Shown here in pieces: positions 1-64,000 of a stretch of DNA of 64,000 nucleotides (position 1 is its first letter; the number at the start of each line of letters is the position of its first letter). The stretch is from an uncultured Candidatus Saccharibacteria bacterium. Lineage in GTDB: Bacteria; Patescibacteriota; Minisyncoccia; Phycocordibacterales; UBA12088. The position numbers and the translations under genes were made by a program. The DNA is taken from positions 157,851-221,850 of the forward strand of contig CAZHFF010000002.1 in the NCBI GenBank assembly GCA_964531785.1. Direction: 5' to 3'. The notes under the pieces were generated by a model. The model had not been told where the DNA came from. It did no database searches and worked only from the letters and a program-made list of their open reading frames with translations.

Positions 1-573
1 CACGCACTCGTTGGGTCTGTGCTCCCGAACTCCGACCCGGTGCATAAGATATCCATCATCTCAAGGGGAAGGGCGGCCGGGTATACGCTCACACTTCCGT
101 TCGAGGATCGACGCATGCAGTCGCGCAAGGAGTTCTATGACGACATCGCAAAGACCTTGGGCGGCTATGTTGCGGAAGAGACCGTGTTTGGCGACCTGAC
201 GACGGGGGCAAGTAACGACCTGCAGGTACTGACCGCGCTCGCGCGGAACATGGTCGCTCGATGGGGAATGAGCGAGAAGATGGGACCACTCGCCTACGAG
301 TCGGACGGCGGCCGGACCATGTTCGGGCCGGGTATTGGCGAGCGTGACTACTCTGATAAGGTGGCGAGTCAGATCGATGAAGAGGTCGAGCGGATCATCC
401 GTGATGCCTATGAACGTGCAAAGGAGGTGATCACGACCCACCGCAAGGCGCTCGACGCCATCGCGAAAAAGCTGGTCGAGGTCGAGACACTAGAACGCGA
501 TGATTTCGAGAAGATACTGATCCTCCACGGCATAGAGCCGAAGAAGCGAGAGGACGATGTCCCTCTTATATAG
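1..573 (+). CDS. ftsH: ATP-dependent zinc metalloprotease FtsH, C-terminal part (5' end outside window)
   Basis: Frame open from base 1. Translation KISIISRGRAAGYTL...TTGASNDLQVLTALARNMVARWGMSEKMGPLAY is typical of the FtsH M41 peptidase C-terminal domain. Confidence 0.9.
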   Translation, partial: HALVGSVLPNSDPVHKISIISRGRAAGYTLTLPFEDRRMQSRKEFYDDIAKTLGGYVAEETVFGDLTTGASNDLQVLTALARNMVARWGMSEKMGPLAYESDGGRTMFGPGIGERDYSDKVASQIDEEVERIIRDAYERAKEVITTHRKALDAIAKKLVEVETLERDDFEKILILHGIEPKKREDDVPLI

Positions 574-633
574 GTGGTGAGTAGAGAAGAACCGCCCACT
601 GGGCGGTTCTTTGGCCAGTGCTCCGGCAAGCGC

Positions 634-1677
634 TTACCCAGCGAGGTGGCGGAGCAGAAAGGGTCCCCGATACACCCATGCGGTATATACCTGGCAAAGA
701 TCGGCCCCGTGGTCGCATGCTGCACGAACATCTTCTGCGGTACTGATACCACCCGAGGCAATGATGACCGACCTGGGGAAGTGCGTACGTACGATGCGTA
801 CGGTGTCGAGCATCAGTGATCGGAGCGGCTTGCCCGAAAGCCCGCCCTTGTCGAACCGTTCACCGTGCTGTCCCCGTACCGAGAAGCGCACTGTAGTGTT
901 CGTCGCGATGATACCTGCTGCGCCATGCTCGAGCGCTTCCGCGACCAGGTGGACCAATTGATCGGGTGTCTCGAGGTCAGGCGAAAGCTTGATGAGCAAG
1001 GGAACGGCAGGTATTGCGTTTTCGCGCGAACCTCGATGTATCGTCGCGATAAGGCGCGGCACCAGGTACGCCAGGTGCTCCTCGTGTTGCAGGGCCCGCA
1101 ATCCCGGAGTGTTCGGGGAGCTCAGATTGAGGACGAAGTACGTTGCCCAGGGTAAGAGCTGCTCGATCACGGCGCTACAATCCTGTTCGACCGCCTCCAC
1201 GTTATTGGCATGCTCCGCGAGCGGACCGATGTTGATCCCAAGCGGAAGCGGCAAAGCAGCATACCCCGCCAGGTTGCGTGCGACAACGCTCACTCCCTGC
1301 GACGGAAAACCCAACCAATTGATGAGCGCTCCATTACCTGGAAGGCGTGCAAGTCTTGGACGCGGGGAGCCGGTCTGTCGGCTTGGCAGCACGGTGCCGA
1401 TCTCAACAAAACCGAACCCAAGTGCACGCAGTATCGTGAGGATGGGCTCACCGTTCTTCACGAAACCTGCGGCCAAACCGACCTGGTGAGGGAAGTTCGC
1501 CCCCAGGGCACAGATCGGGATCGCACTTTTCGGGTGAGCGTGCTGCTCAAGAAGACGCACGAGGGGCGGAACGCGCTCCACAGTACGTAGCAACCACAGG
1601 GCAAGCTCGTGCGCTAGCTCGGGGTCTTCTTTGGTGAATCGATCCACGAGCGGGAACACTACTTTTTCATAGAGCAT
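634..1677 (-). CDS. pyrD: dihydroorotate dehydrogenase (quinone-type, class 2-like)
   Basis: ORF 634..1785. Start moved to ATG 1677 (MLYEKVVFPL), which is preceded by AGGAGG. Motifs LGFGFVEIGTV and NxGFPSQG-like; TIM-barrel DHODH pattern. Confidence 0.85.
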   Translation of the reverse strand: MLYEKVVFPLVDRFTKEDPELAHELALWLLRTVERVPPLVRLLEQHAHPKSAIPICALGANFPHQVGLAAGFVKNGEPILTILRALGFGFVEIGTVLPSRQTGSPRPRLARLPGNGALINWLGFPSQGVSVVARNLAGYAALPLPLGINIGPLAEHANNVEAVEQDCSAVIEQLLPWATYFVLNLSSPNTPGLRALQHEEHLAYLVPRLIATIHRGSRENAIPAVPLLIKLSPDLETPDQLVHLVAEALEHGAAGIIATNTTVRFSVRGQHGERFDKGGLSGKPLRSLMLDTVRIVRTHFPRSVIIASGGISTAEDVRAACDHGADLCQVYTAWVYRGPFLLRHLAG

Positions 1678-1956
1678 ACTACCTCCTGCGGTAATTCTTG
1701 TGCAATCGTACGTACTTTCCCAAACGGCGCAAGTCGGCGCCTGTGGTGTGGGTGATCGGTTCTGTAATAGACCTGATTCGGTCATGGCCAGCGTTCACGG
1801 AGCTTTCACCGTCATTCCCTACGATGGATAGTGTTGATGTACTTCTCCACAAGGGAATGGTGCGTACGGATGGAGGCGAGCACTACAATACAGCGATGGA
1901 GATGTCGGAGGGATATCGCCAACCATTATTAGCAACAGTACGTAATTTGAAAAACT

Positions 1957-4254
1957 ATGCATAAGACCATCAACAAGACCCTGGTTTCCCTGATGTTGTG
2001 CGCGTTCCTCAGCGCCGCATGGGGCACACCACACGCACTGGCGGCGGGTCAAAAGCAGCAAAAGAACGACGTATCGAAGTACGAGACAAGTTCACGTATC
2101 GAGCATACGCGAATGGACGAGCGCCGCGCGCAGGTAGACGAGCGTTTGAAGCGAGCAAATGAACGACTACATGAGCGTATCAGGGCACTCGAGAACCGTA
2201 TCTGTCGGAGCTATGCACAGTTCGAGCGCTTCGGGGTTACGGTACCACTGCCTACGTTCTGTCGTGGCAGCGGTTCAGGATCTGCGCCACAGCTCATCAT
2301 GACCGTGACGCCAAGTTCGGTCGTTGCCGGTGGAACCGCGCAGCTTACGTGGACGAGCGAACATGCCAGTTCTTGTACCGCGAGCAATGGTTGGAGTGGT
2401 ACGCGGCCAACAAGCGGCACCGAACAGGTAGCACCGGCAACCACTACCACCTATACGCTCACCTGTGTCGGGCCCCACGGCACGATCGAAAAGTCCGCCA
2501 TCCTTTCCGTAGAGAAGAACGGTCTTCCGACCCCTACGATCTCGCTCAATGCAGCGCCTTCGAGCGTGGTGAGTGGAGCAAGCACCACGTTGACCTGGGT
2601 AAGTACGCATGCAGCAACCTGCACCGCAAGCGGTGGCTGGAGCGGACCGCGCGCCACCTCGGGTAGCGAGGTCGTAACACCGACCGCGACTACGACCTAC
2701 GAGCTCGCGTGTTCGAACGCAACAGGAACGGCCACCACGAGCGTCGAGGTCGGGTTCATGGAGGCGGTGTCGGTGCCGACAGCTAGCCTTGTTGCAGAAC
2801 CAGCGTTGGTCACGTTTGGCGGGACAAGTACGCTGAACTGGGACTCGCAGCACGCGACCGGATGCATGGCTTCCGGCGCGGCCGACTGGAGCGGCCCGCG
2901 TGCAGCGACCGGTAGTGCACTTGTCACTGTGTTCGCAACGACCACCTATGTGGTCGAGTGTGGGGACGGGGTAAGCAGCTCGACCGCGAGTGCGACCGTA
3001 TCGGTCGTGCCGGTCGCCGTTTCACTTCCGACCGTCACCCTCAGCGCAGATCCTGTCCTGGTGGAAGCCGGAAGTAGTACCACGTTGACCTGGGTAAGTA
3101 CGCATGCAGCAACCTGCACCGCAAGCGGTGGCTGGAGCGGACCGCGCGCCACCTCGGGTAGCGAGGTCGTAACACCGACCGCGACTACGACCTACGAGCT
3201 CGCGTGTTCGAACGCAACAGGAACGGCCACCACGAGCGTCGAGGTCGGGTTCATGGAGGCGGTGTCGGTGCCGACAGTGAGTCTCACGGCCGCGTCGACC
3301 CAAGTCACCGAGGGATCGACCACCACCCTTACCTGGGAGAGCACCCATGCCACAGCGTGCATGGCGTCTGGTGCCGGTGACTTTACCGGGGACCGGGCAC
3401 TTGCGGGACAGGTAGAGGTGACCGTGTCCGCCCTGACGACGTACACGATCACCTGTGGCAATGGGACCGCAACCGCCACCGATTCAGTGACAGTTACGGT
3501 CACCCTGCCAGAGGGCACGGTCCCAACGGTCAACCTCAGCGCACTGCCTTCGTCGGTCGCGTCAGGCGCCACATCGACCCTGGCCTGGAACACAAGTGGA
3601 GCTGATTCATGTGAAGCGCTCCTCGGATGGACCGGTACACGTGCAACTTCAGGCGAGGAGATCGTGAGCGTTACTGGCACGACGACCTATGAGTTGCGGT
3701 GCGAGAACGCGTACGGAACAACAACAAGCAGCGTTGAGGTCGTTGTGGTCGCCGAGGCCGATCCGGTCAGCACCATGCTGATCAGCGAGTTCGTATTCAA
3801 CCCGGCGGGCACAGAACCAGGGAATGAATGGGTAGAGCTCTATAATGGAAGCACCGGCCCCATCGATCTTATGCATTGGACGCTCGCCGATGCAAGCAGC
3901 TCAGACCTGATCGCGACAAGCAGCAAGGTCATTCCTGCCGGCGGCTATGTGGTCATAACCTCAAGTACGACGCTTGCACAAACCCTCATAGCAGGCGGTG
4001 TGGATGCGATCGCGGCTACGTCGAGCATCGGACAGAACGGCCTCAGCAACACAGGTGACGCACTGTTCTTGCGGGACCCTGCGGGTACGCTAGTGGACGC
4101 GGTGAGCTATGGGACGAACACTATGGCGTTCTCCCCGGCACTTTCGATCGCAGGTATGGCAGAAGGCGCATCTTACGCACGCGTACCGGTTACCGTTGAT
4201 ACCGACACCGCAGCTGACTGGGTGATCCTCACGGTACCGACACCGGGCTCGTAG
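1957..4254 (+). CDS. secreted surface protein: signal peptide, coiled coil, six ~82-aa Ig-like repeats, C-terminal lamin-tail domain (LTD)
   Basis: N-terminal hydrophobic signal LVSLMLCAFLSAAWG. Six repeats share the pattern TLxW.S..A..C.ASGGWSG.R..SG...V.P..TTTY.L.C. C-terminus LISEFVFNPAGTEPGNEWVELYN...GDALFLRDPAGTLVDAVSYG matches the LTD pattern. Confidence 0.8.
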   Translation: MHKTINKTLVSLMLCAFLSAAWGTPHALAAGQKQQKNDVSKYETSSRIEHTRMDERRAQVDERLKRANERLHERIRALENRICRSYAQFERFGVTVPLPTFCRGSGSGSAPQLIMTVTPSSVVAGGTAQLTWTSEHASSCTASNGWSGTRPTSGTEQVAPATTTTYTLTCVGPHGTIEKSAILSVEKNGLPTPTISLNAAPSSVVSGASTTLTWVSTHAATCTASGGWSGPRATSGSEVVTPTATTTYELACSNATGTATTSVEVGFMEAVSVPTASLVAEPALVTFGGTSTLNWDSQHATGCMASGAADWSGPRAATGSALVTVFATTTYVVECGDGVSSSTASATVSVVPVAVSLPTVTLSADPVLVEAGSSTTLTWVSTHAATCTASGGWSGPRATSGSEVVTPTATTTYELACSNATGTATTSVEVGFMEAVSVPTVSLTAASTQVTEGSTTTLTWESTHATACMASGAGDFTGDRALAGQVEVTVSALTTYTITCGNGTATATDSVTVTVTLPEGTVPTVNLSALPSSVASGATSTLAWNTSGADSCEALLGWTGTRATSGEEIVSVTGTTTYELRCENAYGTTTSSVEVVVVAEADPVSTMLISEFVFNPAGTEPGNEWVELYNGSTGPIDLMHWTLADASSSDLIATSSKVIPAGGYVVITSSTTLAQTLIAGGVDAIAATSSIGQNGLSNTGDALFLRDPAGTLVDAVSYGTNTMAFSPALSIAGMAEGASYARVPVTVDTDTAADWVILTVPTPGS
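2584..2782 (+). repeat. copy 1 of a perfect 199-bp direct repeat inside the surface-protein gene (Ig-like unit 2)
   Basis: Base-for-base identical to 3079..3277 (offset 495 bp = 165 codons, in frame). Confidence 0.95.
3079..3277 (+). repeat. copy 2 of the perfect 199-bp direct repeat (Ig-like unit 4)
   Basis: Identical to 2584..2782. The flanking bases differ (agc/agt upstream, c/t downstream). Confidence 0.95.
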
Positions 4255-4276
4255 CTTCTCTTGCCCGCTTGCAGCT

Positions 4277-4306
4277 AAAAAAACGCCGGCCCCGGGCCGG
4301 CGTTTT
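4277..4306 (+). terminator. Rho-independent terminator (A-tract, GC hairpin, T-tract; potentially bidirectional)
   Basis: aaaaaaacgccggccccgggccggcgtttt: stem cgccggc/gccggcg followed by TTTT, 23 nt after the stop at 4254. Confidence 0.8.
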
Positions 4307-4342
4307 GCCTTATCACGCGGGGGCGTATATAGTGGTGGCTAA

Positions 4343-4418
4343 GCGCGCATAGCTCAGTTGGTAGAGCGCCGAGCTTATACCTCGGTGGTCCTAGGTTCGA
4401 GTCCTAGTGCGCGCACCA
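4343..4418 (+). tRNA. tRNA-Ile, anticodon UAU (CCA encoded)
   Basis: Hand-folded cloverleaf: acceptor GCGCGCA/TGCGCGC, D arm GCTC-AGTTGGTA-GAGC, anticodon arm CCGAG-CTTATAC-CTCGG (TAT at 34-36), variable TGGTC, T arm CTAGG-TTCGAGT-CCTAG, A73, CCA. Confidence 0.85.
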
Positions 4419-4450
4419 GATGGGTGCTGAGGATGCACGACGTTTGCTGG

Positions 4451-6598
4451 TTATTCAAAGTGCAGCCTAGCACTCTGTCGTGTTACTTGGTCGAAGAGTG
4501 CGGGGTAACTGGATAGCGTCGGGTCTCTGGTAACGATCGCCTGTGCTTCGGTGCGTGCCGCCTCGACGAGCTTAAGATTCTTAAGCGCTTCCATGCCAAG
4601 GTCCGAAAGGCCAGATTGGCTCCGTCCATACAGTTCACCGGGTCCACGTAGCTTCAGATCGAGCTCAGCAAGCTCGAATCCGTTCTTTGCTTTACTGAGG
4701 GCCATGAGGCGACTGTTCTTCTGACCTTCGCTCGTCAGCACGAAGCAGTATGCCTGCTGGCTGCTTCGTACGACCCGACCACGCAGCTGGTGCAGTTGCG
4801 CTAAGCCAAAGCGCTCAGCACCTTCGATGATGATTACGGTCGCGTTCGGTACGTTAACACCGACCTCGACGACCGAGGTTGCTACAAGCACATCGAACTC
4901 GTGCGCAAGGAAGCGACGCATGACCTCCTCTTTTTCCGCTGGTTTCATTTGGCCGTGCAGGACATCGATTCCGTAGCCCTTAAGCTCCTGCCGTTTTAGG
5001 CGCTCTGCCTCAGCAAGCACGGATTTCGTCTGAACAGCCATTTCTTTTGCAGGGTCTGGTTCATCGATGCGTGGACAGATGACGTAGGCCTGTCGTCCTA
5101 GGTCGAGCTCTCGACGCACCGACGTGTACATGGCGGCACGTCCTGTTCTGGGAACCACCTGCGTGATGATGGGTTTCCTCCCGTAGGGCATTTCACTTAG
5201 TACGGTGAGGTCAAGGTCACCGTAGAGGGTGAGCGCCAGTGTCCGGGGAATAGGTGTCGCGGTCATCGAGAGCAGGTGAGGGATCGCACCGTGCTTACCC
5301 ACGAGCGCTTTTCGCTGCGCGGTGCCGAAACGGTGTTGCTCATCGACAATGACGTACGCAAGATCTCTGAAGCGCACGCTTTTTTGTATGAGCGCATGGG
5401 TACCGACGAGCATCGTGATTTCACCAGTTGCCACCCACTTGAGGAGCTGCGCCTTTGACACCCTCGTGCTCCTCACGGGACCCGCCTTCGAGGGGTATTT
5501 TTTGCACCCACTTCCGGTCAGTAGACCGAGCTGTATCGGCATATGACCGAACAGTTCGGTGAACGATTCAAAGTGCTGCTGCGCAAGGATCTCGGTCGGT
5601 GCCATGTACGCCACTTGGTACCGTGCAGAAGGCCGTTCGGGCGGGCTTGCGGTTACTACTGCGTACGCGGTCGTTGCTGCGACCGCCGTCTTCCCGCTCC
5701 CCACATCACCTTCAAGGAGGCGGCTCATGGGTGATGTGGCGGCCATGTCCGCAAGGATATGGTCGATCGCGTGTCGTTGACCCGCTGTCAGCTCGAAAGG
5801 GAGGCGTTCCACGAACAGAAGAGCACGCAGGTGACCCTGTTCTATCGGGACCGATGGTGTCCTGTCGACGCTTGCGCGGGCACGCTGCTTGGCGACCTGG
5901 ATCACGAACACCTCCTCGAATGCGAACCGCTTTCGTGCAACGATCGCATCTTTTTCCTGTTTGGGTTGGTGGAGCATGACCAGTGCTCGGTCGAGAGCAG
6001 GCAAGTGATACTGCAGAAGGATATGTGGCGGTATCGGATCAGCGAGCGTCTGGTGGATCCCTGCGCGCACGAGCTTGGCGATCGCATGGCGGAACCAGCG
6101 CGACGTGATGCCGAGCGTTTCAGGGTATACTGCATACAGCGTTTCCTCTCCGTCTTCGCGGACAAACAGGGATCCGGGACTTCCTGTCGGGAGCTTTGCG
6201 GTGCGCTCGATCTCGGGATTCGCGACATAGAGTGGACCCGCCCCCTCGACCCTTCCTGTGACCTTGACCGACTGTCCGTCCTCGTACATCTTTGCAATGT
6301 ACGGTTGATTAAACCACATGAGCTTGATCTTACCGGTGCCGTCCTCAAGCCAAGCCTCCGCTATCGGCCGCCTCGTCTTCCAGGTCTTGCGTGTCGCTGG
6401 CTTCCGGAGGGTCCCGTAGAGTATGGCGTCAGCGCCACGCTGTACATCAACCACCGTTGTTTGGTTACCAGAGCTTTCGTAGCGCGTCGGGAAGTGGTAG
6501 ACGAGATCGCGGAGCGTCGCGATGCGCAGGCGTTCGAGCGCTCCGCGCTGGCTGTCGGTGAGCCGGAAGTGGTCAGATAGGGGGTCAGCCGGTTGCAT
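4451..6598 (-). CDS. recG: ATP-dependent DNA helicase RecG
   Basis: Wedge/OB N-terminus, helicase motifs GDVGSGKT, DEQHRFG, SATPIPRT-like (SMTATPIPRTL), QLHQLRGRVVR. Start set to ATG 6598 (MQPADPL), which lies 6 nt downstream of a minus-strand TATACT. The longer ORF start at 6676 is less likely. Confidence 0.9.
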   Translation of the reverse strand: MQPADPLSDHFRLTDSQRGALERLRIATLRDLVYHFPTRYESSGNQTTVVDVQRGADAILYGTLRKPATRKTWKTRRPIAEAWLEDGTGKIKLMWFNQPYIAKMYEDGQSVKVTGRVEGAGPLYVANPEIERTAKLPTGSPGSLFVREDGEETLYAVYPETLGITSRWFRHAIAKLVRAGIHQTLADPIPPHILLQYHLPALDRALVMLHQPKQEKDAIVARKRFAFEEVFVIQVAKQRARASVDRTPSVPIEQGHLRALLFVERLPFELTAGQRHAIDHILADMAATSPMSRLLEGDVGSGKTAVAATTAYAVVTASPPERPSARYQVAYMAPTEILAQQHFESFTELFGHMPIQLGLLTGSGCKKYPSKAGPVRSTRVSKAQLLKWVATGEITMLVGTHALIQKSVRFRDLAYVIVDEQHRFGTAQRKALVGKHGAIPHLLSMTATPIPRTLALTLYGDLDLTVLSEMPYGRKPIITQVVPRTGRAAMYTSVRRELDLGRQAYVICPRIDEPDPAKEMAVQTKSVLAEAERLKRQELKGYGIDVLHGQMKPAEKEEVMRRFLAHEFDVLVATSVVEVGVNVPNATVIIIEGAERFGLAQLHQLRGRVVRSSQQAYCFVLTSEGQKNSRLMALSKAKNGFELAELDLKLRGPGELYGRSQSGLSDLGMEALKNLKLVEAARTEAQAIVTRDPTLSSYPALFDQVTRQSARLHFE

Positions 6599-6692
6599 GA
6601 CGAGAGTATAGCACGACCGCCCCGTGCCATTTGACCGTGCAGATGAACTATAGTATAATGAAACTAGTTCGTGCAAAGGAAGGAGGAGCTCT

Positions 6693-6872
6693 ATGGCTCG
6701 ATATCAATGGGAAGCGCGCTGGCACGCGTTCAAGTACAATATGGGCGAAAGCAGAAGAGGGTGGCAGGAGCTGCACCGGTGGGTGATGAACGATGCACAC
6801 TGGTTGGTGCGCGTCGTCGCGGTCTCGTGGCCATTCGGTCTCGTGTTCCTCATGCTCGTCTTTTCGATGTGA
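6693..6872 (+). CDS. small (59 aa) Trp-rich protein with C-terminal transmembrane segment; below the ORF-track size cutoff
   Basis: ATG 6693 is preceded by AAGGAAGGAGGAG (strong SD) and TATAAT at 6652-6657. Translation MARYQWEARWHAFKYNMGESRRGWQELHRWVMNDAHWLVRVVAVSWPFGLVFLMLVFSM. Its stop is 4 nt before the next ATG. Confidence 0.45.
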   Translation: MARYQWEARWHAFKYNMGESRRGWQELHRWVMNDAHWLVRVVAVSWPFGLVFLMLVFSM

Positions 6873-6876
6873 GCCC

Positions 6877-7179
6877 ATGCCTCTCTTGGAAAAGTTGGCC
6901 GCGCTCTGGCGCGTGGCACAGCCGCTCGTCGAAGCCGCCGAGCAGGCAGAGGTCCAGGTGGACCGCATCCTTTCTGACAGTGAGGTGCAACAGGTCATTG
7001 CCGATAACGTGCCGGTCACGGTCACCCCGTACCAGAACGGCGAGCCAATGCTGCGGTACATGGTCACCGCGCGGGGGGATAACCTCAGGGAGACCGTCCG
7101 GGCTGCGCTCGAGATACCGCAGGCAGACGCTATCCACTTTTGCAGCCAGCACGGGCTGATCGTGTATACGCTTACGTAA
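6877..7179 (+). CDS. hypothetical protein (100 aa)
   Basis: In-frame ATG inside ORF 6793..7179 (MPLLEKLAALWRVAQPL...). Immediately follows the small ORF and is followed by a strong hairpin. Confidence 0.5.
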   Translation: MPLLEKLAALWRVAQPLVEAAEQAEVQVDRILSDSEVQQVIADNVPVTVTPYQNGEPMLRYMVTARGDNLRETVRAALEIPQADAIHFCSQHGLIVYTLT

Positions 7180-7183
7180 ACGC

Positions 7184-7222
7184 GCCGGCGAGGGATGCTT
7201 CATGAAGAAGTCCCTCGCCGGC
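7184..7222. terminator. long GC-rich hairpin (12-bp outer stem plus 4-bp inner stem), probable terminator
   Basis: gccggcgaggga tg cttc atgaa gaag tccctcgccggc, starting 5 nt after the stop at 7179. No clear U-tract. Confidence 0.5.
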
Positions 7223-7381
7223 TCACTCGTTTGACATGTCGCTGTGCCACACCTGTGGCAAAGAACGTTCGCCCGTACCCTACCAGCAGATACGGGACGC
7301 CCTCTTTACTACACCAGAGTAACGTGAAATTGTCGTGAAGAACCGTTCGGTCGACTGCAACCGGTGCGGTATACTGGAACC

Positions 7382-7948
7382 ATGCTCTACACACGCAAGG
7401 GAGATGGGGGGACCACAAAAACGCTCGCGACGCGGGATCGAGTCTCAAAGGCCTCGCCCCTACCCGAGGCACTCGGCACGCTCGATGAGCTCAACTCGTT
7501 CCTCGGTGTAGCTCGGGCCGGCGCCGGCCGTTCCGAGCAGGTAGCCGTCGTGCTTGGTGGCAAGAAGGTGCCCCTTACGGCGCTGCTTCGTGAGCTGCAA
7601 GAGAACCTGTTCATTGTGCAGGCCGAGCTCGCTGGGGCGAAGATGCACCTGACCAAACGTAAGGTGACCCGAGCGGAACAGGTGACGGACACGATCGAAC
7701 GGAGCATGCCACCCATCACCGGTTTTTCCATTGCGGGCGGGACCGAGTTGTCCGCACTGCTCGATGTGGCCCGGACGCTCGCACGCAGAGCAGAGCGTCG
7801 AGCGGTCGGGGTGCATGAGTCCGGTCTGCAAAGGCTGTCCCCAATGACGCTCGCGTACCTCAATCGGTTGTCGAGCGTACTTTTCGCACTAGCACGGTAC
7901 GTGAACTATACGACGGGAGTCCTTGAAGAGCGACCCTCGTACCAGTAA
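7382..7948 (+). CDS. PduO-type ATP:cob(I)alamin adenosyltransferase family protein
   Basis: MLYTRKGDGGTT...LGTLDELNSFLGV...EL..RAERR pattern. ATG 7382 lies 6 nt after TATACT (7370-7375). Confidence 0.8.
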   Translation: MLYTRKGDGGTTKTLATRDRVSKASPLPEALGTLDELNSFLGVARAGAGRSEQVAVVLGGKKVPLTALLRELQENLFIVQAELAGAKMHLTKRKVTRAEQVTDTIERSMPPITGFSIAGGTELSALLDVARTLARRAERRAVGVHESGLQRLSPMTLAYLNRLSSVLFALARYVNYTTGVLEERPSYQ

Positions 7949-7961
7949 CATAGAGGTTGCT

Positions 7962-9383
7962 ATGCGATATCTCATGCGGGAACAGGTCAGTATCGGTGTA
8001 GCGCTGCTCACCGTCATGATCGCCACGCTCATAGGCGGCGGCACCGGGGCTTTCTTCGTGCGTGATACCGTGTGGAGCTACACGCTTGCCGTGGCGCCGG
8101 GTGCTCATGGTAAGAGCGAACTTCAGTATGGCGCCTGGCCCGAGCTTGCGAACAGCAGTTTCTTTGAGAACGTGAAGCACCAGTTCCTTGCGGATGCGGT
8201 AAGTTTCGTCGAAGCGAACCTGAGCACGATGCAGATGCGGGTCTATCGCAAGGGTGAACTTGCCGTCGAGGTGCCTATCAAGAGCAAGGGCAAGGAGGGA
8301 AGCTGGTGGGAAACACCGGCAGGCCTCTACCGGGCCGAGGGGAAATCACGCAACCACTTCTCGTCATTCGGGCAGGTGAACATGCCGTACTCGATACCGT
8401 TCCAGGGCAACTTTTTCATACACGGCTGGCCAACCTACGAGGACGGCTCACCGGTCTCGTCGACGTACTCAGGTGGCTGTATTCGACTCGCGGATGAGCA
8501 TGCAAAGCTCGTGTACGACCTTGTTGAGGTAGGCATGCCGATACTCGTGTTCAAAGAGCAGAAGCCCGAGACCTTCTCGTACATGCTCCGTGTTCCGAAC
8601 ATATCCGCGCAGAGCTACCTGGTCGCCGACCTAGACACCAATTTCGTGCTGCTCATCGGCGATGCGCTCGAACCACGCGAAACGAGCGTCGCGGCCAAGT
8701 ACATGACCGCGATGGTCGCGAGCGAATGGCAGAACATCGAGAAAGAAGCGCGTACGAGCGATGTGCCAGACCCGTTAGGCCTTCTCGCTCCGAACACGCG
8801 GTACTCGCTCTACGAGCTGTTCTTTCCGCTTCTCCTTCAGGACTCGGACCATGCTGCCCGTACGCTTGCGGCACACTTCGGTACTGACCGTTTCCTGACG
8901 TTGCTCGAGAAGAAGGCGCGAGCTATCGGCATGACCTCATCCCGTTTTGCGGACCCAGCAGGAGTACTCGGGTACAATACATCTACTGCTGAGGATCTAT
9001 TTCATCTCCTCAAGTACCTGCGGACCAACCGGCCGTTCGTGCTCAATATGAGCGCGGGGACCGTGGACACCCGTACCTATGGAGAGCCGAGGTTCGGGGT
9101 GCTTGCGCCGAAGCATCCCTTCGCAGAAGACGCTACGTTTCAGGGCGGTGCGTATTCGTTCAACCTCGAGGGCGTGACACGGAACACCGGTTCAACAGCT
9201 GCTGTGCCACTTGCTTTCGCCGAGCCTACGGTGCGTAAGCGGGGCCACCATGATCTGGTGACGGTGTTCCAGCAACCTTTTGAAAAAGGCCACCGAGCGC
9301 TCGCGTTCATCGTCCTCGATTCGGAAGATCCGGTCGCGGATACGCGAGCACTCCGGTCGTTCGTCGCACAGATGTACCAGTGA
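7962..9383 (+). CDS. membrane-anchored L,D-transpeptidase (YkuD domain) fused to a degenerate D-Ala-D-Ala carboxypeptidase (S11/PBP5)-like domain
   Basis: YkuD motif FFIHGWP...SSTYSGGCIRLADEHA. The C-terminal half aligns by eye to S11 peptidases but shows SVAAK, SDH and QGG where SxxK, SxN and KTG are expected. Start ATG 7962 follows AGAGG. Confidence 0.7.
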   Translation: MRYLMREQVSIGVALLTVMIATLIGGGTGAFFVRDTVWSYTLAVAPGAHGKSELQYGAWPELANSSFFENVKHQFLADAVSFVEANLSTMQMRVYRKGELAVEVPIKSKGKEGSWWETPAGLYRAEGKSRNHFSSFGQVNMPYSIPFQGNFFIHGWPTYEDGSPVSSTYSGGCIRLADEHAKLVYDLVEVGMPILVFKEQKPETFSYMLRVPNISAQSYLVADLDTNFVLLIGDALEPRETSVAAKYMTAMVASEWQNIEKEARTSDVPDPLGLLAPNTRYSLYELFFPLLLQDSDHAARTLAAHFGTDRFLTLLEKKARAIGMTSSRFADPAGVLGYNTSTAEDLFHLLKYLRTNRPFVLNMSAGTVDTRTYGEPRFGVLAPKHPFAEDATFQGGAYSFNLEGVTRNTGSTAAVPLAFAEPTVRKRGHHDLVTVFQQPFEKGHRALAFIVLDSEDPVADTRALRSFVAQMYQ

Positions 9384-9399
9384 GCTCTTTGTATGGGTA

Positions 9400-9726
9400 T
9401 TACTCAACGTCGGTCGTCGTGGCGGTAGCTTCTTCGGTGAGCTCGGTCGTGCTCGATGCGTCCTCAAGGATCGGCAGTTCCCGGACGATGGATCCGGGCG
9501 GGCGTACGCCCGCGCCCGGTACGGCATCAGGTGCTATTTGATTGCTCGAACGCACGATTTCCTCCATACGTGCCCGTTCTTCAGCGGTCGGGGGTCGAGA
9601 AGGTAGGCTTCCACGAAGCCATCCCTGCCGGTCAGCGTAAAAGTAGAGCCCATAACCAACGAGTCCGAGCAGAAGTACGGATACCATGAGCACGGTCGTT
9701 CGGGGAACCTGGCGTCGGTTCGACAT
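9400..9726 (-). CDS. small single-pass membrane protein, hypothetical
   Basis: MSNRRQVPRTTVLMVSVLLLGLVGYGLYFY... followed by a low-complexity acidic/Thr tail. Minus-strand TATACT (9735-9740) lies 8 nt upstream of the ATG. Confidence 0.6.
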   Translation of the reverse strand: MSNRRQVPRTTVLMVSVLLLGLVGYGLYFYADRQGWLRGSLPSRPPTAEERARMEEIVRSSNQIAPDAVPGAGVRPPGSIVRELPILEDASSTTELTEEATATTTDVE

Positions 9727-9787
9727 ACACGCTCAGTATAGCGTACTTCCTGCGGTCGTGCAGCCGCTTTCGCAGCATGGAGTAGTT

Positions 9788-9820
9788 GTTCATGTTGCGT
9801 TCATGTGTCACTGGTATCCT
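9788..9820 (+). promoter_or_regulatory. tandem GTTCATG boxes (11-bp period) plus -10-like TATCCT; candidate response-regulator-dependent promoter
   Basis: gttcatgt at 9788-9795 and 9799-9806, then 9 nt (counted from the GTTCATG 7-mer ending at 9805), then tatcct at 9815-9820 (context TGGTATCCT). Confidence 0.45.
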
Positions 9821-9826
9821 CTTCTA

Positions 9827-10045
9827 CAGAGTGATCGGGCAATGAGGAGGGTTGCCCCATAGGAAGGAAGAGGTATCTCGTCCTGAAGCGGAGCCGTTAG
9901 CGCTTATGCATCGAAGTGTTACTACTAGTGCACCATAGTATGACCATACCCAGTGATCGTCCATCGGACGACCAGGATCTCGTAGATCGCAAGTGAGCCG
10001 GGGGCCGGGCGTAACGACAACTTACGTGCGGCCCCCGGCGCTTTA
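9827..10045 (+). ncRNA. candidate ~215-nt non-coding transcript (promoter at 9788-9820, ends at an 11-bp GC hairpin)
   Basis: No plausible ORF in the 364-bp divergent intergenic region. Internal hairpins GGGCAA/TTGCCC and TCGTCC/GGACGA. Terminal hairpin gccgggggccg...cggcccccggc (9997-10039) lies where neither flanking gene needs a terminator. Confidence 0.25.
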
Positions 10046-10051
10046 CCGGAC

Positions 10052-10084
10052 CTTCATGCAATCTTCATGATTTTGCGCTAGCAT
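10052..10084 (+). promoter_or_regulatory. tandem CTTCATG boxes (11-bp period) plus -10 TAGCAT; promoter of the RR/HK operon, probable autoregulation site
   Basis: cttcatg at 10052-10058 and 10063-10069, 9 nt, tagcat at 10079-10084, 6 nt, ATG 10091. Confidence 0.5.
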
Positions 10085-10090
10085 AGCAGT

Positions 10091-10771
10091 ATGAGATTGC
10101 TCATCGTTGAAGACGAAGAACGTTTGGCCGAGCTTCTGAAGCGAGGGTTTGAAAAACAGGGTTACGCGGTCGACTGTCTCTATGATGGGGACGAGGCGAA
10201 AAAGCGGATACTCATGTACCGCAACGAGTATGATGCGGTCATTCTCGACCTGATGCTCCCGAACCTGGACGACCTCACGGTTTGCCAGGATGTGCGGAGT
10301 GCTGGGGTGACGATGCCGATCCTGGTGCTCTCCGCACGTGACGAAACAGAGAGCAAGGTGAACCTGCTGCAGAGCGGTGCGGACGATTACGTGCAGAAGC
10401 CGTTCTCGTTTGCGGAACTTGAGGCACGTATCGCCGCGCTATTACGGCGGCCGCAGGAGTCGCTGGTTCTAGAACTGACCTCGCCGGATGGCAGTATCGC
10501 TTTGAACAAACGATCACACACGGTCGCGGTGAGCGGCACCGAGGTTCCGCTCACGTTAAAAGAGTTCATGTTGCTCGAGTATTTCTTGCGCAATCCTAAC
10601 GCAGTGATCGCGCGCGATGAGCTCCTTGAGCACGCGTGGGATTTCAACTATCCCGCTTTTAGCAACACTGTGGATGTCCATGTTAAGAATCTTAGAAAGA
10701 AGTTGGAGAGTACCGCCACCGAGGCGCGTATTGAAACGGTGCGTGGCGTCGGTTACCGATTTGTGGGCTAA
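10091..10771 (+). CDS. OmpR/PhoB-family response regulator (receiver plus winged-helix DNA-binding domain)
   Basis: MRLLIVEDEERLAELL...DAVILDLMLPNLDD...; C-terminus LTLKEFMLLEYFLRNPN...VDVHVKNLRKKL...VRGVGYRF. Confidence 0.9.
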   Translation: MRLLIVEDEERLAELLKRGFEKQGYAVDCLYDGDEAKKRILMYRNEYDAVILDLMLPNLDDLTVCQDVRSAGVTMPILVLSARDETESKVNLLQSGADDYVQKPFSFAELEARIAALLRRPQESLVLELTSPDGSIALNKRSHTVAVSGTEVPLTLKEFMLLEYFLRNPNAVIARDELLEHAWDFNYPAFSNTVDVHVKNLRKKLESTATEARIETVRGVGYRFVG

Positions 10772-11822
10772 GTATCGCTACGATGTCTATACGCGGACTC
10801 GGTGGAACGTGGTCCTGCTCCAAGTGGTGTACGTCGTGGTCATTTTGGGGCTCTTTTGGTTCACTCTGACCCAGGCACATCGTCAGCTGGTCGAGACCAT
10901 GCTCACCAGCATAGCGCAAGTGCTTGCGCGCCCTGAGCAGAATTTGGCTGAACAAATACCGCTGCTCATACGGCAGACAAAAATAGAGAGCCTTGCAGTG
11001 CTCTTCTTCCTGCTCACCTTCGCTGCAACCGCGTTCGGACTCGTGGTGGCGCATATTACCCTCCAGCCGGCTCGGCGCACGCTCGAGCTGCAGAAGAAGT
11101 TTATTGCAAATGTTGCTCACGAGCTACGTACTCCGCTCGCGGTACTCCGTACGAACAATGAGGTCGCTCTGCTTACCGAAGATCCGCCACCCAACCTCGA
11201 ACGCGTCCTGGCGCACAATCTCGAGGAAGTGGAACGCATCACGACCATGCTGAACACACTTCTTTCGTTTAATGAGCTCTACCAGCCCGGACGTCTGAAC
11301 TTTGCCCCGGTTGCGCTGACGCAGGTCCTTGAGCGCGTGCTCGAGTCGCTCGATACCTTTGCACGCGAACGTGGTATCGAGCTTGTGTACAAGCCGTCGC
11401 CGGTTCCAGACGTCGACGGCAATGAGGCAGCGCTCGTGCAGCTATCCGCCAGTCTCATCAAGAATGCGCTCATGTTCTCTCCGCGGAACGCCGGTCGTGT
11501 TGTGCGGGTTGAGGTGGTCGATCGCGGTGATGGGGTCGAGGTCACTGTTGAGGATCAGGGTGTTGGCATGGACGACGAGGAACTGCTCCGCGTCCGTGAA
11601 CCGTTCTATCGTGTTGATAAATCTCGGGCTCGCGCCAGCGGCTCGGTAGGCTTAGGGCTCACCATGGTATCTGAGATCGTACGTATTCATCGTGGCACGC
11701 TGCTCATACGGAGTGCGCTCGGTAAGGGCACCACGGTGACCGTGAGGCTCCCGTCTGCGCGTCATCTGAAGCTGCAAGGGGGATCGTCACCAGCGGAACG
11801 AGCCACTCTGCGCTTTGTATAG
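10743..11822 (+). CDS. sensor histidine kinase (2 TM, HisKA, HATPase_c)
   Basis: H-box FIANVAHELRTPLAVL; G-boxes DQGVGMD and GSVGLGLTMV. Start is uncertain: GTG 10743 or TTG 10761 would overlap the RR stop. ATG 10617 would overlap the RR by 155 nt, so I disfavour it. Confidence 0.8.
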   Translation: MASVTDLWAKYRYDVYTRTRWNVVLLQVVYVVVILGLFWFTLTQAHRQLVETMLTSIAQVLARPEQNLAEQIPLLIRQTKIESLAVLFFLLTFAATAFGLVVAHITLQPARRTLELQKKFIANVAHELRTPLAVLRTNNEVALLTEDPPPNLERVLAHNLEEVERITTMLNTLLSFNELYQPGRLNFAPVALTQVLERVLESLDTFARERGIELVYKPSPVPDVDGNEAALVQLSASLIKNALMFSPRNAGRVVRVEVVDRGDGVEVTVEDQGVGMDDEELLRVREPFYRVDKSRARASGSVGLGLTMVSEIVRIHRGTLLIRSALGKGTTVTVRLPSARHLKLQGGSSPAERATLRFV

Positions 11823-13898
11823 CTACACGTGCTGTAGGTTCGCGCGAACACCAAGGAGTACCTGCTCGATATCAGTAACACTTGCCGGCTTGGTGAGATG
11901 GTGATGGAATCCAGCTTGCAGCGCACGCTCTTTGTCGGAGCTCTGCCCATAGCCGGAAACCGCGATGATCTTCGCGTTCACCTTTTGGTCATTGAGCGCT
12001 CGGGCCACGGCATAGCCGTCCATATCGGGCAGGCCAATGTCAAGCAGTACGACGTGCGGTCGGTAGGTGCGGGCTTGCTCTATCGCCTCCGTGCCGGTAT
12101 GGACCATGCGCGTTGCATATCCCAAGTGTTCGAGCAGCTTCGCCATGCTCACTGCAGCTGCCTCGTTATCATCGACCACAAGGATCCGGCAGTCCCGCTC
12201 CGGTGCCGCGGGAACGGCAGGCATTACCGGGATCTCGGGAAGTGGAGCCTGTACCGTGACTACTTTCGGCAGGAACACGGTGAACGTGCTGCCGAGCCCG
12301 AGTCCTTCGCTCGTTGCTTCGACAGTGCCGCCGTGCATGCCAACGAGCCGTTTGGTGAGCCAGAGTCCGATGCCAAGACCAGTGCCAGCACGTGAGTCCG
12401 CTCCGCCCTGGTGGAACGGTCGAAAGATCGCCTGGAGCTTATCGGCCGGTATACCCTTGCCGTTGTCTTGGACCACGAGGGTCACATCGCCGTTCTCGAG
12501 CGATGCCGCGAGTCGTATGGTGCCGGGTGCCTGGGTGTATTTTACTGCATTAAAGAGCAGGTTGACGAGCACTTGTTCAAGCCGGACCGCATCCACCTCG
12601 AGCCACACATCGGAACCGGGTTGTTCGATGATGAGCCGGTGTCCGGCTGCCTCCAAACTCGGCAGCACCGAGTCCACGGCATGCTTAAGTATGGACTGGA
12701 GCTTGGATCGACCGGTCTTCAACTTGAACTTGTTCCGCGTGATCCGTACAACGTCGAGCAGGTCGTCCAATAGGCGGCGCATCGTTCGCGTTTGCTGTTC
12801 AGCTTGGGTGAGGAGCTCGGTGAGCTCGGGGTCGGTCGTTCGGAGTTTGACCAGTTCGAGCGTGGTGACGAGTGGTGCGAGCGGGTTCCGAAGCTCATGG
12901 GCCAAGATGGCGATGAACGCGTTCTTTGAGTCATTGTCTCGGGCAAGTTGTGCGAGCGATTGTTCAAGCTCAACAGTACGCTTATTGAGCGCCTCAGCGA
13001 CCGTTTTACGCTCTTCGACCAGTGCTGCCATAAGATAGAAGATCGGCGCGATAAGGATCATGAAGAGCTCGGTGGCGAGCAGCTGCGCGCTCAAGCGATC
13101 GGTGTCGAGGTGTTGAAATACTATGCCTACGATACCAAGTACGAACACGGTTACGATCGCATAGACCGTAGCGCGCGCACCTATCCGTAGTCCGATCCAG
13201 AAAAGGACACCGAAAAAGAGATACAGTACCGCGAATACGCTCGACTGTGGTATGGCGGTCCAGAACAAGAGATAGGTCACCAGGAGGAGTGCCGTGCTGA
13301 CGAGCAGGAGTTCAGTCAGCTCGTGCTTGGCGTGGGGTCGGACACCACTTTTCACGAGGCTCGTGATGAGCGGTGTGAGTATCAGCACACTGACGATACC
13401 GCCAGCGCTGAGGCTGATCCAGAGTGCAAGCGGCGTCTCCATGAGTACGCCTGTTGACATTCGGGTGAGGACGGACACGGTCGGCGTGATGAGGGGTGTC
13501 GTGATCGCTACGAAAATGAGCAGCATTGCATCGCGCGTGCTCGCCATTGTTCCTACGAAATTGAAACGCTCTAGTATATAACCACCCAACAGTGCTTGTG
13601 TCGTATAGGCGATACTCACCATGAGATATACGATCGGCGGTAGTCCCGCGCCGCTCATAAAGGTCAACACAAGGAATGCAAGCAGTAGGACCGGCCAGAC
13701 ACCGTAGCCAAGCAGGAACGCTGCCGCGAGTGCGATGCCGGTCGGTGGCCAGATGAACGCGGGGTTCACGTCCAGGCTGAAGTACAGAAAATACCCCAGC
13801 TTACCGCTCACTAGCAGTGCGAGGAAAACCAGGATATAGACGCTGTAGCGCTCGCTCGAGGCGGTCATAGGGAACTGGCGGAAGAGCGATATGAGCAT
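11823..13898 (-). CDS. hybrid sensor histidine kinase: polytopic MASE1-like membrane domain, HisKA, HATPase_c, C-terminal receiver
   Basis: FIWPPTGIALAAAFLLGYG..., H-box FIAILAHELRNPLAPL, DNGKGIP and GTGLGIGLWL, receiver RILVVDDNEAAA...VLLDIGLPDMDGY. Its stop abuts the convergent HK stop (11822/11823). Confidence 0.85.
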   Translation of the reverse strand: MLISLFRQFPMTASSERYSVYILVFLALLVSGKLGYFLYFSLDVNPAFIWPPTGIALAAAFLLGYGVWPVLLLAFLVLTFMSGAGLPPIVYLMVSIAYTTQALLGGYILERFNFVGTMASTRDAMLLIFVAITTPLITPTVSVLTRMSTGVLMETPLALWISLSAGGIVSVLILTPLITSLVKSGVRPHAKHELTELLLVSTALLLVTYLLFWTAIPQSSVFAVLYLFFGVLFWIGLRIGARATVYAIVTVFVLGIVGIVFQHLDTDRLSAQLLATELFMILIAPIFYLMAALVEERKTVAEALNKRTVELEQSLAQLARDNDSKNAFIAILAHELRNPLAPLVTTLELVKLRTTDPELTELLTQAEQQTRTMRRLLDDLLDVVRITRNKFKLKTGRSKLQSILKHAVDSVLPSLEAAGHRLIIEQPGSDVWLEVDAVRLEQVLVNLLFNAVKYTQAPGTIRLAASLENGDVTLVVQDNGKGIPADKLQAIFRPFHQGGADSRAGTGLGIGLWLTKRLVGMHGGTVEATSEGLGLGSTFTVFLPKVVTVQAPLPEIPVMPAVPAAPERDCRILVVDDNEAAAVSMAKLLEHLGYATRMVHTGTEAIEQARTYRPHVVLLDIGLPDMDGYAVARALNDQKVNAKIIAVSGYGQSSDKERALQAGFHHHLTKPASVTDIEQVLLGVRANLQHV

Positions 13899-13984
13899 AG
13901 CGCTGGTGTCGTATCGTGCCCAACAGGTGCCCGTGTTGGCTAACGGATCCGATCATCATAAGCACAGTGAAACCGTGTGCAATC

Positions 13985-14018
13985 CAGTATATCCGAAAAG
14001 TATGAAGACCTCATGAAG
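13985..14018 (-). promoter_or_regulatory. tandem CTTCATG/CTTCATA boxes (11-bp period) plus TATACT; promoter of the hybrid kinase gene
   Basis: Minus strand reads CTTCATGaggtCTTCATActtttcggaTATACT (plus coordinates 14018-14012, 14007-14001, 13990-13985). Same architecture as 9788 and 10052. Confidence 0.45.
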
Positions 14019-14220
14019 AACGACATACATACGCACGGAACGGCGTGGCCGAACGACAGCGGCGCCGTATGGAGCTGGGCCCTTGCCATCGAGCGGTTCG
14101 ACTGCACGGCAAAAAAAGCGTACACAGCTTCAGGTCGGAAGCCTCGATCGGACGTTGGATCCGATCCGAAGGCTCGGCCGGAGCTTTCTGCCCCTCTTTT
14201 TACTCACTCGCTCTGCTCGT

Positions 14221-14244
14221 TGCGGAGGGTGTGGGATTCGAAGC
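14221..14244 (-). repeat. partial duplicate (22/24 nt) of the tRNA-Ser 3' end (T-loop, T-stem 3' strand, acceptor 3' strand, 3 trailer nt)
   Basis: Plus-strand tgcggagggtGtgggattcgaaGc versus tgcggagggtAtgggattcgaaCc at 14379-14402. There is no complementary 5' T-stem, so it is not a tRNA. Confidence 0.85.
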
Positions 14245-14380
14245 TTACAGCTTCAGTACCCTTTGCTGCTCTTTTGGTTCGCTTCGCTCCCAAAACAGCG
14301 TGCAAAGGCTTCGAATCCGTGTCACGCGTTTCTGCGAAACGCTACACATACCCTCTACAGCTCTCATGATGTTCGATCTG

Positions 14381-14467
14381 CGGAGGGTATGGGATTCGAA
14401 CCCATGAGGGGTTTTACCCCCTACCTCGTTAGCAGTGAGGCGCTTTCGACCACTCAGCCAACCCTCC
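14381..14467 (-). tRNA. tRNA-Ser, anticodon GCU (class II, long variable arm; CCA not encoded)
   Basis: Minus strand GGAGGGT-TG-GCT-GAGTGGTCGAA-AGC-G-CCTCA-CTGCTAA-CGAGG-TAGGGGGTAAAACCCCTCAT-GGG-TTCGAAT-CCC... ACCCTCC-G. Acceptor 7 bp; variable stem AGGGG/CCCCT. Confidence 0.9.
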
Positions 14468-14563
14468 GGTACGCCCTTCGCTTGGTCCGTATGGCTACGG
14501 ATGGCCAGCAACATGCGTGTGGCTATCGTACCTTACCCAGCGTTCAGTTTCAATGTGGGGCGT

Positions 14564-15244
14564 TTAGGAGGTGGCGTGCGCGGCGCTTACAAGAAGTACG
14601 TCACGTGCACCGGCAAGCATGAGCGCTTCTCGGGCTGCGTGGAGTGTTGCTCCGGTCGTCACGACGTCATCGATGAGGAGTATGTGTTTTCCCTCCGCTT
14701 TATGACGCTCCGCTACAACGAACGCGCCCCGCACGTTCGCGCTGCGTTTGAGGCGGGAAGTTTGGTGTGCCTGGGGTGCGGTCCGACGGACCCGTGAGAG
14801 TATGTCAGGAGCCAAGGTGAGTCCCGTGTCAGCAAGGTATCGGATCATCGCTACCGCGATACGTTCCGCCTGATTGAAGCCACGCTCCTGTTCGCGGCTC
14901 CGGTGGAGTGGCATGGGGACCACGAGGGTCTCGTGGAAGGCTCCAAACATCCGTCGTTCTGCCAGTTCCTCAGCAAGGTGGGGTGCCAGGACTGCGCCGA
15001 GTAGCAGAGCAGCCCGTTCATGGCCATAATATTTGGCCGCATGAACCACGCTGCGAACCAGATCGTGCTCGAAGGGCAGCGGGGCGATGACCGGCAGCGT
15101 TCGCTCGACGATCGGGGTGACACAGGTCCTTGCCAGTACGTCGACGCTCAAGCTATCGAAACGTCTGAGCCCTCGGTCGCGCGGGAACACTACGTCGAGG
15201 AGGACGCGCGAGAAGCTGTGTCTGGGTCGTGTGAGATTGTCCAT
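14564..15244 (-). CDS. comFC: ComF family protein (ComFC-type phosphoribosyltransferase)
   Basis: C-terminal PRTase motif KHILLIDDVVTTGATL; RGFNQAE motif. Divergent from pilM. Confidence 0.75.
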   Translation of the reverse strand: MDNLTRPRHSFSRVLLDVVFPRDRGLRRFDSLSVDVLARTCVTPIVERTLPVIAPLPFEHDLVRSVVHAAKYYGHERAALLLGAVLAPHLAEELAERRMFGAFHETLVVPMPLHRSREQERGFNQAERIAVAMIRYLADTGLTLAPDILSRVRRTAPQAHQTSRLKRSANVRGAFVVAERHKAEGKHILLIDDVVTTGATLHAAREALMLAGARDVLLVSAAHATS

Positions 15245-15318
15245 AGGTCTGTCGTTTCTTTAGTTGCACACTAGCGGTATACTATAGCGAGCGGAAAAAT
15301 GCAACAGTAATCACCTCT

Positions 15319-16467
15319 ATGTCAATATTCGATCAGGCACGGCAGGCGCTCGAACAAGGTATGTTCAAGAAAGGCTCGCAGAGCGTCCTTGGTGTGGATG
15401 TCGGCTCTTCTGCGATCAAGATCGTCCAGGCACGGAAAGAGAAGGGTATTGCCATACTCGAAACCTATGGGGAGATAGCGCTTGGACCTCATGCGGACCT
15501 TGAAGTGGGTCGCGCGACGAACCTGCCAAGCGAGAAGCTCGCCGTTGCGCTCAAGGACCTGCTCAAAGAGGCGAATGTGACCACGACGAGCTGCGGTGCA
15601 TCGGTCCCGTTTGCCGCGAGCCTTGTCAAGCTCATTGAGATGCCGCCGGTTTCGGCTCAGAAGCTTGCCGCCATGATACCGCTCGAGGCGCGCAAGTATA
15701 TTCCGGTACCCATTGGTGAGGTGCAGCTAGACTGGTTCATCGTGCCCGAAGCGGAACAGAAGTTCTTTGAGGGTGCCCAGAGCGTTGCGGATGCCGAGGA
15801 GCGCGAGCTCAAGAACAAGCTCGTTCTCCTGGTGGCAATTCACAACGAAACATTGCGACGATATACCGACACGCTCAAGCTTGCTGGGCTCTCGCCATCG
15901 TTCTATGAGATCGAGATCTTCTCGAGCATCCGCTCGACCATCGAACGTGGTCTTGCACCGGTCGCCATCATCGATATAGGTGCAGCAACGAGCAAGGTCT
16001 ATGTTGTGGAACTGGGCATCATCCTTGCGTCGCATGTCATTCCCAAGGGCTCCCAGGACGTGACCCTTTCGCTTGCTAACTCAAGCCATGTGAGCATCAC
16101 CAAAGCAGAGGAGGTGAAACGGCAGTCCGGGATCCTGGGCGGAGACGCAGGGAGTCAAATGGCCACGGTATCACATGCGGCAGCGCTCACCATGGAACAC
16201 ATTTTCATTGAGGCACGAAGGGTGCTCCTCGGTTTTCAGAAGAAGCACAATAAGGTCATCACCAAGGTGATCCTCACCGGAGGTGGGTCGACGATGAAGG
16301 GTTTACGCGAGTTTGCGCAGAAGCAGCTCGAGCTTGAAACAGAACTGGCGAATCCGTTCGCACACCTGCAGGCACCTGCCTTTCTTGAGGAGGTGCTCAA
16401 GGAAGCCGGTCCCGATTTCTCGGTCGCGGTCGGCCTCGCCTTGCGTAAGCTGCAGGAGAGCGCGTAG
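15319..16467 (+). CDS. pilM: type IV pilus assembly protein PilM (actin-like ATPase fold)
   Basis: VLGVDVGSSAIKIVQ...IIDIGAATSKVYVV...ILTGGGSTMKGL; first gene of the pilus operon. Confidence 0.8.
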   Translation: MSIFDQARQALEQGMFKKGSQSVLGVDVGSSAIKIVQARKEKGIAILETYGEIALGPHADLEVGRATNLPSEKLAVALKDLLKEANVTTTSCGASVPFAASLVKLIEMPPVSAQKLAAMIPLEARKYIPVPIGEVQLDWFIVPEAEQKFFEGAQSVADAEERELKNKLVLLVAIHNETLRRYTDTLKLAGLSPSFYEIEIFSSIRSTIERGLAPVAIIDIGAATSKVYVVELGIILASHVIPKGSQDVTLSLANSSHVSITKAEEVKRQSGILGGDAGSQMATVSHAAALTMEHIFIEARRVLLGFQKKHNKVITKVILTGGGSTMKGLREFAQKQLELETELANPFAHLQAPAFLEEVLKEAGPDFSVAVGLALRKLQESA

Positions 16468-16537
16468 TGGATAAGTCGTTCGTTGACACCCGGTGGTAGC
16501 CGTATACTAGCAACATCAGGTTACCTGCGCTTATTCT

Positions 16538-17293
16538 GTGGAACCGAAGTTCAATACATCATTCATACCGAAGCAGTCCATGCAGACGTCCACTGCAGGA
16601 CCTGCGGTGTCGAACTATGTTTCGCGACGGACTACGAAAGGGCCCGGGTTCTATATAACCTTTCTCGTGTTCTTCATATCGGTGCTCGTATCGATCGGGA
16701 TGTTCGTGTATACGCGGATCATCGAGGCCAGTATCGAGGATAAGCTCGCCCAGATAGAGCGTGTCCAGGCCGCGTTCGATCCTGCCTCGATGAAGGAACT
16801 CATCCGGGTGGACACCCGTATGAAGTATGCACACCTCTTGATAGACGGCCACGTGACGCCGTCTGAGTATCTACGGCTGCTCGAGCAAATGACGCTCCGT
16901 AATGTCCGTTACGAGTCGCTTTCGTTCAATACAGGGAGCGCTGCCACGAAACCGTCTGCCCAGGCCCTGCCTGAGGCACAGACACCGCCGTCCGTGGTAC
17001 TTACCGGTCAGGCGGCGGATTTCAAAAAGATCGCTCTTCAGGCGGACCAGTTCGCACTGAACGCGGACGTGCGCAACCCGGTGGTCTCTGGGCTCAACAT
17101 AAACTCAGAGAAGCTCGCAGTGTTCAGTGTGACCATGCATATCGATCAGAGGCTCATCTCCTACACTGATGCGCTTCGGAGTGGACGCAGAGCGGTGTCA
17201 CCGACGGCTGTGCCGGTACCAGTTACAACACCAAACCCAACCGAAGCACCAAACGATACTGCCACTACGTCGGAACCGACCGACCAGCCGTAA
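16538..17293 (+). CDS. PilN-like bitopic membrane protein (pilus alignment complex), Pro/Thr-rich tail
   Basis: Single TM (FYITFLVFFISVLVSIGMFVY) followed by a coiled segment. Position between pilM and the pilO-like gene. Assignment rests on context. Confidence 0.5.
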   Translation: MEPKFNTSFIPKQSMQTSTAGPAVSNYVSRRTTKGPGFYITFLVFFISVLVSIGMFVYTRIIEASIEDKLAQIERVQAAFDPASMKELIRVDTRMKYAHLLIDGHVTPSEYLRLLEQMTLRNVRYESLSFNTGSAATKPSAQALPEAQTPPSVVLTGQAADFKKIALQADQFALNADVRNPVVSGLNINSEKLAVFSVTMHIDQRLISYTDALRSGRRAVSPTAVPVPVTTPNPTEAPNDTATTSEPTDQP

Positions 17294-17299
17294 CCCACT

Positions 17300-17854
17300 A
17301 TGAACAAAGTCATCGCACCCTTCCTCTTTATAGCGATCGCCGTCGGTCTGTTCTTTACATATCTCGATCCTGCATACAAAGCGGTGCAGGCGTTACAGCT
17401 GCAGGAGTCGCGTTTGGATAAGGCACTGACCGATTCAAAGAGCTTGCAGGAAAAGCGCGCCTCGCTCCTTAAGCGGTACGCGGATTTTTCGGATAGCGAT
17501 GTTGCGCGCTTGAACAAATTGCTTCCCGACAACGTCGACAATGTTCGACTGGTGATCGATATCGATAGTATCGGGGCTTCGTATAACCTTACCGTGCGCG
17601 ATTACTCCTTCAGTACCGCGGATCAGGGCGGCGAGCAAAACCCGGCGGACGTTCTGGGTATAGCTCGTCTGAGTTTCGGGGTACAGGGAAGCTACCGAGA
17701 TTTCAAAGCATTCCTATTCGACCTCGAATCAAGCTTGCGTCTGGTGGACATCACTTCGTACTCGGTAACCGCAACCCCGTCGGGCCCAACAGCTGAAGGT
17801 GCTCGACCCGGCAACACGTACGTAGTTGCTCTACAGACCTACTGGCTCAAGTAA
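17300..17854 (+). CDS. PilO-like bitopic membrane protein
   Basis: N-terminal TM (IAPFLFIAIAVGLFFTYL), coiled coil, C-terminal alpha/beta region. Assignment rests on synteny. Confidence 0.5.
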   Translation: MNKVIAPFLFIAIAVGLFFTYLDPAYKAVQALQLQESRLDKALTDSKSLQEKRASLLKRYADFSDSDVARLNKLLPDNVDNVRLVIDIDSIGASYNLTVRDYSFSTADQGGEQNPADVLGIARLSFGVQGSYRDFKAFLFDLESSLRLVDITSYSVTATPSGPTAEGARPGNTYVVALQTYWLK

Positions 17855-17865
17855 CGCTCACGACC

Positions 17866-18180
17866 ATGGCACAGCTCGCAAAGTTCAAACCCGTATTCAT
17901 GGCACTCGCCGGTATACTGATACTGTGGGCTATATATACGTTCGGCGGCAACCTGGACCTCAGCGGCGGAGCAGGCCAACATGCCGCGGACATAGAGGCC
18001 CGTACGCAGCAGATCGAGAGCACGATCCTGGCCGAGCTCGATAGGCTTCAGAAAGTGGAGCTCGACGGTCGTTTGTTCGAATCCGACGGTTTCAGGAGCC
18101 TCAAGGACTGGAGCGTACCGCTCGGTGAGCCGGATGTGGGCCGTCCCGACCCGTTCGCACGGTTCGGTACGCAACAGTGA
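17866..18180 (+). CDS. small membrane-anchored protein of the pilus operon (function unknown)
   Basis: N-terminal TM FKPVFMALAGILILWAIYTF; tightly packed between the pilO-like gene and pilB. Confidence 0.5.
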   Translation: MAQLAKFKPVFMALAGILILWAIYTFGGNLDLSGGAGQHAADIEARTQQIESTILAELDRLQKVELDGRLFESDGFRSLKDWSVPLGEPDVGRPDPFARFGTQQ

Positions 18181-18198
18181 TCGTAAGCGCATGTTATC

Positions 18199-20082
18199 GT
18201 GTTAGACCTTCTCTCACTACTTAGATCCAAGCAGGTACTCGATCAAGACCAGGCAGCGCAGATAGAACAGGAAGCGAAGCAGTCACGTCGTTCGGTTGAG
18301 GAACTGCTCGAAGAACGCGGTGTAAATGCTGCGGAGATCCTTGCTGCGAAGGGTGAGCACTGGGAGATCCCCACGCGTACGCTCGGTGACGAGACGGTAC
18401 CATTCGACACGCTCCAGTACATCCCCGAGGAATCGGCTCGTCACTACGCGGTCGTGCCGCTCGCGTATGCCGATGGTGCGCTTGAGGTCGGTATCGTCGA
18501 TCCTGACAATATCGAAGCACTCGATGCCCTGAACTTCATTTCTGCAAAGCGGAACATCCCCTTCAAGGTTTTCTTGGTCTCGGAGTCTGACTATAAACGG
18601 GTGCTCGGCATGTACCAGGGCCTCTCAGGAGAGGTTGGTCAGGCACTGTCGGAACTAGGAGGGAGCGCTGCGATCGAGGATGAGAAGAGTACAGCACTTG
18701 ACCTTTCGAGCGGAGACAGTGACGACCTTGACGAGACGGTTCAGCAGGCAAGCAAGAAGGGTGGGGAACCGGACATGCACGAGGCTGCGCCGGTCACGAA
18801 GATCGTCGCGACGATCCTCCGGAGCGCGGTCGAGGGTCGCGCTTCGGACATTCACATCGAGCCGGAACGGGAGCGTGTCCGGGTCCGGTTCCGTGTTGAC
18901 GGCGTACTGCACCAGTCGCTCGTGCTGCCGATCAAGGTGCAGCGAGCGGTCGTTGCCCGCACGAAGATCCTTGCCGGGATCAAGCTCGACGAGCGGCGCA
19001 AACCTCAAGACGGACGTTTTTCCGCTACCGTGGGCGGCCGAAAGGTCGACTTTCGCGTCTCGACCTTTCCCACGCACTATGGTGAAAAGGTGGTGATGCG
19101 TATCCTTGATTCTGAACGCGGCGTGGTTACGCTCAATGAGCTCGGTATGAACGACTACCAGCTCGAGATGGTCAGGACCGCGATCAACAAGCCGTACGGT
19201 ATGATCCTCATTACCGGACCTACCGGTTCGGGTAAGTCAACGACGCTCTATGCGATGCTCAATGAGGTCGACAAGGACTCACAGAACGTACTGTCGCTCG
19301 AAGACCCGGTCGAGTACAACATGGCGGGCGTATCGCAATCTCAGGTTCGTGCCGAGATCGGGTACACATTTGCCTCCGGACTTCGCAGCGTCCTTCGACA
19401 AGACCCTGACATCATCATGGTGGGTGAGATCCGCGATAAGGAAACGGCCCAGCTTGCGGTGCAGGCAGCGCTCACCGGTCACCTGGTGTTCTCAACACTG
19501 CACACGAACAATGCCGCTGGAGCTGTGCCGCGGTTGATCGACATGGGTGTCGACCCCTACTTGATCGCCCCCACCCTCGAACTCGTGATCGCACAGCGGC
19601 TCGTACGGAGGATCTGCGAGGATTCCGGGCGACGCATCCCTATCACAGGATCCGTCAAGCAAATGATCGATCGACAGTTCGCGGACCTTCCGCCGGAGTA
19701 CCATGACCGCCTGCCGAAAGGTAACGAGGTCCTGGGCATACTTCCGTCGAACACCTGTCCGACCGGTACGCGAGGTCGTCTAGGCGTCTACGAGATGCTC
19801 GAGGTGAACGAAGCGATAGAGCAGGCGATACTTGAGAGTGCCGACGAGACCAAGATGTATGCGATAGCCCGAAAGCATGGCATGCTCACCATGAAGGAGG
19901 ATGCTATCAGCAAGGCGTTCGGCAAGCTCATTCCGTTCGAGGAGGTGGCTGCACTCGGCGGATCGGACCTGCTCGATGTTGAGGAAAAGGCAGCGGAACT
20001 CTCTCCCGAAGAACTAGGAGCGGAACCGGCTTCCGACAATTTGCTCAGTACTACGGACGAGCCTTCTAGCAGCGTCATGTAG
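18199..20082 (+). CDS. pilB: type IV pilus extension ATPase PilB (GspE family)
   Basis: T2SSE N-domain, Walker A GPTGSGKSTT, LEDPVEY, GEIRD, Walker B/His box STLHTN. GTG start. Confidence 0.9.
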   Translation: MLDLLSLLRSKQVLDQDQAAQIEQEAKQSRRSVEELLEERGVNAAEILAAKGEHWEIPTRTLGDETVPFDTLQYIPEESARHYAVVPLAYADGALEVGIVDPDNIEALDALNFISAKRNIPFKVFLVSESDYKRVLGMYQGLSGEVGQALSELGGSAAIEDEKSTALDLSSGDSDDLDETVQQASKKGGEPDMHEAAPVTKIVATILRSAVEGRASDIHIEPERERVRVRFRVDGVLHQSLVLPIKVQRAVVARTKILAGIKLDERRKPQDGRFSATVGGRKVDFRVSTFPTHYGEKVVMRILDSERGVVTLNELGMNDYQLEMVRTAINKPYGMILITGPTGSGKSTTLYAMLNEVDKDSQNVLSLEDPVEYNMAGVSQSQVRAEIGYTFASGLRSVLRQDPDIIMVGEIRDKETAQLAVQAALTGHLVFSTLHTNNAAGAVPRLIDMGVDPYLIAPTLELVIAQRLVRRICEDSGRRIPITGSVKQMIDRQFADLPPEYHDRLPKGNEVLGILPSNTCPTGTRGRLGVYEMLEVNEAIEQAILESADETKMYAIARKHGMLTMKEDAISKAFGKLIPFEEVAALGGSDLLDVEEKAAELSPEELGAEPASDNLLSTTDEPSSSVM

Positions 20083-20121
20083 GCCATGGTACGATAACCG
20101 TATTACGAGCTAGTACACGGT

Positions 20122-20532
20122 ATGAAAGATACAAAAGCAGACAGAGAGCATCGGATCATCATAGTTGACGACGACCAGTTCCTTCTTGATATGTACACGG
20201 TGAAGTTCGAAGAGGCGGGGTATGCGGTGGAAGGTCTGACCGAAAGCAAGGCGGCGCTCGAGCACTTGCGCGCCAATCCAAAGGTGGATGCGCTGCTCCT
20301 CGATCTCATCATGCCACAAATGGACGGTTTCGAGCTCATGCGGACGATCCGAGAAGAGAACCTCATAAGTGACAAGACGGCGCTCATCGTCCTGTCGAAT
20401 CAGGGTCAGGACGTCGACATGGATAATGCGAAACAGTATGGCATAGATGGTTACCTCATCAAAGCGAGCACGGTGCCGTCCGAGGTGCTCTCCTATGTCG
20501 AGCGAGCAATAAAGAAGAAACAGACCAGCTAA
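20122..20532 (+). CDS. stand-alone CheY-like receiver protein embedded between pilB and pilT
   Basis: HRIIIVDDDQFLLDMY...ALLLDLIMPQMDGFEL...IVLSNQ...GYLIK. Confidence 0.85.
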   Translation: MKDTKADREHRIIIVDDDQFLLDMYTVKFEEAGYAVEGLTESKAALEHLRANPKVDALLLDLIMPQMDGFELMRTIREENLISDKTALIVLSNQGQDVDMDNAKQYGIDGYLIKASTVPSEVLSYVERAIKKKQTS

Positions 20533-20543
20533 CCACGAGTACT

Positions 20544-21626
20544 GTGACCGGGAAACCAACAGGGACCAAGAAAGCAGAGATCGATGAGCTTATCCAGATC
20601 GTGCTCGACGAGCGTGCGAGCGATCTGCACATTAACGCGTTCTACAAGCCGATGGTACGGGTGTCGGGTTCGCTCATTCCGCTCACCCAGTATAGCGAGT
20701 TCACTCCCGAGGACTGCGCCCGTCTCCTGGCGCACATGCTCAATGACGATCAGAAGCAACGGTTCGACAAGAACATGGAGATCGATTTTTCGTACCATAA
20801 CGAGGGCAAGAAAGCGCGCTTCCGCGGGAACGGATCGATCCAGCGCGGGGCCATCTCGATCGCGCTCCGGCTCATACCCGGTCAGATACACACGCTCGAA
20901 GAGCTCAAGATACCGGACCAGCTCTATGAGTTCGCGAATCGCCTGCAAGGCTTTTTCCTGGTCGTGGGACCCGTGGGTCAAGGTAAGTCGACGACGCTCG
21001 CGTCAATGGTCGAGTACATCAACCAGACCCGGGCAGAGCACATCGTGACGATCGAGGACCCTATCGAGTACATATACACGCCCAAGCAGTGCCTCATCGA
21101 CCAACGCGAGGTTTCGCTCGATACGAACGATTTTCACACCGCGCTCAACAGCGCGTTCCGGCAGGACGTCGACGTCATCCTGCTCGGCGAGATGCGTGAC
21201 AACGTGACTATTAGTGCAGCAGTGACCGCTGCCGAAACCGGCCACCTCGTGCTCTCGACGCTCCACACCAATAATGCCGCCCAGACGATCGACCGTATCA
21301 TCGACAGTTTCCCCGCGTCCCAGCAGGACCAGATACGCGTTCAGCTGGCGGGTTCGCTTGCGGGCATCTTCTCGCAGCGGCTTGTGCCCCGCATCGCGGG
21401 TGGACTGGTCCCTGCCTATGAGCTCCTGGTCAACACCAAAGCGGTGGCGAACATGATACGCGAGCGGCGCACCCATGAGATCAATACGATGATCGAAACA
21501 GGCGTGGATGAAGGAATGATCAGCATCAACAGCTCGCTCACGGAGCTCATTCGCGCCGGCGAGATCACCGTCGAACACGCGTTCGCCACCTCGTTCGACC
21601 CAAAGGAGCTCGAGCGCATGCTCTGA
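20544..21626 (+). CDS. pilT: twitching-motility retraction ATPase PilT
   Basis: SDLHI..., Walker A GPVGQGKSTT, IEDPIEY, GEMRD, STLHTNNAAQTIDRIID. PilT-type length; lacks the GspE N-domain. Confidence 0.9.
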   Translation: MTGKPTGTKKAEIDELIQIVLDERASDLHINAFYKPMVRVSGSLIPLTQYSEFTPEDCARLLAHMLNDDQKQRFDKNMEIDFSYHNEGKKARFRGNGSIQRGAISIALRLIPGQIHTLEELKIPDQLYEFANRLQGFFLVVGPVGQGKSTTLASMVEYINQTRAEHIVTIEDPIEYIYTPKQCLIDQREVSLDTNDFHTALNSAFRQDVDVILLGEMRDNVTISAAVTAAETGHLVLSTLHTNNAAQTIDRIIDSFPASQQDQIRVQLAGSLAGIFSQRLVPRIAGGLVPAYELLVNTKAVANMIRERRTHEINTMIETGVDEGMISINSSLTELIRAGEITVEHAFATSFDPKELERML

Positions 21627-21717
21627 CACCCAACCTGTGTACAAGTCATGCCGCAGAGGTTCCCGCCCGTTCTATACTGTTCACTAAGAAGCGCGCACGC
21701 CGCTAGCACCACATACT

Positions 21718-22926
21718 ATGCTGTTTGAGTACAAGGTCTTGGACCAATCGGGGAACGAACGCGAGGGTACCATTGACGCGGTGAGCGAGGATGTCGCGAT
21801 CAGCTCGCTCCAACGCAAGGGCTACATCATCGTCAAGATCCGGGACGTTGAGAAGAAGGAGTTCTTCAGCCTGGGCACGACCGTGTTCGAGCATGTTTCG
21901 AACAAAGAGATCGTGATACTCTCGCGCCAGATCGCGACGCTGTTCGAGGCGCAGGTGAGCGCGCTCCGCGTGTTCCGGCTCCTCGGTACGGAAGCGCAGA
22001 ACCCGCTCGTCAATCGCATCCTCAATCAGGTGGCCGACGACCTCCAAGGCGGCTCATCGATATCGAAGGCGCTCTCAAAGCACCCGAAGATCTTTTCGAG
22101 CTTCTACGTCAACATGGTGCTCGCGGGCGAGGAGACCGGCCGGCTCGACCAAACGTTCAAGTACCTCGCCGATTACCTCGATCGAACCTATACCGTTACG
22201 AGCAAAGCGCAGCATGCGCTCGTGTACCCGGCGTTCGTCATTGCAACGTTCATCGGTGTCATGGTGCTCATGCTGACGCTCGTGATACCGAGGCTCACTG
22301 GCATCATCGTTGATTCTGCGATCGAACTCCCTATCTATACGAAGATCGTTATAGGCCTGAGCGACCTCTTCAAGAATTATGGCCTGGTCATTTTCGGGCT
22401 CCTTGCCGCGCTCGTTATTGGCGCCTGGCGCTACGGCGAGACCGAAGCAGGTCGGCGCTACTTCGACCAGCTCAAGGTGCAGACGCCGATCGTCGGCAAC
22501 CTCTACCGAAAGCTCTACCTCTCGCGCATAGCGGACAACCTGAGCACGATGCTCACGAGCGGCATCGCCATGGCCCAAGCGATCGAAATAACCGCCGCGG
22601 TCGTTGAGAACGTGCACTACGAGGATGCGCTCCTTAAGGCGCGTGATGATATCAAGAACGGCGCGGCCGTTTCCAAAGCGTTCGCCGAGCATGAGCAGAT
22701 CCCGGCGATCATGGTGCAGATGATTCGGGTGGGGGAAGAGACCGGCGAGCTCGGGAATATCCTCAAAACCCTGGCGACGTTCTATCAGCGCGAGGTCGAG
22801 CAAGCGGTCGATACCTTGGTTGGATTGATCGAACCCCTCATGATCATTCTCCTTGGAGGTGGTGTTGGTACGCTCATTGCGGCGGTCTTGATGCCGATCT
22901 ACAGCATCACGATGTCGATCCAATAA
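21718..22926 (+). CDS. pilC: type IV pilus inner-membrane platform protein PilC (GspF family)
   Basis: Two GspF repeats (LSRQIATLFEAQVS..., LSRIADNLSTMLTSGI...) and three TM regions. Confidence 0.9.
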   Translation: MLFEYKVLDQSGNEREGTIDAVSEDVAISSLQRKGYIIVKIRDVEKKEFFSLGTTVFEHVSNKEIVILSRQIATLFEAQVSALRVFRLLGTEAQNPLVNRILNQVADDLQGGSSISKALSKHPKIFSSFYVNMVLAGEETGRLDQTFKYLADYLDRTYTVTSKAQHALVYPAFVIATFIGVMVLMLTLVIPRLTGIIVDSAIELPIYTKIVIGLSDLFKNYGLVIFGLLAALVIGAWRYGETEAGRRYFDQLKVQTPIVGNLYRKLYLSRIADNLSTMLTSGIAMAQAIEITAAVVENVHYEDALLKARDDIKNGAAVSKAFAEHEQIPAIMVQMIRVGEETGELGNILKTLATFYQREVEQAVDTLVGLIEPLMIILLGGGVGTLIAAVLMPIYSITMSIQ

Positions 22927-22929
22927 GGC

Positions 22930-23260
22930 GTGGGGACAGGCAGGGGAATGGAGACGACCGGCAACGTCTTCATAGTTCATCATGGACTTCTCAGCCTCGA
23001 AGCATTGCAGAAAACGCCTGAGGTTGTTCTTCTCAGCTACAAGGTCACAAATGATCTTCCAAAGGACGAGCAGTTCGGACTCGTCACTCAAATGCGTCAT
23101 GGCGCTCTATCGCACCCGGCGTCGTAGTTCATCGTGTATCGGTTTTCCTTTCATTCCCATTCTCCCTACCGCGTGACAATGCGCACTACGCTCGAACTTA
23201 TCCACATCGCTAAGCTCGACCACCTGTTAGCCGATGGGCAAACCCGCTACACTATATGCA
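22930..23260 (+). pseudogene. remnant of a four-helix-bundle protein gene (23S rRNA intervening-sequence protein / Avd-like family), truncated and frameshifted
   Basis: ORF 22930..23127 ends ...LLSYKVTNDLPKDEQFGLVTQMRHGALSHPAS*, resembling the family N-terminal half (YK.T..FPK.E.FGLTSQ.RRAAVSIP.N). A later segment in another frame reads TTLELIHIAKLDHL, resembling GSL.ELETQL.IA..LGYL. Confidence 0.45.
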
Positions 23261-23321
23261 TCGTACCGAGCCTCGCGCTCGTTCGCGTTAAAGCCCCTTA
23301 TTATTAGTGTCACTATTCGTC

Positions 23322-23693
<372 letters not shown>

Positions 23694-23715
23694 GGTCGAG
23701 CATTTTTCTGTCATC

Positions 23716-23739
23716 AAAAGGCACCACCCGGTGCCTTTT
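23716..23739 (+). terminator. Rho-independent terminator after pilin 1
   Basis: aaaaggcacc-accc-ggtgcctttt: 6-bp GC stem extended by A/T pairs, with a T-tract. Confidence 0.75.
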
Positions 23740-23782
23740 GATGTGTGTACAGCAACAGTATCTTGCGAGCCATAAAGGCAGT

Positions 23783-24247
23783 ATGATGGGTATCATGTCC
23801 GAGAAACAGGTTCAAGGCTTCACGCTCATCGAACTCCTCACGGTCATGGCGATCATCGGCGTGCTCGCAAGCATCACCGTCGTGTCGCTCTCGGGGAGTC
23901 GGGCGCGTGCGCGGGACGCTGAGCGTGTCTCAGAAGTAGGCACGATCGTCCTTGCTGCAGAGCTGTACCGGGACGCATGCGGTCGGTACCCGGCGAACAT
24001 AACGACTCTCTCAGGGAACAGTGGTTGCCCGAGCGGCATCACCTGGCAGACGTTCATTGGCGCAACGGTACCGGTGCCGCCTGGTGGCGGGAACTATGGT
24101 TATGCGACCGACGGCACAGGTGCGAGCTTTGTAGTCTATGTCAACCTTGAGACAAACGCTCCCGGTCTCGCGGACGACCTTGACGGGACGGTGCTAGGAG
24201 TCTCGTGCGCCGATTCACCAAATCGTACGTACTGCAAAGGGTCATAG
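23783..24247 (+). CDS. type IV pilin (major-pilin candidate 2)
   Basis: ...MSEKQVQG|FTLIELLTVMAIIGVLASITVVSLSG. Start ATG 23783 or 23795. Confidence 0.8.
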   Translation: MMGIMSEKQVQGFTLIELLTVMAIIGVLASITVVSLSGSRARARDAERVSEVGTIVLAAELYRDACGRYPANITTLSGNSGCPSGITWQTFIGATVPVPPGGGNYGYATDGTGASFVVYVNLETNAPGLADDLDGTVLGVSCADSPNRTYCKGS

Positions 24248-24279
24248 TGCAGTTGCCCGGTCATGCCCATTTCTCATTG

Positions 24280-25209
24280 ATGCTCGAACTCACCCATCTT
24301 CTTATTGCGTACCTGTTCCTGCTCGGCACCACCATCGGGAGTTTCCTGAACGTGGTCGTGCTGCGCTACGAGCAATCTACGCCGCTTTCCGGCCGTTCCC
24401 GGTGCCCCTCATGCAATAAGGTCCTCGCCTGGTATGAGCTCATTCCCCTCGTCTCATGGCTCATTCAACGGGGAAGGTGTCGCGGCTGCAACGCACCCAT
24501 TTCCGCCCAGTATCCGCTGGTCGAACTTGCGACCGGTTTCGTGTTCGTCGGGGTTGTCCTAGTCCACGGCGGTGTCTTTGGTGTCCCGGCACCATTCGTA
24601 TTTCTGCCATCGCTGTTGCCGATCGTGCCTGGTTCCGCTTCGCTCTTGTACCTGGCGCTTGGGCTCACGCTCTGGTCGCTCCTCATCGTGGTCACCGTGT
24701 ACGACCTGCGCACCAAGCTCGTGCCTGACCGGTTTTCCTACACCTTTGCCCTGCTTGCGCTCGCGTATAGCTTGCTGCCTGTGGTGGTTGCGTGGTTCAC
24801 GGCCGCACCGATCGTACCTGTGATCGTGCCCGTGCTCCTCATGCATATCGCGGCCGGACCGCTCCTCTTCCTGCCGTTCTTCCTGCTCTGGTACATATCG
24901 GACGGGCGGTGGCTCGGACTGGGGGACGGGAAGCTGGTACTGGGGATCGGCTGGCTCCTGGGTATGTTGGGCGGCTTCTCTGCCATACTGTTCGCGTTTT
25001 GGATCGGGGCGCTCGTTGCTACGGGGCTGCTTGCCTACCAACACGTTCTGGCACGCTTCCAGGCTCGTGCTCGTGGTGAAGGGGGCGCATCGGCGGGGCC
25101 TACCGGGGAGCAGCTGACGCTCAAGAGCGAGATCCCGTTTGCGCCGTTCCTTGTACTCGGTACCGCGATCGTCTACTTCGGCGGGGTAACGATCTTGGCA
25201 CTTTTTTAG
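24280..25209 (+). CDS. pilD: prepilin peptidase PilD (A24 family)
   Basis: SFLNVVVLRYEQ...RSRCPSCNKVLAWYELIPLVSWL..RGRCRGCNAPIS..YPLVEL; polytopic membrane protein with conserved GDGK (GLGDGKLVL). Confidence 0.85.
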   Translation: MLELTHLLIAYLFLLGTTIGSFLNVVVLRYEQSTPLSGRSRCPSCNKVLAWYELIPLVSWLIQRGRCRGCNAPISAQYPLVELATGFVFVGVVLVHGGVFGVPAPFVFLPSLLPIVPGSASLLYLALGLTLWSLLIVVTVYDLRTKLVPDRFSYTFALLALAYSLLPVVVAWFTAAPIVPVIVPVLLMHIAAGPLLFLPFFLLWYISDGRWLGLGDGKLVLGIGWLLGMLGGFSAILFAFWIGALVATGLLAYQHVLARFQARARGEGGASAGPTGEQLTLKSEIPFAPFLVLGTAIVYFGGVTILALF

Positions 25210-25212
25210 ATC

Positions 25213-25818
25213 ATGACCCAGTTTCATGGTTGTCCTACACAGTCCCTGTCACGGTCTGTGCAAAGCAGGGCCCGCTCAGTCGAGTCCCTGCGAGGGTTCA
25301 CGATCCTCGAAGTAGTGATCGTGCTTGCGCTCATGATGCTTATCCTCGGCGTAACGCTCAGGACCGATCGCGCGGCGCAGGGCACGGTCAGGCACCTCAA
25401 TACGACGTACGAGGTGGCGCTCTTCATGCGTGAAGCTCAGGTGCGAGGAACATCGGTCGTGAAGACGGGAGCCGATTTCGACAAGGCGGTCGGGGTGCAT
25501 GCTGCAGCTGGTGCGACGAACGAACTCCTGATGTTCATCGATGGGAACGGTGACGGTAGGTACCAGAGCGGGGAAACGATACTCGACCGATTGACCCTTA
25601 AGGATGCGACCGCGGTAACGGGCTGCGCCGGCACGCTCGCGAGTCCCGGTGCGACCTGTGGAGCGCTCCATATCGTGTTCAAGCGCCCACACCCTGATGC
25701 GCGGATCAGGCTTGGTGCTGGCACGACGATCAATGAGGCCGCGGAGCTCCGCGTGGTCGCGGGCGGTGTGACCCGGACGGTGGTTGTCTACAACACAGGC
25801 CTCATTTCTGTAGACTAG
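25213..25818 (+). CDS. minor pilin / pseudopilin (GspH/FimT-like) with an unusually long leader
   Basis: 28-aa presequence, then G|FTILEVVIVLALMMLILGV. Confidence 0.65.
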   Translation: MTQFHGCPTQSLSRSVQSRARSVESLRGFTILEVVIVLALMMLILGVTLRTDRAAQGTVRHLNTTYEVALFMREAQVRGTSVVKTGADFDKAVGVHAAAGATNELLMFIDGNGDGRYQSGETILDRLTLKDATAVTGCAGTLASPGATCGALHIVFKRPHPDARIRLGAGTTINEAAELRVVAGGVTRTVVVYNTGLISVD

Positions 25819-25847
25819 CATGGTATTCTGTGGGAAAAGCGTGCATC

Positions 25848-27707
25848 ATGACCTTCATTTTCCGTACAATAGAAACAGATCGGCGCGCAGGCTTTTCGCT
25901 CATCGAGGCGCTCATTGCGGTTGGGCTGTTCAGCATCATCGCGGTCATGGCGGTCGGCAGCTTGACGTCGATCATGGACGCCAACCGCAAAGCGCGCGTC
26001 CAGAAGCTCGTCACGAACAACGTTTATGCAGCCGTGGAAAAGATGACCCGCGAGCTACGTGAAAGTGAAGGCATACAGAGCATTGCCGCGAACTCGATCA
26101 CCTTTCTCTATGACGACCAGTTCGTGGGCCCCGTCAGTGTCACTTACTCGCTCAACACGGTGTCGGGGGTGATATACCGGAACGATGGGTCAGGACCGGT
26201 CGCCGTGACCTCGTCCCTTGTTAAGGTGGATGCGCTCACCTTTACCCAGCTCAACCAGAACGTGACCAGTCAACGGCAGGGCGTGCTTATTTCGGTGACC
26301 GGTGTCGCGGGAACAGGAGCCGAAACATCCTCGTTCAGTATCCAGACCGTTATTAGCTCGCGCATACAAGAGTTCGTCGTGCGCGACATGACCGTTTATC
26401 AGACGCCGGCACTCCAATCGTTCGGTTCAAGTATTCCCCTTTCCTCGTTCACTTCCACAAGCTATCAGAGCTCACACAGCACCGAGCCGAAAACAGGCAC
26501 GGTCACCACCTACCCGTCCGGTACCCACCTAACCAACCGCTCAGAGGTACAGATCTGTCCCTTCACCGGTGGAGTGATCGTCGACTTCGAACACGGCAAA
26601 GGCGTACGCTTCACCTTCTCGTCCCAGGATATTGCGGTGAACGATGCGACGGGAAAAGCGCTCGCGGCAGACGCGGTGACCTGTGATTACAAGGTCGATA
26701 CCCAGTGGGATTGGAGCAACTTTCCTACGGAGAAGTACACCGACCGGGTCGACCGTAGGATCTGGCAGCTCTATGAAGGGGTAAGTCCGGTCAGTGGCGT
26801 CTGTGCGAGCTGGAATATGAGCACGTTCCACTGTACGACCTGGACCAGAGAACCCTCGTGTCCGCTCAACACCACCGTACCCGCAGGTACCTACGATATC
26901 CACATCGCGATGTTCGACGAGCACCACTGTGCGACCTGGAGCGGCGACGTATGCACGTCCTGGAAGACCCAAACGAGTTCGCTGCAGAGTCACGAGCGTG
27001 CGAAGCTGCGCCTCTACAGCGCCGCATCCCCCCGACCGATCACGAGAACCTCTGCTTATGTGCTCGAGACCGGCTATTCAATCGATATACCCAGCAATGT
27101 AGCCGGAACGATCACCACGCTTGGCACGGACGTCGCGCTACCAACAATAACTGCGGTCGCGACCTTCCACGACCCGAACTGGGACAACAACGACCGGTGG
27201 CAGAGCGTCTTTGCAGCTTGCGCACAGTTCATCTGCAAGGACCCGGTCGGGGTTGGTTGTAATGCAAGTGGCGGAGGCAGCGGTTCGACCTGCCCTGCCG
27301 GCTTTGTCGAATGCTCGCCGGGCTCTTCGCAGTGTAAGCCGCAGGACGCAGGTGGCATTACGTATTCCTGCTGCAGTGGCGAAGCAAAATATTGTGGCTC
27401 GAACGAGGGTACCTGCTCAGGCTCGGGCGCGAGCGCCCAATGTGCCAGTACGGTAGCAGGGACGTGTGGCGGGAGCACACCGGTCGCGTGTGCCGATCCC
27501 GTGAATCCCAGCAGCACGTACTGCATACCGAACGATGGCACCGCGGCGTTCGGTATCGGCGGCGCACCGGTCTGCTGCGGTAGTGCGGGAAGGCCTGATC
27601 GCTTCTGCCCGACAGGCTATGCATGCTCACCGGACGGTCAGTGTTTCGCTGGAGGTGGTGTCGGCACGGTGACCGGGACTCAGGAGCTGAACACCCAGGA
27701 GTTTTGA
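25848..27707 (+). CDS. giant (about 620 aa) pilin-like protein with cysteine-rich C-terminal module; tip-adhesin candidate
   Basis: MTFIFRTIETDRRAG|FSLIEALIAVGLFSIIAVMAV prepilin N-terminus. By my count the last ~150 residues contain ~19 Cys in C-x(n)-C / CC arrangements. Confidence 0.7.
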   Translation: MTFIFRTIETDRRAGFSLIEALIAVGLFSIIAVMAVGSLTSIMDANRKARVQKLVTNNVYAAVEKMTRELRESEGIQSIAANSITFLYDDQFVGPVSVTYSLNTVSGVIYRNDGSGPVAVTSSLVKVDALTFTQLNQNVTSQRQGVLISVTGVAGTGAETSSFSIQTVISSRIQEFVVRDMTVYQTPALQSFGSSIPLSSFTSTSYQSSHSTEPKTGTVTTYPSGTHLTNRSEVQICPFTGGVIVDFEHGKGVRFTFSSQDIAVNDATGKALAADAVTCDYKVDTQWDWSNFPTEKYTDRVDRRIWQLYEGVSPVSGVCASWNMSTFHCTTWTREPSCPLNTTVPAGTYDIHIAMFDEHHCATWSGDVCTSWKTQTSSLQSHERAKLRLYSAASPRPITRTSAYVLETGYSIDIPSNVAGTITTLGTDVALPTITAVATFHDPNWDNNDRWQSVFAACAQFICKDPVGVGCNASGGGSGSTCPAGFVECSPGSSQCKPQDAGGITYSCCSGEAKYCGSNEGTCSGSGASAQCASTVAGTCGGSTPVACADPVNPSSTYCIPNDGTAAFGIGGAPVCCGSAGRPDRFCPTGYACSPDGQCFAGGGVGTVTGTQELNTQEF

Positions 27708-27728
27708 CCAGCATCACCCTCATCCTGA

Positions 27729-28565
27729 ATGCGCAATGATGCCATGAGTACCGTATTACACGGCAGCAACCGAAGCGAACGCGTGACCATCCGGAGTCGA
27801 GGCTTTACGTTGGTCGAAACGCTCATAGCGCTGTTCGTGCTCACTATCGGCCTCGTGGGGCCGATCGGTCTTGCCTCGAAGACGCTCCGTGCGGGTCAGA
27901 ACGCCGAGGATAAAGTTACGGCGGTATACCTCGCCCAAGAGGCGACCGAATTCGTCAAGAACATTCGGGATAGTAACATCGAGCGAAAGAAAACGAACCC
28001 AGCGGCCGGCTTCCTCGATGGCCTTGGCGCGTGTGTGAATGCATGGTGCGAGGTCGAGACCAGCAAGCCGACACTGCCAGCGGCGCTCACGACGTGTTCG
28101 GGTACCACTGCTGCCGGCTGTTCTCGAAAGTTCAAGTACCACAATAATAAGTATTTTTATGACACGGCGCCCAATACCGACTTTCAGCGTGCGGTGCGTA
28201 TCACGCACAGCGGACACGAGGCTATCGTCGATGTGGTCGTGAGCTACCTCATTCGATCGGTCCCCTATACCGCGACCGTTCGCACGGTCATGTACGATCT
28301 CGGCTCGGCGAGTAGCGTCGCGGTGCCGGTGTGTGGAAATGGTGTGTGCGAGTGGGGCGAGAGCGCAGCCCAATGTCCGTCTGATTGCGGCGCAGGCGCT
28401 TCGGGTGGAGACACAGACAACGATAGCTGGCCTGATGCGGGCGACAACTGCTGGTGCGTCGCAAACCCCACACAGCAGGATAGTGACGGCGATGGCGTGG
28501 GTAACGTGTGCGACTGGGGACATGCGAGTTTCGTCAAATGCTGCAGCGCGAGCTGCGGTCAGTGA
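27729..28565 (+). CDS. minor pilin (PilV-like N-terminus) with C-terminal Cys-rich and thrombospondin-type-3-like Ca-binding repeats
   Basis: SRG|FTLVETLIALFVLTIGLVGP; C-terminus CGNGVCEWGESAAQCPSDC...DTDNDSWPDAGDNCWCVANPTQQDSDGDGVGNVCD. Confidence 0.7.
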   Translation: MRNDAMSTVLHGSNRSERVTIRSRGFTLVETLIALFVLTIGLVGPIGLASKTLRAGQNAEDKVTAVYLAQEATEFVKNIRDSNIERKKTNPAAGFLDGLGACVNAWCEVETSKPTLPAALTTCSGTTAAGCSRKFKYHNNKYFYDTAPNTDFQRAVRITHSGHEAIVDVVVSYLIRSVPYTATVRTVMYDLGSASSVAVPVCGNGVCEWGESAAQCPSDCGAGASGGDTDNDSWPDAGDNCWCVANPTQQDSDGDGVGNVCDWGHASFVKCCSASCGQ

Positions 28566-28573
28566 CCTATAAT

Positions 28574-29053
28574 ATGCAAAGGAACACAGAACAGGGGTTC
28601 GTACTCGTGTACACGCTCGTCTTATTGGTCACGGTGCTGTCTGTGAGCGGTACCATACTGACGATATACCTGAAAGAGCTCAAGCTCTCAACGGTCGGGC
28701 GTGAATCCATGGTCGCCTACTACGCTGCTGAGTCAGGTGCCGAGTGTGCGTTCTATTGGCTCTTGCGGGGGGCCAACTACAACCTGAACGGGCCGCTTAC
28801 GGCGCTCTACGACGACGATGCGAACCCGCTCACCGCTCCTGCGTCCATGCCGGCGACCTGCCTGGGCGTGCAGCCGACCGTGAGCGGCCGGAGCTTCACC
28901 TGGTATGCTTATCCTGGGGATGTGAGCAAGCCGTGTGCCACGGTCGAGGTCGTCTATACGCCGGGGGTACCCACATCCATCAGGGCTCGGGGATACAATA
29001 TATGCACGAACGCTGTCGGGCAGGTGGAGCGAGGTTTCGAACTGACCTACTAG
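28574..29053 (+). CDS. PilX-like minor pilin
   Basis: MQRNTEQG|FVLVYTLVLLVTVLSVSG (PilX_N-like, no Glu5). Last gene of the pilin block. Confidence 0.55.
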   Translation: MQRNTEQGFVLVYTLVLLVTVLSVSGTILTIYLKELKLSTVGRESMVAYYAAESGAECAFYWLLRGANYNLNGPLTALYDDDANPLTAPASMPATCLGVQPTVSGRSFTWYAYPGDVSKPCATVEVVYTPGVPTSIRARGYNICTNAVGQVERGFELTY

Positions 29054-31132
<2,079 letters not shown>

Positions 31133-31182
31133 CACCGCTCTCCCCGTAGAGCAAACAGGCAGAACGTGGTATAGTCATCCCC

Positions 31183-31464
31183 ATGATACGGAGGGAAGAC
31201 GTGCAAAAGCTTGCGGAACTCTCGCTTCTTCGGGTCGACGATGCCGAGGTCGACCGGTTCACGGGCGAGATCGACGCCATCCTGGCGTACGTTTCGGAAC
31301 TTGGTGAGCTTGCTCTCGAGGAAGATGTCGCACAGGTTCCGGACCTCCGGAACGTTATGCGTGATGATGTGGACCCCCACGAGCCTGGCATGTACACGGA
31401 ACGGTTGCTGAACGAGACCCCGCGGCGGCATGGCGATTGGCTGCGCGTGAAAAAGATACTCTAA
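31183..31464 (+). CDS. gatC: Asp/Glu-tRNA amidotransferase subunit C
   Basis: 93 aa; VQKLAELSLLRVDDAEVDRFTGEIDAILAYV pattern; immediately upstream of gatA. Confidence 0.85.
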   Translation: MIRREDVQKLAELSLLRVDDAEVDRFTGEIDAILAYVSELGELALEEDVAQVPDLRNVMRDDVDPHEPGMYTERLLNETPRRHGDWLRVKKIL

Positions 31465-31480
31465 CCATCTGTTACGGTAT

Positions 31481-32899
31481 ATGGATACCAAGTCCCTCAC
31501 GCTCACCGAAGCCCGATCCCTACTCGACACGAGGAAGCTCTCTGCAGTAGAACTTGTGCATGCATACCTCGATGCGATCGCGGCCGATGAGAACAAGATA
31601 CAGGCGTATCTTGAGGTCTTTACAGATGTCGAGGAGCAAGCGCGTTTGGCGGATACACGGCTCGCGCGCGGGGAACGCAGCCCGCTCTTGGGTATACCGC
31701 TCGCGCTCAAGGACAACATCTTGATCGAGGGCAGGAAGGTGAGTGCGGCATCGAAAATGCTCGAGGGATACACGGCTTCCTACGATGCGACCGTCACTAA
31801 AAAATTGCGGGAGCAAGGTGCCGTCTTCCTCGGTAGAACCAACTGTGATGAGTTCGCCATGGGCTCTTCGACGGAGAACAGTGCGTACCAGGTGACCAAG
31901 AATCCGCACGACCTCGCCCGCGTGCCGGGCGGTTCGTCAGGCGGCAGTGCCGCGGCAGTTGCCGGCGGCTTGGCGCTAGTAGCCCTTGGGTCTGATACTG
32001 GCGGCTCCATCCGACAACCGGCTGCGCTCTGCGGTGTCGTTGGGCTCAAGCCCACGTATGGCTCGCTTTCACGAAACGGCTTGATCGCGATGGGCTCCTC
32101 GCTCGATGTTATCGGTCCGTTCGCCCGTACGGTCGAAGATGTGGAAACCCTGTTCACCGCGCTCCGCGGTAACGATCCGCTGGACAGCACGACCGTTCCT
32201 GCTTCGTCACGGTACGCGCTGCCCAAGGACTCGTATACGATCGGTGTACCACGTGCATTCCTCGAGAAAGGGGTCGATGCGGATGTGCTCGCAGCGTTCG
32301 AGCGAGGGCTCCATGCGCTCGAAACGGCCGGGCATCGCGTCGTGGATATCGAGTTGCCGAGCCTTCGGTATGCGCTCGCGGTCTATTACGTGATCATGCC
32401 GGCTGAGGTATCGACGAACCTTGCGCGGTTCGACGGGGTGCGCTACGGACTCTACCATGAGGGTGCGAACCGTATCGATGACTACAAAGAGAGTCGCGGC
32501 ATGGGCTTTGGTAGGGAGGTGCGCAGGCGCATCCTCCTCGGCACCTACGTGCTCTCTTCCGGCTACTATGACGCCCACTATGGGAAGGCCATGCGTGCGC
32601 GAGCGGCCCTTCAGCGTGATGTGCGCGATGTGTTCCGCACGATCGATGCGATCGCGACACCGACGACTCCGAGTCCTGCGTTCAAGCTGGGTGAGAAGAC
32701 GGCGGATCCGCTTGCGATGTACCTTGAGGACGTATTCACCGTACCCGCGAACATCATCGGGGTCCCGGCACTGTCGGTGCCGTGTGGCACAGCGGTGCGC
32801 GAGAACGCGGAGCTTCCGCTCGGTTTCCAGCTCATGGCCCCGTCGCTCCATGAGGCAACGCTCTTCGCGCTCGGTCGCACGGTCATGGACGCCCGGTAA
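31481..32899 (+). CDS. gatA: Asp/Glu-tRNA amidotransferase subunit A (amidase signature)
   Basis: GGSSGGSAAAVA...GSDTGGSIRQPAA amidase signature; KDNI motif. Confidence 0.95.
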   Translation: MDTKSLTLTEARSLLDTRKLSAVELVHAYLDAIAADENKIQAYLEVFTDVEEQARLADTRLARGERSPLLGIPLALKDNILIEGRKVSAASKMLEGYTASYDATVTKKLREQGAVFLGRTNCDEFAMGSSTENSAYQVTKNPHDLARVPGGSSGGSAAAVAGGLALVALGSDTGGSIRQPAALCGVVGLKPTYGSLSRNGLIAMGSSLDVIGPFARTVEDVETLFTALRGNDPLDSTTVPASSRYALPKDSYTIGVPRAFLEKGVDADVLAAFERGLHALETAGHRVVDIELPSLRYALAVYYVIMPAEVSTNLARFDGVRYGLYHEGANRIDDYKESRGMGFGREVRRRILLGTYVLSSGYYDAHYGKAMRARAALQRDVRDVFRTIDAIATPTTPSPAFKLGEKTADPLAMYLEDVFTVPANIIGVPALSVPCGTAVRENAELPLGFQLMAPSLHEATLFALGRTVMDAR

Positions 32900-32958
32900 T
32901 CGTTTTTCGTACACATACGACCGCAACCAATCGGCCCGTTGTGCGCTACAATAGTAGC

Positions 32959-34284
32959 ATGGCCGAGGAAGGTAGCAGTGCGAAGGTGTATACGCTCGAA
33001 GACCTCGTTTTCCTCCTTTTCTTCCTGCTCGTGGTTTCGCATATGCTCGGGCGGATACCGCTCTTCCTTGAAGAGCAGTTCGGTGTGCGGCTGGGTCAGC
33101 AAGAGCTCGGGCTCGCATCGGCCGGTCTTGACCGTGCAACGCCGCTTGGTACGCCGGTCACGGTCGTGAACGGTGCGCCGTTTGCGGAGCGTGCTGGGGG
33201 TCCTCCGAACAGTTCGCTCCTTCCCGGTACTGAAACGACCCTTGAGGACGGACCGAAGACCATCGGACTCAAACGGTACTGGTACGTGCGCGATCCGCTG
33301 ACCGGGCAGGGCGGATGGGTCGAGGAGCGATACCTGGTCAAGAGCGGCGCGAGCGGGTTCGATGCAGCGACCCGTGCAGGTGCCCGGGTGCGCTCGGTCA
33401 TTGACGTTTTGCTCTGGTCCGAGCCTGCAGGTGCCGTGCAGGCTGGGATCATGGCCGCAGGAACGTTAGGTACGCTCCGTGAGGGTCCCGTGCTAGAGCG
33501 AGGTGGGCGGTGGTGGTTCGTTGATCAGGATGATTCTCGTGAGGACGGGTGGGTCCCGGAGAGCGGCCTTGCGCTCGGTGCCGAACCCACGTTCCGGCGG
33601 AACATGCAGGTCGTTGCACGCTACAGCACCGACCTATTCGAACGAGCCGGGGGAGGGCAGACGATCGGCGTTCTTGCGGAGGACGAATCCGGTCGTGTCA
33701 TCGAGGGACCGGTCGAGGTAGGCGGTGCCGCTTGGTGGTACGTCACGAGCCGGAGCGGTCAAGCGGGCTGGGTCCCGGAGAGTGCGCTTACAGAGGGCGG
33801 CGTCCGTGGTTGGCTGCGCGGCGTACTTTTCATCTTTGCCGTCGTTGCGTCCTTACTCACGGTCGTTCTGCTCGCCGGGCTCCTCTATGTGACGTTCCGC
33901 ACCAATCAGATACGCGCGAAAGAAGCACGTCGCATCCGAGACGCGATCCCGAAACGAATGGACGTGTTGAGGAACGAACGATGGGAGCAGGTAATGCGCA
34001 ACGTCAGTTCGGAAAACCCGAACGACTGGCGTCTGGCTATCATCGAGGCCGATATCATGCTCGATGAGCTGGTTACGAAAATGGGGTACCAGGGGAATAC
34101 GCTCGGCGAGAAGCTCAAGCAGGTAACCCGGGGTGACCTACGGTCGCTCGACAGTGCCTGGGAGGCACATAAGGTACGTAACCAAATAGCCCATGCCGGG
34201 TCGGATTTCATCCTTTCAGGGCGGGAGGCGCGTAGGGTGATCGAGCTCTATGGCGAGGTGTTCAGTGAGGTCCGGTACATTTAA
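32959..34284 (+). CDS. membrane protein: N-terminal TM, three SH3b-like repeats, second TM, C-terminal helical domain with an RNxxxH (HEPN-like) motif
   Basis: Repeats end ...GGWVEERYL, ...DGWVPESGL, ...AGWVPESAL. TM VLFIFAVVASLLTVVLLAGLLYV. C-terminus AWEAHKVRNQIAHAG. Confidence 0.6.
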   Translation: MAEEGSSAKVYTLEDLVFLLFFLLVVSHMLGRIPLFLEEQFGVRLGQQELGLASAGLDRATPLGTPVTVVNGAPFAERAGGPPNSSLLPGTETTLEDGPKTIGLKRYWYVRDPLTGQGGWVEERYLVKSGASGFDAATRAGARVRSVIDVLLWSEPAGAVQAGIMAAGTLGTLREGPVLERGGRWWFVDQDDSREDGWVPESGLALGAEPTFRRNMQVVARYSTDLFERAGGGQTIGVLAEDESGRVIEGPVEVGGAAWWYVTSRSGQAGWVPESALTEGGVRGWLRGVLFIFAVVASLLTVVLLAGLLYVTFRTNQIRAKEARRIRDAIPKRMDVLRNERWEQVMRNVSSENPNDWRLAIIEADIMLDELVTKMGYQGNTLGEKLKQVTRGDLRSLDSAWEAHKVRNQIAHAGSDFILSGREARRVIELYGEVFSEVRYI

Positions 34285-34368
34285 GTAATACAAACAGGCT
34301 TGCGTCTTCTGGCAGGCCTACCTGGGCGGTCCGCCGGCACTGGTTTGCCCGTGTATCCCTCAAGCGCG

Positions 34369-34388
34369 AAAAACGACCGCACCGGTCG
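34369..34388 (-). terminator. Rho-independent terminator closing the tRNA-CAU/echo unit
   Basis: Minus strand CGACCG-GTG-CGGTCG followed by TTTTT, immediately after the duplicated tRNA 3' end. Confidence 0.65.
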
Positions 34389-34398
34389 CCTTTCGCTT

Positions 34399-34418
34399 CG
34401 TGTTGCGGGGCCTGGATT
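34399..34418 (-). repeat. perfect 20-nt duplicate of the tRNA-CAU 3' end (T-loop end, T-stem 3' strand, acceptor 3' strand, 4 trailer nt)
   Basis: cgtgttgcggggcctggatt is identical at 34399-34418 and 34619-34638 (offset 220 bp). Confidence 0.9.
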
Positions 34419-34544
34419 CGGGGTCAAGTTGCATCGGTATTCCTTTACGCTTCGCTCAAGTAATACCGTGCACTTCCTCCCCGACCTCGCTTGCTCCTCT
34501 CCGCAGAGTGCGAATCGGAACAAAGCTGCGGTTTGCAAATCCGG

Positions 34545-34569
34545 ACGCGAGCAAAGCAGTTTACTCGCT
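34545..34569 (-). repeat. conserved 25-nt hairpin, copy A (AGCGAGTAAACTGCTTTGCTCGCGT on the tRNA strand)
   Basis: 24/25 identical to 37764-37788 (plus strand), in the same orientation relative to the adjacent tRNA. Stem GCGAG(T/C)AAA/TTTGCTCGC, loop CTGC. Confidence 0.85.
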
Positions 34570-34622
34570 GCCCGCGCCCACGTAACAGGAAAACGGCCTC
34601 ATCAGCCGTTTTCCTTGCCGTG

Positions 34623-34693
34623 TTGCGGGGCCTGGATTTGCACCAGGGCCTCAAGGTTATGAGCCTTGCGAGCTACTACTGCTCTACCCCGCA
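34623..34693 (-). tRNA. tRNA with anticodon CAU (Met, or Ile2 if lysidine-modified); atypical features
   Basis: Minus strand TGCGGGG-TA-GAGC-AGTAGTA-GCTC-G-CAAGG-CTCATAA-CCTTG-AGGC-CCTGG-TGCAAAT-CCAGG-CCCCGCA-A. U1:A72 pair, G at position 55, no GG in the D-loop, CCA not encoded. Confidence 0.65.
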
Positions 34694-34815
34694 GGTGAAG
34701 CTATAGCCTACCACACCAGACCCCGGGGTCGCAACCATCATTTTTTTGCCTTGCGAGCGCATTCCAAATAGGTATGCTGCAAGAGTGCATATATGCACGC
34801 GTCTCTACAGATACC

Positions 34816-36006
34816 ATGTACAAACGAACCGTAGCCTCGTGTTTGCTCCTGTGCCTGACCTGCTTACCCTTGGCACCGCTTCAGGCAGGGCTCTTGGTCG
34901 GCACCAACGAAACGTCCTCGGTCGCGCGTACCGCGCAGCGTGACAGCACGAATGGTCCGTGGGTCATGGCCTACTATGTCGGCTACCACCGCGACCTGCT
35001 CCGCCCTCGTGATATCGACTACAGCCTCATGACCCACATCGTTGTCGGCGGTGTCGGGGTCCGTGCGGACGGCTCGCTCGACGAACATTGGCACGTGAAG
35101 GAGGGTGACGGCAGGGCCATGGCACGAGACGTGCGTCAGCGTGCACATCGAGCGAACGTTCGGGCGCTCATCTGGCTCGGCGGACCGAACGAAGAGGACA
35201 AGCTGCTTGCTGCAACCCAGGACTCGGTACGACCGACGACGGTGAGGAACATTCTCAAGCTCGTGGATGAGCTCGGGTATGACGGTGTCGACATCGATTG
35301 GGAACCGATCCGTAAGCAGGACGAGCCGGGCATACTTGCGCTCGTAAAGGACCTGCGTGCGGCACGTCCGAACCTCATCATCACCTTGCCGGTCAACTGG
35401 GTGCCGACCACCATCATTGCGAAGAAAGACCTCTCCCTGTACCCAAAGCTCGCACAACATGCGGATCGACTCTTTATCATGAGCTACTCCATGGCGGGTC
35501 CTTGGCCGGGTTGGCAGAGCTGGCACGGCAGTGCGCTTACGGGCGATACGTTCGCGACACCAGGCTCGATCAGGAGTTCGGTGCTTGCGTATCGACTCGC
35601 GGGTGTGCCTAAAGAAAAGCTCGGGGTGGGTGTCGGGACGTACGCCACCTGTTGGAAAGCACCGGTCCACACGCCTGGCTCGACGTATCCCGCAGGCTAT
35701 GGTCCGGGCGCGCTTCGTGTGTTGAACATGCGCACGCTCATGGAAGAACACTACGTAAAACGGAACGAACGCTGGGATGCCCGGGCACAGGTGCCGTACC
35801 TGGTCCGTTCAAAGCGTACCGGTTCGGACAGTTGCGGCTTCATCTCGTACGAAAATGAGCGGTCGATACGTCTGAAGGGTTCGTATGTGAAAGAGCAGGG
35901 TCTTGGGGGTGTGATGCTCTGGAACATCGGTACCGGGTACTTTAAAGATGGGCCGAAGGAAACGCGTCATCGCTTACTCGAAGCGCTCTACACTTCGGTT
36001 CGATAG
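34816..36006 (+). CDS. secreted glycoside hydrolase family 18 (chitinase-like)
   Basis: Signal peptide MYKRTVASCLLLCLTCLPLAPLQAG; catalytic motif DGVDIDWE; MSY and WNIG motifs. Confidence 0.8.
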   Translation: MYKRTVASCLLLCLTCLPLAPLQAGLLVGTNETSSVARTAQRDSTNGPWVMAYYVGYHRDLLRPRDIDYSLMTHIVVGGVGVRADGSLDEHWHVKEGDGRAMARDVRQRAHRANVRALIWLGGPNEEDKLLAATQDSVRPTTVRNILKLVDELGYDGVDIDWEPIRKQDEPGILALVKDLRAARPNLIITLPVNWVPTTIIAKKDLSLYPKLAQHADRLFIMSYSMAGPWPGWQSWHGSALTGDTFATPGSIRSSVLAYRLAGVPKEKLGVGVGTYATCWKAPVHTPGSTYPAGYGPGALRVLNMRTLMEEHYVKRNERWDARAQVPYLVRSKRTGSDSCGFISYENERSIRLKGSYVKEQGLGGVMLWNIGTGYFKDGPKETRHRLLEALYTSVR

Positions 36007-36026
36007 GGATACGTCATCGTGCTACC

Positions 36027-36695
36027 ATGGGGAGGTCCATGGTAGAGATGTCCGTTCGCGCGCTCGCGAGGCGCACCTATACACTTTCGGTCGAGCGTGC
36101 ACGTATGCTCGCTCTTTTCGTGGTCGCGTCGGTCGCGGTGAACGGGCTCTTCCGTATGGGCACGCTCCTGGCGAACGATCTGCTCGTCCAGACGTTCCTG
36201 TCGCTCTCGAACCTTGCGGTTTCGGCAGTGCTTGGCCTCGTCGCTACCCGCATCTCGCTCGCTATTGTCCGCGGTGAGTCGTATTCCACAGCCCAGTGGT
36301 TCGACGATCTCGCTGCATTGGTGCCGTATGTGGCAGCAACGCTCATCTACGGTGCGATCGTACTAGCAGGGCTCTGTCTGTTCATCGTGCCGGGCATCAT
36401 CTGGGCGCTTCGGTACAGTCAGTACCGGTACGCACTGCTCGACCTGCAGCTCGGGGTGTTCGAGGCCCTGACGTACAGTGCAGTGCTCACCCGCGGACAC
36501 CTCGGATCACTGCTCGTCATATTCGTAGCGGTCGTACTGTTCAATGTGCTCGGCGCACTCTTCTTCGGTGTCGGTCTCGTGGTGACCGCGGCGCTCAGTC
36601 TGGTAGCTATGGGGGTGCTCTACGACGTGCTGCTCAATGATGAACGGCAGTCGAATAGCAGCCTGCCCACAAACAACGGTCGTACCGACCGGTAA
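36027..36695 (+). CDS. polytopic membrane protein, hypothetical
   Basis: Five to six hydrophobic segments; no recognisable catalytic motif. Confidence 0.55.
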   Translation: MGRSMVEMSVRALARRTYTLSVERARMLALFVVASVAVNGLFRMGTLLANDLLVQTFLSLSNLAVSAVLGLVATRISLAIVRGESYSTAQWFDDLAALVPYVAATLIYGAIVLAGLCLFIVPGIIWALRYSQYRYALLDLQLGVFEALTYSAVLTRGHLGSLLVIFVAVVLFNVLGALFFGVGLVVTAALSLVAMGVLYDVLLNDERQSNSSLPTNNGRTDR

Positions 36696-36747
36696 CCGTT
36701 GTGTCGTCGTTGATAGCTCGGGACGCACATGGTACGCTCTAGCATAC

Positions 36748-36824
36748 GCCGGGGTAGCTCAGGTGGTTAGAGCGAGGGACTCATAAACCCTAGGTCGGAG
36801 GTTCAACTCCTCCCCTCGGCACCA
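36748..36824 (+). tRNA. tRNA with anticodon CAU (Met/Ile2; CCA encoded)
   Basis: GCCGGGG-TA-GCTC-AGGTGGTTA-GAGC-G-AGGGA-CTCATAA-ACCCT-AGGTC-GGAGG-TTCAACT-CCTCC-CCTCGGC-A-CCA. A31:A39 mismatch; G1:C72. Confidence 0.85.
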
Positions 36825-36930
36825 AAGCAGTGCGACGCCGCTTCGGGAACGACACTTCGCGGTACCCGTTTGGAGCGGTCGTGTGCGGGTCGTTGAAGCA
36901 TAGTACCGTTGAAAGCAACTCCTGGTCTCC

Positions 36931-37563
36931 ATGAACGATAGTAGCCCCATAGCACGTGTCATGCACCACCCCTGGTTCGGCGTGGCGAGCAACGTGGCGC
37001 TCGCGCTCGTTTTCACCCATTTTGCGGTACGCCATGTCGCTGCGTACCAGATCGACCCGAATCCGCTCTACCTCATGTACGTCACGATGGAGGCGCTCGT
37101 GGTCGCTTTCGTACTGTCGAGGAAGCAGCCTATCGAACGGAGCGCCCGACCCGCGACGATACTGGCCGCCCTTGCCGGCACCTTCCTGCCGCTCGTGTAT
37201 GCACCAAACGGACAGGTCCTTACGTATACTGTTGGCGTCTTGCTCGGTTTCGTGGGTTCGGCATTCGCGGTGCTCTCGTACCTGTCGCTCAACACCAGTT
37301 TTGGCATCACCCCCGCGCTACGCTCGGTGAAGGAGCGCGGCATGTATGCGTTCGTGCGTCACCCTATGTACCTCTCGTACCTACCGCTCCAGGTCGGGTA
37401 CCTGCTGACCAATTTCTCCGTCTACAATGCCTCCGTGTTCGCGCTGATCGTCGTTGCCCAGCTCACCCGCATACGGTACGAAGAAGCGCTCCTGCTCCGG
37501 GACCCCGCCTACGTGCGATATGCGGCTCGGGTGCGGTACCGTTTGATCCCGTACGTCTACTGA
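36931..37563 (+). CDS. isoprenylcysteine carboxyl / phospholipid methyltransferase family membrane protein
   Basis: GMYAFVRHPMYLSYL...RIRYEEALL motif; 5 TM. Confidence 0.7.
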   Translation: MNDSSPIARVMHHPWFGVASNVALALVFTHFAVRHVAAYQIDPNPLYLMYVTMEALVVAFVLSRKQPIERSARPATILAALAGTFLPLVYAPNGQVLTYTVGVLLGFVGSAFAVLSYLSLNTSFGITPALRSVKERGMYAFVRHPMYLSYLPLQVGYLLTNFSVYNASVFALIVVAQLTRIRYEEALLLRDPAYVRYAARVRYRLIPYVY

Positions 37564-37647
37564 GCTGCCGAACACAGCTACCTGGAACGTGCCTTGCTAT
37601 TTGTCCTTTGCTGTATAATAATGGCGCAACGTAGCGTAGCTACGGAT

Positions 37648-37721
37648 GCGGGTGTAGCTCAGCTGGTTAGAGCGTCCGCCTGTCACGCGGAAGGTCGAGG
37701 GTTCAAGTCCCTTCACCCGCG
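37648..37721 (+). tRNA. tRNA-Asp, anticodon GUC
   Basis: GCGGGTG-TA-GCTC-AGCTGGTTA-GAGC-G-TCCGC-CTGTCAC-GCGGA-AGGTC-GAGGG-TTCAAGT-CCCTT-CACCCGC-G. Confidence 0.9.
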
Positions 37722-37758
37722 CACACGCAAACAGCCCCTCCGGGGCTTTTTGCGTGTG
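37722..37758 (+). terminator. long perfect hairpin immediately after tRNA-Asp (terminator-like)
   Basis: cacacgcaaa-c-agcccc-tcc-ggggct-t-tttgcgtgtg. Confidence 0.6.
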
Positions 37759-37763
37759 CGGTG

Positions 37764-37788
37764 AGCGAGCAAACTGCTTTGCTCGCGT
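37764..37788 (+). repeat. conserved 25-nt hairpin, copy B (AGCGAGCAAACTGCTTTGCTCGCGT)
   Basis: 24/25 identical to the reverse complement of 34545-34569. Followed directly by AAGGGACTTGAA (37789-37800), the exact reverse complement of the tRNA-Asp T-loop/T-stem TTCAAGTCCCTT (37702-37713). Confidence 0.85.
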
Positions 37789-37916
37789 AAGGGACTTGAA
37801 AAGCAGAGCCATGTCGCAAAGCGACAGGCGAGCTCGGGTAGGAGCCACCCGCTAGAATTGGAGCACAGCGACGTGCATCCATAGGTCGTGTACTTATGCT
37901 CGGGTATACTGCAGGT

Positions 37917-38765
37917 ATGAAGGTGCGTACCGTGCAGGAACTGTTCCGTTCGCGACCGACCATCGAGGGCGCCGGTGTTCACCTGCAGCGTGTGTTCGCA
38001 CAGCCTGAAGTACCCAAGTTCGATCCGTTCTTGCTGTTAGACGACTTCGGTTCACGTGATCCTGACGACTATGTGAAAGGTTTTCCCTGGCATCCCCATC
38101 GGGGCATTGAAACGGTGACCTATATGATGTCAGGCGAAGTGGAGCATCAGGACAGTCTGGGGAACCGAGGGGTGATACGCACAGGCGATGTGCAGTGGAT
38201 GACCGCTGGTAGCGGCATCATTCACCAGGAGATGCCCCAGGTTGCCAAGGAAGGCCTCAAAGGGCTGCAGCTCTGGGTAAATCTGCCGAGTACGAAAAAA
38301 ATGACCGAGCCTCGCTATCGAGGCTTGAGCCAAAGGGACATCCCGGTCACTCGGCGGGACGACTGTCTCGTGCGGATCATCGCCGGTACGTGGAACGGAG
38401 TGACGGGCCCGGCAAGTCACCTGCACGTTCCGGTGTCCTACTTCGATGTCGAGCTTAAAGCGGGCGCCCTCTTCGTGGCTGACGTTCCTTCGGAGTACAC
38501 CGTCTTCGTGTACGTGTATGAAGGTATGGCACGCATCGGTGCGCAGCAGGTCGTGGAGGAACAGTACGCTGCGCTCACCAAAGAGGGCGACCGTATCGAG
38601 GTTGCGTCCATGACGGGTCATACGAAATGCATCGTCGTCGCCGGTGAGCCGATCGGTGAGGCGATCGCTTGGGGTGGTCCGATCGTCATGAACACGGAAA
38701 CTGAACTGCAGCAGGCATTCGCAGAGCTCAAGAGCAATACCTTCATAGGCCCCCGGTCGCGGTAG
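37917..38765 (+). CDS. pirin family protein (bicupin)
   Basis: FPWHPHRGIETVTYMMSGEVEHQDSLGN...GDVQWMTAGSGIIHQE. ATG 37917 lies 6 nt after TATACT. Confidence 0.85.
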   Translation: MKVRTVQELFRSRPTIEGAGVHLQRVFAQPEVPKFDPFLLLDDFGSRDPDDYVKGFPWHPHRGIETVTYMMSGEVEHQDSLGNRGVIRTGDVQWMTAGSGIIHQEMPQVAKEGLKGLQLWVNLPSTKKMTEPRYRGLSQRDIPVTRRDDCLVRIIAGTWNGVTGPASHLHVPVSYFDVELKAGALFVADVPSEYTVFVYVYEGMARIGAQQVVEEQYAALTKEGDRIEVASMTGHTKCIVVAGEPIGEAIAWGGPIVMNTETELQQAFAELKSNTFIGPRSR

Positions 38766-38897
38766 TGCGCGCGGCTCGCGTTACGCGAAAACCATCGCTT
38801 GAAGCGGGATCCTTGGCGTACGTGCTCATGTCACGGTATACTCGGCGCAGAAACCCTCAAGAAGGGCACCTTGCACAAGATACACAAGGAATGGATC

Positions 38898-40430
38898 ATG
38901 CAGACCCTACCCCAGGTTGCCATCATCGAACTCGGTTCGCAGTACACGCTCCTCATCGAGCGGGCGTTGCGTGAGCTCGGGTTCCGTTCGGTTATCCTTG
39001 ACCCGAGCCGTGCGGAGCAGTGGCTCCAAGAGCACCATGTGAAGGCGGTGATCCTCTCGGGCGGAGCCGCGAGCGTCTATGACCGTGATGCGCCACAGCC
39101 TCCGTTCGACATTCTGCGGTTGCGTCAGGTTGACGGCGGGCCGATCGCGGTCCTTGGTATTTGCTATGGCATGCAGTGGATAGCTGCACATGAGGGAGGA
39201 ACGGTACGGCCGATCGAGGGGAGTCGTGAGTATGGCGATGCTACGATCCGCGTGAAGGCCCGAGACGGGATCTTCGCTGAAACGCCGACCGACCAGCCGG
39301 TATGGATGAGCCATGGTGACTCCGTTACGGTGTTGCCCGAGGGCTTCACCGAGCTCGCGGTCAGTGATGGTGCGATAGCCGCGATGCAGCGCGGTCTCGT
39401 ATGGGGCGTGCAGTTCCATCCTGAGGTGACCCACACGCCGCATGGCAAGCAGCTCCTCGGGAACTTCCTCCGCCTGGCCGGTTGCGAAACGGACTGGATA
39501 CCCACCTCGATCGTGGAACGTATCAGGGACGAAGCGCGGACGCTGCTCAGGCAAGAACGCGTCGTGTTCGGGTTCAGTGGCGGCGTGGACTCGACCACGG
39601 TCTCAGCGATCCTTGCACCGGTCCTTAGAGACCGACTGCGTGCGGTCGCGATCGACGGAGGGCAGCTGCGTGAAGGAGAGCGGGAGGAGATCGAGCAGCA
39701 TGCCCGGGCAGCGGGCGTGAACCTCGTGATCGTGGACGCACACGAGGAGTTCCAGGCCGTCATGAGGGACACGGTCGATGCAGAGGAGAAGCGACGCAGG
39801 TTCCGGAACGTGTACACGAGTCTCTTTGTACGCGCTGCACGCGAGTTCGGGGCTGCCGCCGTCTTGCAGGGCACCCTTGCGCCCGACCGCATCGAGTCTG
39901 GAGCGACCGGCGGTGCGGTCATCAAATCCCATCATAATGTGGGGCTCGATATGGGTAAGCTGCGTCAGTGGCACCCGGTCGACCATCTGTTCAAGTACGA
40001 GGTACGAGCCCTGGCGCAAGCGATCGGGCTGCCGCCGACCGTTTGGCAACGGCAACCATTCCCCGGCCCCGGACTCTTTGTGCGTGTGGTCGGCGTACCT
40101 GCGACCCTTGCACGACTTGAAATCGTGCGCTGGGCGGACGCGCGTGTCCGCGAGATCCTTGTGCGGCACGGCAGGTACGATGAGCTGGCTCAGCTCGTGG
40201 TCGCCTATGTCGGCGCCCATACCGTCGGGGTCAAAGGAGACGCACGCGTCTATGGCGGTTCGATCGTGGTGCGGGCCGTCTCCACAGCCGATTTTATGAC
40301 CGCTGAGGGGGTATGGTTCCCGAAACCGGTCGTCGACGACGTGAAGCGCGTGCTTACGGCCCACTCGGAGATCGTCCGCGTCTGGTTCGATCCAACGAAC
40401 AAGCCGCCGGCTACGACCGAGCTTGAATGA
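38898..40430 (+). CDS. guaA: GMP synthase (glutamine-hydrolysing)
   Basis: GATase domain (GICYGMQ, QFHPE) plus the ATP-PPase P-loop FGFSGGVDSTT; C-terminal dimerisation domain ...KPPATTELE. Start ATG 38898 follows AAGGA. Confidence 0.95.
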   Translation: MQTLPQVAIIELGSQYTLLIERALRELGFRSVILDPSRAEQWLQEHHVKAVILSGGAASVYDRDAPQPPFDILRLRQVDGGPIAVLGICYGMQWIAAHEGGTVRPIEGSREYGDATIRVKARDGIFAETPTDQPVWMSHGDSVTVLPEGFTELAVSDGAIAAMQRGLVWGVQFHPEVTHTPHGKQLLGNFLRLAGCETDWIPTSIVERIRDEARTLLRQERVVFGFSGGVDSTTVSAILAPVLRDRLRAVAIDGGQLREGEREEIEQHARAAGVNLVIVDAHEEFQAVMRDTVDAEEKRRRFRNVYTSLFVRAAREFGAAAVLQGTLAPDRIESGATGGAVIKSHHNVGLDMGKLRQWHPVDHLFKYEVRALAQAIGLPPTVWQRQPFPGPGLFVRVVGVPATLARLEIVRWADARVREILVRHGRYDELAQLVVAYVGAHTVGVKGDARVYGGSIVVRAVSTADFMTAEGVWFPKPVVDDVKRVLTAHSEIVRVWFDPTNKPPATTELE

Positions 40431-40442
40431 CACCTGTACTAT

Positions 40443-40462
40443 GCCCCGGCTTAAGCCGGGGC
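40443..40462 (+). terminator. GC hairpin after guaA (terminator-like, weak U-tract)
   Basis: gccccggc-ttaa-gccggggc, 13 nt after the stop. Confidence 0.45.
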
Positions 40463-40501
40463 GCTTCGCAGACGAGATGTTTGCTGTGCTAGAATCGTCG
40501 T

Positions 40502-41542
40502 ATGCAGCCCATGATGACACTTCCCAAGCTTCGGAGTGGCGATCGTGTCGCGATCGTATCGCCTTCCTTTGCTGCACCGGGGAAGTGGCCGCACGTCTAT
40601 GAACTCGGCCTTGCGCGTATTCGGGAGGTGTTCGGGCTTCAACCGGTCGAGTTTCCCACGACGAGGAAGATCGGCGCTTCAAAGGAAGAACGGGCACAGG
40701 ACCTTATTGACGCGTTTTGTGACCCGACGATCAAAGCGGTCATCGCATCGCTCGGAGGTGATGACCAGGTGACCTACATCAAGCAGTTGCCCCGTGAACC
40801 GTTCCAGAGCAATCCAAAGCCGTTCTTCGGCTATAGCGACAACACTCATTTTGCGAACCACCTCTGGCTCCTCGGCATCCCCTCGTACTATGGCGGCGCA
40901 GTGCTCACCCAGTTCGCGATGCAGGGAGCGATGGATGAGTATACGGTGCGGTACCTGAGGCACGCGTTCTTTACGGGCGGCGAGGTAGAGCTCGTGCCGA
41001 GCGACTCTTTCAGCGATATCGGGCTCGATTGGGACGACCCGAAGACGCTTGCGCTGCACCGGCCGCACGAACCGAACGAGGGCTGGGTGTGGGATGGGAC
41101 TGACGACGGCGAAGGTGTTACCTGGGGCGGGTGCCTCGAGTCGATCGATGAGCTGCTCCGGCACGGCATACCGACCCCCTCGCTTGGTGATCTTGAACAC
41201 AGCGTGCTCATGACCGAAACCTCGGAGGAGCTGCCTTCGCATGACTACGTGTATCGGGTGTACCGCGCACTTGGTGAGCGCGGCATACTCGCCCGTGTGA
41301 ACGGAGTGCTCGTGGGTCGTCCTAAGGCGCAGGAGATCGGCCGAACGTTCGAATCGTCAGAGCGTGCGGCGTACCGTCAGGGTCAGCAGGAGGTGATCCT
41401 CCGCGTCGTGCGTACCTACAATCCCTCCATACCGGTCGTCCAGAACCTGGACTTCGGGCACACGGATCCGCAGATACCCATGCCCTACGGAAGAAAGGTC
41501 CGCATCGATTCCCATGAACGGCGGATATTCGCGCAGTTCTGA
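40502..41542 (+). CDS. LD-carboxypeptidase (peptidase S66, MccF/LdcA family)
   Basis: LRSGDRVAIVSPS...AVIASLGGDD...GYSDNTH (nucleophile Ser). C-terminal His/Glu region FGHTDP. Confidence 0.8.
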   Translation: MQPMMTLPKLRSGDRVAIVSPSFAAPGKWPHVYELGLARIREVFGLQPVEFPTTRKIGASKEERAQDLIDAFCDPTIKAVIASLGGDDQVTYIKQLPREPFQSNPKPFFGYSDNTHFANHLWLLGIPSYYGGAVLTQFAMQGAMDEYTVRYLRHAFFTGGEVELVPSDSFSDIGLDWDDPKTLALHRPHEPNEGWVWDGTDDGEGVTWGGCLESIDELLRHGIPTPSLGDLEHSVLMTETSEELPSHDYVYRVYRALGERGILARVNGVLVGRPKAQEIGRTFESSERAAYRQGQQEVILRVVRTYNPSIPVVQNLDFGHTDPQIPMPYGRKVRIDSHERRIFAQF

Positions 41543-41652
41543 CGAATGGGCGGCGAACGATCGCCCCTTCCTTCATGAAGTAATTCTCCAGCACGTCGTC
41601 CGTCAAAAAAAATGTAGCGCTCAGTGCGCAGGACTAATACAACAACAAACAT

Positions 41653-42102
41653 ATGACAAAACCCATGCAGAAAACCATTATCGCAGGTACGTTGCTCGCA
41701 CTGCTCCTTGCTGCGGTGTTCGTGGGACTCGGTATTGCCGATGTTCGAGCTGAAACGCGGCCGGACCAGGTCGTAGAACGCTTCTATGGGAGCTGGATCG
41801 CGGCTCGGGCAGCGGGTGAGTCGGGTCCGTTCGACAAGCGGCTCCATGAAAAAAGCACCTACGTAACCACATCGTTCGGACAGGAGATCGCGCGTGCAAA
41901 GGAGAATGGTGAAGATGGCGTGCTCTGCGGGACCGATGATCTCTCGAGTTTCGCAGTTGAACAGATGCTCGAACGTGAGGACGGTAAGAGCGCGTCGGTC
42001 ATTTTTACGGTTAGAGGGGCGGTCGGGCGTGTCGTACTCGTTCCTGACCATAGGTCATGGTGGCGTATCGACGAGGTCGACTGCCAGCGCGTTGGGCAGT
42101 GA
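41653..42102 (+). CDS. membrane-anchored/secreted hypothetical protein, paralog 1
   Basis: N-terminal TM; ...VVERFYGSWIAARAAGE...GKSASVIFTV...WWRIDEVDC. Clear paralogy to 43395..43862. Confidence 0.6.
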   Translation: MTKPMQKTIIAGTLLALLLAAVFVGLGIADVRAETRPDQVVERFYGSWIAARAAGESGPFDKRLHEKSTYVTTSFGQEIARAKENGEDGVLCGTDDLSSFAVEQMLEREDGKSASVIFTVRGAVGRVVLVPDHRSWWRIDEVDCQRVGQ

Positions 42103-42251
42103 TCAGTGTCGCTTACCCGAGCAGCGCTCAAACTTCGGGCGACGTTGATGATGGTACAAGAGCAAGGCGCCGCGACCCTCGGTCTGTTGTGCGAGGCAGG
42201 TGTGTGCTCATCGAGCCTGGTGTCGTGGATGCCGCCTGGTATACTGCTCTT

Positions 42252-42800
42252 ATGCGATGTCCTGCCGACCGTGATCCGATGCGCTCGCTCGTTGCCCAGG
42301 GGCAGTCGCTCGACACGTGCTCGACCTGCGGCGGAGTATGGTTCGATGGCGACGAGCTTGGTGCCGTCGTGAGCAATCTCTCTACGGGCGCGGACGAGAC
42401 GTTTCGCGTATGGAACGATCGTGTCTGGAACGCCGCGCAGTCACATGCAGACGCGACCCCGCGCTGTCCGCGTGACTATACCGACATGCAAAGCCACATC
42501 TTTGCAGGGGACTCGGACGCTCGCACTTGGCATTGTGCGAGCTGTGGCGGCTATTGGTTCACTGGTCAAGATGTGAAGCAGCTCATCAAGTATGTCGAAC
42601 CGAACCGACTCGAGGAGCTGACCGCACTCCTGGTTCGCGAAGAACGAAAGGAGCTTGAGGAGCTTGTGATGAAGATCGCGGAGAAAAGCGCCCCGATCAA
42701 CCTCTATCGTTTTTCTTCCATTCACCCGCTGTTCGTCCTGGTCTATAGCCTGCTTGCCGCTATCGTGCAAGAGCTCGTGCTCACCACTCGACAGCAGTAA
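42252..42800 (+). CDS. double TFIIB-type zinc-ribbon protein with C-terminal TM
   Basis: Two modules: CPxD...CSTCGGVWFDGDEL and CPRD...CASCGGYWFTGQDV. ATG 42252 lies 6 nt after TGGTATACT. The upstream part of ORF 42057 was rejected. Confidence 0.7.
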   Translation: MRCPADRDPMRSLVAQGQSLDTCSTCGGVWFDGDELGAVVSNLSTGADETFRVWNDRVWNAAQSHADATPRCPRDYTDMQSHIFAGDSDARTWHCASCGGYWFTGQDVKQLIKYVEPNRLEELTALLVREERKELEELVMKIAEKSAPINLYRFSSIHPLFVLVYSLLAAIVQELVLTTRQQ

Positions 42801-42827
42801 TAGGTCGCGTTTACCGAGCCGAACCGT

Positions 42828-43325
42828 ATGCGCGTGATCGAGAGCAGTGACCCCCTCCAGGCAGGTTACCGATACGCGATTGTTGCACCGACCGGTCGTG
42901 CGTTTGATCCGTCATTTACGCCTGAACTCACGCCGCGAGCGATGCTCGAACTCGGTGTATTCGACGGTTGGTATTTCGAGGGGTACCACGATGAGTTTCC
43001 CCGCTCCTGGTTCGAGCATGCTCGGTTGGGTACCAAAGGACCCGATATCCGCCTGAACTGTTTCGCTGTCCATGCGAGCCAGTCGCGAGCCGTGTGGCAG
43101 CGGAACGGGTGGATACACCAGGATGACCCGCGCGGGTGGTTCCAGTGGTACTGCCGTTACTATCTGGGCAGGCGGCATCCCGACGACGCACGTCAGATCG
43201 TCCGCTGGAGGGCTGCTGTCCGCCATCGAGCTCAGCTTACGAGACACTGCGGTCCCGGTGAGCTCACCTGCAGGCCGCGGCAGCGCCAAGCGCTCCTCCA
43301 CTGGGCATACGATAGCCGCGTCTAG
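42828..43325 (+). CDS. conserved-looking hypothetical protein, Trp/Arg-rich (no family assigned)
   Basis: NCFAVHASQSRAVWQRNGWIHQDDPRGWFQWYCRYYLGRRHPDDARQIVRW looks like a conserved block. Coding-like composition. Confidence 0.55.
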   Translation: MRVIESSDPLQAGYRYAIVAPTGRAFDPSFTPELTPRAMLELGVFDGWYFEGYHDEFPRSWFEHARLGTKGPDIRLNCFAVHASQSRAVWQRNGWIHQDDPRGWFQWYCRYYLGRRHPDDARQIVRWRAAVRHRAQLTRHCGPGELTCRPRQRQALLHWAYDSRV

Positions 43326-43394
43326 CTCTCTACCTGGTGCGGAGCGGTTGTGAGGCGTGCCACCCATCGTTCCCGCTGGTATACTGGGGTTCCT

Positions 43395-43862
43395 ATGGAG
43401 CATACAAAACGCTACGGTATCCTTGCTGCGGGCATCGCGGTCACACTACTGGTCGCGGCCACGGTGGTCACGGGATTGCTTGATGCGCGCGCGCAGACCA
43501 CGCCCGACGCGGCGGTATCCCGATTCTACATGAGCTGGATCGCAGCACTTCGCCAAGGTGAGGATGTGCCGTACGAGAAGCGCCTGTATCGAAGGAGCAC
43601 CTACGTGAGCGATGATTTCGCGCGCAGCGTTGAGCGGAAGCGCGAGGCCGGTTTGGATGCGGTGCTCTGCATCGGCACGGTGCCTACCACCTTTAGTACA
43701 AAGCCTGCGCGCGTGGGAGAGGAGGGGAAGTCGGCGTCGGTCGAGTTCCAGGTGGATGGCGTGGAAGGACATATCGTACTCGTGCGCGACGCACAGAACT
43801 GGTGGCGCATCGATGAGGTCGACTGTCCGTCTTTGTATGGATCGGACAGGGGCGAGTCATAG
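43395..43862 (+). CDS. membrane-anchored/secreted hypothetical protein, paralog 2
   Basis: MEHTKRYGILAAGIAVTLLVAA...VSRFYMSWIAALRQGE...GKSASVEFQV...WWRIDEVDC. TATACT lies 9 nt upstream. Confidence 0.6.
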   Translation: MEHTKRYGILAAGIAVTLLVAATVVTGLLDARAQTTPDAAVSRFYMSWIAALRQGEDVPYEKRLYRRSTYVSDDFARSVERKREAGLDAVLCIGTVPTTFSTKPARVGEEGKSASVEFQVDGVEGHIVLVRDAQNWWRIDEVDCPSLYGSDRGES

Positions 43863-43869
43863 AGCTGCT

Positions 43870-44187
43870 ATGGTCGATCGTGTCGAGCCTTTTCGCACAG
43901 CGGTCCTTCGGGTCGTGTCAACCATACCCCCCGGTTCCGTGCTTACCTACCAGGAGGTCGCATGCCGGGCAGGTAACCCCAAAGCTGCGCGCGCGGTCGG
44001 CTCTATTCTTCGTACTAACTATGATCCCCAGATACCGTGCCATCGGGTCGTGCGATCTGACGGCACGCCAGGTGGCTACAACCGGGGCAGTGCGGAAAAG
44101 GTCCGGCGGCTCGATGCGGAGGCGAAGGGTCGGCAGCAGGGACCCGATCGAGTTCGACGGTCCTCGTACGGTGTCCCTCGCCTGTAA
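43870..44187 (+). CDS. MGMT-family protein (methylated-DNA-protein-cysteine methyltransferase DNA-binding/active-site domain only)
   Basis: VPPGSVLTYQEVA...GNPKAARAVGSIL..N...IPCHRVV; in the frame of ORF 43612..44187. Confidence 0.75.
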   Translation: MVDRVEPFRTAVLRVVSTIPPGSVLTYQEVACRAGNPKAARAVGSILRTNYDPQIPCHRVVRSDGTPGGYNRGSAEKVRRLDAEAKGRQQGPDRVRRSSYGVPRL

Positions 44188-44276
44188 ATCCTTCATTGCG
44201 CCATGGAGTTTTCATGCAGGTGCGCTACACTGGATGCACACGTCCAGGCGTGCGGTTATCAGTCACCACAACCCCT

Positions 44277-44663
44277 ATGAAAGGCTACATTGCGAACATC
44301 GAGGAACTTACGCTCACGAACGATGCGTACCGAAAGGTGCTCTATACCGCGCGCAACTGCCAGCTGGTCGTGATGCGCATCGAGCCGGGCGATGAGATCG
44401 GGGAAGAGATGCACGAGCTTGATCAGTTCATTCGTGTCGAAGCCGGACGAGGCACGGCAGTGCTCGCTGATGTCGAGCATGAGGTCAGTGACGGAACCGC
44501 GCTCGTCATTCCTGCTGGTCTGTTGCACAACATCATCAATTCGGGTGATGAGCCCCTCAAGCTGTATAGTATTTACGCGCCACCTGAGCATCGTGACGGC
44601 GTGATCCACGCGACCAAGGCGGACGAGGACGAAGAGCACTGGGACGGTGAGACGACCGAGTGA
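44277..44663 (+). CDS. cupin domain protein
   Basis: VVMRIEPGDEIGEEMHELDQFIRVEAGRG...ALVIPAGLLHNIINSG (two His-containing cupin motifs). Confidence 0.7.
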   Translation: MKGYIANIEELTLTNDAYRKVLYTARNCQLVVMRIEPGDEIGEEMHELDQFIRVEAGRGTAVLADVEHEVSDGTALVIPAGLLHNIINSGDEPLKLYSIYAPPEHRDGVIHATKADEDEEHWDGETTE

Positions 44664-44677
44664 CCACGGGCCGCAGC

Positions 44678-45277
44678 ATGAGCAGTCTCGAACCATCGCA
44701 AGGTTTTTCTGGCGTGCTGCTCGCAAGTGCTGCCTTTGCGGTCCTGTTCGGAGCGTTCGAGCTCTTGCCGTATGGGGTCGCGCTCTACCAGTACGTATTT
44801 GACCACGCGCCGCTCCTTACGATCGCTCTCCCATTACTCCTGTGGCCGATACCGCTTGCGCTGTTCGTGCTCGCCGAAGTTTTGCAGAGCAGGGAGCGCA
44901 GTGACCGTGTCAGGCGGGCACTGTTCTTTTTCATGCTCGTCGTCACCTCAGCTGCATGCCTTGCGGGACTCTATGCGGTGGTCGGGTCGCCGCCCGTGCA
45001 TCTGCTCCTGCCGCTTATGAGCGCATGTTACCTGATCTATATCCTGAGGCTATGGCACCAGAACACGCTCGATGAGCGTATGGTCGAGGATGGCCACCTT
45101 TCTCGCGGTGGTCTTGCGGTCGTTGCAGTGGCCGGCACGCTGCATTTTTTGGTGCTCGCCTGGTATGACACTTCGCCGCTCATCCTCTTCACGGTCCTCA
45201 TGTCAAGCGTTCCGGTCGTATCCGAAGCGGTGATCAGTGTCCGGTCGATGCTCCTTGGATACTCGACCGGTTCATAG
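44678..45277 (+). CDS. polytopic membrane protein, hypothetical
   Basis: Five hydrophobic segments. Start ATG 44678, or GTG 44660 overlapping the cupin stop. Confidence 0.5.
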   Translation: MSSLEPSQGFSGVLLASAAFAVLFGAFELLPYGVALYQYVFDHAPLLTIALPLLLWPIPLALFVLAEVLQSRERSDRVRRALFFFMLVVTSAACLAGLYAVVGSPPVHLLLPLMSACYLIYILRLWHQNTLDERMVEDGHLSRGGLAVVAVAGTLHFLVLAWYDTSPLILFTVLMSSVPVVSEAVISVRSMLLGYSTGS

Positions 45278-45322
45278 TCCAGCAAATGTCGGAGTAGCTG
45301 CTACTTCTGGTACACTACAGGC

Positions 45323-46063
45323 ATGAAGCTCATACAGCTCAATGTCGAACGCAGCAAGCATCGCGAGCGGGTACAGGATCTCCTCGCTGCGGAACGTCCC
45401 GATGTCGCCTGTCTCGAAGAGGTCATGGAAAATGACCTCGAAGTACTGTGCGACCGGCTTACCATGCACGCGCTCTTCGCACCCATGACGCGCCTTTCCG
45501 GGTACGAGGTCGAATCGGAAGGTGTGGCCATGGGCGTCGCACTGCTTGCGCGGGAGTCGCTCGTCCTCCGGGGAGAACACTACTATGTGGGAAGTCGAGA
45601 AACGATACCAACCTACCTGAAGAGCGAACCGGATACGCGGAACACCGCGATCTACAAGGTCCTCTTGGTGGGTGAGGTGACGAGCGAACAGGAGCGTTAC
45701 CTGGTAGGTGTGACGCATTTTACCTGGTCACATCAGGGTATCTGTGACGAGGCGCAGCAGCGTACGTGGAATGTGCTCGGACCGCAGATCGCCTCGTATC
45801 CCGCGCTCGTGCTTGCGGGCGATCTCAACATTCCCCGAGCTACGAACGAGCTATACCGCGAGCTGACAGCGCTCATGCGCGACCACGTTCCGCAGGTGAT
45901 CACGAGTACCATGGACCCTGTTCTGCATCGTGCACCGTCCACCGAGCGGCACATGGTCGATTACCTGCTCACCCGCGGTGCGTATGATATCACCGATGTG
46001 CGTATGGTCTGTGGGGTATCCGACCACTGCGCCCTGATCGGGACCGTGCACAAGCGTGCCTGA
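45323..46063 (+). CDS. endonuclease/exonuclease/phosphatase (EEP) family protein
   Basis: MKLIQLNVE...PDVACLEEV...GDLN...SDHCAL. Confidence 0.75.
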   Translation: MKLIQLNVERSKHRERVQDLLAAERPDVACLEEVMENDLEVLCDRLTMHALFAPMTRLSGYEVESEGVAMGVALLARESLVLRGEHYYVGSRETIPTYLKSEPDTRNTAIYKVLLVGEVTSEQERYLVGVTHFTWSHQGICDEAQQRTWNVLGPQIASYPALVLAGDLNIPRATNELYRELTALMRDHVPQVITSTMDPVLHRAPSTERHMVDYLLTRGAYDITDVRMVCGVSDHCALIGTVHKRA

Positions 46064-46096
46064 CAGACTCGTTGCAGTGGGGTATACTGGACCGTG

Positions 46097-46798
46097 ATGA
46101 AACCGGCTTGGCACCATGCCATACTGCCTGCACTTGCACTTACGGTGCTCGCGTTCCCCTACGGAGCGCAGGCGTTCTCTCCCGATGTTGTGGCACGGGC
46201 AGTGCGCGCCTTCTTTCCTGAAGCGCCCCAGATGGTCGCGGTCGCGCGGTGCGAGTCAGGCTTGCGTCAGTATGATGCATCAGGCAGGACGTTGCGGGGT
46301 GGTTGGGGGAACAAGATGATCGGCCTGTTCCAGCTGCATGAAACGTACCACCGCGCGGCGGCACTCGCTCGCGGCTATGATATCGATACGCTCGTGGGGA
46401 ACATACTCTATGCACGCACCCTTTATGCTGCTGAAGGGGTAACACCCTGGAATAGTTCGCGCCACTGCTGGGAACACGCTCCAGAGACCGTCGCACGCGC
46501 TAGCAGCTCGGCTGTTCCTGCGTCCGCGAGCGTCGCTGCCACACCTTCGTCGCTGACCAAAACGCTCCACTTTGGCATGGCAGATCCCGAGGTCCGTGTC
46601 CTCCACGAGCTCCTCGCCAGAGCGGGACACCCGGTCGCTGCCCCCGAAACAGAGAGCATGTACTTCGGAGTGCAGACGTACAAGGCGCTCCATACATTCC
46701 AGTGCGCCCGAGGTATTGCCTGTCTTAGTGTTCCCGAGCTCCGGTCCGGAGCAGGGGTCGTCGACCAGCGCACGAGGGACGTGCTCAGTGCACTTTAG
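46097..46798 (+). CDS. secreted transglycosylase-like (Rpf/lysozyme-like CESG...GLFQ) protein with C-terminal peptidoglycan-binding domain
   Basis: Signal peptide; VARCESGLRQY...IGLFQLHETYH. C-terminus DPEVRVLHELLARAGH...GVQTYKALHTFQCARGI (PG_binding_1-like). Confidence 0.6.
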   Translation: MKPAWHHAILPALALTVLAFPYGAQAFSPDVVARAVRAFFPEAPQMVAVARCESGLRQYDASGRTLRGGWGNKMIGLFQLHETYHRAAALARGYDIDTLVGNILYARTLYAAEGVTPWNSSRHCWEHAPETVARASSSAVPASASVAATPSSLTKTLHFGMADPEVRVLHELLARAGHPVAAPETESMYFGVQTYKALHTFQCARGIACLSVPELRSGAGVVDQRTRDVLSAL

Positions 46799-46854
46799 CG
46801 TGTTGTGCCTTGTGACCACGCCACGCCACCTGGTACACTAAACACTACGTAGCC

Positions 46855-48165
46855 ATGAGCACACAGCGTTACAGCGAAACGGAAGGAGCACCTGCGCGCG
46901 ACTGGAGCGGGGCGATACAGACCCCTCCCGCCCGCGGACAGAGCGCATCACGTGCAACGCAGCCGGTCGATGTATCGCCCGACGCGACGCGACGCATACA
47001 GGAGTTCCTCAATGCAGCGATCGCCAAGAGCGCGTCCGATATCCACATCGAGCCGCGCATGGAATCCCTGCATGTTCGGTTCCGTGTCGATGGCATGCTC
47101 ATCGATTATGCGACGCTGCCGCTCGTCGAGTACGACGCGATCCTGAACGCGTTCAAGGTCCTCGCGGACCTCGACATAGCAACCCGGACGATACCTCAGG
47201 ATGGCCATATCGAGATCGAGGCTGAGCAGGTGGGTGGTGATAATACGGGGTCGAACGCTGGCATGGGCAATCGTCGCTTCTTCGACATCCGTATCTCCAC
47301 GTTCCCGTCGATCAACGGTGAGGTCATCGTCTGTCGTATACTTAACCGTGCGAACACCTTGCGAACGCTCGATGAGCTCGGTATGGATATCGATACGCTC
47401 CAGCGTTTGCGGAGCATGCTGCTCACGAGCTACGGCATGATCCTTATCACAGGCCCGACCGGCCATGGAAAAACGACGACGCTGTACTCGATCATGCAGG
47501 AGCTTCGAAAGGACGGGATCAATATAACGACGCTCGAAGATCCGGTCGAGTTCCACCTCGACTGGCTCCGACAATCGCAGATCAACGAGCCGCGCGGCTT
47601 TACGTTCGAGCGCGCATTGTCCTCGATGATGCGGCAGGATCCTGACGTGCTCATGATCGGCGAGATCCGCAATCCTGAAACGGCAGAGTATGCGGTACGC
47701 ACCGCATTGGTCGGCCGTATCGTCGGTTCGACGATACACGCGCATTCAGCGATCGGTACCATAGCACGTTTGGTCGAAATGGGGGTTCCGAGAAGCACGC
47801 TCGGTCATGCCCTGAACGGCGTTGTTGCGCAACGGTTGGTGAGGAAGCTCTGCGACCGATGCAAAGAACCGTACACCCCGAGCCTTACCCACCTTGCGCA
47901 CTTTGGTCTCAATGAGCGTTCGGGCACGTTCTTCGGAGCACGCGGCTGTAATGAGTGTGACGGAAGCGGCTATGTCGGGCGGACGGGCATCTATTCTGTG
48001 CTCGGTTTTGATGACCAGATCCGGCACATGATCTTTGATGAACGGCCCCTCGAAGAGATACAGCAGACCGCGATCGCGCAGGGTATGAAGACCTTGACCA
48101 TGGACGCGGTCTCTAAGATACTCGGCGGCACTACGACCGTGGAGGAGGCTGCCCGGGTCGTGTAA
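46855..48165 (+). CDS. second GspE/PilB-family secretion ATPase (short form, orphan)
   Basis: SDIHIEPR..., Walker A GPTGHGKTTT, LEDPVEF, GEIRN, tetracysteine CDRC...CNEC. Confidence 0.85.
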   Translation: MSTQRYSETEGAPARDWSGAIQTPPARGQSASRATQPVDVSPDATRRIQEFLNAAIAKSASDIHIEPRMESLHVRFRVDGMLIDYATLPLVEYDAILNAFKVLADLDIATRTIPQDGHIEIEAEQVGGDNTGSNAGMGNRRFFDIRISTFPSINGEVIVCRILNRANTLRTLDELGMDIDTLQRLRSMLLTSYGMILITGPTGHGKTTTLYSIMQELRKDGINITTLEDPVEFHLDWLRQSQINEPRGFTFERALSSMMRQDPDVLMIGEIRNPETAEYAVRTALVGRIVGSTIHAHSAIGTIARLVEMGVPRSTLGHALNGVVAQRLVRKLCDRCKEPYTPSLTHLAHFGLNERSGTFFGARGCNECDGSGYVGRTGIYSVLGFDDQIRHMIFDERPLEEIQQTAIAQGMKTLTMDAVSKILGGTTTVEEAARVV

Positions 48166-48222
48166 CTGGACATTTTCTCAGTGTGTGCCATACTCTATGA
48201 ACGCCAGCGCGCGTTTTTTTAT

Positions 48223-50016
48223 ATGGACATCAGGAACATAGCCATCATTGCCCATGTCGACCACGGGAAGACGACGTTAACGGACGCGATCCTGCGACAA
48301 ACCGGGGCGGTCGGTGACGGTGTCTCGATGGACAGCAATACGCTCGAGCAGGAGCGGGGCATCACTATATATGCGAAGAACGCATCGTGTAGCTATAAGG
48401 GCAGTAAGATAAACATCGTAGATACACCTGGTCACGCTGATTTTGGTTCTGAGGTCGAACGCGTGCTCCGGTCGATCGATTCGGTGCTGCTCGTCGTCGA
48501 TGCGCAAGAGGGACCGATGCCCCAGACCCGTTTCGTACTGAAGAAGTCGCTTGAGCTCGGACACAAGCCGATCGTCATTCTCAATAAGATCGATAAACCG
48601 GCCGCGGATATCGAGCGCACGCACGACCGGGTCTTCGACCTGTTTGCCGAGCTCGGCGCGACCAATGAGCAGCTGGATTTTCCCACGATGCTTGCCATCG
48701 GGCGTGAGGGAATAGCGAAGCGAACCCTCGACGACACATCGACCGACCTTACGCCGCTGCTCGATCTCATCCTCGAGAAAGTCCCCGTTGCTTCGGGTAG
48801 GGACGATGCGTTGCTGCGGGCGCAACCGTTCAACCTGGCCTATGATAATTACCTCGGACGCTTGGGGGTGGTGCGGGTCTATGACGGTGTGCTGCGGCAG
48901 GGTATGGAGCTCATAGGGCAGGGTGGTCTGGGTGTTCACCGTGGCAAGGTCACGAAGCTCTTCACGTTCTCGGGCCTTGCCCGCGTCCCGGTCGAAGAAG
49001 TGCAAGCGGGCGACATCGCGATGCTCGCCGGTCTCCCCAACATCTTCATCGGGGATACGCTCTCGAGCACGTCCGACGTCGAACTGCTCCCGCGTATCGA
49101 GGTGGATGAACCGACGATCGAGCTCTCGTTCCTGGTCAACAACTCTCCATTTGCCGGTCGCGAAGGAAAATATGTCACGAGTCGCCAGCTTCGGGAGCGC
49201 CTGGAGAAGGAACTTGAGGTGAACGTTGGCCTGAAGGTCGAATTCGACCAGGGAGGCGGTGAACGGTTCACGGTCCGCGGGCGTGGGGAGCTCCATATAG
49301 CGATACTCCTCGAGCAGATGCGTCGCGAGGGGTACGAGATGCAGGTATCGCAACCCAAGGTCATCGAGAAACATGAAGGCGGAGTGCGCACGGAGCCGTT
49401 CGAAGAGGTGACCGCAGACGTTCCGCTCGAGTTCCAGGGTGTGGTGATCGAGAAACTCGGGATGCGGGGCGCAGTGCTCGTCTCGATCGAGGAGCACGAA
49501 AACCGGGTCCGTATCCTCATGGAAGGTCCCACCCGCGGGCTCTTGGGTTATCGGAACCAGTTCGTCATGGATACCAAGGGGCAGGGCATACTCGCGACAC
49601 GGTTCGTTGGCTTCAAACCTCATGTCGGCACGATCGACCACCGTGAGGAGGGAAGCATGATCAGCCAGGTCACCGGGAAGACGCTCGCGTTCGCGCTCGA
49701 CAACCTGCAGACGCGCGGGGTGCTCTACCTTGGACCAAATACCGACGTGTACGAGGGTCAGGTGATCGGCAATACGAGCAAGGGTGAGCAGATGACCGTC
49801 AACCCAACGAAAGGGAAGCAGCTCACCAACATGCGCAGTAAAGGTGCTGACGAAGCGATCACCCTCGTTCCGCCACGGCTCCTCACGATCGAGTCCGGGC
49901 TCGAGATCATGGCCGAGGACGAGTACCTGGAGGTCACACCGAGCTCCGTACGACTCAGGAAGCAACACCTGACCGAGCTTGAGCGCGCGAAAGCGAAGCG
50001 TACGGCGGTCGTATAG
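48223..50016 (+). CDS. typA: translational GTPase TypA/BipA
   Basis: [29 protein letters not shown]; EF-G-like domains. Confidence 0.95.
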
Positions 50017-50017
50017 G

Positions 50018-50239
50018 TTAGAGCTTGTCGATGCTCCGGAAGTCCTTCCGGGGAAGGTAGAGGAACAGCAGACCCAGCGCGACACTGAGGAGCGCGGTCT
50101 TCGCAGAGATGCCTCCGAAGATCGCTTGGTCGAATAGGTCGAACATGATCCAGACCCCGCGCCAGACGAGGACGACACCGACCACGGTCGCAAACCGTTC
50201 GAGGAGGTAGCGTTTGCCGCGCTTCATGCGGTGGAACAT
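50018..50239 (-). CDS. small two-TM membrane protein, hypothetical
   Basis: MFHRMKRGKRYLLERFATVVGVVLVW...; minus-strand TAGACT lies 6 nt upstream of the ATG at 50239. Confidence 0.55.
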   Translation of the reverse strand: MFHRMKRGKRYLLERFATVVGVVLVWRGVWIMFDLFDQAIFGGISAKTALLSVALGLLFLYLPRKDFRSIDKL

Positions 50240-50302
50240 ACGCACAGTCTATCACAGTGCACAGCTGGCTCGGCATGGCCTGTCCCATGCTAGTATGAGG
50301 GT

Positions 50303-50710
50303 ATGACCCTCGTCCAGTACGTCTATCTCTACCTCCTCACGGCCCCCGTGTTCTTTGCGATCGACCTTGTATGGCTTGGTCTGGTCGCGCGTGGGTTCTA
50401 CCAGCGTGAGCTCGCCGCGTTCGTTGGCCCAGTCAATTGGACCGCGGCAGTGCTGTTCTACCTCTTGTACATCGTGGGGATCCTGGTGTTCGCCGTCCTC
50501 CCCGGTATACGGGCACAGTCGCTCCTCGTTGCCTGCGCCTACGGTGCGCTCTTCGGGTGTATCGCGTACGCAACCTACGACCTTACGAACCTCGCCACGC
50601 TCAAAGGTTGGCCGCTGAGTGTCACCTTGGTCGACCTTGCATGGGGAACCGTGCTGACCGCTTCCGTCGCGTCGCTTTCGTACCTGTTGGCGGTCCGACT
50701 CGTGCTCTAG
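50303..50710 (+). CDS. DUF2177-like small polytopic membrane protein
   Basis: LTAPVFFAIDLVWLGLVARGFYQRELA... pattern; 4 TM. Confidence 0.6.
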   Translation: MTLVQYVYLYLLTAPVFFAIDLVWLGLVARGFYQRELAAFVGPVNWTAAVLFYLLYIVGILVFAVLPGIRAQSLLVACAYGALFGCIAYATYDLTNLATLKGWPLSVTLVDLAWGTVLTASVASLSYLLAVRLVL

Positions 50711-50711
50711 T

Positions 50712-51491
50712 ATGCTACTCTCCGCAGTCATCGCAGCTCTTCTTGCCGTGTTCGTCTATGTGACGATGTGGTGGTTCGTGTCGCTCGCAGAGAAACGCCT
50801 CGATGTGGCGGATATTGCCTGGGGCTTCGGTATTGCGCTCGTGGCGCTCGTCAGTTTCCTCTTTGCTCCGGTCTACGATGTGCGGCTTCAGCTCATGATG
50901 GGGCTGGTCGTCGTGTGGAGCGCACGGCTCACGCTCCATATCGCAAAACGGCACATGCGCTCGCCCGAGGACGCTCGGTACCGAGCGCTCGCTCGGATGT
51001 GGGGCGCCGGGACACCGCTCGCCTCATACTTCAAGATCTTTCTCTTGCAGGGAAGTCTGATGCTCGTCGTGGGGTACGTGTTCACTCACGCGAGCGTGTT
51101 CGCGGACGGAGCGTTCGGGCCGCTCGCCCTGCTCGGGTTGGTAGTATGGCTCATCGGGTTTACGGTCGAAACGATCGCAGATCGACAGCTACGCATGTTT
51201 CTACGAACGCGCGGGGCGGACGGCCCGCTCATGACGACCGGGCTGTGGCGCTACTCACGTCATCCGAACTACTTTGGCGAGGTCGTGCTCTGGTGGGGCC
51301 TGGGGATCATGGTCCTCTCGCTACCATACGGCTTACTCGGGCTCGTGAGCCCGATCCTGGTGACCTACCTCATCCTGCGTGTTTCCGGAGTTCCGCTCGC
51401 AGAGCGGGAGCTCGCAAGACACCCGGAGTTCGAGTCATATGCGCGGACCACGAGCGTGTTCTTTCCCTTACCACCGAGGGGCGGTGTATAG
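50712..51491 (+). CDS. DUF1295 / steroid 5-alpha-reductase-like membrane protein
   Basis: GLWRYSRHPNYFGEVVLWWG motif. The alternative frame 50768..51523 is Arg-rich nonsense. Confidence 0.7.
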   Translation: MLLSAVIAALLAVFVYVTMWWFVSLAEKRLDVADIAWGFGIALVALVSFLFAPVYDVRLQLMMGLVVVWSARLTLHIAKRHMRSPEDARYRALARMWGAGTPLASYFKIFLLQGSLMLVVGYVFTHASVFADGAFGPLALLGLVVWLIGFTVETIADRQLRMFLRTRGADGPLMTTGLWRYSRHPNYFGEVVLWWGLGIMVLSLPYGLLGLVSPILVTYLILRVSGVPLAERELARHPEFESYARTTSVFFPLPPRGGV

Positions 51492-51544
51492 GGTTGGTTG
51501 TATGCGGACGGCAGGCAGGGTAGCATGTAGGTACGCAGTGGCCC

Positions 51545-51925
51545 ATGTTGAACAAACTTCTCAACCGGTTCAAAAAGATCCTGATCGTCGAGGACGATGT
51601 TGCGCTCAGGTCGGTGCTCGTCGACAAGTTCAGGTCGCGGGGATATAAGGTGGTCGAGGCTGGAGATGCGCGTGAAGCGCTCGCGGTCATGGGCCGGGAG
51701 AAACCACAAGCCGTGGTGCTCGATCTTATTCTGCCGATCAAGGATGGGATATCGCTGCTCGAAGAGCTCCGTGCGACCGGTTTTGTCCAGCCGGTGATCA
51801 TCCTTTCGAACCTGCTCGGTTCCGGTGACCTGCGTGGCGACGCGGAGCGACTCGATGCGAGCTTTTATAACAAATCCGCAACCTCGCTCGATGATATCGT
51901 GCGGGTGGTCGAGGCCAAGCTGTGA
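51545..51925 (+). CDS. stand-alone response-regulator receiver protein 1
   Basis: KKILIVEDDVALRSVL...AVVLDLILPIKDGISLL. Confidence 0.85.
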   Translation: MLNKLLNRFKKILIVEDDVALRSVLVDKFRSRGYKVVEAGDAREALAVMGREKPQAVVLDLILPIKDGISLLEELRATGFVQPVIILSNLLGSGDLRGDAERLDASFYNKSATSLDDIVRVVEAKL

Positions 51926-51928
51926 CGT

Positions 51929-52330
51929 ATGGGATTGCTCGATTTCTTCCAGAAGCCCGCTAAGAAGCTCATTCTGTTGGTCGAGGACGACGTGCCCTTG
52001 CGGCGTTTCATGGCCGATCGGCTCCGTGAGAACGACGTCGATGTGATCGAGACAGGCGATGGCGATGCTGTGCTCAATATCATACGCACGCACCAGCCCG
52101 ATGGTGTCGTCCTTGATATCATGCTTCCCGGCAAGAGCGGTATGCAGATCCTCTCGGAGCTCAGAGAGACCGACAAGGAAACACCGGTCGTGCTGCTCAC
52201 AACGCTCTCAGGCGAAGGGGGCCTGCGTCTAGAGGCGGTGAAGCTCAATGCCGTCTTCCTCAACAAGGCGGACACGTCGCCTGATCGCGTCATCGAGACC
52301 GTGTTACGGCACGTCCTTGCTGAAAGCTAG
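51929..52330 (+). CDS. stand-alone response-regulator receiver protein 2
   Basis: KKLILLVEDDVPLRRFM...GVVLDIMLPGKSGMQIL. Confidence 0.85.
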   Translation: MGLLDFFQKPAKKLILLVEDDVPLRRFMADRLRENDVDVIETGDGDAVLNIIRTHQPDGVVLDIMLPGKSGMQILSELRETDKETPVVLLTTLSGEGGLRLEAVKLNAVFLNKADTSPDRVIETVLRHVLAES

Positions 52331-52331
52331 T

Positions 52332-53018
52332 ATGAGCGATCAGACCGAGCACAGCGTCCTTTTGCTCAAGGTCATCACCCACGACCTGTTATCACCACTC
52401 ACCGCAGCTAAGTGGTATGCAGAACTTCTGACGCAGGGCGGTGTTGCGGCGAGCAAGCACCGGGAGTACCTGCAGGGCATCGCAGATGCTGCGAACCTGG
52501 GAATCTCGATCACGAAGCATGTCCATATTGCCGGCAAGGTGCTCACCCATGCGTACAAGCCAGAGCTATCTTCCCTCATGGTCCCGGCCGAGGTACGCAA
52601 GGCAATACAGGACCTGACCCCCCAGTATGCGCGCCACGGCGTGGCGCTCACCGTGGAGGTCGATGAGGAAGCGCAGGAACGCGTTGCCGATCCCGACCTC
52701 ATTCGCCTCATGGTATGGGCCTGTGCCAAGTACTTCCTCACAGCTGCACCGGCGGGCAGCACGGTCTCGTTCCGTGGTCTTGCGGCGCCTACAGGCGAGG
52801 GCGCCTCGTACACTCTGTTGGTGAGCCTTCCCGGGGTTCCCGATCGCGAGGAGCGCGTCCGTCAGTTCACGAGCCATGAACCTGCAGGGACGCTCGATCA
52901 GGCGTACGTGTTCTCCGAACTCATGCACTCGATAGCCCCGCTCCTGGGGGTTTCGTTGTCACTCGGCAGCCAGGGCACCATGCTTGTTGCCGAAGTGGCG
53001 TTTCCGGCAGCGTACTGA
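52332..53018 (+). CDS. soluble histidine-kinase-like protein with an H-box but a degenerate ATP-binding domain (possible Spo0B/ChpT-type phosphotransferase)
   Basis: VITHDLLSPLTAAKWYAELL (HisKA-like). The C-terminal alpha/beta region lacks recognisable N, G1 (DxGxG) and G2 (GxGLGL) boxes. No TM. Confidence 0.6.
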   Translation: MSDQTEHSVLLLKVITHDLLSPLTAAKWYAELLTQGGVAASKHREYLQGIADAANLGISITKHVHIAGKVLTHAYKPELSSLMVPAEVRKAIQDLTPQYARHGVALTVEVDEEAQERVADPDLIRLMVWACAKYFLTAAPAGSTVSFRGLAAPTGEGASYTLLVSLPGVPDREERVRQFTSHEPAGTLDQAYVFSELMHSIAPLLGVSLSLGSQGTMLVAEVAFPAAY

Positions 53019-53068
53019 CCTGTGCACACCGGCCACAAAGGTCGTCCGTTCTCGAGTATACTGGTCGT

Positions 53069-54637
53069 ATGAGGCGGTATGTCATCGGAGCGTTCGGTGT
53101 CGTTGCGGTCGGTGTCTTAGGGTACCTGGCGTTCTTTCGGAACGAGGAGTCTGCGGCCATGGAGGTGAGCCCCGTCGTTCGCGCGACCGTGCTGCACGTC
53201 GTGAACGTGACCGGCCATGCGGAGCCGATAGAACGGGTCCAGCTTGGTTTTGCGCAGGGAGGCAGGATCAGTCTGCTTCAGGCCAGTGAAGGTGATCGTG
53301 TTGCGGTCGGCGAACTGCTCGGCGCTCTTGAGGGTGGACAGGCACAAGCGCTTGTTGCAGAGGCGGCTGCGCGTGAGGCGCGCGAACGAGCGCTCCTCGA
53401 AGAGGTGATCGCTCCGGCGCGGAGCGTCGATGTTGCGGTCGTGCAGGCCGGGCGAACCCAGGCAAGGACCGCTTTTGCACAGGCAGAACAGAGCGCACGA
53501 ACAGCGCTCGCGCGTGCTCATACGCTTGCCGACGACGCGGTGCGAGAGAAGCTGGACGAACTGTTCCCAGGCGCGGAACACGAGGATTATAGCTTCGGCG
53601 TCCAGTTCGAGTCGGGCACGTCGCTCTATACGTTGACCGCGCTCCGTGAGGCACGCGTGGAGCTCTATGAAGGACGAGCGGCTGCAGAGGTATCACTCAC
53701 CACACTTCGGGAAAGTGCGCGCGCAGAAGCTGACCTCGAAGCGACGCTTTCCCGCGCGCAAGGCGCGCTCGAGTCACTGACCCTGTTCGCCGACCGGGTG
53801 GCGCTTGCGGTCAATCGGTACATCGCATCTGACGCATCCACACAGGCGATCTATACGAGTTACCGGAGTAGGGTGGCCGCAGCGCGTACCGCGCTCTCGA
53901 GCGCACGTGCGGACCTGGTCGCGGCACAGACCACCCTGGTCACGGCAAAAGCGGCGGAACGAGCGGCTGATCGGTCGGTCGAGCAAGTGCTCGGGGCCCC
54001 CAAACAGGCGACCGTAGCGACGGCCGAAGCGTCGCTCCGTGCGGTGCGTGCTGCAGGAGAGACCGCGTCGGCGCTCTTGCGGGAGCGGCATCTCTACAGT
54101 CCACTGCATGGCGTCGTCGGCAAGGTGCTGCGAAAGAAAGGAGAGCTGGTCGGTCCCTATGAACCGGTGCTCGAGATCGTCAATGTGTCCGGCTTTGAAC
54201 TGCTTGCGTACGTGCCTGAGGCCGATATCGCTCGGGTCAAGCTCGGCGACCGAGCGAAGGTCACGTTCGATGCGTTCGGCAATGCGTCGGTGTTCGAGGC
54301 CGAGGTCGTCCGTATCGCCGAGAGCGAAACGTACCGCGAAGGTGTGCCGACGTACAAGACGACGCTCGCGTTTCTAACCCGGCCGTACGACGAGCTCGTG
54401 GTGCGTCCCGGCATGACCGCTGATATCGACATCGAGACTGCGCGTGTCGCTGATGTCCTTGCGGTTCCGAGCCGGAGCGTGCTCTGGCGCGATGGTCAGA
54501 GCGTAGTTCGGGTGGCTGTGGGTCGCGGGTACGAAGAGCGTGCGGTGGAGGTCGGTCTGCGCGGTTCCGAGGGCCTTACCGAGCTTAGAAAAGGGGTGGT
54601 CCTCGGCGAGGATATCGTGCTCTACGTCGACGAATAG
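53069..54637 (+). CDS. HlyD/MacA-family periplasmic adaptor with long coiled coil
   Basis: N-terminal TM, Ala/Arg/Glu-rich coiled hairpin, beta-barrel region SPLHGVVGKV...VRPGMTADIDI. Confidence 0.8.
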   Translation: MRRYVIGAFGVVAVGVLGYLAFFRNEESAAMEVSPVVRATVLHVVNVTGHAEPIERVQLGFAQGGRISLLQASEGDRVAVGELLGALEGGQAQALVAEAAAREARERALLEEVIAPARSVDVAVVQAGRTQARTAFAQAEQSARTALARAHTLADDAVREKLDELFPGAEHEDYSFGVQFESGTSLYTLTALREARVELYEGRAAAEVSLTTLRESARAEADLEATLSRAQGALESLTLFADRVALAVNRYIASDASTQAIYTSYRSRVAAARTALSSARADLVAAQTTLVTAKAAERAADRSVEQVLGAPKQATVATAEASLRAVRAAGETASALLRERHLYSPLHGVVGKVLRKKGELVGPYEPVLEIVNVSGFELLAYVPEADIARVKLGDRAKVTFDAFGNASVFEAEVVRIAESETYREGVPTYKTTLAFLTRPYDELVVRPGMTADIDIETARVADVLAVPSRSVLWRDGQSVVRVAVGRGYEERAVEVGLRGSEGLTELRKGVVLGEDIVLYVDE

Positions 54638-54638
54638 C

Positions 54639-55310
54639 ATGTTGATCGAAGCTTCACAGCTTGCCAAGACCTATGCGGACGGCACAAGGGCACTCCGGGA
54701 AGCAACGTTCTCGATCCAGGCGGGGGAGTTCGTCGCGATCATGGGTCCCTCCGGTTCGGGCAAGTCGACCCTGCTCCACATCTTGGGGTTTCTTGACCCT
54801 CAAACCTCCGGTACCTACCGTTTCGAGGGCGCGACCTGGGAGAGCATGGGTCCTTATGAGCTCGCGCGCCTCAGGAACGAAGCGCTCGGCTTCGTGTTCC
54901 AACAGTTCAACCTGCTGCCCCGCGAGAGCGTGCTCGAGAACATCTACCTTCCCCTGTACTACTCGAGCGTGCCGGCCAAAGCGTGGACCAAGCGTGCTGA
55001 GCAGGCTGCTGGTGCGGTCGGGCTATCCCATCGGCTCCACCATGCGGCACACCTGCTCTCGGGTGGCGAAAAACAGCGCGTGGCGATCGCGCGTGCGCTC
55101 ATCAATGACCCCAAGGTCATCTTTGCCGACGAACCGACCGGGAACCTGGACAGTGCAGCGGGAGAGTCCGTGATGGACATCCTCGGCACGCTGAACCGAG
55201 CGGGTCATACGATCGTGCTCATAACCCACGACGAGGATATTGCCCGGCGGGCGCGCAGGAAGATAGCGATACGGGACGGCGTCGTGGTGACCGACAGCGA
55301 AGAACTATGA
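54639..55310 (+). CDS. ABC transporter ATP-binding protein (MacB/LolD type)
   Basis: [39 protein letters not shown] 54639 lies 1 nt after the adaptor stop. Confidence 0.9.
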
Positions 55311-56551
55311 GGTACAGCAGTGCTATCGATCTTGCGGTTCGGGGTGTGCGAGCAAAACCGTCCCGCACCTTCCTGACGCTCCTCGGGGTGGCGATCGGTG
55401 TGTCTGCGGTCATCATGATTAGTTCGCTCGGCGAGGGAGCTCGGCGTCTCATCACCGATGAGATAAGCGGACTCGGTGCTGATGTGATCGCGGTACAGCC
55501 TGGCCGTGAGCCGACCGGTTTTGCCGACATCGCGAGCGTGTTCTTTGCGAAAACGCTTGACCAGAAGGATATCGATGCGGTCTTGCGGAAAGAGAACGTG
55601 CCGCATGCGCTCGACGCGCAACCTGTGGTGATGGTTCCGGGTGGTGTGAGCTATGGGAACAAAACGTACTATCCCCAGATCGTTGGCGGAAGTGCTGAGT
55701 TCTACCAGGACCTGTTCTCGATCCATCCTCGGGAGGGCGAGATGTTCGGTCAGACGGCCATTCGTGAAAAGGCGGCGATCGCTGTGATCGGGCACAAGGT
55801 CGAGCAGGAGCTCTTTGGTCAGGGCAGTGCCTATGGACAAAAGATCACCATCGGCGGTAAGAAGTTTCGTGTGACCGGCGTCCTGCCGAAGCTCGGTCAG
55901 GTCGCGTTCGCCCAGATCGATGAGATGGTGCTCATACCGTACTCGACCGCGATGGCCTACCTCTTGGGCCAGACCCATTTCAATGAGTTCATCGTGCGTG
56001 TTGATGACCCGAAGAACGTACCGAGGACCGAGCGCGATATCGAGGCGACGCTACGTGAAACGCACGGGCTTGAGGACGGTGAGGATAACGATTTCGTCAT
56101 ACGTACTCCGGCCGCGCTCATGGAGCAGGTCGGCGTGATACTCGGTGCGCTCACCATATTCCTTGTGTCCGTGGTCGCGATCGCGCTCGTGGTCGGTGGC
56201 ATTGGGATCATGAACATCATGCTCGTGTCGGTCGCTGAGCGGACACGTGAGATCGGCCTCAGAAAAGCGGTCGGCGCGACCGACGGCGATATTCTGCTCC
56301 AGTTCCTGCTTGAGGCGACATTGCTCACGCTCCTCGGCGGCGTGGTGGGCATACTCTTCGGCGCGTTCATGTCGTACGTCGCGAGCCTTGCCATCCTCCG
56401 TTTCTCGGAGCTCGAATGGACGTTCGTGCTTCCGCTCGGCGCCACGCTTGGTGCGCTCGTGTTCTCGGTCGTGATCGGCCTCGTGTTCGGGCTCTACCCG
56501 GCGCATAAGGCGTCAAAGAAGAGTCCGATGGAAGCACTTCGTTACGAGTAG
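55307..56551 (+). CDS. ABC transporter permease (MacB/FtsX family)
   Basis: MacB periplasmic domain plus FtsX C-terminal 3 TM (ERTREIGLRKAVGA). 4-nt overlap with the ATPase gene. Confidence 0.85.
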   Translation: MRYSSAIDLAVRGVRAKPSRTFLTLLGVAIGVSAVIMISSLGEGARRLITDEISGLGADVIAVQPGREPTGFADIASVFFAKTLDQKDIDAVLRKENVPHALDAQPVVMVPGGVSYGNKTYYPQIVGGSAEFYQDLFSIHPREGEMFGQTAIREKAAIAVIGHKVEQELFGQGSAYGQKITIGGKKFRVTGVLPKLGQVAFAQIDEMVLIPYSTAMAYLLGQTHFNEFIVRVDDPKNVPRTERDIEATLRETHGLEDGEDNDFVIRTPAALMEQVGVILGALTIFLVSVVAIALVVGGIGIMNIMLVSVAERTREIGLRKAVGATDGDILLQFLLEATLLTLLGGVVGILFGAFMSYVASLAILRFSELEWTFVLPLGATLGALVFSVVIGLVFGLYPAHKASKKSPMEALRYE

Positions 56552-56577
56552 TCGCGAATGCGGGGGATAACGACGGC

Positions 56578-56606
56578 TTGACAGTCCTCGGCCACGAGCG
56601 TATACA
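56578..56606 (+). promoter_or_regulatory. sigma-70-like promoter (TTGACA-17 nt-TATACA)
   Basis: ttgaca 56578-56583, 17-nt spacer, tataca 56601-56606. Confidence 0.6.
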
Positions 56607-56698
56607 GAAGGTATGTTCACCGTAGTATCGGTCAACAAGGTCTCAGTCGTCGCGAAAGCGGCGTGAGCCTTGTGCCCGGGAACCAGTGAGCCACCACA

Positions 56699-56733
56699 CC
56701 CCGAGCCGCAAGGCAGGGGATTTTCAGTTCTTT
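56699..56733 (+). terminator. leader hairpin with GCAA tetraloop followed by a U-rich tract (attenuator-like), just upstream of the SD of the small ORF
   Basis: CCCC-GAGCC-GCAA-GGC-A-GGGG, then ATTTTCAGTTCTTT, then GGAGGG, then ATG 56742. Confidence 0.4.
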
Positions 56734-56741
56734 GGAGGGTT

Positions 56742-56906
56742 ATGATGGAAGATCAAGAGCGCCAAATACGGGAAGAACGGGTCGATGGCCGACAGATCTG
56801 CGCGCGCGTCGTGTTCAGAGAGAACGCAGCGGCTGAACGCGAACGTGCAGCTGGCTGGATGGCGCAGTTGATCGCGCCGGAACAGCAGGTCACCTGCGCT
56901 GAATAG
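56742..56906 (+). CDS. small (54 aa) charged protein, hypothetical
   Basis: GGAGGG SD lies 4 nt upstream. MMEDQERQIREERVDGRQICARVVFRENAAAERERAAGWMAQLIAPEQQVTCAE. Has its own promoter and terminator. Confidence 0.5.
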   Translation: MMEDQERQIREERVDGRQICARVVFRENAAAERERAAGWMAQLIAPEQQVTCAE

Positions 56907-56913
56907 GACCTAT

Positions 56914-56939
56914 GCCGGACCTTCGGGTCCGGCGCTTTC
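56914..56939 (+). terminator. terminator hairpin with TTCG loop
   Basis: gccggacc-ttcg-ggtccggc followed by gctttc. Confidence 0.6.
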
Positions 56940-56979
56940 ATGTGGTACACTCGCATACATCCGAGAACGGTAGAAGACC

Positions 56980-57717
56980 ATGAGCACAAAACCATTTCTC
57001 ATCCTTCAACTGCGTCCCGAGGACGAGGCCGCAGATAATGAGTTCGATGCATTCCTGCACTTCGGTCGGCTCGAAGAGCGTGAGGTCCGCCGGGTGCGCA
57101 TGGAACGCGACGGCATACCGGAGGTGCGTCTCGATCAGTGCGCGGGCGTCATCGTCGGCGGCGGGCCGTACAACGTGAGCGACCGACCGGAGAAGAAGGG
57201 CGCCACCCAAAAGGACGTCGAGTCGAAGCTCCAAGCGCTTCTCAAGCGCATCATTGCTACGGACACGCCGTACCTTGGCGCGTGCTATGGGCTCGGTGCG
57301 CTCACAGCGTCCCTTGGTGGTACGGTCTCCAAAGAACGGTATGGCGAGGAGGTGGGTGCCGTCACGGTCACGCAGACCAAGGAAGGTGAGCGTGACCCGC
57401 TCCTTTCAGGATTGCCGAAGAGTTTTCGTGCGTTCGTCGGGCATAAAGAAGCCTGCCAGAGCGTTCCTCCCGGTGCGGTGCTCCTCGCGTCGTCCCTGAC
57501 GTGCCCCGTACAGATGATCCGCGTGGGCGCGAACGTCTATGCGACGCAGTTCCACCCGGAGCTCGACAGCGAGGGCCTTGCGCTCCGGATCAAGGTGTAC
57601 AAGCATGCCGGCTACTTCAAACCCGAGGACGCGGACACGCTCATAGCGAAGGCGAACAGGGAACAGGTCGAGGTGCCGATGCGCATACTCGAGCGGTTCG
57701 TCGAGCGTTACCGCTAG
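56980..57717 (+). CDS. class I glutamine amidotransferase-like protein
   Basis: PYLGACYGLGAL (nucleophile elbow Cys), ATQFHPELD (His/Glu). Confidence 0.8.
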   Translation: MSTKPFLILQLRPEDEAADNEFDAFLHFGRLEEREVRRVRMERDGIPEVRLDQCAGVIVGGGPYNVSDRPEKKGATQKDVESKLQALLKRIIATDTPYLGACYGLGALTASLGGTVSKERYGEEVGAVTVTQTKEGERDPLLSGLPKSFRAFVGHKEACQSVPPGAVLLASSLTCPVQMIRVGANVYATQFHPELDSEGLALRIKVYKHAGYFKPEDADTLIAKANREQVEVPMRILERFVERYR

Positions 57718-58634
57718 AGCCAATCCCGTTTTCTGAAGTAGTACACGGTACCGAGCATGGCGACTAGAGTCGCAACGAGTATCTCGGCGAAGGCATAGGG
57801 GCTGTGGTCGAACGGCAGGTCGACGTTCATGCCGTAGAACGAGGCGACGATCATCGGAACGGTGAGGATTATCGTGAGGGCTGCCAGGAACTTGATCACT
57901 TGGTTCAGGTTGTTCGTGACGATCGCGGTATACGCGCTGCGCACGTTCTGGATGCTCTTGAGCGTCGTCTTGGTGCTCTCCAAGAGCTGCTGGTTCTCGA
58001 GCTGTGTGTCCTCGATCATGTCGCGGTCATCCTCAAAGAGCTGGAGATAGTTGCCCGAAAGTATGGTCTTCAGTGCTGTGCCCATCGGCGTGAGCGCGTT
58101 CACGAAATCGTTGAGCGCACTTTCGAACATGACGAGTTCCACGATGTCACGGTTACGTATGGTACGTAGGTTCACACGGTTCCTCTGTACATCGCGGCGT
58201 ATGCCGATCAGGTGGTGTCGGTAGTGCAGGTTGATCGCATTGATGAGCTGCAGGAAGAGCTTGGTGCGCTGTGTGGTGACGAGCGGCACCTTGCCATCGA
58301 GATAGCTGTTCAGGAAATCCGGGTGGCGCCGCGATATGCTGATCACAGCGGTCGGCGTGACGACGAGGAGCATCGACGCAGTACTGAGGTCGCTCGTGAT
58401 GTCATCAGGAAAGCGCACGTAGAAGTACGCATTACCTTCCTCGTACTCGAAGCGCGGGACCTCGTACGGGTCGACCGCGTCCTTGAGGAGGTCGAGGTCA
58501 AGTGCGAACGCTGTAGCGACCGTTTCAAGCTCGGTTGGGCTCGGGTCTTCGACATAGACCCACGTGCCGGGGCGCGGCTCTTCGATGCGAGCGAGCGCCT
58601 CCTCTTTGACCGAACGGAAGTAGTAGCGGATCAT
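57714..58634 (-). CDS. corA: magnesium/cobalt transporter CorA
   Basis: C-terminal FYGMNV motif and two TM. Start set to ATG 58634 (MIRYYFRS). Its stop shares the CTAG with the convergent amidotransferase stop. Confidence 0.85.
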   Translation of the reverse strand: MIRYYFRSVKEEALARIEEPRPGTWVYVEDPSPTELETVATAFALDLDLLKDAVDPYEVPRFEYEEGNAYFYVRFPDDITSDLSTASMLLVVTPTAVISISRRHPDFLNSYLDGKVPLVTTQRTKLFLQLINAINLHYRHHLIGIRRDVQRNRVNLRTIRNRDIVELVMFESALNDFVNALTPMGTALKTILSGNYLQLFEDDRDMIEDTQLENQQLLESTKTTLKSIQNVRSAYTAIVTNNLNQVIKFLAALTIILTVPMIVASFYGMNVDLPFDHSPYAFAEILVATLVAMLGTVYYFRKRDWL

Positions 58635-58702
58635 GCCCCCTTTGTACCATACTCCCGAGCGCTGCGGTACCCACGACACGTCGTGCGTGGTACTATCTCC
58701 AC

Positions 58703-59122
58703 ATGAAAGAGATCGTCGCATGCGGTTGCATTCCGTTCCGCAGGTCGCGGACGCGCGAGATAGAAGCGCTCATGATCTTGCGGACCACAGGCTTCTGGGA
58801 GTTCCCGAAGGGCAAGAAGGACCCGGGCGAGACCGATGAGGAAACGGCCCTCCGTGAGCTGAGAGAAGAGACGGGGCTCTCGGGCGAGCTCCTGCCTGAG
58901 GATCCGCTCACTATGACGTACATGTTCGAGCACCATGGGGTCCTGTACCAGAAACGCGTCATCTTGTTCTTCTGCCGGGTGAGCGATGGCTCGGAACCAA
59001 CGTGCGACCGGCGCGAGGTTTCGGATGCCGCATGGCTCTCGCTCGAGTCGCTCGTTGACCGGGCGACCTATCCGGAGATGAAAGCGCTTGCCCGACAGGT
59101 GCACCTCACGCTCGGCGATTGA
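58703..59122 (+). CDS. NUDIX hydrolase
   Basis: Nudix box GKKDPGETDEETALRELREETGL. TACTAT lies 6 nt upstream of the ATG. Confidence 0.85.
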   Translation: MKEIVACGCIPFRRSRTREIEALMILRTTGFWEFPKGKKDPGETDEETALRELREETGLSGELLPEDPLTMTYMFEHHGVLYQKRVILFFCRVSDGSEPTCDRREVSDAAWLSLESLVDRATYPEMKALARQVHLTLGD

Positions 59123-59173
59123 GCGTCACACGATAGTATAGTAGTATGCACATGTTCGGCACAGGCCGAGCAT

Positions 59174-59246
59174 GCCGAGGTAGCTCAGTCGGTAGAGCAC
59201 CCCCATGGTAAGGGGGAGGTCCCGGGTTCGATCCCCGGCCTCGGCT
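59174..59246 (+). tRNA. tRNA-Thr, anticodon GGU
   Basis: GCCGAGG-TA-GCTC-AGTCGGTA-GAGC-A-CCCCC-ATGGTAA-GGGGG-AGGTC-CCGGG-TTCGATC-CCCGG-CCTCGGC-T. Confidence 0.88.
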
Positions 59247-59425
59247 CAGAGAAACGTTGCTCCGGACGTAGCGTACCGCGTGTATAGATCGCCGACGAGC
59301 AGAGAGGCATGCGCTGCGTACGACCCGGGCTACTCCTTCAAATGAACGGGCGTTCATGGTATCCTCCGGACCAGAGGCACCGTTCGGTGCCTAGTTGTTT
59401 GACATGAACAGGGAGCTACGTTCTG

Positions 59426-62400
59426 ATGCTGATACGACTCTATCGTTGTCGCCAAGGCAACGCTGCCGTTGAGGAATGCTTCTACAGCGACCTTGCTTCG
59501 AGCCTTACTCCCGAGCAGATCGAGCTCTTGGAGTGGCTCCTCACCGAGCCGCAAACAACGGTGAGCCACAGGTCCGCTTTCAAAGACGGTGAGGTGATCG
59601 AGATCGGTCCACGACTTTCGGTCGAAACACCGTTTTCATCGAATGCGGTCGCGATCTGCGCCTCGATCGGGCTTCCCGTACGGCGGATCGAACGGTCCGT
59701 TCGCTACAGGCGGGGCCAGGGCCTCGGCGTTTCGGAAGAGCTGTGCGAGGATGAGATCGTTCAGCAGTTCCTCGACCGTATGACCCAGGAGGTCTATCGA
59801 TCCACGCTTACGACGTTCGATACCGGCATACTGCCTGAAGAGGTCACGTTCGTGCCTATCATTGAAGCGGGCGAGCGTGCTCTGCGCGAAGCGAACAAAG
59901 TGCTGGGCCTCGGCATGGATGCGTGGGACATCGCGTACTACACCGCGATGTTCCAGAGACTCGGCCGCAATCCGACCAACGTCGAGCTCTTCCAGATCGG
60001 CAATGCGAATTCCGAGCATAGCCGCCATTGGTTCTTCCGTGGCGAGCAGGTGATCGACGGCGAGGTCATGCCGGAGAGTCTCATGGACCTCGTCCGGGAG
60101 CCGTGGAAGCGGCATCCCGGGAATAGTATCACCGCATTCCGTGACAATTCTGGGGTGATCAGGGGTGCTCACGTGCTCGGGTTTGTCCCACGCACACCGG
60201 GCAAACCCTCCGCATTCGTTCTCTTCCAACTGTTGCAACATCTCACGGCAACTGCCGAGACGCACAACCACCCGACCCTGATCGCTCCATTTTCCGGAGC
60301 GGAGACCGGAGCCGGTGGTCGGATCCGCGACAGCCGGGCGGTAGGCCGTGGTGCTTACGGGCATGCCGGGCTTGCGGGCTACTGCGTTGATAACCTGCAC
60401 ATTCCGGGGTTCCCGATCCCGGGGGAGGATATCGGAGCTGAGTTCAGCTATCGTACTGCGTCTCCGCTCGAAATACTCATCGAGGGGAGCAATGGCATCT
60501 CCGACTACGGGAACAAACTAGGCGAACCGCTCATCGGCGGATTCACCCGTACGTTCGGACAAATGGTGGATGGTGAGCGTCGCGAGTTCCGAAAGCCGGT
60601 CCTCTACAGCGCCGGGTTCGGTCGCATCAACGATATCCATGTCGAGAAACATGCGCCGGAAACGGGTATGGTCCTCGTGCGTATCGGCGGTCCGGCATAC
60701 CGGATCGGGGTCGGAGGCGGTAGCGCATCGAGCATGCTGCACGGGGCACAAGACACCGAACTCGATTTCAAATCAGTGCAGCGCGGTGATGCGGAAATGG
60801 AGAATCGCGTCAACCGGGTTATCCAAGCGTGCGCTGAACTGGGCACGCTAAATCCGATCGAGAGCATCCACGACCAGGGTGCCGGCGGTCCGAGCAACGC
60901 CATCACAGAGCTCATGGAACCTGTGGGGGGCAGGATCGACATCCGTAAGATCAACGTAGGCGATGCCACCATGTCCGTCCTCGAGATCTGGGTCGCCGAG
61001 TACCAAGAGGGGTACGGCTTGCTCGTTCGGCGCGAGCATATCGAGGTGTTCAGATCGATCTGCACACGTGAACGGGTGAACTGCGAAGTGCTCGGGGTCA
61101 TCACCGGCGACGGCAAGGTTGTTGTTGAAGACTCACGTGACGGCACAACACCGGTCGATCTCCCGCTCAGGGAGATCTTGGGGGAGCTGCCACAAAAGCG
61201 ATTCGTATCGGATCGGCCACAGGTCAAGCTTCGACCGCTTGTGATCCCTTTCGGGCTTACGGTCGAAGAGGCGCTTCGGCAGGTGTTCCTTCTTCCTCAG
61301 GTCGGCTCCAAGGGTTTCTTGGTGCGGAAAGTCGACCGCTCCGTCACGGGTTTGGTAGCCAGGCAGCAATGCTGCGGCCCGAACCAGGTTCCGGTCGCGG
61401 ATGCGGCGGTCACTGCGGACAGCTACTTCGCGCTGGGCGGCGTGTTCTCCGGAGCGGCGTCCGCTCTCGGGGAACAGCCGATCAAGATGCTCATCAACCC
61501 GAAGTCCGGAGCACGCATGGCGGTCGCGGAAATGCTCACCAATCTTGCGTGCGTGCGCGTGAGTAAGCTCACGGACGTCAAGTGCCGCGCAAACTGGATG
61601 TGGGCAGCGAAGCTGCAGAACCAGGGAGCGCTCCTCTATGACGCGGCGGTCGCCGTGCGGGACATCATGTGCCAGCTCGGGATCGCGATCGACGGAGGGA
61701 AGGACAGCCTTTCGATGGCGACCGAGCTTGCGGGTGTGCCCGTCGTTGCGCCGGGTGAACTCGTCATCATGGGCTATGCGCCGGTTCCCGATATCACGAA
61801 GGTGGTGACACCGGACCTCAAAGGCAGCGGCTCGCTCGGCGTCATACGCCTGGGGGGTCCGCACGCCAGGCTTGGAGGATCAGCGCTTGCTCAGGCGCTC
61901 GGGCAGCTCGGGGACGAGACACCGGATGTCGATACTGCAGGCGTCGACCTGCTCGGGCGTGCGTGGAGAGGGGTGCAGGAGCTCGTCGAGCAAAAGCTTA
62001 TCTCCGCATACCACGATGTGAGCGATGGGGGGCTTATCACCGCCATTGCCGAAATGTGCATCGCTGGAAACCGGGGGGCGGTGTTGCGCCTGTCGGGCAC
62101 ACTCGACATCTTCCCCGTGCTCTTTGCGGAGGAGGCCGGTATGGTGTTCCAGTATGTTCCTGAGTCACGAGCGCAGATCGAGCTTGTGCTGGAAAAGCAC
62201 GGTGTTCTGTGGGGCAGGCATGTGCACGAGCTTGGCGATGTGGATACCCACCTAGGTGGCAGGCTCCGCATCGAGCATAACGACGAGCAGCTGCTTGACC
62301 TTCCACTCACCGAGCTTCGCCGGTGGTGGGAGGCAACGAGCACAGCACTCGAAAAGCTCCAAGCAAATCGGGAAACCGTTGAGGCTGAAGCGAGGACGTA

Positions 62401-63265
62401 TGGCGAGGTTCGTACGATACCGTATCGAATCTCGTTCACGCCCCAAGCGCCGCGGTTGCGGAAAGGGCGGCGACCTGCGGTGGCGATCATCCGTGAGGAG
62501 GGGACCAATGGCGACCGCGAAATGGCCGCAGCGTGCTATACCGCAGGGCTCGATCCTTGGGACATTACCATGGGTGATCTCCTTGACGGCAGGGTGACCT
62601 CGCTCGAACAGTATCGTGGCGTGATCTTTCCCGGCGGTTTCTCGTTCGCTGACGTGTTCGGCAGTGCGCGGGGCTGGGCGGCGAAGCTGCTGTGGAACCC
62701 CAGTGTGCGGGATCTGTTCGACCGGTTCTATGCACGGCCGGACACCTTTTCGCTGGGGGTCTGCAATGGCTGCCAGCTCATGGCGAACATCGGCTGGGTG
62801 CCCTGGCGTGGTCTTGCTGATGACGTACAGCCTCGGTTCGTCCACAACACCTCGGGGCGGTTCGAGTCACGGTGGGCTGCGGTGAAAGTGTTGCCGACCC
62901 CGTCGATCCTCATGCGAGGCATGGAAGGTTCGATCCTGGGTATCCAGGTCGCGCATGGTGAGGGGCGGTTACTCTTCCCGGACGCAAAGGTCGCGGCAGA
63001 AATCCGGGAACGGCAGCTCGTGCCGCTCGCCTATGTCGACGTGGAGGGGAACGCGACCGAAGCGTATCCGTACAACCCGAACGGTTCGCCCGAGGGATGG
63101 ACGGCGCTCACCTCCCCCTGCGGCAGGCATCTTGCGATGATGCCGCACCCGGAGCGGTGCTACCTCACCTGGCAGTGGCCCTGGATGCCGGAGCAGTTCC
63201 GGAGTCTCAAGGCTTCATCGTGGCTCCAGCTGTTCCAAAATGCGCACGACTGGTGCAACGAGTAG
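59426..63265 (+). CDS. purL: phosphoribosylformylglycinamidine synthase, single-chain large form
   Basis: 1279 aa. N-domain, two AIR-synthase-like repeats (TAETHNHPT, DxG motifs), C-terminal triad GATase (GVCNGCQ, HGEG). Confidence 0.9.
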   Translation: MLIRLYRCRQGNAAVEECFYSDLASSLTPEQIELLEWLLTEPQTTVSHRSAFKDGEVIEIGPRLSVETPFSSNAVAICASIGLPVRRIERSVRYRRGQGLGVSEELCEDEIVQQFLDRMTQEVYRSTLTTFDTGILPEEVTFVPIIEAGERALREANKVLGLGMDAWDIAYYTAMFQRLGRNPTNVELFQIGNANSEHSRHWFFRGEQVIDGEVMPESLMDLVREPWKRHPGNSITAFRDNSGVIRGAHVLGFVPRTPGKPSAFVLFQLLQHLTATAETHNHPTLIAPFSGAETGAGGRIRDSRAVGRGAYGHAGLAGYCVDNLHIPGFPIPGEDIGAEFSYRTASPLEILIEGSNGISDYGNKLGEPLIGGFTRTFGQMVDGERREFRKPVLYSAGFGRINDIHVEKHAPETGMVLVRIGGPAYRIGVGGGSASSMLHGAQDTELDFKSVQRGDAEMENRVNRVIQACAELGTLNPIESIHDQGAGGPSNAITELMEPVGGRIDIRKINVGDATMSVLEIWVAEYQEGYGLLVRREHIEVFRSICTRERVNCEVLGVITGDGKVVVEDSRDGTTPVDLPLREILGELPQKRFVSDRPQVKLRPLVIPFGLTVEEALRQVFLLPQVGSKGFLVRKVDRSVTGLVARQQCCGPNQVPVADAAVTADSYFALGGVFSGAASALGEQPIKMLINPKSGARMAVAEMLTNLACVRVSKLTDVKCRANWMWAAKLQNQGALLYDAAVAVRDIMCQLGIAIDGGKDSLSMATELAGVPVVAPGELVIMGYAPVPDITKVVTPDLKGSGSLGVIRLGGPHARLGGSALAQALGQLGDETPDVDTAGVDLLGRAWRGVQELVEQKLISAYHDVSDGGLITAIAEMCIAGNRGAVLRLSGTLDIFPVLFAEEAGMVFQYVPESRAQIELVLEKHGVLWGRHVHELGDVDTHLGGRLRIEHNDEQLLDLPLTELRRWWEATSTALEKLQANRETVEAEARTYGEVRTIPYRISFTPQAPRLRKGRRPAVAIIREEGTNGDREMAAACYTAGLDPWDITMGDLLDGRVTSLEQYRGVIFPGGFSFADVFGSARGWAAKLLWNPSVRDLFDRFYARPDTFSLGVCNGCQLMANIGWVPWRGLADDVQPRFVHNTSGRFESRWAAVKVLPTPSILMRGMEGSILGIQVAHGEGRLLFPDAKVAAEIRERQLVPLAYVDVEGNATEAYPYNPNGSPEGWTALTSPCGRHLAMMPHPERCYLTWQWPWMPEQFRSLKASSWLQLFQNAHDWCNE

Positions 63266-63283
63266 TCGTACGTAGTTGCTGAC

Positions 63284-63313
63284 CCCCGGCTGTCTTCAGC
63301 CGGGGCCTTTTTT
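63284..63313 (+). terminator. Rho-independent terminator after purL
   Basis: ccccggct-gtcttc-agccgggg followed by ccTTTTTT. Confidence 0.8.
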
Positions 63314-63456
63314 ATGCGTGCTCGCCCATAAGGTGGGGCGGGAGGGAGCGACGTAGGGTGAACAAGCTGGCGTCTATTGGGCGTCGTATTTTGGCGGTGG
63401 TCCCGCACTCGCTTGAGCATACAAGGTTTTTCTGAGATTATGGTCACTATCACGCT

Positions 63457-64000
63457 ATGCAGTACACGCACAGACTCGACCTTGCGGAATTAAAGAGTGG
63501 CACGCCCTGGGCGGAGAGCGCGGCGTTAGCAATCATGGCCGCCTATCCCACGGCGCCTCGGTACACGACGGCCGCGGGCATCAGTCCCTCGGGCGTAGTC
63601 CACTTCGGCAACTTTCGAGATGTCGTGACGGCGCACCTCGTCCGCGAGGCGCTGCGTGCCAAGGGGCAAGATGCACGGCTCATCTTCTCGTGGGACAACT
63701 TCGATCGTTTTCGCAAAGTACCTGCCGGCGTGCCGGAAGCGTTCGCGGAACATATCGGTAAACCGCTCACCAAGGTGCCCGATCCGGTCGGCGGGTGCCA
63801 TGCGTCCTATGCGGAGCATTTCCAAGAACCATTCGTACGCGCCATGCAACTCCTTGGTATCGAGATCGAGTTTCGTGATCAGACGGCGCTCCACGCAAGC
63901 GGTGTGTACGACGATGCGATCCTCCACGCGCTCTCACGGCGAGAGCAGCTCGCGGACATCCTCCTCTCGTTCATGACCGAGAAGGCCAAGGGCGAAAAGG
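63457..64000 (+). CDS. lysS: class I lysyl-tRNA synthetase, N-terminal part (3' end outside window; not in ORF track because no stop is reached)
   Basis: My translation from ATG 63457: MQYTHRLDLAELKSGTPW...TAAGISPSGVVHFGNFRDVVTAHLV...LIFSWDNFDRFRKVP, the class-I LysRS HIGH-region pattern. CACTAT lies 6 nt upstream. The antisense ORF 63526..63927 was rejected. Confidence 0.8.
   Translation, partial: MQYTHRLDLAELKSGTPWAESAALAIMAAYPTAPRYTTAAGISPSGVVHFGNFRDVVTAHLVREALRAKGQDARLIFSWDNFDRFRKVPAGVPEAFAEHIGKPLTKVPDPVGGCHASYAEHFQEPFVRAMQLLGIEIEFRDQTALHASGVYDDAILHALSRREQLADILLSFMTEKAKGEK

Follow-up and report, generated by a model that had tools for sequence, protein, structure and literature searches.

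Three predicted promoters in the 64-kb stretch of DNA analysed here (the window), which comes from an uncultured member of the Parcubacteria (candidate phyla radiation), carry a pair of heptamer boxes in place of a -35 element, and all three are found inside 4.2 kb around two-component genes. We lean towards a model in which the OmpR/PhoB-type response regulator encoded there reads these heptamer pairs and commands a regulon of three promoters, the first of which (site 1) drives a separate small RNA. The phosphorylated regulator most likely binds the heptamer pairs, and would do so as two tandem monomers one helical turn apart that overlap the -35 position, recruiting RNA polymerase to the -10 element 9 nt downstream. 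Site 2 would thereby autoregulate the leaderless regulator-kinase operon, site 3 would drive the adjacent MASE1 hybrid kinase, and a distinct transcript, about 215 nt long and finishing at a GC-rich hairpin, would start from site 1 (Table 1).

Heptamer pairs at promoter positions

At all three sites the layout is that of a heptamer, 4 nt and a second heptamer, forming a direct repeat of about 11-bp period. In the window, the pattern STTCATR-N4-STTCATR-N9-TANNNT gave three matches versus 0.00 expected, far above chance and at promoter positions; the expectation for box pair plus -10 element with up to two mismatches was 0.02, and TTCATG-N5-TTCATG with at most one mismatch gave three matches versus 0.22 expected. 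The initial annotation had reported two sites of shared architecture, and both this architecture and its coordinates for the two sites and the hairpin were confirmed on re-reading, whereas site 3, upstream of the MASE1 hybrid kinase gene, had been overlooked. The observation holds, on firmer ground than first stated.

Direct repeats with an 11-bp period are a signature of OmpR/PhoB-family sites, unlike the -35 element of a sigma factor. In agreement with the proposal that the boxes stand in for this element, the repeats are followed after 9 nt by the -10 element, the -35 position of sites 1 and 2 agrees with TTGACA at two or three of six bases, with no -35 consensus, and a sigma-70 scan found no full promoter. 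The -10 element of site 1, GGTATCCT, fits a recurrent -10 form of this genome, GGTAnnCT/GGTATACT.

Table 1. Features of the two-component locus, in window coordinates
Feature	Position	Strand	Basis or remark
Divergent 108-aa ORF, N-terminal membrane helix	9400-9726	-	own TATACT 9735-9740, 8 nt before ATG
Site 1 boxes, GTTCATG-ttgc-GTTCATG	9788-9794 and 9799-9805	+	sequence and pattern match
Site 1 -10 element, GGTATCCT	9813-9820 (hexamer TATCCT, 9815-9820)	+	9 nt 3' of second box
Predicted regulator-dependent transcript, about 215-220 nt	9827-10045	+	inferred start 7 nt after the -10 element, inferred end at the hairpin
5' hairpin GGGCAAU/GUUGCCC, loop GAGGAGG exposed	9837-9857	+	minimum-free-energy fold; loop P(unpaired) = 0.87
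18-codon ATG frame (MTIPSDRPSDDQDLVDRK)	9940-9996	+	TGA 9994-9996 directly abuts the hairpin
Inner hairpin UCGUCC-AUC-GGACGA, within the small frame	9957-9971	+	fold and pairing probabilities
GC-rich hairpin, 11-bp outer and 6-bp inner stem	9997-10039 (arms 9997-10014, 10022-10039)	+	fold
Site 2 boxes, CTTCATG-caat-CTTCATG	10052-10058 and 10063-10069	+	sequence and pattern match
Site 2 -10 hexamer, TAGCAT	10079-10084	+	9 nt 3' of boxes, 6 nt (agcagt) to ATG 10091
OmpR/PhoB-family response regulator, 226 aa	10091-10771	+	Pfam Response_reg PF00072 and Trans_reg_C PF00486
Cognate histidine kinase, two predicted membrane helices, HisKA and HATPase_c	10731-11822	+	Pfam; start from Logan gene call
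MASE1-HisKA-HATPase-REC hybrid kinase, convergent with regulator-kinase operon	11823-13898	-	Pfam; same gene and orientation in L162
Site 3, CTTCATG-aggt-CTTCATA-9 nt-TATACT	13986-14018	-	pattern match; about 80 nt 5' of MASE1 hybrid kinase ATG 13898

The boxes follow one regulator subfamily

The nearest solved structures to the regulator are DrrD, RegX3, PrrA and MtrA, with PhoP also among its PDB relatives, and it matched no NCBIfam equivalog at cut-off; the search found 1853 proteins with an E value below 1e-60. REC-only proteins were also found in relatives.

In 38 out of 40 non-redundant orthologues, defined as a set by the recognition helix D[VA]H[VIM]KNLR, the boxes lie at most 130 nt upstream of the ATG, versus 2 of 117 other OmpR-type regulators (Fisher p = 1.5e-31), and at nearly all of the 66 sites in 35 orthologous loci they are separated from the -10 element by 9-10 nt. 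In three out-of-sample loci (L190, L193 and L195) the site adjoining the regulator gene is the only one within 3.5 kb, and in L188 (65% identity) good boxes were not found. The boxes belong to the subfamily of the adjacent regulator, whose binding to them is predicted, and because they track this subfamily so closely among the orthologues, the autoregulation that had been suggested from site 2 is well founded.

It is very improbable, in our estimate, that the boxes are read by another factor, such as a different regulator or an alternative sigma factor. Binding by the adjacent regulator is a prediction, and the receiver domain of the hybrid kinase, with the REC-only proteins of relatives, hints at a branched phosphorelay; however, the boxes co-occur with one type of recognition helix and vanish when the helix changes, and their 11-bp period fits the OmpR/PhoB family and not a sigma factor.

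A probably leaderless regulator mRNA

The regulator gene starts 6 nt after the -10 hexamer of site 2 and has no Shine-Dalgarno sequence. No Shine-Dalgarno sequences were found in this genome, and GGTATACT-N6-ATG recurs at its gene starts: a -10 hexamer is located 5-9 nt before the ATG of at least 11 other window genes, and likewise at orthologues, the -10-N6-8-ATG layout being present also in L002, L083, L162, L165, L166, L084, L092 and L015. Leaderless translation is, on this evidence, the predicted norm in the genome, and the regulator mRNA is probably leaderless, as the initial annotation had suggested. The anti-Shine-Dalgarno motif is absent from many Parcubacteria (PMC9297842).

The predicted site 1 transcript and its hairpin

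The predicted site 1 transcript folds at -87.9 kcal/mol (z = -3.5), and the hairpin at its end at -39.4 kcal/mol (z = -4.6). Since the tail of this hairpin, GCTTTACC, fails the U-tract criterion, it does not qualify as a canonical intrinsic terminator; its counterpart in the closest relative, L162, also has no U-tract, and termination may therefore be partial, so that the transcript from site 1 may read through into the regulator gene. As the initial annotation had argued, neither flanking gene of the window needs the hairpin as a terminator, which gene orientation rules out; the unit of promoter and hairpin is found again in the nearest relative and elsewhere among other lineages. A REP-like repeated palindrome was discarded as well, the stem being unique in the window.

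Searches with Rfam, at gathering and permissive thresholds, returned only chance-level matches in the window and none in 10 related loci, and no tRNA or tmRNA was found in the region. The site 1 promoter is intergenic and is not directed at any annotated gene. On the forward strand, no ORF of at least 30 aa starts between site 1 and the regulator gene, where ORFs of 25-28 aa remain, and a 58-aa ORF (9686-9862) begins upstream of the site 1 boxes; codon scores are negative for the ORFs overlapping the transcript. Opposite-strand ORFs at 9824-10061 were rejected as genes, also on negative codon scores.

Searches with 9727-10090 by blastn and nhmmer found no homologues in the first 81 loci except L001, the identical source contig, and later only the L162 group had both the boxes and the hairpin stem in common with the window. 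In L162, whose regulator is 73% identical, the gene order is the same: site 1, about 200 nt, the hairpin, site 2, the leaderless regulator gene, the kinase gene and a convergent MASE1 kinase gene with its own upstream site (tTTCATG-aact-GTTCATA-10 nt-TAGGGT). The assemblies of the two organisms derive from runs SRR9016294 and SRR19577258. The site 1 boxes are kept at 19 of 21 nt, the -10 element GGTAGACT occupies the same position as GGTATCCT, and the hairpin stem is identical; the loop differs and the transcript body has diverged, so that promoter and stem are all that is conserved in sequence across this pair of units. The L162 unit folds with z = -6.5 and has GUCGUCG...CGACGAC where the window has the inner hairpin. 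Its boxes, -10 element and hairpin are located behind a co-directional PAP2 gene; the L162 hairpin could also end the transcript of this upstream gene.

The initial annotation had placed site 1 in a divergent region. The 108-aa minus-strand ORF on which this depends does have gene-like codon usage, its codon score being the best of the six frames; however, the Logan gene caller of the assembly left it uncalled, and it has no Pfam or NCBIfam match. The neighbouring genes encode a cobalamin adenosyltransferase, a YkuD-S11 fusion, kinases and a phosphoribosyltransferase. Regulators of the OmpR family can work from sites further upstream, and the site 1 boxes lie 47-64 nt upstream of the TATACT of the divergent gene, which allows a reading in which they serve that gene, or form a surplus binding site that has no promoter, with the hairpin unrelated. 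This seems to us hardly credible, because L162 has the same boxes, -10 element and hairpin without the divergent gene, and the orientation of the boxes and their 9-nt spacing to GGTATCCT agree with sites 2 and 3 and with the 66 sites in relatives.

Similar units in other lineages

Analogous units, made of a box pair, a stretch free of long ORFs and a strong hairpin, were found in at least six other Paceibacterota lineages (L005, L007/L168, L090, L096, L008, L011, L088 with two units, L093, L196 and L198). In L007/L168, L090, L096, L008, L088b, L196b and L198 the gene after the hairpin is convergent, and since the units are mostly found ahead of such a gene, they would be stand-alone transcripts. 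In window/L162, L088/L196 and L093, the unit lies upstream of the regulator gene and is co-directional with it.

Hairpins of these units covary, with compensatory changes in 8 of 28 pairs, a count drawn from too few distinct sequences for robust statistics, and the inner hairpin covaries in the L005/L007/L096 family; T-tracts follow the hairpins of the L008, L011, L088 and L093 units. Neither a common seed motif nor a shared anti-Shine-Dalgarno-like motif was found across 11 units, and even in L162 the transcript body is not conserved. A single RNA family for all units was rejected, as an nhmmer profile of L005/L007/L090/L096 recovered only itself and strain variants. Box targets in relatives also include small single-pass membrane proteins (L015, 73 aa; L006, 129 aa; L002, about 98 aa), and cell-envelope genes, namely uppP/BacA, PAP2 and L,D-transpeptidase, are found near the system there.

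Short hairpin-ended targets are thus recurrent for this regulator subfamily in Paceibacterota, and therefore the best reading of site 1 is a regulator-controlled small RNA, as are the CiaR csRNAs.

A short frame ending at the hairpin

The unit had been described as having no credible ORF and as specifying a non-coding RNA. The first claim holds for ORFs of at least 30 aa, but it is too strong in view of the 18-codon frame whose stop codon abuts the hairpin. An ATG frame of 15-25 codons, mostly 18-19, ends at the foot of the hairpin in nine of ten distinct long units, with the stop codon 0-8 nt before the hairpin, and the chance of such a frame is about 0.03 per unit. Because of this recurrence, a purely non-coding RNA falls short as a description; the unit of promoter and hairpin is conserved, whereas the frame and the missing U-tract count against the claim as worded. 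The frame is absent from the short units L088a, L196a and L093; among the long ones, L198 has a frame of 18 codons and L196b has none ending at its hairpin. What is conserved among units is the length of the frame and not the sequence of the peptide. In the window, L162 and L011, the small frame and hairpin are followed by a gene on the same strand.

It is possible, although we hold it only tentatively, that the frame itself, rather than a base-pairing RNA, is the functional core of the site 1 unit, either as a regulator-induced hairpin switch that senses translation in a lineage lacking Shine-Dalgarno sequences or as the code for a fast-evolving peptide, for signalling or feedback, that the adjacent two-component system both produces and responds to. 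If so, in either mode, the units would represent a previously undescribed and widely distributed regulatory module of candidate-phyla-radiation bacteria.

For the first mode, site 1 would be a distal autoregulated promoter, and the 215-nt leader with its 18-codon frame a ribosome-dependent attenuator, in which translation of the frame as far as the foot of the hairpin would decide whether the hairpin forms and read-through would feed back on regulator and kinase levels. Consistent with this, the stop codon holds its place next to the hairpin and the frame its length while the peptide is not conserved, a ribosome that has reached the stop codon would shield the hairpin's 5' arm, the hairpins of the window and L162 lack a U-tract, and the regulator gene lies downstream of the unit in the co-directional loci named above. 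We nevertheless judge an attenuator unlikely, given that the units that face a convergent gene have nothing to attenuate and that the regulator gene has a full box promoter of its own and a leaderless ATG right after the hairpin. Furthermore, no alternative antiterminator pairing was seen in the minimum-free-energy and centroid folds, and the ATG of the frame, at 9940, is predicted to be mostly paired (P(unpaired) = 0.2).

More doubtful still is that a peptide of about 18 residues is itself the product, be it a fast-evolving small protein, a signal exported under regulator control beside its two-component system, as in three-component cassettes of peptide pheromones, or a feedback modulator of small size like MgrB. 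The L162 frame also has 18 codons and agrees with that of the window in its ATG context (ACCAT-n-ATG) and its TGA-GCCGGGGG junction, and in the diverged interior the indels between window and L162 balance out at 9 nt, which is divisible by three. Also in favour of a peptide are the recurrence of the frame in independent lineages, the dispensability of a Shine-Dalgarno sequence in this lineage and the small single-pass membrane proteins among the box targets of relatives. However, the peptides are hydrophilic, with no signal, double-glycine leader or membrane helix, and no transporter was found among the genes neighbouring the frame. Substitutions between L007 and L005 fall on codon positions 1, 2 and 3 in the proportion 8/8/6, hence there is no sign of purifying selection on the peptide, while RNA pairs inside the frame covary. 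The absence of the frame from the short units and from L196b also argues against a peptide. A regulator-controlled small RNA remains the reading that we prefer for site 1, whose transcript may act as RNA or through its frame of conserved length.

Comparison with known systems

Bacteria of the candidate phyla radiation cannot be cultured on their own, and, to our knowledge, next to nothing is known of how they regulate their genes; in the literature we found no earlier description of the TTCATG box motif, nor of small RNAs linked to a regulator in Patescibacteria. From this locus come a promoter design and a predicted binding motif for a two-component system widespread in Paceibacterota, with its small regulon, together with a search rule for regulator-dependent small transcripts: a box pair, 9-10 nt, a -10 element and a hairpin. 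Should the transcripts prove real, few regulator-linked small RNAs or peptides would have been proposed before them for the candidate phyla radiation.

In Escherichia coli, the pho box bound by PhoB consists of two 7-bp direct repeats, 4 bp apart, which lie some 10 bp before the -10 element and replace the -35 element, and the PhoB regulator-kinase operon is autoregulated. The window locus is similar in the geometry of the repeats, the replacement of the -35 element and the autoregulated regulator-kinase operon predicted here. In contrast, the box is CTTCATG instead of CTGTCAT, the regulator scores 187 bits with the PhoB model, below its cut-off of 296, and is no PhoB equivalog, and no phosphate genes were found nearby, the system in relatives being tied to uppP/BacA, PAP2 and L,D-transpeptidase.

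As in the pyrBI, trpL and erm leader attenuators, a short ORF lies beside a hairpin that could stop transcription, with a co-directional gene ahead, but here no antiterminator structure was found, the downstream gene has its own promoter, and in most relatives no same-strand gene follows. With MgrB/PhoPQ, ComC/ComDE, ComS and SHP the locus shares a tiny, fast-evolving ORF beside a two-component system, under a promoter predicted to depend on the regulator of that system; unlike them, the frame has no membrane helix, export leader, transporter or signal of selection on the peptide.

A further close parallel is with the streptococcal csRNAs. CiaR sites consist of TTTAAG-N5-TTTAAG, 10 nt and a -10 element, with a terminator within 250 nt, and the csRNAs, 51-202 nt long, are transcribed from intergenic promoters and differ widely in sequence between species (PMC3091779). 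Both systems have an OmpR-family regulator, a direct repeat of hexamers with an 11-bp period set some 10 nt ahead of the -10 element, intergenic promoters followed by a hairpin within 250 nt, and a regulator that also controls its own operon, by prediction in our case. They differ in that the window box is TTCATG, the phylum is Patescibacteria and the window hairpin lacks a U-tract; moreover, in the long units a frame of about 18 codons runs up to the hairpin, and no shared anti-Shine-Dalgarno-like motif was found. What is particular here is the frame of 18 codons, which recurs in relatives; the design itself is familiar from PhoB and CiaR, and the predicted transcript is of the PhoB/CiaR-csRNA kind.

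Tandem boxes and probable leaderless mRNAs

The positions assigned in the initial annotation to two pairs of tandem boxes (sites 1 and 2) and to a GC hairpin between them were exact on re-reading the window, and a search for the repeat identified a third site absent from that annotation (see table), about 80 nt upstream of the ATG (13898) of the convergent hybrid kinase gene (MASE1-HisKA-HATPase-REC). The pattern STTCATR-N4-STTCATR-N9-TANNNT is above chance frequency, with three matches in 64 kb against 0 expected (0.02 if up to two mismatches are allowed), all of them in a 4.2-kb stretch that surrounds the two-component genes. Agreement with TTGACA at the -35 positions is just 2-3 of 6 for sites 1 and 2, which, together with the 9-nt gap to the -10, bears out the proposal that the boxes replace a -35 element. 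A plus-strand site with two mismatches and correct spacing (44199-44231, CGCCATG-gagt-TTTCATG, 9 nt, TACACT), adjoining an ORF start at 44196, is probably due to chance.

No Shine-Dalgarno sequence was found at gene starts throughout the window, and GGTATACT recurs 6 nt upstream of the ATG in many of its genes (7368, 29079, 37903, 42238, 45309, 46081, 53069 and others); genes that head an operon thus seem, as a rule, to be translated from leaderless mRNAs in this genome. Many Parcubacteria are reported to have lost the anti-SD motif, in line with this pattern; a published survey detected it in only 48% of their 16S rRNAs (PMC9297842). The -10 of site 1, GGTATCCT, is near the local consensus. 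A leaderless regulator mRNA, as suggested earlier, is consistent with this: TAGCAT-N6-ATG fits the window-wide pattern, and the layout (-10-N6-8-ATG) is kept at the regulator orthologues of L002, L083, L162, L165, L166, L084, L092 and L015. The public gene call for the regulator of L162, the nearest relative (P0002, 241 aa), begins at an ATG within a CTTCATG box (L162 4001-4046); translation most likely begins instead at the leaderless ATG at 4047, for a protein of 226 aa, and several other over-long orthologues may carry the same error.

Box sites and box-driven units in the window and in related loci
Locus	Feature	Position	Strand	Details
Window	Site 1	9788, 9799; 9815-9820	+	GTTCATG (twice), 9 nt, TATCCT; read from sequence
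Window	Small frame	9940-9996		18 codons, MTIPSDRPSDDQDLVDRK; TGA abuts G9997
Window	Hairpin	9997-10039		18-nt arms, -39.4 kcal/mol, z = -4.6
Window	Site 2	10052, 10063; 10079-10084	+	CTTCATG (twice), 9 nt, TAGCAT, 6 nt, regulator ATG 10091
Window	Site 3	13986-14018	minus	CTTCATG-aggt-CTTCATA, 9 nt, TATACT; repeat search
L162	Site 1 equivalent			GTTCATT-ttgt-GTTCATG, 9 nt, TAGACT, then ~200 nt
L162	Small frame			18 codons, MESTLVQEVVETDDSTIT
L162	Hairpin			stem TGAGCCGGGGGCCGG...CGGCCCCCGGCG identical to window's, loop different
L162	Site 2 equivalent			CTTCATG boxes, TACAAT, 7 nt, regulator ATG
L162	Downstream genes			kinase, then convergent MASE1 hybrid kinase with own box site
L005	Small frame			18 codons, MSLANIFVVDASLVRIQV
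L007	Small frame			19 codons, MVIANTPGTDTSSTCIQTN
L090	Small frame			19 codons, MVIANTPSTDTSSTCILTR
L096	Small frame			18 codons, MSTTLQETGVSVEYIQFQ
L198	Small frame			18 codons, MSTLHKERGNCASDHIVR
L008	Small frame			19 or 25 codons, by frame, MVANKKNGGIRLKILQKIF or MQYGHGRKQKKWRDPLKDPPEDILM
L011	Small frame			15 codons, MRRSRTKKLLRALSA
L088b	Small frame			23 codons, MHQHTDTPAVIAAGSAIPERESA
L011	Undecaprenyl-pyrophosphate phosphatase gene (uppP/BacA or PAP2) beside box-driven unit	6387-7154		
L088	Same	2743-3600	minus	
L196	Same	5429-6271	minus	
L162	Same	3190-3693		

The boxes track the DNA-reading helix of the regulator

The regulator (226 aa) consists of a receiver domain and a Trans_reg_C winged-helix domain and was equivalent to none of the named-regulator equivalogs. 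Its closest named relative is from Parcubacteria GW2011_GWA2_43_11 (70% identity), and the host is a candidate-phyla-radiation bacterium (Parcubacteria/Paceibacterota). About 200 relative loci were fetched and the 130 nt upstream of each regulator gene scored for TTCATG-N5-TTCATG, the orthologue set being 40 non-redundant regulators with the recognition helix D[VA]H[VIM]KNLR (~50% identity or more). A box site at up to two mismatches was present for 38 of these 40 versus 2 of 117 with other helices (Fisher p = 1.5e-31); thus the boxes track the regulator's DNA-reading helix, an association that is the comparative signature of the autoregulation previously proposed and beside which the reading of the boxes by a different DNA-binding factor has very little probability. 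Of 66 sites in 35 orthologous loci, almost every one has 9-10 nt between the proximal box and TAnnnT. A reading in which the regulator would bind the tandem boxes and switch on three targets (its own operon, probably leaderless; the gene for the hybrid kinase; a short transcript) is well supported.

A conserved promoter-to-hairpin unit

The predicted RNA from site 1 (9827-10048) has a fold z of -3.5. No plus-strand ORF of at least 30 aa starts between site 1 and the regulator gene (leftover frames have 25-28 aa), ORFs overlapping the unit have negative codon scores, and an Rfam search of the window returned nothing for it. In the predicted transcript, a hairpin loop leaves GAGGAGG (9844-9850) exposed (P unpaired = 0.87), and a purine run, TAGGAAGGAAGAGG, lies at 9860-9875; the short L093 unit carries TAGGAAGGGAAGAA. 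The window lineage may be without the anti-SD motif.

The feature order recurs in L162, whose regulator is 73% identical and which is the closest relative with a contig: site 1, ~200 nt, hairpin, boxes, regulator, kinase and convergent hybrid kinase. The ~170-nt body of its unit has diverged past alignment with the window and folds strongly (z = -6.5). A divergent 108-aa gene flanks site 1 in the window, but the L162 unit is preceded by a PAP2 gene in the same direction, so that the conserved target is the plus-strand transcript, and regulation of the divergent gene from site 1 is most improbable.

In other relatives, units of this plan open with a box pair and a -10; 70-260 nt free of long ORFs follow, closed by a hairpin of -16 to -45 kcal/mol. 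They were found upstream of the regulator gene in L088, L196 and L093, and immediately downstream of the kinase gene in L005, L007/L168-177, L090, L096, L008, L011, L088, L196 and L198. The following gene is convergent in L007, L090, L096, L008, L088, L196 and L198, and these are therefore stand-alone transcription units. Both the terminal and an inner hairpin are backed by compensatory changes (8 of 28 pairs) in the homologous set L005/L007/L090/L096. A U-tract follows the hairpins of L008, L011, L088 and L093 and none was seen after those of the window and L162. Site 1 probably gives rise to an independent small transcript; a uORF-hairpin attenuator that leads into the regulator gene, for which the units upstream of that gene would be suitably placed and the stand-alone units would not, is unlikely. 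Among relatives the boxes also drive genes for REC-only proteins, for secreted proteins and for small single-pass membrane proteins.

A small frame at the hairpin foot

An ATG frame of 15-25 codons with its stop 0-8 nt before the hairpin foot occurs in nine of ten distinct long units (L168-177 being strain copies of L007); it is absent from L196b and from the short units L088a, L196a and L093. Thus the earlier statement that no credible ORF follows site 1 holds for frames of at least 30 aa and for codon scores, but is doubtful given this frame. By shuffling, its chance is ~0.02-0.05 per unit, under a criterion chosen after the data were seen; of the two loci examined once it was fixed, L198 carried the frame and L196 did not. 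Allowing for this, recurrence in at least five independent lineages is unlikely to be accidental.

A small peptide as the product would explain a recurring frame, but the peptides are not conserved across units, L007 and L005 differ by 8/8/6 substitutions at codon positions 1/2/3, RNA pairs within the frame covary and the window ATG is predicted to be paired; apparently length and position are kept, not amino-acid sequence, and we regard a peptide product as quite improbable. The best reading, which as a whole we hold at somewhat better than even, is that the regulator would switch on the short site 1 transcript as a regulatory RNA of the kind of the CiaR-dependent small RNAs (csRNAs).

Genomic neighbourhood

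Genes for uppP/BacA or PAP2 often adjoin this two-component system in relatives, and their position beside units in four of them hints that it answers cell-envelope or lipid-carrier stress. Just upstream of the two-component locus, 7923-9383 encodes one 486-aa protein with YkuD L,D-transpeptidase and Peptidase_S11 D-Ala-D-Ala carboxypeptidase domains. L089 (1019), L013 (5435) and L162 (5922-6293) encode REC-only proteins similar to the receiver domain of the hybrid kinase in the window; box sites precede the first two and the third adjoins the operon, an arrangement suggestive of a phosphorelay that branches under this regulator.

A copy of the final 22 nt of tRNA-Ser(GCT), with one difference, stands 136 nt downstream of the tRNA, between it and site 3 (14221-14242 and 14379-14400, minus strand; 0 expected), and resembles the att-type scar left by an integrated element. 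The window also encodes a tRNA-Ile with anticodon TAT (4343-4418), which is uncommon among bacteria.

Comparison with known systems

In pho boxes, direct repeats likewise stand ahead of the -10. CiaR sites consist of TTTAAG-N5-TTTAAG, 10 nt and a -10 element (PMC3091779), and the box-to--10 layout in the window is that of both. The working principle is that of a PhoB/CiaR-type promoter set with a csRNA-like small transcript, although the csRNA model does not fit the ~18-codon frame recurring at the hairpin foot in the window and its relatives. What is new here is the motif, the lineage, the conserved promoter-to-hairpin unit tied to this two-component system, and that recurring frame.

Follow-up and report, generated by a model that had tools for sequence, protein, structure and literature searches.

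We analysed a 64,000-nucleotide stretch of DNA from an uncultured Candidatus Saccharibacteria bacterium, here called the window. On its minus strand, ARAGORN and Rfam agree on a tRNA-Ser(GCU) gene at 14380/14381–14467 (Rfam tRNA model, 57.1 bits); the feature as listed here, 14380–14467, carries no encoded CCA and ends ...ACCCUCC-G73-C-A. Upstream of it on the same strand, a scan found a sigma-70-like promoter match, TTGAAA-17-TACGAT (14525–14553, 9/12 consensus matches), which is a consensus match only. Directly downstream, also on the minus strand, the gene is adjoined by a unit at 14221–14379 that ends in an echo of the tRNA's own 3' end. The proximal repeat copy, X1 (14379–14402), is the tRNA's own T-loop, T-stem 3' strand, acceptor 3' strand, G73 and CA; the echo, X2 (14221–14244), is a direct copy of X1, and its first five nucleotides also form the 3' strand of a hairpin, P4. 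Comparison of the two intervals confirmed the 24-nt copy with 22/24 identities that a preliminary description of this DNA had reported. The repeat pair 14221–14242/14379–14400 agrees at 21/22 positions, its members lying 158 nt apart, the echo shares 19 of the last 20 nt of tRNA-Ser, and by our own estimate about 4e-9 24-mers with ≤2 mismatches would be expected by chance in 400 nt.

The echo was thought not to be a second tRNA, and indeed neither ARAGORN nor the Rfam tRNA model, even at E ≤ 10, calls one over 14221–14379. The spacer had also been called highly structured, in agreement with the fold energy of a 181-nt stretch at this locus (−65.3 kcal/mol, z = −4.3). An assembly artefact, named earlier as a point to check, was not found: the Logan assembly of run SRR9016294, made independently, matches 13563–18068 at 100% identity, so the Ser unit is no quirk of one assembler. 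Between the repeat copies lie 134 nt only, with no genes. The neighbouring ORFs encode a hybrid histidine kinase, ComF, PilM, a two-component system and a T2SS ATPase, and the earlier remark that no integrase is nearby holds for the ORFs checked between positions of about 10 and 20 kb.

Parts of the unit behind tRNA-Ser(GCU)

Read along the minus strand, the unit begins with a short trailer, l1 (14357–14378), devoid of any terminator-like hairpin. It is followed by the anti-acceptor segment AGAGGGUAUG (14347–14356), an inverted copy of the acceptor 3' strand and the T-stem end, which occupies the same position in other members of the family described below. The complementarity of AGAGGGT (14350–14356) to the acceptor strand had been noted before; it is present but is really part of a 17-nt arm (14347–14363), 82% complementary to 14375–14391, in which 14–15 of 17 positions pair with the genuine tRNA 3' end and trailer. 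Next comes the junction hairpin A-GCGUUUC-GCA-GAAACGC-GU (14324–14343), which contains the 7-bp hairpin already described and is the positional homologue of a 22-mer hairpin, GAGCAAACUGCUUUGCUCGCGU, found in related units. Complementarity and the family pattern place the anti-T segment GGAUUCGAAGC, an inverted copy of the T-loop and T-stem 3' strand, at 14308–14318. Thus, the Ser locus holds both inverted segments in family order, the acceptor part before the T part, with the A...GU-flanked hairpin between them.

The interior follows, all of it on the minus strand. In the MFE fold, helix P2 (14260–14308; CCUUUGC at 14302–14308 with GCAAAGG at 14260–14266) encloses the apical hairpin P3 (14267–14301), whose loop is GAGCGAAGCGAA (14278–14289). 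The CCTTTGC/GCAAAGG helix and the TTTTGG/CCAAAA stem with this loop had both been described, and both are there. A conserved, unpaired linker, (G)GUACU (14255–14259), backed by the invariant columns C-T-G and T-G-T-A of our alignment A2, joins P2 to P4 (GAAGC-UGUAA-GCUUC, 14240–14254), a hairpin of a kind recovered by an anchor-only search. Element by element, the Ser unit reads as the class-2 consensus: P2 CTTTGC/GCAAAG, GGTACT, P4 GAAGC-TGTAA-GCTTC, then GAATCC... (class 2 being defined by P2, a variable P3, (G)GUAC(C)U, a 5-bp P4 with the loop UGUAA/G, and GA plus the echo). Two helices close the unit in the MFE fold, AGAGGGU-ACCCUCC and GGAUUC(GAAGC)-(GCUUC)GAAUCC. The preliminary description had proposed an 11-nt helix here; the complementarity of 14308–14318 to 14234–14244 is perfect, but in the family structure five of these nucleotides (GCUUC) form P4 instead. 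It had also missed that the 7-bp hairpin, AGAGGGT and the GGATTCGAAGC segments jointly make up an inverted copy of the tRNA 3' end.

Below the echo lies a degenerate second unit (14105–14220, minus strand), recognised by its repeats: the ACGAGCAGAGCGAGUGAG trailer motif, GAGGGG and a repeat of CUGAAGCUGU. It terminates with the hairpin GAAGC-UGUGUAC-GCUUU and a U7 (T7) run (14108–14131). The locus thus carries one intact unit and one degenerate copy.

Related units in the window and across Patescibacteria

Comparable units, overlooked in the preliminary description, stand behind two more tRNAs of the window. The unit behind tRNA-Met(CAU) (tRNA 34622–34693, unit 34399–34621, minus strand) consists of a terminator-like hairpin, the 22-mer hairpin (34545–34566), the anti-T segment GGAUUUGCAAA, a class-1 interior with the loop GAGCGAAGCG (34448–34457), an echo (34399–34421) and a terminator. 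The unit behind tRNA-Asp (tRNA 37648–37722, unit 37723–37865, plus strand) has a terminator, an anti-acceptor, the same 22-nt hairpin (37767–37788), the anti-T segment AAGGGACUUGAA and a class-1 interior; its 3' end is truncated and the echo is missing, as judged in part from the alignment to the related locus L071. We rejected the motif CACCCGC 3' of tRNA-Asp as a weak echo: it lies within the interior that class 1 conserves, and this unit is truncated. A 10-mer from the P3 loop of the Ser unit recurs in the tRNA-Met unit. A third exact GAGCGAAGCG in the window (24636–24645) falls inside a long ORF and was treated as chance. Half of the window's tRNAs have no unit.

How widespread are these modules? 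Exact copies of the 22-mer are present in at least 118 genome stretches, with few exceptions Patescibacteria MAGs, and are common to distant classes of the phylum. Among 124 matches, 84 follow a tRNA on the same strand, of whatever isotype, by ≤130 nt; units also stand 3' of tmRNA, and the usual distance of the 22-mer from the tRNA or tmRNA is 7–130 nt. Placement is strongly one-sided in the related loci: an echo (≥12 nt) was found downstream of 72/186 tRNAs vs upstream of 4/186, and an inverted copy downstream of 51 vs upstream of none. Units measure 110–260 nt and share one order: an optional terminator, the split inverted copy, a conserved structured interior and the direct echo. The inverted copy corresponds to the tRNA's last ~20–25 nt and is interrupted at the acceptor/T-stem junction by a covarying hairpin.

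Covariation was seen in this junction hairpin. Across 17 variants, all 9 pairs were doubly changed and 99.3% of cells were paired, a result matched by 0/500 shuffles. In the anchor-only search, all five P4 pairs were formed in 22 of 46 matches, compared with a chance expectation of 0.7%; 31 such hairpins with 20 distinct stems were recovered. P2 was kept with differing sequences among class-2 units, its seven pairs being complete in 24/31 vs 20% in shuffles, although the shuffle background of this test is high (20–46%) because the stems are T-rich. When class-2 units were aligned with MAFFT, differences in linker length shifted P2 out of register, and for this reason we used anchor-based tests and built no covariance model. 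The conserved architecture and covarying helices that a check on homologous loci was meant to find are therefore present.

The closing helix behaved differently. Mismatches between inverted copy and echo showed no wobble bias (37 G-T vs 40 A-C), and where the two direct copies differ, the inverted copy complements the tRNA's own copy at 103 sites and the echo at 10; its T part pairs at 93% with the former vs 83% with the latter. Since the inverted copy fits the tRNA copy better, the closing helix is not visibly maintained by compensatory change, and the two repeat copies resemble tRNA ends that drift independently. A single long near-perfect palindrome is made up, in many units, of the tRNA end, A-tract, stem, T-tract and anti-acceptor. 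A terminator-like hairpin lies between tRNA and unit in 30/52 cases, and 17 of these 30 units have another after the echo.

These features could suggest a cis-acting element of the tRNA gene, in which the inverted copy either base-pairs, within the precursor, with the 3' half of the tRNA itself or lengthens the stem of the terminator, and so acts on termination, 3' processing or quality control while the echo serves as a decoy that frees the tRNA. The better match to the tRNA's own copy, the palindromes and the 14–15/17 pairing of 14347–14363 with 14375–14391 in the window all agree with this, and RtT, a repeat of E. coli, has been linked to processing of the tyrT transcript by a secondary source (10.1101/2024.07.17.603846). 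Against it, the unit is missing at most orthologous tRNA-Ser genes and at half of the window's tRNAs, and the covarying interior and the tandem arrays are left unexplained; moreover, the inverted copy is positioned after the U-tract and therefore cannot influence termination. We consider a cis-acting role rather improbable.

Could the repeat be a functionless scar instead, the attL/attR pair that remained after near-total deletion of an integrated island? The Ser unit does show the flanking direct repeat of a tRNA 3' end, and the DNA between the copies is free of genes. However, there is no integrase between or beside the copies, and the content is not an unconserved remnant: the order of the parts, the conserved loops and the compensatory stem changes are found again in >100 genomes as well as behind three of the window's tRNAs, a recurrence that random deletions would not produce, and the inverted copy has no explanation in an att scar. 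We give this reading very little credence.

Presence of the unit is patchy. Only 18–23 of 90 orthologous tRNA-Ser(GCU) genes (~20–25%) carry one and the others are empty, so that the empty sites sought in related genomes are in fact the majority; in L250, the tRNA-Ser(GCU) 3' end is identical and the unit is absent. Where present, interior classes differ between lineages at this same tRNA. Conversely, near-identical interiors with matched ends stand behind different genes (L027 Lys, L050 Ser, L132 tmRNA). Tandem arrays are clear in the relatives L020, L040 and L208, truncated copies also occur, and in L039, L064, L083 and L085 modules bracket 1–3.5 kb of cargo genes, whose ORFs are UDG-like, DUF3298/PdaC or unknowns, with integrase absent. 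In the distal copy, CCA and flank are often still the native ones, while the copy within the tRNA extends only to N73/C74 and the unit's terminator comes next.

Catalogues of known RNAs and viruses contained no counterpart. Rfam searches of the window and 26 related loci (gathering threshold and E ≤ 10) returned tRNA, tmRNA and one group I intron only, leaving the units uncovered, and the 22-mer had 0 matches in the 2.9 million viral contigs of IMG/VR, which argues against a phage origin. A scan of viral contigs for TGCACG-N9-GAGCGAAGCGNA gave 5 matches, which is chance level; three were one Streptomyces-like hairpin, out of tRNA context. Nothing was found in a literature search on the 22-mer sequence, and a keyword search for a Patescibacteria tRNA-trailer element gave nothing relevant. 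We discarded a group I intron origin, the units being too small and matching no intron model; the tRNA introns described in Patescibacteria lie in the anticodon loop (PMC13011429) and are unrelated. A reverse transcriptase beside the L085 module was judged incidental, as tblastn over 1.55 Mb of loci found only that copy and one fragment. The Ser unit thus represents a large family, apparently uncatalogued so far, of structured modules that trail tRNA and tmRNA genes in Patescibacteria.

Comparison with E. coli repeats and other systems

tRNA-linked repeats (TLRs) have been known in E. coli since 1978. In a TLR, the last 18–19 nt of the unit equal the 3' end of the upstream gene (PMC8144298), and each locus carries one to five tandem copies. 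The E. coli rtT repeats contain GGGGAAGGA, an inverted copy of the T-stem and acceptor of tRNA-Tyr, and the echo AATCCTTCCCCCACCACCA; the RF00391 consensus pairs exactly these two segments as its outer helix, and the annotated ncRNA rttR spans from +8 after tyrV to the CCA of the echo. The parallels between RtT (tyrT-tyrV, RF00391) and the Patescibacteria units are several: (i) both lie directly 3' of a tRNA on the same strand; (ii) both end in a copy of the tRNA 3' end, ~19 nt in RtT, beginning in the T-loop; (iii) an upstream inverted T-stem/acceptor copy pairs with the echo and closes the unit; and (iv) both measure ~130–180 nt and occur in tandem. In RtT, GAUGAGAA follows the inverted T-stem, as it does in one Patescibacteria subclass.

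There are also differences. Specific to the Patescibacteria units are the junction hairpin, in many cases the exact 22-mer, and the class-1 and class-2 interiors; these units follow essentially all tRNA isotypes and tmRNA in a distant phylum, and their inverted copy usually includes the T-loop and the whole acceptor strand. RtT is an annotated processed RNA, whereas the Patescibacteria units are known here from DNA sequence. Neither the window nor the Patescibacteria loci matched RF00391, whether the gathering threshold or E ≤ 10 was applied, and nhmmer with E. coli rtT and rrB queries returned nothing from all loci (best E = 3.3). The Patescibacteria family is of the same build as E. coli RtT, with no detectable sequence or covariance-model similarity, and the parallel may therefore be convergence.

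A second group of E. coli repeats, rrA/rrB/rrF, resembles the units in another respect: two terminators flank a module whose last part copies the 3' end of the stable RNA upstream (PMC8144298), and dual terminator-like hairpins likewise surround many Patescibacteria units. Unlike these, rrA/rrB/rrF are linked to 5S rRNA rather than tRNA, and they bind Hfq and CsrA through GGA motifs (PMC8144298). In them, the 5S end had no clear inverted counterpart, the best match being 6 nt; an apparent GGATTTGAAC in rrB was just a local hairpin. Release of an RNA that has a tRNA-like end is documented for RtT and proposed for rrA/rrB/rrF, where read-through transcription between the two terminators is followed by processing (PMC8144298). 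Apart from the proposed Hfq/CsrA role of the three rRNA-linked copies, E. coli TLRs have no established function (PMC8144298).

Processing signals of this kind are also seen elsewhere. In the t-elements of plant mitochondria and in MALAT1 mascRNA, an acceptor/T-arm-like fold steers tRNA-processing enzymes to a transcript that is not a tRNA, as proposed for the units below, and the 3'ETS-leuZ sponge is a functional RNA made from a tRNA trailer. Unlike the units, none of these is known to be a copy of the neighbouring tRNA's 3' end or to form a repeat family. 3'ETS-leuZ is also mentioned in PMC8144298.

The att repeats of islands that integrate at tRNA or tmRNA genes (for example tycheposons, and remnants that have no integrase and can be mobilised in cis) share with the units a direct tRNA 3' repeat starting in the T-loop, a regenerated gene with the displaced fragment distal, tmRNA among the targets, variable presence among relatives, and arrays separated by partial tRNA copies. 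Unlike them, the Patescibacteria units are 110–260 bp long, have no integrase, hold conserved non-coding structured content and an inverted copy of the target, and have a 22-mer that is missing from viral contigs. Integron attC sites and the attP of CTX phage, like the units, place two inverted target-like copies ~100 nt of hairpins apart, conserve structure over sequence, and come in tandem arrays, sometimes with cassette-like cargo. The Patescibacteria units differ in targeting a tRNA end, and we know of no link between them and IntI or Xer.

Proposed trailer RNA, possible mobile element

What are these modules? We favour, at a probability of roughly one half, that the 158-nt Ser unit is a TLR-type trailer module, co-transcribed with the tRNA and excised via its tRNA-like end. 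The module would be transcribed from the tRNA-Ser promoter within the tRNA precursor, as we infer from the lack of a terminator between tRNA-Ser and the unit, the first terminator-like hairpin and U-run being those at 14108–14131. The inverted copy would then pair with the echo into a helix resembling an acceptor stem and T-stem, from which G73-C-A protrudes as a free tail; the place of the D and anticodon arms would be taken by the junction hairpin. The tRNA 3'-trimming enzymes could cut at both copies, releasing a small RNA of ~155–160 nt with a tRNA-like end. Because a terminator-like hairpin stands ahead of 30 of the 52 units, co-transcription in those cases would need read-through. At the DNA level, modules would be gained, lost, tandemly duplicated and truncated, probably because the repeated tRNA ends recombine. 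Of the two readings offered in the preliminary description, that of a tRNA-linked structured RNA with a tRNA-like acceptor end comes close to the comparative data, that is, the conserved architecture, covarying helices, conserved loops and RtT-like build.

Its other reading, a minimal or decayed integrative element, fares less well as a random scar, given the inverted copy and a content that is conserved and modular in >100 genomes, but its DNA-level flavour persists in the ~20–25% occupancy, the native CCA and flank on the distal copy, the arrays and the bracketed cargo. Alternatively, then, the units may be miniature non-autonomous integrative elements that insert at the 3' end of tRNA or tmRNA genes with a crossover in the T-loop, bring a replacement 3' end (X1) and a terminator, and displace the native end (X2). 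The inverted copy would allow the element, once single-stranded or excised, to fold into a target-like duplex, on the model of integron attC or CTX phage attP, or else would act as a guide, and mobilisation would occur in trans, or through homologous recombination once DNA had been taken up by natural transformation. The sparse occupancy, with L250 empty and interior classes that vary by lineage, speaks for such an element, as does the tRNA copy that ends at N73/C74 with the unit's own terminator next. Identity begins in mid T-loop and tmRNA is among the targets, both of which are classical integrase sublocations; partial tRNA copies have been described as att marks (10.1101/2020.12.28.424599). 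Arrays, truncated copies, bracketed cargo, the matched-end interiors behind Lys, Ser and tmRNA genes and the exact 22-mer across distant classes point the same way. Yet no integrase or transposase stands beside any inspected unit, the adjacent reverse transcriptase of L085 is a single case, the viral contigs lack the 22-mer, the 110–260 bp units have no coding capacity, and the E. coli analogues are stable, conserved and transcribed as RNA. On balance, we hold an integrative element to be possible but unlikely.

A bolder version makes the units programmable: the hairpin-split inverted copy, as guide or folded target mimic, would direct a trans-acting recombinase, or host recombination after DNA uptake, to the T-loop-to-C74 segment of the matching tRNA or tmRNA. 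If true, this would account for the near-identical interiors with matched ends, the cargo brackets and the spread of the 22-mer across classes, and E. coli TLRs would be its domesticated or fossil relatives. We regard it as speculative and quite improbable.

For Patescibacteria, the finding means that a family structurally equivalent to TLRs, and unrelated to them in sequence, pervades reduced genomes, its 22-nt hairpin being unchanged in more than 100 species. Retention of non-coding modules in genomes so small argues for a function or an efficient selfish mechanism. For annotation, echoes can be mistaken for the att sites of genomic islands or for tRNA fragments. The hundreds of diverse copies offer comparative material that the E. 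coli repeats never gave, for defining the fold and for seeking a partner protein through phylogenetic profiling.

The tRNA-Ser(GCU) unit and its sisters

On the minus strand, tRNA-Ser(GCU) (14380/14381-14467, ARAGORN and Rfam) ends in ...GGGUUCGAAUCCCAUACCCUCC-G-CA, and 134 nt further on GCUUCGAAUCCCACACCCUCC-G-CA recurs. The preliminary description had put this copy, the echo, at 22 of 24 identical nucleotides, which direct comparison bore out; a repeat finder returned a direct repeat of 21/22 at a spacing of 158 nt, and the echo matches 19 of the last 20 nt of the tRNA. All the helices described earlier in the spacer were found in the sequence, and the stretch folds far below shuffles (-65.3 kcal/mol, z = -4.3). 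The Logan assembly of SRR9016294 is identical across 13563-18068, so the duplicate is not peculiar to a single assembler. A promoter-like site precedes the tRNA (14553-14525), and the first terminator-like element past it is a hairpin with U7 at 14108-14131.

Nor is the Ser unit alone in the window: related units lie behind tRNA-Met and tRNA-Asp. When all six tRNAs of the window were put to an echo test, tRNA-Met(CAU) (34622-34693) also proved to have one, an 18/20 match at a distance of 220 nt; with its own trailing unit this tRNA covers 34399-34693 on the minus strand. The Met and Ser spacers have in common a 10-mer in a hairpin tip, GAGCGAAGCG, with three exact copies in the 64 kb, the third within an ORF. 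The Met unit has a 25-nt hairpin, AGCGAG(Y)AAACUGCUUUGCUCGCGU, that recurs behind tRNA-Asp (37648-37722). The Asp unit (37723-37865, plus strand) is truncated at its 3' side, has no echo, leads into the upstream region of the next gene and can be aligned to the second of the units that follow tRNA-Asp in a Saccharibacteria MAG locus, L071. In the Ser unit, the hairpin at this junction is the shorter A-GCGUUUC-GCA-GAAACGC-GU. In all three units, the junction hairpin stands between two reverse complements of local tRNA segments, together the inverted copy: that of the acceptor 3' strand before it, and that of the T-loop and T-stem 3' strand after it (Ser GGAUUCGAAGC, Met GGAUUUGCAAA, Asp AAGGGACUUGAA). 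The three host tRNAs all lack an encoded CCA, reading N73-C-A.

tRNA-Met(CAU) is itself unusual, with a D-loop AGUAGUA without GG and a T-loop UGCAAAU, the latter also present in tRNA-Met of L074 and L076. tRNA-Ile(UAU) (4343-4418, plus strand), uncommon in bacteria but shared with a number of the related Patescibacteria loci (L065, L084, L127), encodes its CCA and is followed by no unit. Possible decayed remnants lie on the plus strand behind tRNA-Thr (59248-59400; the motif ACGAGCAGAG, also found after the Ser echo, and CGCGU then AGAUCGCC) and behind a second tRNA-Met (36825-36935; GCAACTCCTGGTCTCC versus TCAACTCCTCCCCTCGG), the likeness of both being too weak for a call.

A module family in Patescibacteria

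We scanned one genome per species for exact copies of GAGYAAACTGCTTTGCTCGCGT, the 22-mer form of the junction hairpin in the Met and Asp units, and obtained at least 118 stretches; those listed are nearly all from Patescibacteria MAGs (Saccharibacteria, Paceibacterota, Kaiser-, Nomura-, Magasanik-, Yanofsky- and Vogelbacteria, among others). Of 124 hits among the matches listed, 84 have the 22-mer 7-130 nt 3' of a same-strand tRNA, which can be of essentially any isotype, and other hits fall behind tmRNA or an earlier unit of a tandem array. The order is tRNA, optional A-tract/stem/T-tract terminator, anti-acceptor, A-hairpin-GU, anti-T, interior and echo, the last running from the mid T-loop through the acceptor strand and N73 to C74. 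Of the 186 tRNAs that could be evaluated in the loci from these listed matches, 72 are followed and 4 preceded by an echo of 12 nt or more, and 51 are followed and none preceded by an inverted copy. Seventeen units, the Ser unit included, lack the 22-mer and have a different hairpin, or none, in its place. Terminator-like hairpins precede 30 and follow 24 of 52 Patescibacteria units. No Rfam 15 family covers any unit, and the 22-mer was absent from IMG/VR and was not found in the searchable literature. A random att scar, one of two readings offered in the preliminary description, is contradicted by the existence of this family, and we consider it highly improbable; the other, a tRNA-linked structured RNA, gains from the architecture and from the covariation described below.

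Where modules follow tmRNA genes (ssrA; L053, L066, L104, also L084, L096, L132, L087), it is the tmRNA 3' end that they repeat, in both inverted and direct orientation. Among terminator-less units, the trailer from tRNA to anti-acceptor repeatedly contains the purine-rich motif (A)ACGARCGAAGUGAG. The 22-mer also occurs on contigs binned as Burkholderiales, Bdellovibrionales, Gammaproteobacteria and Paraneptunicella (L016, L047, L044, L086, L034); the first four loci have typical units where sequence suffices and are thus probably mis-binned Patescibacteria, and L034 has the 22-mer without unit features.

Covariation and drift

Homologous units show the helix covariation that had been proposed as a check. 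Across 17 junction-hairpin variants, which were picked by position and by eye and so call for some caution, double changes occur at 9/9 pairs, 99.3% of cells are paired and the score was reached by 0 of 500 shuffles. Interiors are of two main types. Class 1 reads CGAA-NGCCGGAGC-AUGU-hairpin-GCGAGGCGGGGUCGCG-hairpin-GUGACC-echo and includes the Met unit and the Asp unit, cut off before the echo. Class 2 reads CGAAR-P2-P3-P2'-(G)GUAC(C)U-P4(loop UGUAA/G)-GA-echo. Searching 3.1 Mb with the unpaired P4 anchors alone, complementarity not being demanded, gave 46 hits, with 5/5 pairs in 22 (0.7% expected per hit) and the inner 4/4 in 31 (20 distinct stems); P2 is paired at 7/7 positions in 24 of 31 units, versus 20% in shuffles. 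The Ser unit fits class 2 on the minus strand: P2 (CCUUUGC, 14302-14308; GCAAAGG, 14260-14266), apical hairpin P3 (14267-14301), linker GGUACU ((14260)-14255), P4 (GAAGC-UGUAA-GCUUC, 14240-14254) and the echo from 14239 downward (GAAUCC...). The 11-bp helix proposed earlier thus shares five nucleotides with P4. Hairpin tips of the type GAGC-GAA-GCGA recur in variable hairpins (window 14278-14289 and 34448-34457; L026, L027, L045, L046; variants GAGCGUAGCGA, GAGCGACGGCGA) and could form tandem G.A pairs, two G-C pairs and a triloop.

Compared with the tRNA copy, the echo differs at 11.3% of positions, and the inverted copy departs from the complement of that same tRNA copy at 10.5%. At sites where the tRNA copy and the echo disagree, the inverted copy sides with the tRNA copy in 103 cases and with the echo in 10, and its mismatches with the echo (37 G-T, 40 A-C) have no wobble bias. 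Thus, the two copies behave as if each were drifting independently from the tRNA end, with little sign that compensation maintains the pairing of inverted copy and echo. The better match to the tRNA itself would suit a cis role on the tRNA precursor, a reading that we regard as unlikely and that leaves the conserved interior unexplained.

Mobility or a trailer RNA?

What is the unit? A metagenome scan with a 32-nt piece of the tRNA-Ser(GCU) body gave 90 evaluable orthologous genes, with a unit at 18-23, class 1 and class 2 both being represented, and the remainder empty. These empty sites, sought since the preliminary description, include L250, whose tRNA 3' end is identical to that of the window. 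L006 (assembly CAZMPG01), a close relative (ComF identity 57%), has a near-identical tRNA-Ser whose CCA is encoded and which is followed by a plain terminator rather than a unit, and a contig of the same CAZMPG01 prefix, L071, has units behind tRNA-Asp. At filled sites, the tRNA copy ends at N73/C74, passing into the unit, and CA or CCA plus native flank commonly follows the echo. Tandem arrays (L020, L040, L208) and truncated units occur. In a few cases, modules or partial modules flank 1-3.5 kb of protein genes (L039 1400-4740, L064 6170-7390, L083 2290-3880, L085 2790-5940): UDG-family, HhH-glycosylase-like (weak match), DUF3298/PdaC, radical SAM and unknowns, with no integrase among them. 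This arrangement resembles a cassette or island. A miniature integrative element, our main alternative though a doubtful one, explains several things better than a trailer RNA does: units are present at some orthologues and absent from others, a native CCA follows the echo, some copies bracket cargo, and different tRNAs can share identical interiors. No enzyme and no excised form were identified for it.

Other genes were seen nearby. A reverse transcriptase gene (328 aa, YADD motif, L085 1725-2711) ends about 80 nt ahead of a module, an adjacency that is probably incidental, given that 1.55 Mb of loci contained only one further fragment of such a gene. Near several tRNAs in L076 (6682-6941), Rfam detects a group I intron (69.6 bits), in agreement with introns reported in Patescibacteria (PMC13011429). 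L002, a ComF relative at 62% identity, has a free-standing LAGLIDADG-type ORF (5777-6778) between comF and tRNA-Ser(GCU).

The same build is found in E. coli tyrT-tyrV. Each 178-bp rtT repeat contains GCGGGGAAGGAUGAGAA, an inverted copy of the tRNA-Tyr T-stem 3' strand and acceptor-strand start, and has AAUCCUUCCCCCACCACCA at its end; it is precisely these two segments that pair in the RF00391 consensus, and the annotated ncRNA rttR runs from +8 past tyrV to the CCA of the echo. GAGAA follows GCGGGGAAGGAUGAGAA, as in one Patescibacteria subclass (...GGAUGAGAAC...). RF00391 had no match to Patescibacteria units at E <= 10, and nhmmer with the E. coli repeats found nothing in them. [quoted passage not shown] The three 5S-linked TLRs lie between two terminators; their RNAs arise by read-through, undergo processing and bind Hfq and CsrA in vitro, and in the proposal of the authors the repeated end is what signals processing (PMC8144298).

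The comparisons demonstrate how the unit is built, that it belongs to the family, that its internal helices covary and that units are present at some orthologous genes and absent at others. From the promoter-like site at 14553-14525 and the lack of a terminator before 14108-14131, we infer that the Ser unit would be transcribed together with tRNA-Ser. Its inverted copy and echo would close an acceptor/T-stem-like helix, and the tRNA 3'-end machinery may release it, any function being likewise conjectural. We give this reading, a tRNA-Ser co-transcript with such a fold freed by that machinery, a probability of about 0.5. We class the finding as a TLR-like trailer module: the kind is known but unexplained, and this variant of it is very widespread.

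Follow-up and report, generated by a model that had tools for sequence, protein, structure and literature searches.

A repeated tRNA 3′ end marks a large, apparently undescribed family of elements, possibly folded RNAs, behind tRNA and tmRNA genes of Patescibacteria

Why should a tRNA gene be followed, a short distance downstream, by a second copy of its own 3′ end? The question is raised by a tRNA with anticodon CAU in the window (the whole stretch of DNA analysed, 64,000 nucleotides from an uncultured Candidatus Saccharibacteria bacterium), where the two repeats lie 220 nt apart and enclose hairpins and an antisense segment. An original prediction, made from the sequence alone, held that the locus represents a family of elements rather than a chance duplication. 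We find that the CAU repeat belongs to a large, apparently undescribed family located behind tRNA and tmRNA genes of Patescibacteria. That the family consists of folded RNAs is inferred, and we give this reading a probability of roughly 0.5. The parts of the CAU module are as follows.

34622 to 34693, minus strand: tRNA, anticodon CAU (ARAGORN; Rfam tRNA model RF00005, 65.4 bits)
34619 to 34638, minus strand: X1, the tRNA's own 3′ segment, an exact 20-nt direct repeat with 34399-34418
34587 to 34615, minus strand: T1, the first hairpin (arms 34587-34597 and 34605-34615; 11 bp, perfect; 7-nt loop), then UGUU
34570 to 34583, minus strand: X′a, ACGUGGGCGCGGGC, antisense of the trailer and acceptor 3′ strand, with one bulge
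34545 to 34569, minus strand: A, hairpin H and GU, 25 nt, AGCGAGTAAACTGCTTTGCTCGCGT; H has 9 bp, loop CUGC and, in this module, one U.G pair
34534 to 34544, minus strand: X′b, CCGGAUUUGCA, antisense of the T loop and T-stem 3′ strand (inverted-repeat match)
34419 to 34533, minus strand: type-A core (RNAalifold consensus, covariation, covariance-model alignment)
34399 to 34418, minus strand: X2, the echo, an exact sense copy of X1 (20/20 nt)
34369 to 34388, minus strand: T2, terminator-like hairpin CGACCG-GUG-CGGUCG, then UUUUU (TTTTT in the DNA)

All of the predicted parts are present on the minus strand, with small adjustments: the tRNA had been read as 34693 to 34623 and its hairpin as 10 bp, whereas ARAGORN ends the tRNA at 34622 and the hairpin has 11 bp. 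The T loop of the tRNA is atypical (UGCAAAU), and GG is missing from the D loop. X1 runs from the last three nucleotides of the T loop through the T-stem 3′ strand, the acceptor 3′ strand and the discriminator into the trailer CACG, and it is the template for both the antisense copy X′ and the echo X2. The original prediction had treated GCGGGC (34575 to 34570, minus strand) as a 5′-acceptor-like segment and GGATTTGCA (34542 to 34534) as a separate reverse complement of the T arm. The latter complements the T arm (34634-34642) perfectly, and we refine the two into halves of one antisense tRNA 3′ end, into which H is inserted at the acceptor/T-stem junction. Within the core, P2 has 3 bp with flanking G.A pairs, P3 is a hairpin and the P4/P5 arm is tipped by an 11-bp hairpin (34435-34468, loop GAGCGAAGCGUA). 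This second hairpin of the module pairs at 91% (arms 34435-34445 and 34458-34468, loop GAGCGAAGCGTA). The perfect 20-nt copy of the tRNA 3′ end, with a terminator behind it, was also correctly predicted; the repeat (34399-34418 = 34619-34638) grows to 49 nt at 76% identity once the following hairpin is included, and T2 is a diverged duplicate of T1.

A consensus terminator scan reported the T2 stem (34374-34388), only for the plus strand, and no promoter for the module was found by consensus scan. No credible ORF and no integrase or other element genes were found between the repeats, and the neighbouring genes encode an SH3-like protein and a GH18 protein. ORFs that overlap the module were dismissed as spurious, given the covarying, RNA-type structure of the region.

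The window contains three modules, behind tRNA-CAU, tRNA-Ser and tRNA-Asp, so that three of its six tRNA genes carry one. The Ser and Asp copies are located as follows.

14221 to 14355, minus strand: type-B copy after tRNA-Ser (14380-14467), very similar to the tRNA-Ser module of L087
37757 to 37870, plus strand: second type-A copy, after tRNA-Asp (37648-37722); covariance model 88 bits, E = 4.6e-26

The Ser copy has X′a GAGGGUAUGUG, a variant hairpin AGCGUUUCGCAGAAACGCGU, an X′b with GGAUUCGAAGCC, and a core with loop GAGCGAAGCGAA and a GUA-loop hairpin; its echo (14240-14221) matches at 19/20. The predicted resemblance of its loop to that of the CAU core (GAGCGAAGCGTA against GAGCGAAGCGAA) holds at 11/12 positions. 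The Asp copy (37757-37870) lay outside the original prediction. It runs from the tRNA's terminator through GCGGUG, H (37765-37786) and AAGGGACUUGAA, the antisense of the Asp T arm, to a degenerate echo of which only CACCCGC remains. It was absent from the seed of the covariance model, which scores an orthologous copy behind tRNA-Asp in L126 at 110 bits. Motif scans, hairpin scans and the covariance model found no further copies in the window beyond these three; note that the type-A model misses the type-B Ser copy.

The CAU module is not due to chance, because the 22-nt H motif has two matches in the window against 0.00 expected, and the unit folds at z = −4.7 (tRNA plus unit, z = −7.4). Nor is it an assembly artefact, since the orthologous tRNA, module and echo are identical in three Logan assemblies of a relative (L120-L122; in L123 the contig breaks inside the module).

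Exact copies of H (22 nt, GCGAGYAAACTGCTTTGCTCGC) occur in at least 119 genome contigs from different species, nearly all labelled Patescibacteria. Contigs labelled Betaproteobacteria, Burkholderiales or Gammaproteobacteria (L001, L003, L038, L116 and others) are also among the carriers, and these labels are unchecked. In fetched loci totalling about 0.8 Mb, 163 copies are detected by the covariance model. The claim of a family, and not a chance duplication, therefore holds at a far larger scale than was proposed. Units share the layout X′a, A, hairpin H, GU, X′b, conserved core (type A or B) and X2, often followed by a terminator. Both X′ and X2 reproduce the final ~20 nt of the upstream RNA, X′ in antisense and interrupted by H, X2 in sense; H is optional or variable in some copies. 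This anatomy and the existence of the family are shown.

Attachment to RNA 3′ ends is likewise shown. A tRNA on the same strand ends less than 150 nt upstream of 85 of 125 units, covering 33 anticodon types, and the host tRNA's own 3′ end is echoed after the unit in 49 of these 85, in line with the predicted tailoring of parts to the neighbouring tRNA. Sorted by site, 136 covariance-model hits include 84 behind a tRNA, 3 behind tmRNA and 9 in arrays; Rfam confirmed the tmRNA upstream of some units. The unit in L096 follows the rplL terminator, and its antisense and echo segments copy that local terminator, not a tRNA. In tRNA-Trp copies, X is shifted into the trailer. Not every copy, then, sits 3′ of a tRNA, and the rule is a copy of the local transcript 3′ end, not strictly of a tRNA. 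Tandem arrays of units vary in content (L030 versus L016). In the fetched loci, 16 of 78 tRNA/tmRNA genes that had not been picked via the hairpin motif also bear the module. Encoded CCA is lacking in 66 of 85 tRNAs with a module and 38 of 62 without, only a weak trend.

The CAU module can be compared across relatives. The same tRNA type is found in L120, L124, L125, L126, L077 and L103. Synteny is conserved for the Met modules of the window, L120 and L125 and for the Asp modules of the window and L126, with X′ tracking each T loop: the X′b orthologues follow their own tRNA (CTGGATTTGCA in L120, CCGGAATTGCA in L125), and the X′a bulge is kept in both. Relatives L124 and L126 are module-free at the same tRNA, and the whole unit is inverted in L120. 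Comparison of L124, L120 and the window places the module downstream of T1, because T1 is homologous to the sole terminator of module-free L124. That empty-site terminator matches the tRNA-proximal hairpin of L120 and the window; the distal terminator of the window is similar too, the X-terminator block being duplicated. Cores within one genome are as diverged as those between genomes (identity 0.55), and cores behind the same anticodon are slightly closer (0.573 versus 0.539, p = 0.02). In L125 and in the Asp unit of the window, X′ still complements the tRNA despite a decayed echo, and orphan units in L090 have perfect X′:X2 helices without an upstream tRNA. These observations speak for long residence of the family.

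The core and H covary. The RNAalifold consensus has 33 pairs, 26 of which show compensatory double changes. Core helix cells are paired in 94% of cases, compared with 75% in shuffles (none of 500 reached the observed value) and 31-42% when partners were slid. In the H stem, an A-U pair becomes C-G in L120, the whole stem is changed in L125, and other loci vary in the same manner. MFE predictions return the same fold in 12 of 12 units, and these, together with the window unit, are the basis of a layout resembling the top half of a tRNA: a 7-bp acceptor-like helix is stacked on a T-stem-like helix, and the contiguous 3′ strand, with the discriminator, is the echo. The unit has no T loop, the extended helix and core standing in its place, and the core contains conserved unpaired and junction nucleotides. 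In the CAU unit of the window, the echo X2 closes the outer helices in the unit MFE, with X′a among its partners, and closes the whole cloverleaf in the full-transcript MFE. Of 49 units, 44 are predicted to be more stable as the sense strand than as the antisense, and G.U pairs occur on the sense strand of several H variants. The outer helices are nearly all Watson-Crick and uninformative in this respect (G.U 45 versus A.C 32, in a crude register); they cannot, on their own, separate RNA selection from inverted duplication at the DNA level. The covariation would also suit a folded single-stranded DNA.

We read the element as a long-resident structured RNA, co-transcribed with the tRNA, that pairs in alternative ways and mimics the top half of a tRNA; the probability is again near 0.5, and function is not established. 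The element would be transcribed with the tRNA, either by read-through of T1 or directly where T1 is absent, which is inferred without expression data. Throughout the family, the X′ strand has two mutually exclusive pairings, with the echo or with the tRNA 3′ half. When paired with the echo, the lone unit is predicted to form an acceptor-like helix of 7 bp that stacks on a T-like helix of ~10 bp, with H branching at the place of the D and anticodon arms. So folded, it would mimic the top half of the cognate tRNA and could be excised and end-matured by RNase P, RNase Z and the CCA-adding enzyme, although this processing is inferred. In the other state, X′ would pair with the tRNA 3′ half, prolonging T1 downwards; that half would be displaced, and the echo would re-close the cloverleaf. 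The energies favour upstream pairing of X′ in all 49 transcripts (by a median of 9.6 kcal/mol), and for 46 of 49 full transcripts the predicted MFE structure is the cloverleaf closed by the echo. Nearest-neighbour energies omit tRNA tertiary structure and modifications, and the preference for the swapped state may be overstated. The element would thereby tie tRNA folding and 3′-end maturation to the state of the conserved core. Judging by its sequence conservation, the invariant H might be a specific protein-binding or tertiary-contact site.

Several observations count against this RNA reading. T1 often resembles a strong terminator, which would keep the element silent. Presence and absence at the same site (L124, L126), the L120 inversion and the variable arrays would also be expected of a mobile element, and the idea of a top-half mimic does not apply to the rplL copy or the tRNA-Trp copies. 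A bolder version, which we consider unlikely, sees a 3′-end swap device: the 3′ extension would strand-invade the finished tRNA, the echo would re-close the cloverleaf and the core would land in the T loop. Such an intron-like RNA, possibly excised and ligated, would control tRNA maturation genome-wide where protein-based regulation is minimal, and its origin could be a domesticated mobile element with a hairpin att site.

The main rival to the structured-RNA reading, and a possible one, is a selfish, non-autonomous mobile element whose integrating form is a folded single strand. X′ and X of a small circular single-stranded DNA would form a hairpin that mimics the duplex target, and recombination would leave target copy, loop, inverted arm, cargo and target copy, with H as the site of a recombinase or accessory protein and the core as cargo. 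CTXphi-type elements that use host Xer recombinases leave such a layout, which is also loosely like integron cassettes with a folded attC. The order X1, hairpin, X′, core, X2 is exactly as this view predicts. An echo running from the T loop to the 3′ end is the identity block typical of integrators into tRNA and tmRNA genes, and tmRNA is also hit. Empty and occupied sites at the same tRNA in relatives, as well as tandem arrays of variable content, speak for mobility; identical H across distant lineages could mean horizontal spread, and G.T-tolerant covariation suits single-stranded DNA as well as RNA. However, genes, whether for a recombinase, for replication or of another kind, are absent from the units and not consistently found beside them, and at 150-250 nt an element has no evident means of replication. 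Exact H was not found in viral contigs (IMG/VR), and phage records match only the tRNA part; we therefore rejected a phage or virus origin. With cores ~45% diverged inside a genome and orthologues kept in synteny, nothing points to recent movement. Whatever 3′ end is at hand can be duplicated, be it the rplL terminator or the tRNA-Trp trailer, which is hard to reconcile with a site-specific recombinase, and the sequence beside the tRNA in L120 is a native terminator, not foreign DNA.

It is very improbable that the unit is instead a T-loop intervening sequence with a duplicated 3′ exon, in which the 3′ half, hairpin, X′, H and core, lying between the tRNA 5′ part and the echo, would be removed, whether by an unknown cleavage-ligation route or by small-ribozyme activity of the core. 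The echo-closed cloverleaf MFE, with the remainder as a compact T-loop insertion at 46 of 49 loci, favours this view, as do conserved unpaired core nucleotides like those of catalytic or ligand-binding RNAs and the abundance of tRNA introns in Patescibacteria (PMC13011429). Yet the upstream tRNA needs no splicing to be complete, group I and other ribozyme models give no match, some echoes have decayed, unlike a true 3′ exon, and the rplL copy has no tRNA. To our knowledge, bacteria have no splicing machinery for the T-loop position. Finally, the locus could be the leftover of a classical integrase insertion (attL/attR) with nearly all of its interior deleted, or a chance local duplication. The tRNA 3′ end is directly repeated from the T loop on, and tRNA and tmRNA genes are classical integration targets. 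The family data effectively refute this explanation: more than 160 sites across many species have the same hairpin and core, with covarying structure, enclosed by the repeats, a non-tRNA site exists (rplL), and H is expected 0.00 times in the window. There is also no integrase remnant, and the antisense copy would remain unexplained.

The element is probably new: it has no Rfam family, no viral copy of H and no description in the full-text literature searched. Rfam 15 at the gathering threshold gave only tRNA matches in the window; at E ≤ 10, positions 34300-34720 gave extra hits only at chance level (OrzO-P, 22 bits; Twister-sister, 18.6 bits), which fall well short of the threshold and lie across the tRNA or the first hairpin. 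Canonical copies in L058, L001 and L063 had no match either, and we reject identity with a known RNA family, group I introns, tmRNA, self-cleaving ribozymes and riboswitches included. The group I tRNA-intron paper (PMC13011429) concerns a different subject. TIGR arrays, with alternating 8-12-nt repeats and 9-nt spacers beside a Tas gene in phages and parasitic bacteria (PMC12045711), were rejected as a match for 120-250-nt units with a 22-nt hairpin.

Comparable systems share only some features with the element. Plant mitochondrial t-elements, mascRNA/MALAT1, plant dicistronic tRNA-snoRNA and bacterial 3′ external transcribed spacer sRNAs are also noncoding RNAs on a tRNA transcription unit, and, as with tRNA-like processing signals, the self-folded acceptor/T-stem stack may suit tRNA end-processing enzymes. 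Unlike in these, the stems copy the neighbouring tRNA, the antisense copy can invade it, a ~100-nt core replaces the T loop and a conserved hairpin replaces the D and anticodon arms. Like a riboswitch or attenuator, the element has a strand (X′) with alternative partners, one of which closes a covarying multi-helix core in the manner of an aptamer P1. However, it lies downstream of the RNA it would control, has no known ligand or protein and no Rfam aptamer match, and would act on how the tRNA folds or matures at its 3′ end, not on the transcription or translation of a gene behind it. With attL/attR and hairpin-attP systems (CTXphi/IMEX, integron attC) it shares the direct repeat from T loop to 3′ end, the use of tmRNA and cassette-like arrays, and it meets the hairpin-attP layout of target copy, loop, inverted arm, cargo and target copy; it differs in having no recombinase or phage genes, only ~100 nt of structured sequence as cargo, old and diverged copies, and no fixed recombination site as the duplicated segment. 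REP/BIME elements also have a conserved palindromic hairpin of ~22-25 nt, many per genome and 3′ intergenic, but H is set within a larger unit with locus-tailored flanks and is conserved across a phylum-wide group, not one species.

Patescibacteria genomes are very small, and a sizeable share of the tRNA genes in the fetched loci bear a conserved, structured appendix of 120-250 nt. The invariant H points to a conserved binding partner of unknown identity, an inference without binding data. If the family is a mobile element, it would be a minimal element of a new kind, with copies of its target in both orientations. On either view, the covariance model and the 22-nt marker can be used to annotate thousands of genomes. 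If the family is instead a functional RNA, it would be a new and abundant class tied to tRNA/tmRNA biogenesis in a major, poorly understood branch of Bacteria, and it could explain how tRNA 3′ ends without encoded CCA are handled, or how tRNA supply is tuned.

Every part that the original prediction listed for the tRNA-CAU locus was confirmed by sequence reading and a repeat finder; the hairpin after the tRNA, claimed at 10 bp, was found as a perfect 11-bp hairpin.

Parts of the tRNA-CAU unit in the window
34693..34622, minus strand: tRNA, anticodon CAU (ARAGORN; Rfam tRNA model, 65.4 bits)
34587-34597 / 34605-34615, minus strand: perfect 11-bp hairpin after the tRNA (repeat finder and sequence reading)
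34575..34570, minus strand: GCGGGC piece (sequence reading)
34569..34545, minus strand: 25-nt hairpin AGCGAGTAAACTGCTTTGCTCGCGT (sequence reading)
34542..34534, minus strand: GGATTTGCA, perfect complement of the tRNA T loop and T stem at 34634-34642
34435-34468, minus strand: 11-bp hairpin with loop GAGCGAAGCGTA (repeat finder)
34399-34418, minus strand: exact 20-nt copy of the tRNA 3' end plus trailer, 34619-34638 (repeat finder)
Minus strand: last hairpin of the unit, then TTTTT (sequence reading)

At 76% identity this direct repeat stretches to 49 nt, which includes the hairpin behind each copy (repeat finder). Two loops of the tRNA are unusual: its T loop is non-canonical (UGCAAAU or UGCAAUU, G at position 55), and its D loop, AGUAGUA, lacks the customary GG. 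These odd loops are conserved in distant relatives, among the loci fetched from other genomes (L001-L126): L120 5393-5464, L124 4375-4446, L125 6720-6793 and L126 3348-3419. Another tRNA-CAU, at 36748-36824, is more ordinary and has its CCA encoded. The window also has a tRNA-Ile with anticodon UAU (4343-4418, plus strand), with encoded CCA and no module downstream; this tRNA, also present in L066 and L094, is uncommon in bacteria.

The claimed parallel with the Ser locus held: its parts follow the same order, with an echo matching at 19/20 positions and the loop GAGCGAAGCGAA. A k-mer search with tRNA tails found a third module behind tRNA-Asp (37648-37722, plus strand), running from trailer ACACG through terminator, GCGGTG and hairpin AGCGAGCAAACTGCTTTGCTCGCGT to AAGGGACTTGAA. 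This final piece is exactly reverse-complementary to the T loop and T-stem 3' strand of tRNA-Asp; its AAGGG is the Watson-Crick complement of the 3' strand and not a copy of the tRNA's own 5' strand (GAGGG). The '5'-acceptor-like' piece and the T-arm reverse complement, earlier read as separate parts, are therefore two halves (X'a and X'b) of a single antisense copy of the tRNA 3' portion, X', with the conserved hairpin H inserted exactly at the acceptor/T-stem junction. Beyond X'b lie a core and the echo, a sense copy. The family has at least two core types: type A (..CGGAGC..CGAG.CGGGGUCG..GUGAC), to which the window Met (tRNA-CAU) and Asp units belong, and type B (ACUUUUC..GAAAAGUACC.. plus a GUA-loop hairpin), represented by the window Ser unit with a variant hairpin. 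A loop motif, GAGCGAAGCG(A/U)A, also seen as GAACGAAGUGAG, GAGCGACGGCGAG and GAACGCAGUGAA, occurs at window positions 34446-34457 and 14278-14289 and at many loci, as the apical loop of different arms and, where the terminator is absent, as the spacer between tRNA and X'. It contains GCGAAGC, a very stable mini-hairpin as DNA.

The modules belong to a family of elements, as had been claimed, and further copies were found well beyond the window. The 22-nt core of H, GCGAGYAAACTGCTTTGCTCGC, has two matches in the window against 0.00 expected, and occurs exactly in at least 119 stretches of a one-genome-per-species collection. Nearly all contigs carrying H are labelled Patescibacteria or candidate phyla radiation (Saccharibacteria, Paceibacterota, Kaiser-, Nomura-, Magasanik-, Kerfeld-, Taylor-, Ryan-, Vogel-, Campbell-, Colwell- and Yanofskybacteria), and a few carry unverified Beta-/Gammaproteobacteria, Bdellovibrionales or Endomicrobiales labels. 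The window itself probably comes from a Patescibacteria chromosome, judging by its gene content (ligA, gatA, PilM, GH18) and by the named homologues of a neighbouring protein, which are few and mostly from Patescibacteria. Four loci labelled Betaproteobacteria or Burkholderiales, labels unverified (L001, L003, L038 and L116), have a minimal unit whose core, ~63 nt long, consists of one stem-loop and GGGGTCGCGGTACGTGAC; the tRNAs in front of it have an encoded CCA. The L001 echo takes in the whole terminator.

In 85 of 125 units, H lies less than 150 nt (median 41 nt) behind the end of a tRNA on the same strand. These tRNAs cover 33 anticodon types, and 49 of the 85 units have an echo of their own tRNA's 3' end 60-160 nt past H. 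Such an echo typically begins at C56/G57 in the T loop and ends at the discriminator or a few nucleotides further on. When units are aligned on H, the layout is the same throughout: the tRNA 3' end comes first, then a trailer or long hairpin, the acceptor strand in antisense, A, H, G(U), the T stem and T loop in antisense, the core and finally the echo. A covariance model, R1, built from 17 type-A units, scored the window Met unit, a seed member, at 132 bits and the Asp unit, outside the seed, at 88 bits (E = 4.6e-26). It detected 136 copies in the 661 kb of L001-L100; among the other loci, L101-L126, 23 gave another 27. Upstream of the 136 copies we found a tRNA (84), tmRNA (3), another unit directly adjoining in an array (9), a contig end (11) or other sequence (29). 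A tmRNA, confirmed by Rfam, lies immediately upstream of units in L048 and L067. Among tRNA/tmRNA genes not picked via the exact H motif, 16 of 78 had a type-A match.

The expectation that every copy lies 3' of a tRNA and mimics its 3' end held only in part, the exceptions being tmRNA, an rplL terminator and orphan units. In L096, a unit lies behind the rplL terminator; the duplicated segment is the terminator 3' strand plus U tract, GGGGCTTTTGTTTTGCGC, in exact copies at 2378-2395 and 2636-2653, and the sequences flanking H complement it. At tRNA-Trp in L078 and L104 the copied stretch has moved into the trailer, H or the acceptor part is missing from some units, and orphan units in L090 keep perfect X':echo helices with no detectable upstream tRNA. 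The general rule from these cases is that a unit holds the 3' end of the preceding RNA, of whatever kind, once in antisense and once in sense. Upstream of several orphan units, in L090 (at 770-800 and 2500-2540), L040, L093, L011 and L095, there is a recurring sequence, GGTTCTAAC(N~20)GC(C/G)CAC plus terminator, which had no Rfam match; it may be a decayed tRNA or the end of some other conserved RNA on its 3' side. In a separate, unannotated setting (L033 1130-1281, L084 7760-7879, L086 13-139), H stands between ..GGGTCGAGGCGGC.. and ..GCCGCCGAGACGGG.., with sequence like a tRNA 5' half (D arm) in front. Here it may belong to another RNA sharing the hairpin or to an H-interrupted tRNA-like gene.

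Minimum free energy (MFE) folds gave one common architecture in 12 of 12 units: an acceptor-like helix of 7-8 bp (X'a with echo), H with 9 bp and loop CUGC, a T-like helix of 9-10 bp (X'b with echo), then a junction with two arms. The window tRNA-CAU unit folds at -84.2 kcal/mol (z = -4.7). RNAalifold predicted 33 pairs in an alignment of 17 type-A units, including the window Met unit and its L120 and L125 orthologues, with compensatory double changes in 26 (against 14.3 in column shuffles). Paired cells reached 94% versus 75% in the shuffles, a value matched by none of 500, and pairing dropped to 31-42% when partners were slid by 1-3 columns. The H stem covaries between loci (GCGAGCAAC-CTGC-GTTGCTCGC in L120, GAAAGGTGC-CTTC-GCACCTTTC in L125, GAAAGTGCC-CTGC-GGCACTTTC and similar stems elsewhere). 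In 44 of 49 units the fold is more stable for the tRNA-sense strand than for its complement (Wilcoxon p = 6e-8), and it is on the sense strand that G.U pairs occur in several variants of H. Being nearly all Watson-Crick, the outer helices discriminate neither strand nor mechanism. Rfam gave no family match for the unit, permissive thresholds included.

The tRNA, module and echo recur in independent assemblies of a relative. The closest relative found (L120-L123; neighbour protein 63% identical) carries the whole tRNA-CAU unit with the same sequence in three independent Logan assemblies (L120-L122), while the fourth contig, L123, breaks off within the module. Its gene order is ligA-gatC-gatA-SH3-like-[tRNA-CAU + module + echo]-GIY-YIG-GH18, with the whole tRNA unit inverted relative to the window. 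The GIY-YIG-domain gene (L120 5761-6105), directly behind the inverted unit, is absent from the window, L124 and L126, and for that reason might be linked to the rearrangement. L125 (53% identical) has the module, with X'b CCGGAATTGCA matching its own T loop and only the acceptor part of the echo retained. L124 (57%) and L126 (52%) have the tRNA plus terminator and no module, and L126 retains a module behind tRNA-Asp. In L120 and the window, the hairpin nearest the tRNA is a homologue of the L124 terminator, so the module lies downstream of the native terminator; it starts with ACGTG, the complement of the trailer. Close relatives differ in their arrays: behind tRNA-Lys, L030 carries three cores (A, A, B), with internal junctions of T-stem 3' strand, H and antisense T stem, and L016 has B then A. 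Core identity was 0.573 for the same anticodon in different species versus 0.539 for different anticodons (p = 0.02), and 0.55 between different tRNAs within one genome. The copies are thus old and diverged, without a recent burst. Because H is identical in many copies whose cores have diverged, it is likely to be under sequence-specific constraint.

X' has two possible partners, the echo or the tRNA's own 3' half, the latter extending the first hairpin downwards. With X' restricted to upstream-only or downstream-only pairing, upstream pairing was more stable in 49 of 49 full transcripts (median 9.6 kcal/mol). The window tRNA, module and echo together fold at -146.6 kcal/mol (z = -7.4), into a cloverleaf in which the echo closes both the acceptor and the T stem; X' holds the tRNA's own 3' half, and H and core form an insertion in the T loop. 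An echo-closed cloverleaf is the MFE at 46 of 49 loci. These energies leave out tRNA tertiary structure and modification. Both pairings have left evolutionary traces: X':echo pairing is maintained in orphan units, and X':tRNA pairing in L125 and the window Asp unit despite decayed echoes. A further trace is that X'b extends 2-4 nt deeper into the T loop than the echo.

The main rival, which we consider unlikely, is a selfish hairpin-att element. If a folded single strand integrated, as in CTXphi/Xer and integron attC systems, it would be expected to leave just this sequence of parts: copy, loop, inverted arm, cargo and copy. This rival also fits the presence and absence of modules among relatives, the unit inversion and the arrays. 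Against it, the units have no genes, the viral contigs searched gave no copy, the known copies are diverged and stay in synteny, and what is duplicated varies with the locus instead of being a fixed site. An intron-like reading agrees with the predicted fold but is required by nothing, and we give it very little weight. A classical integrase scar or chance duplication is all but excluded by the family data.

The module family is apparently undescribed. We found no Rfam family or viral counterpart, and no description in the literature searched, although papers beyond that library are not excluded. The nearest papers, on group I tRNA introns (PMC13011429) and TIGR arrays (PMC12045711), describe systems that both differ from the module. 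To our knowledge, no described system places antisense and sense copies of a host RNA 3' end around a conserved hairpin and core and does so throughout a phylum-level group, behind dozens of different tRNA types.

The best-supported reading, to which we assign a probability of roughly 0.5 with its functional steps inferred, is a long-resident structured RNA element, co-transcribed with a tRNA or tmRNA and built for alternative pairing. The self-folded unit would mimic the top half of its tRNA, and it is therefore conceivable that tRNA end-processing enzymes could free and mature it. When paired with the tRNA, the unit would gate tRNA folding or 3' maturation, and the conserved core and invariant H may serve as sensor and binding sites.
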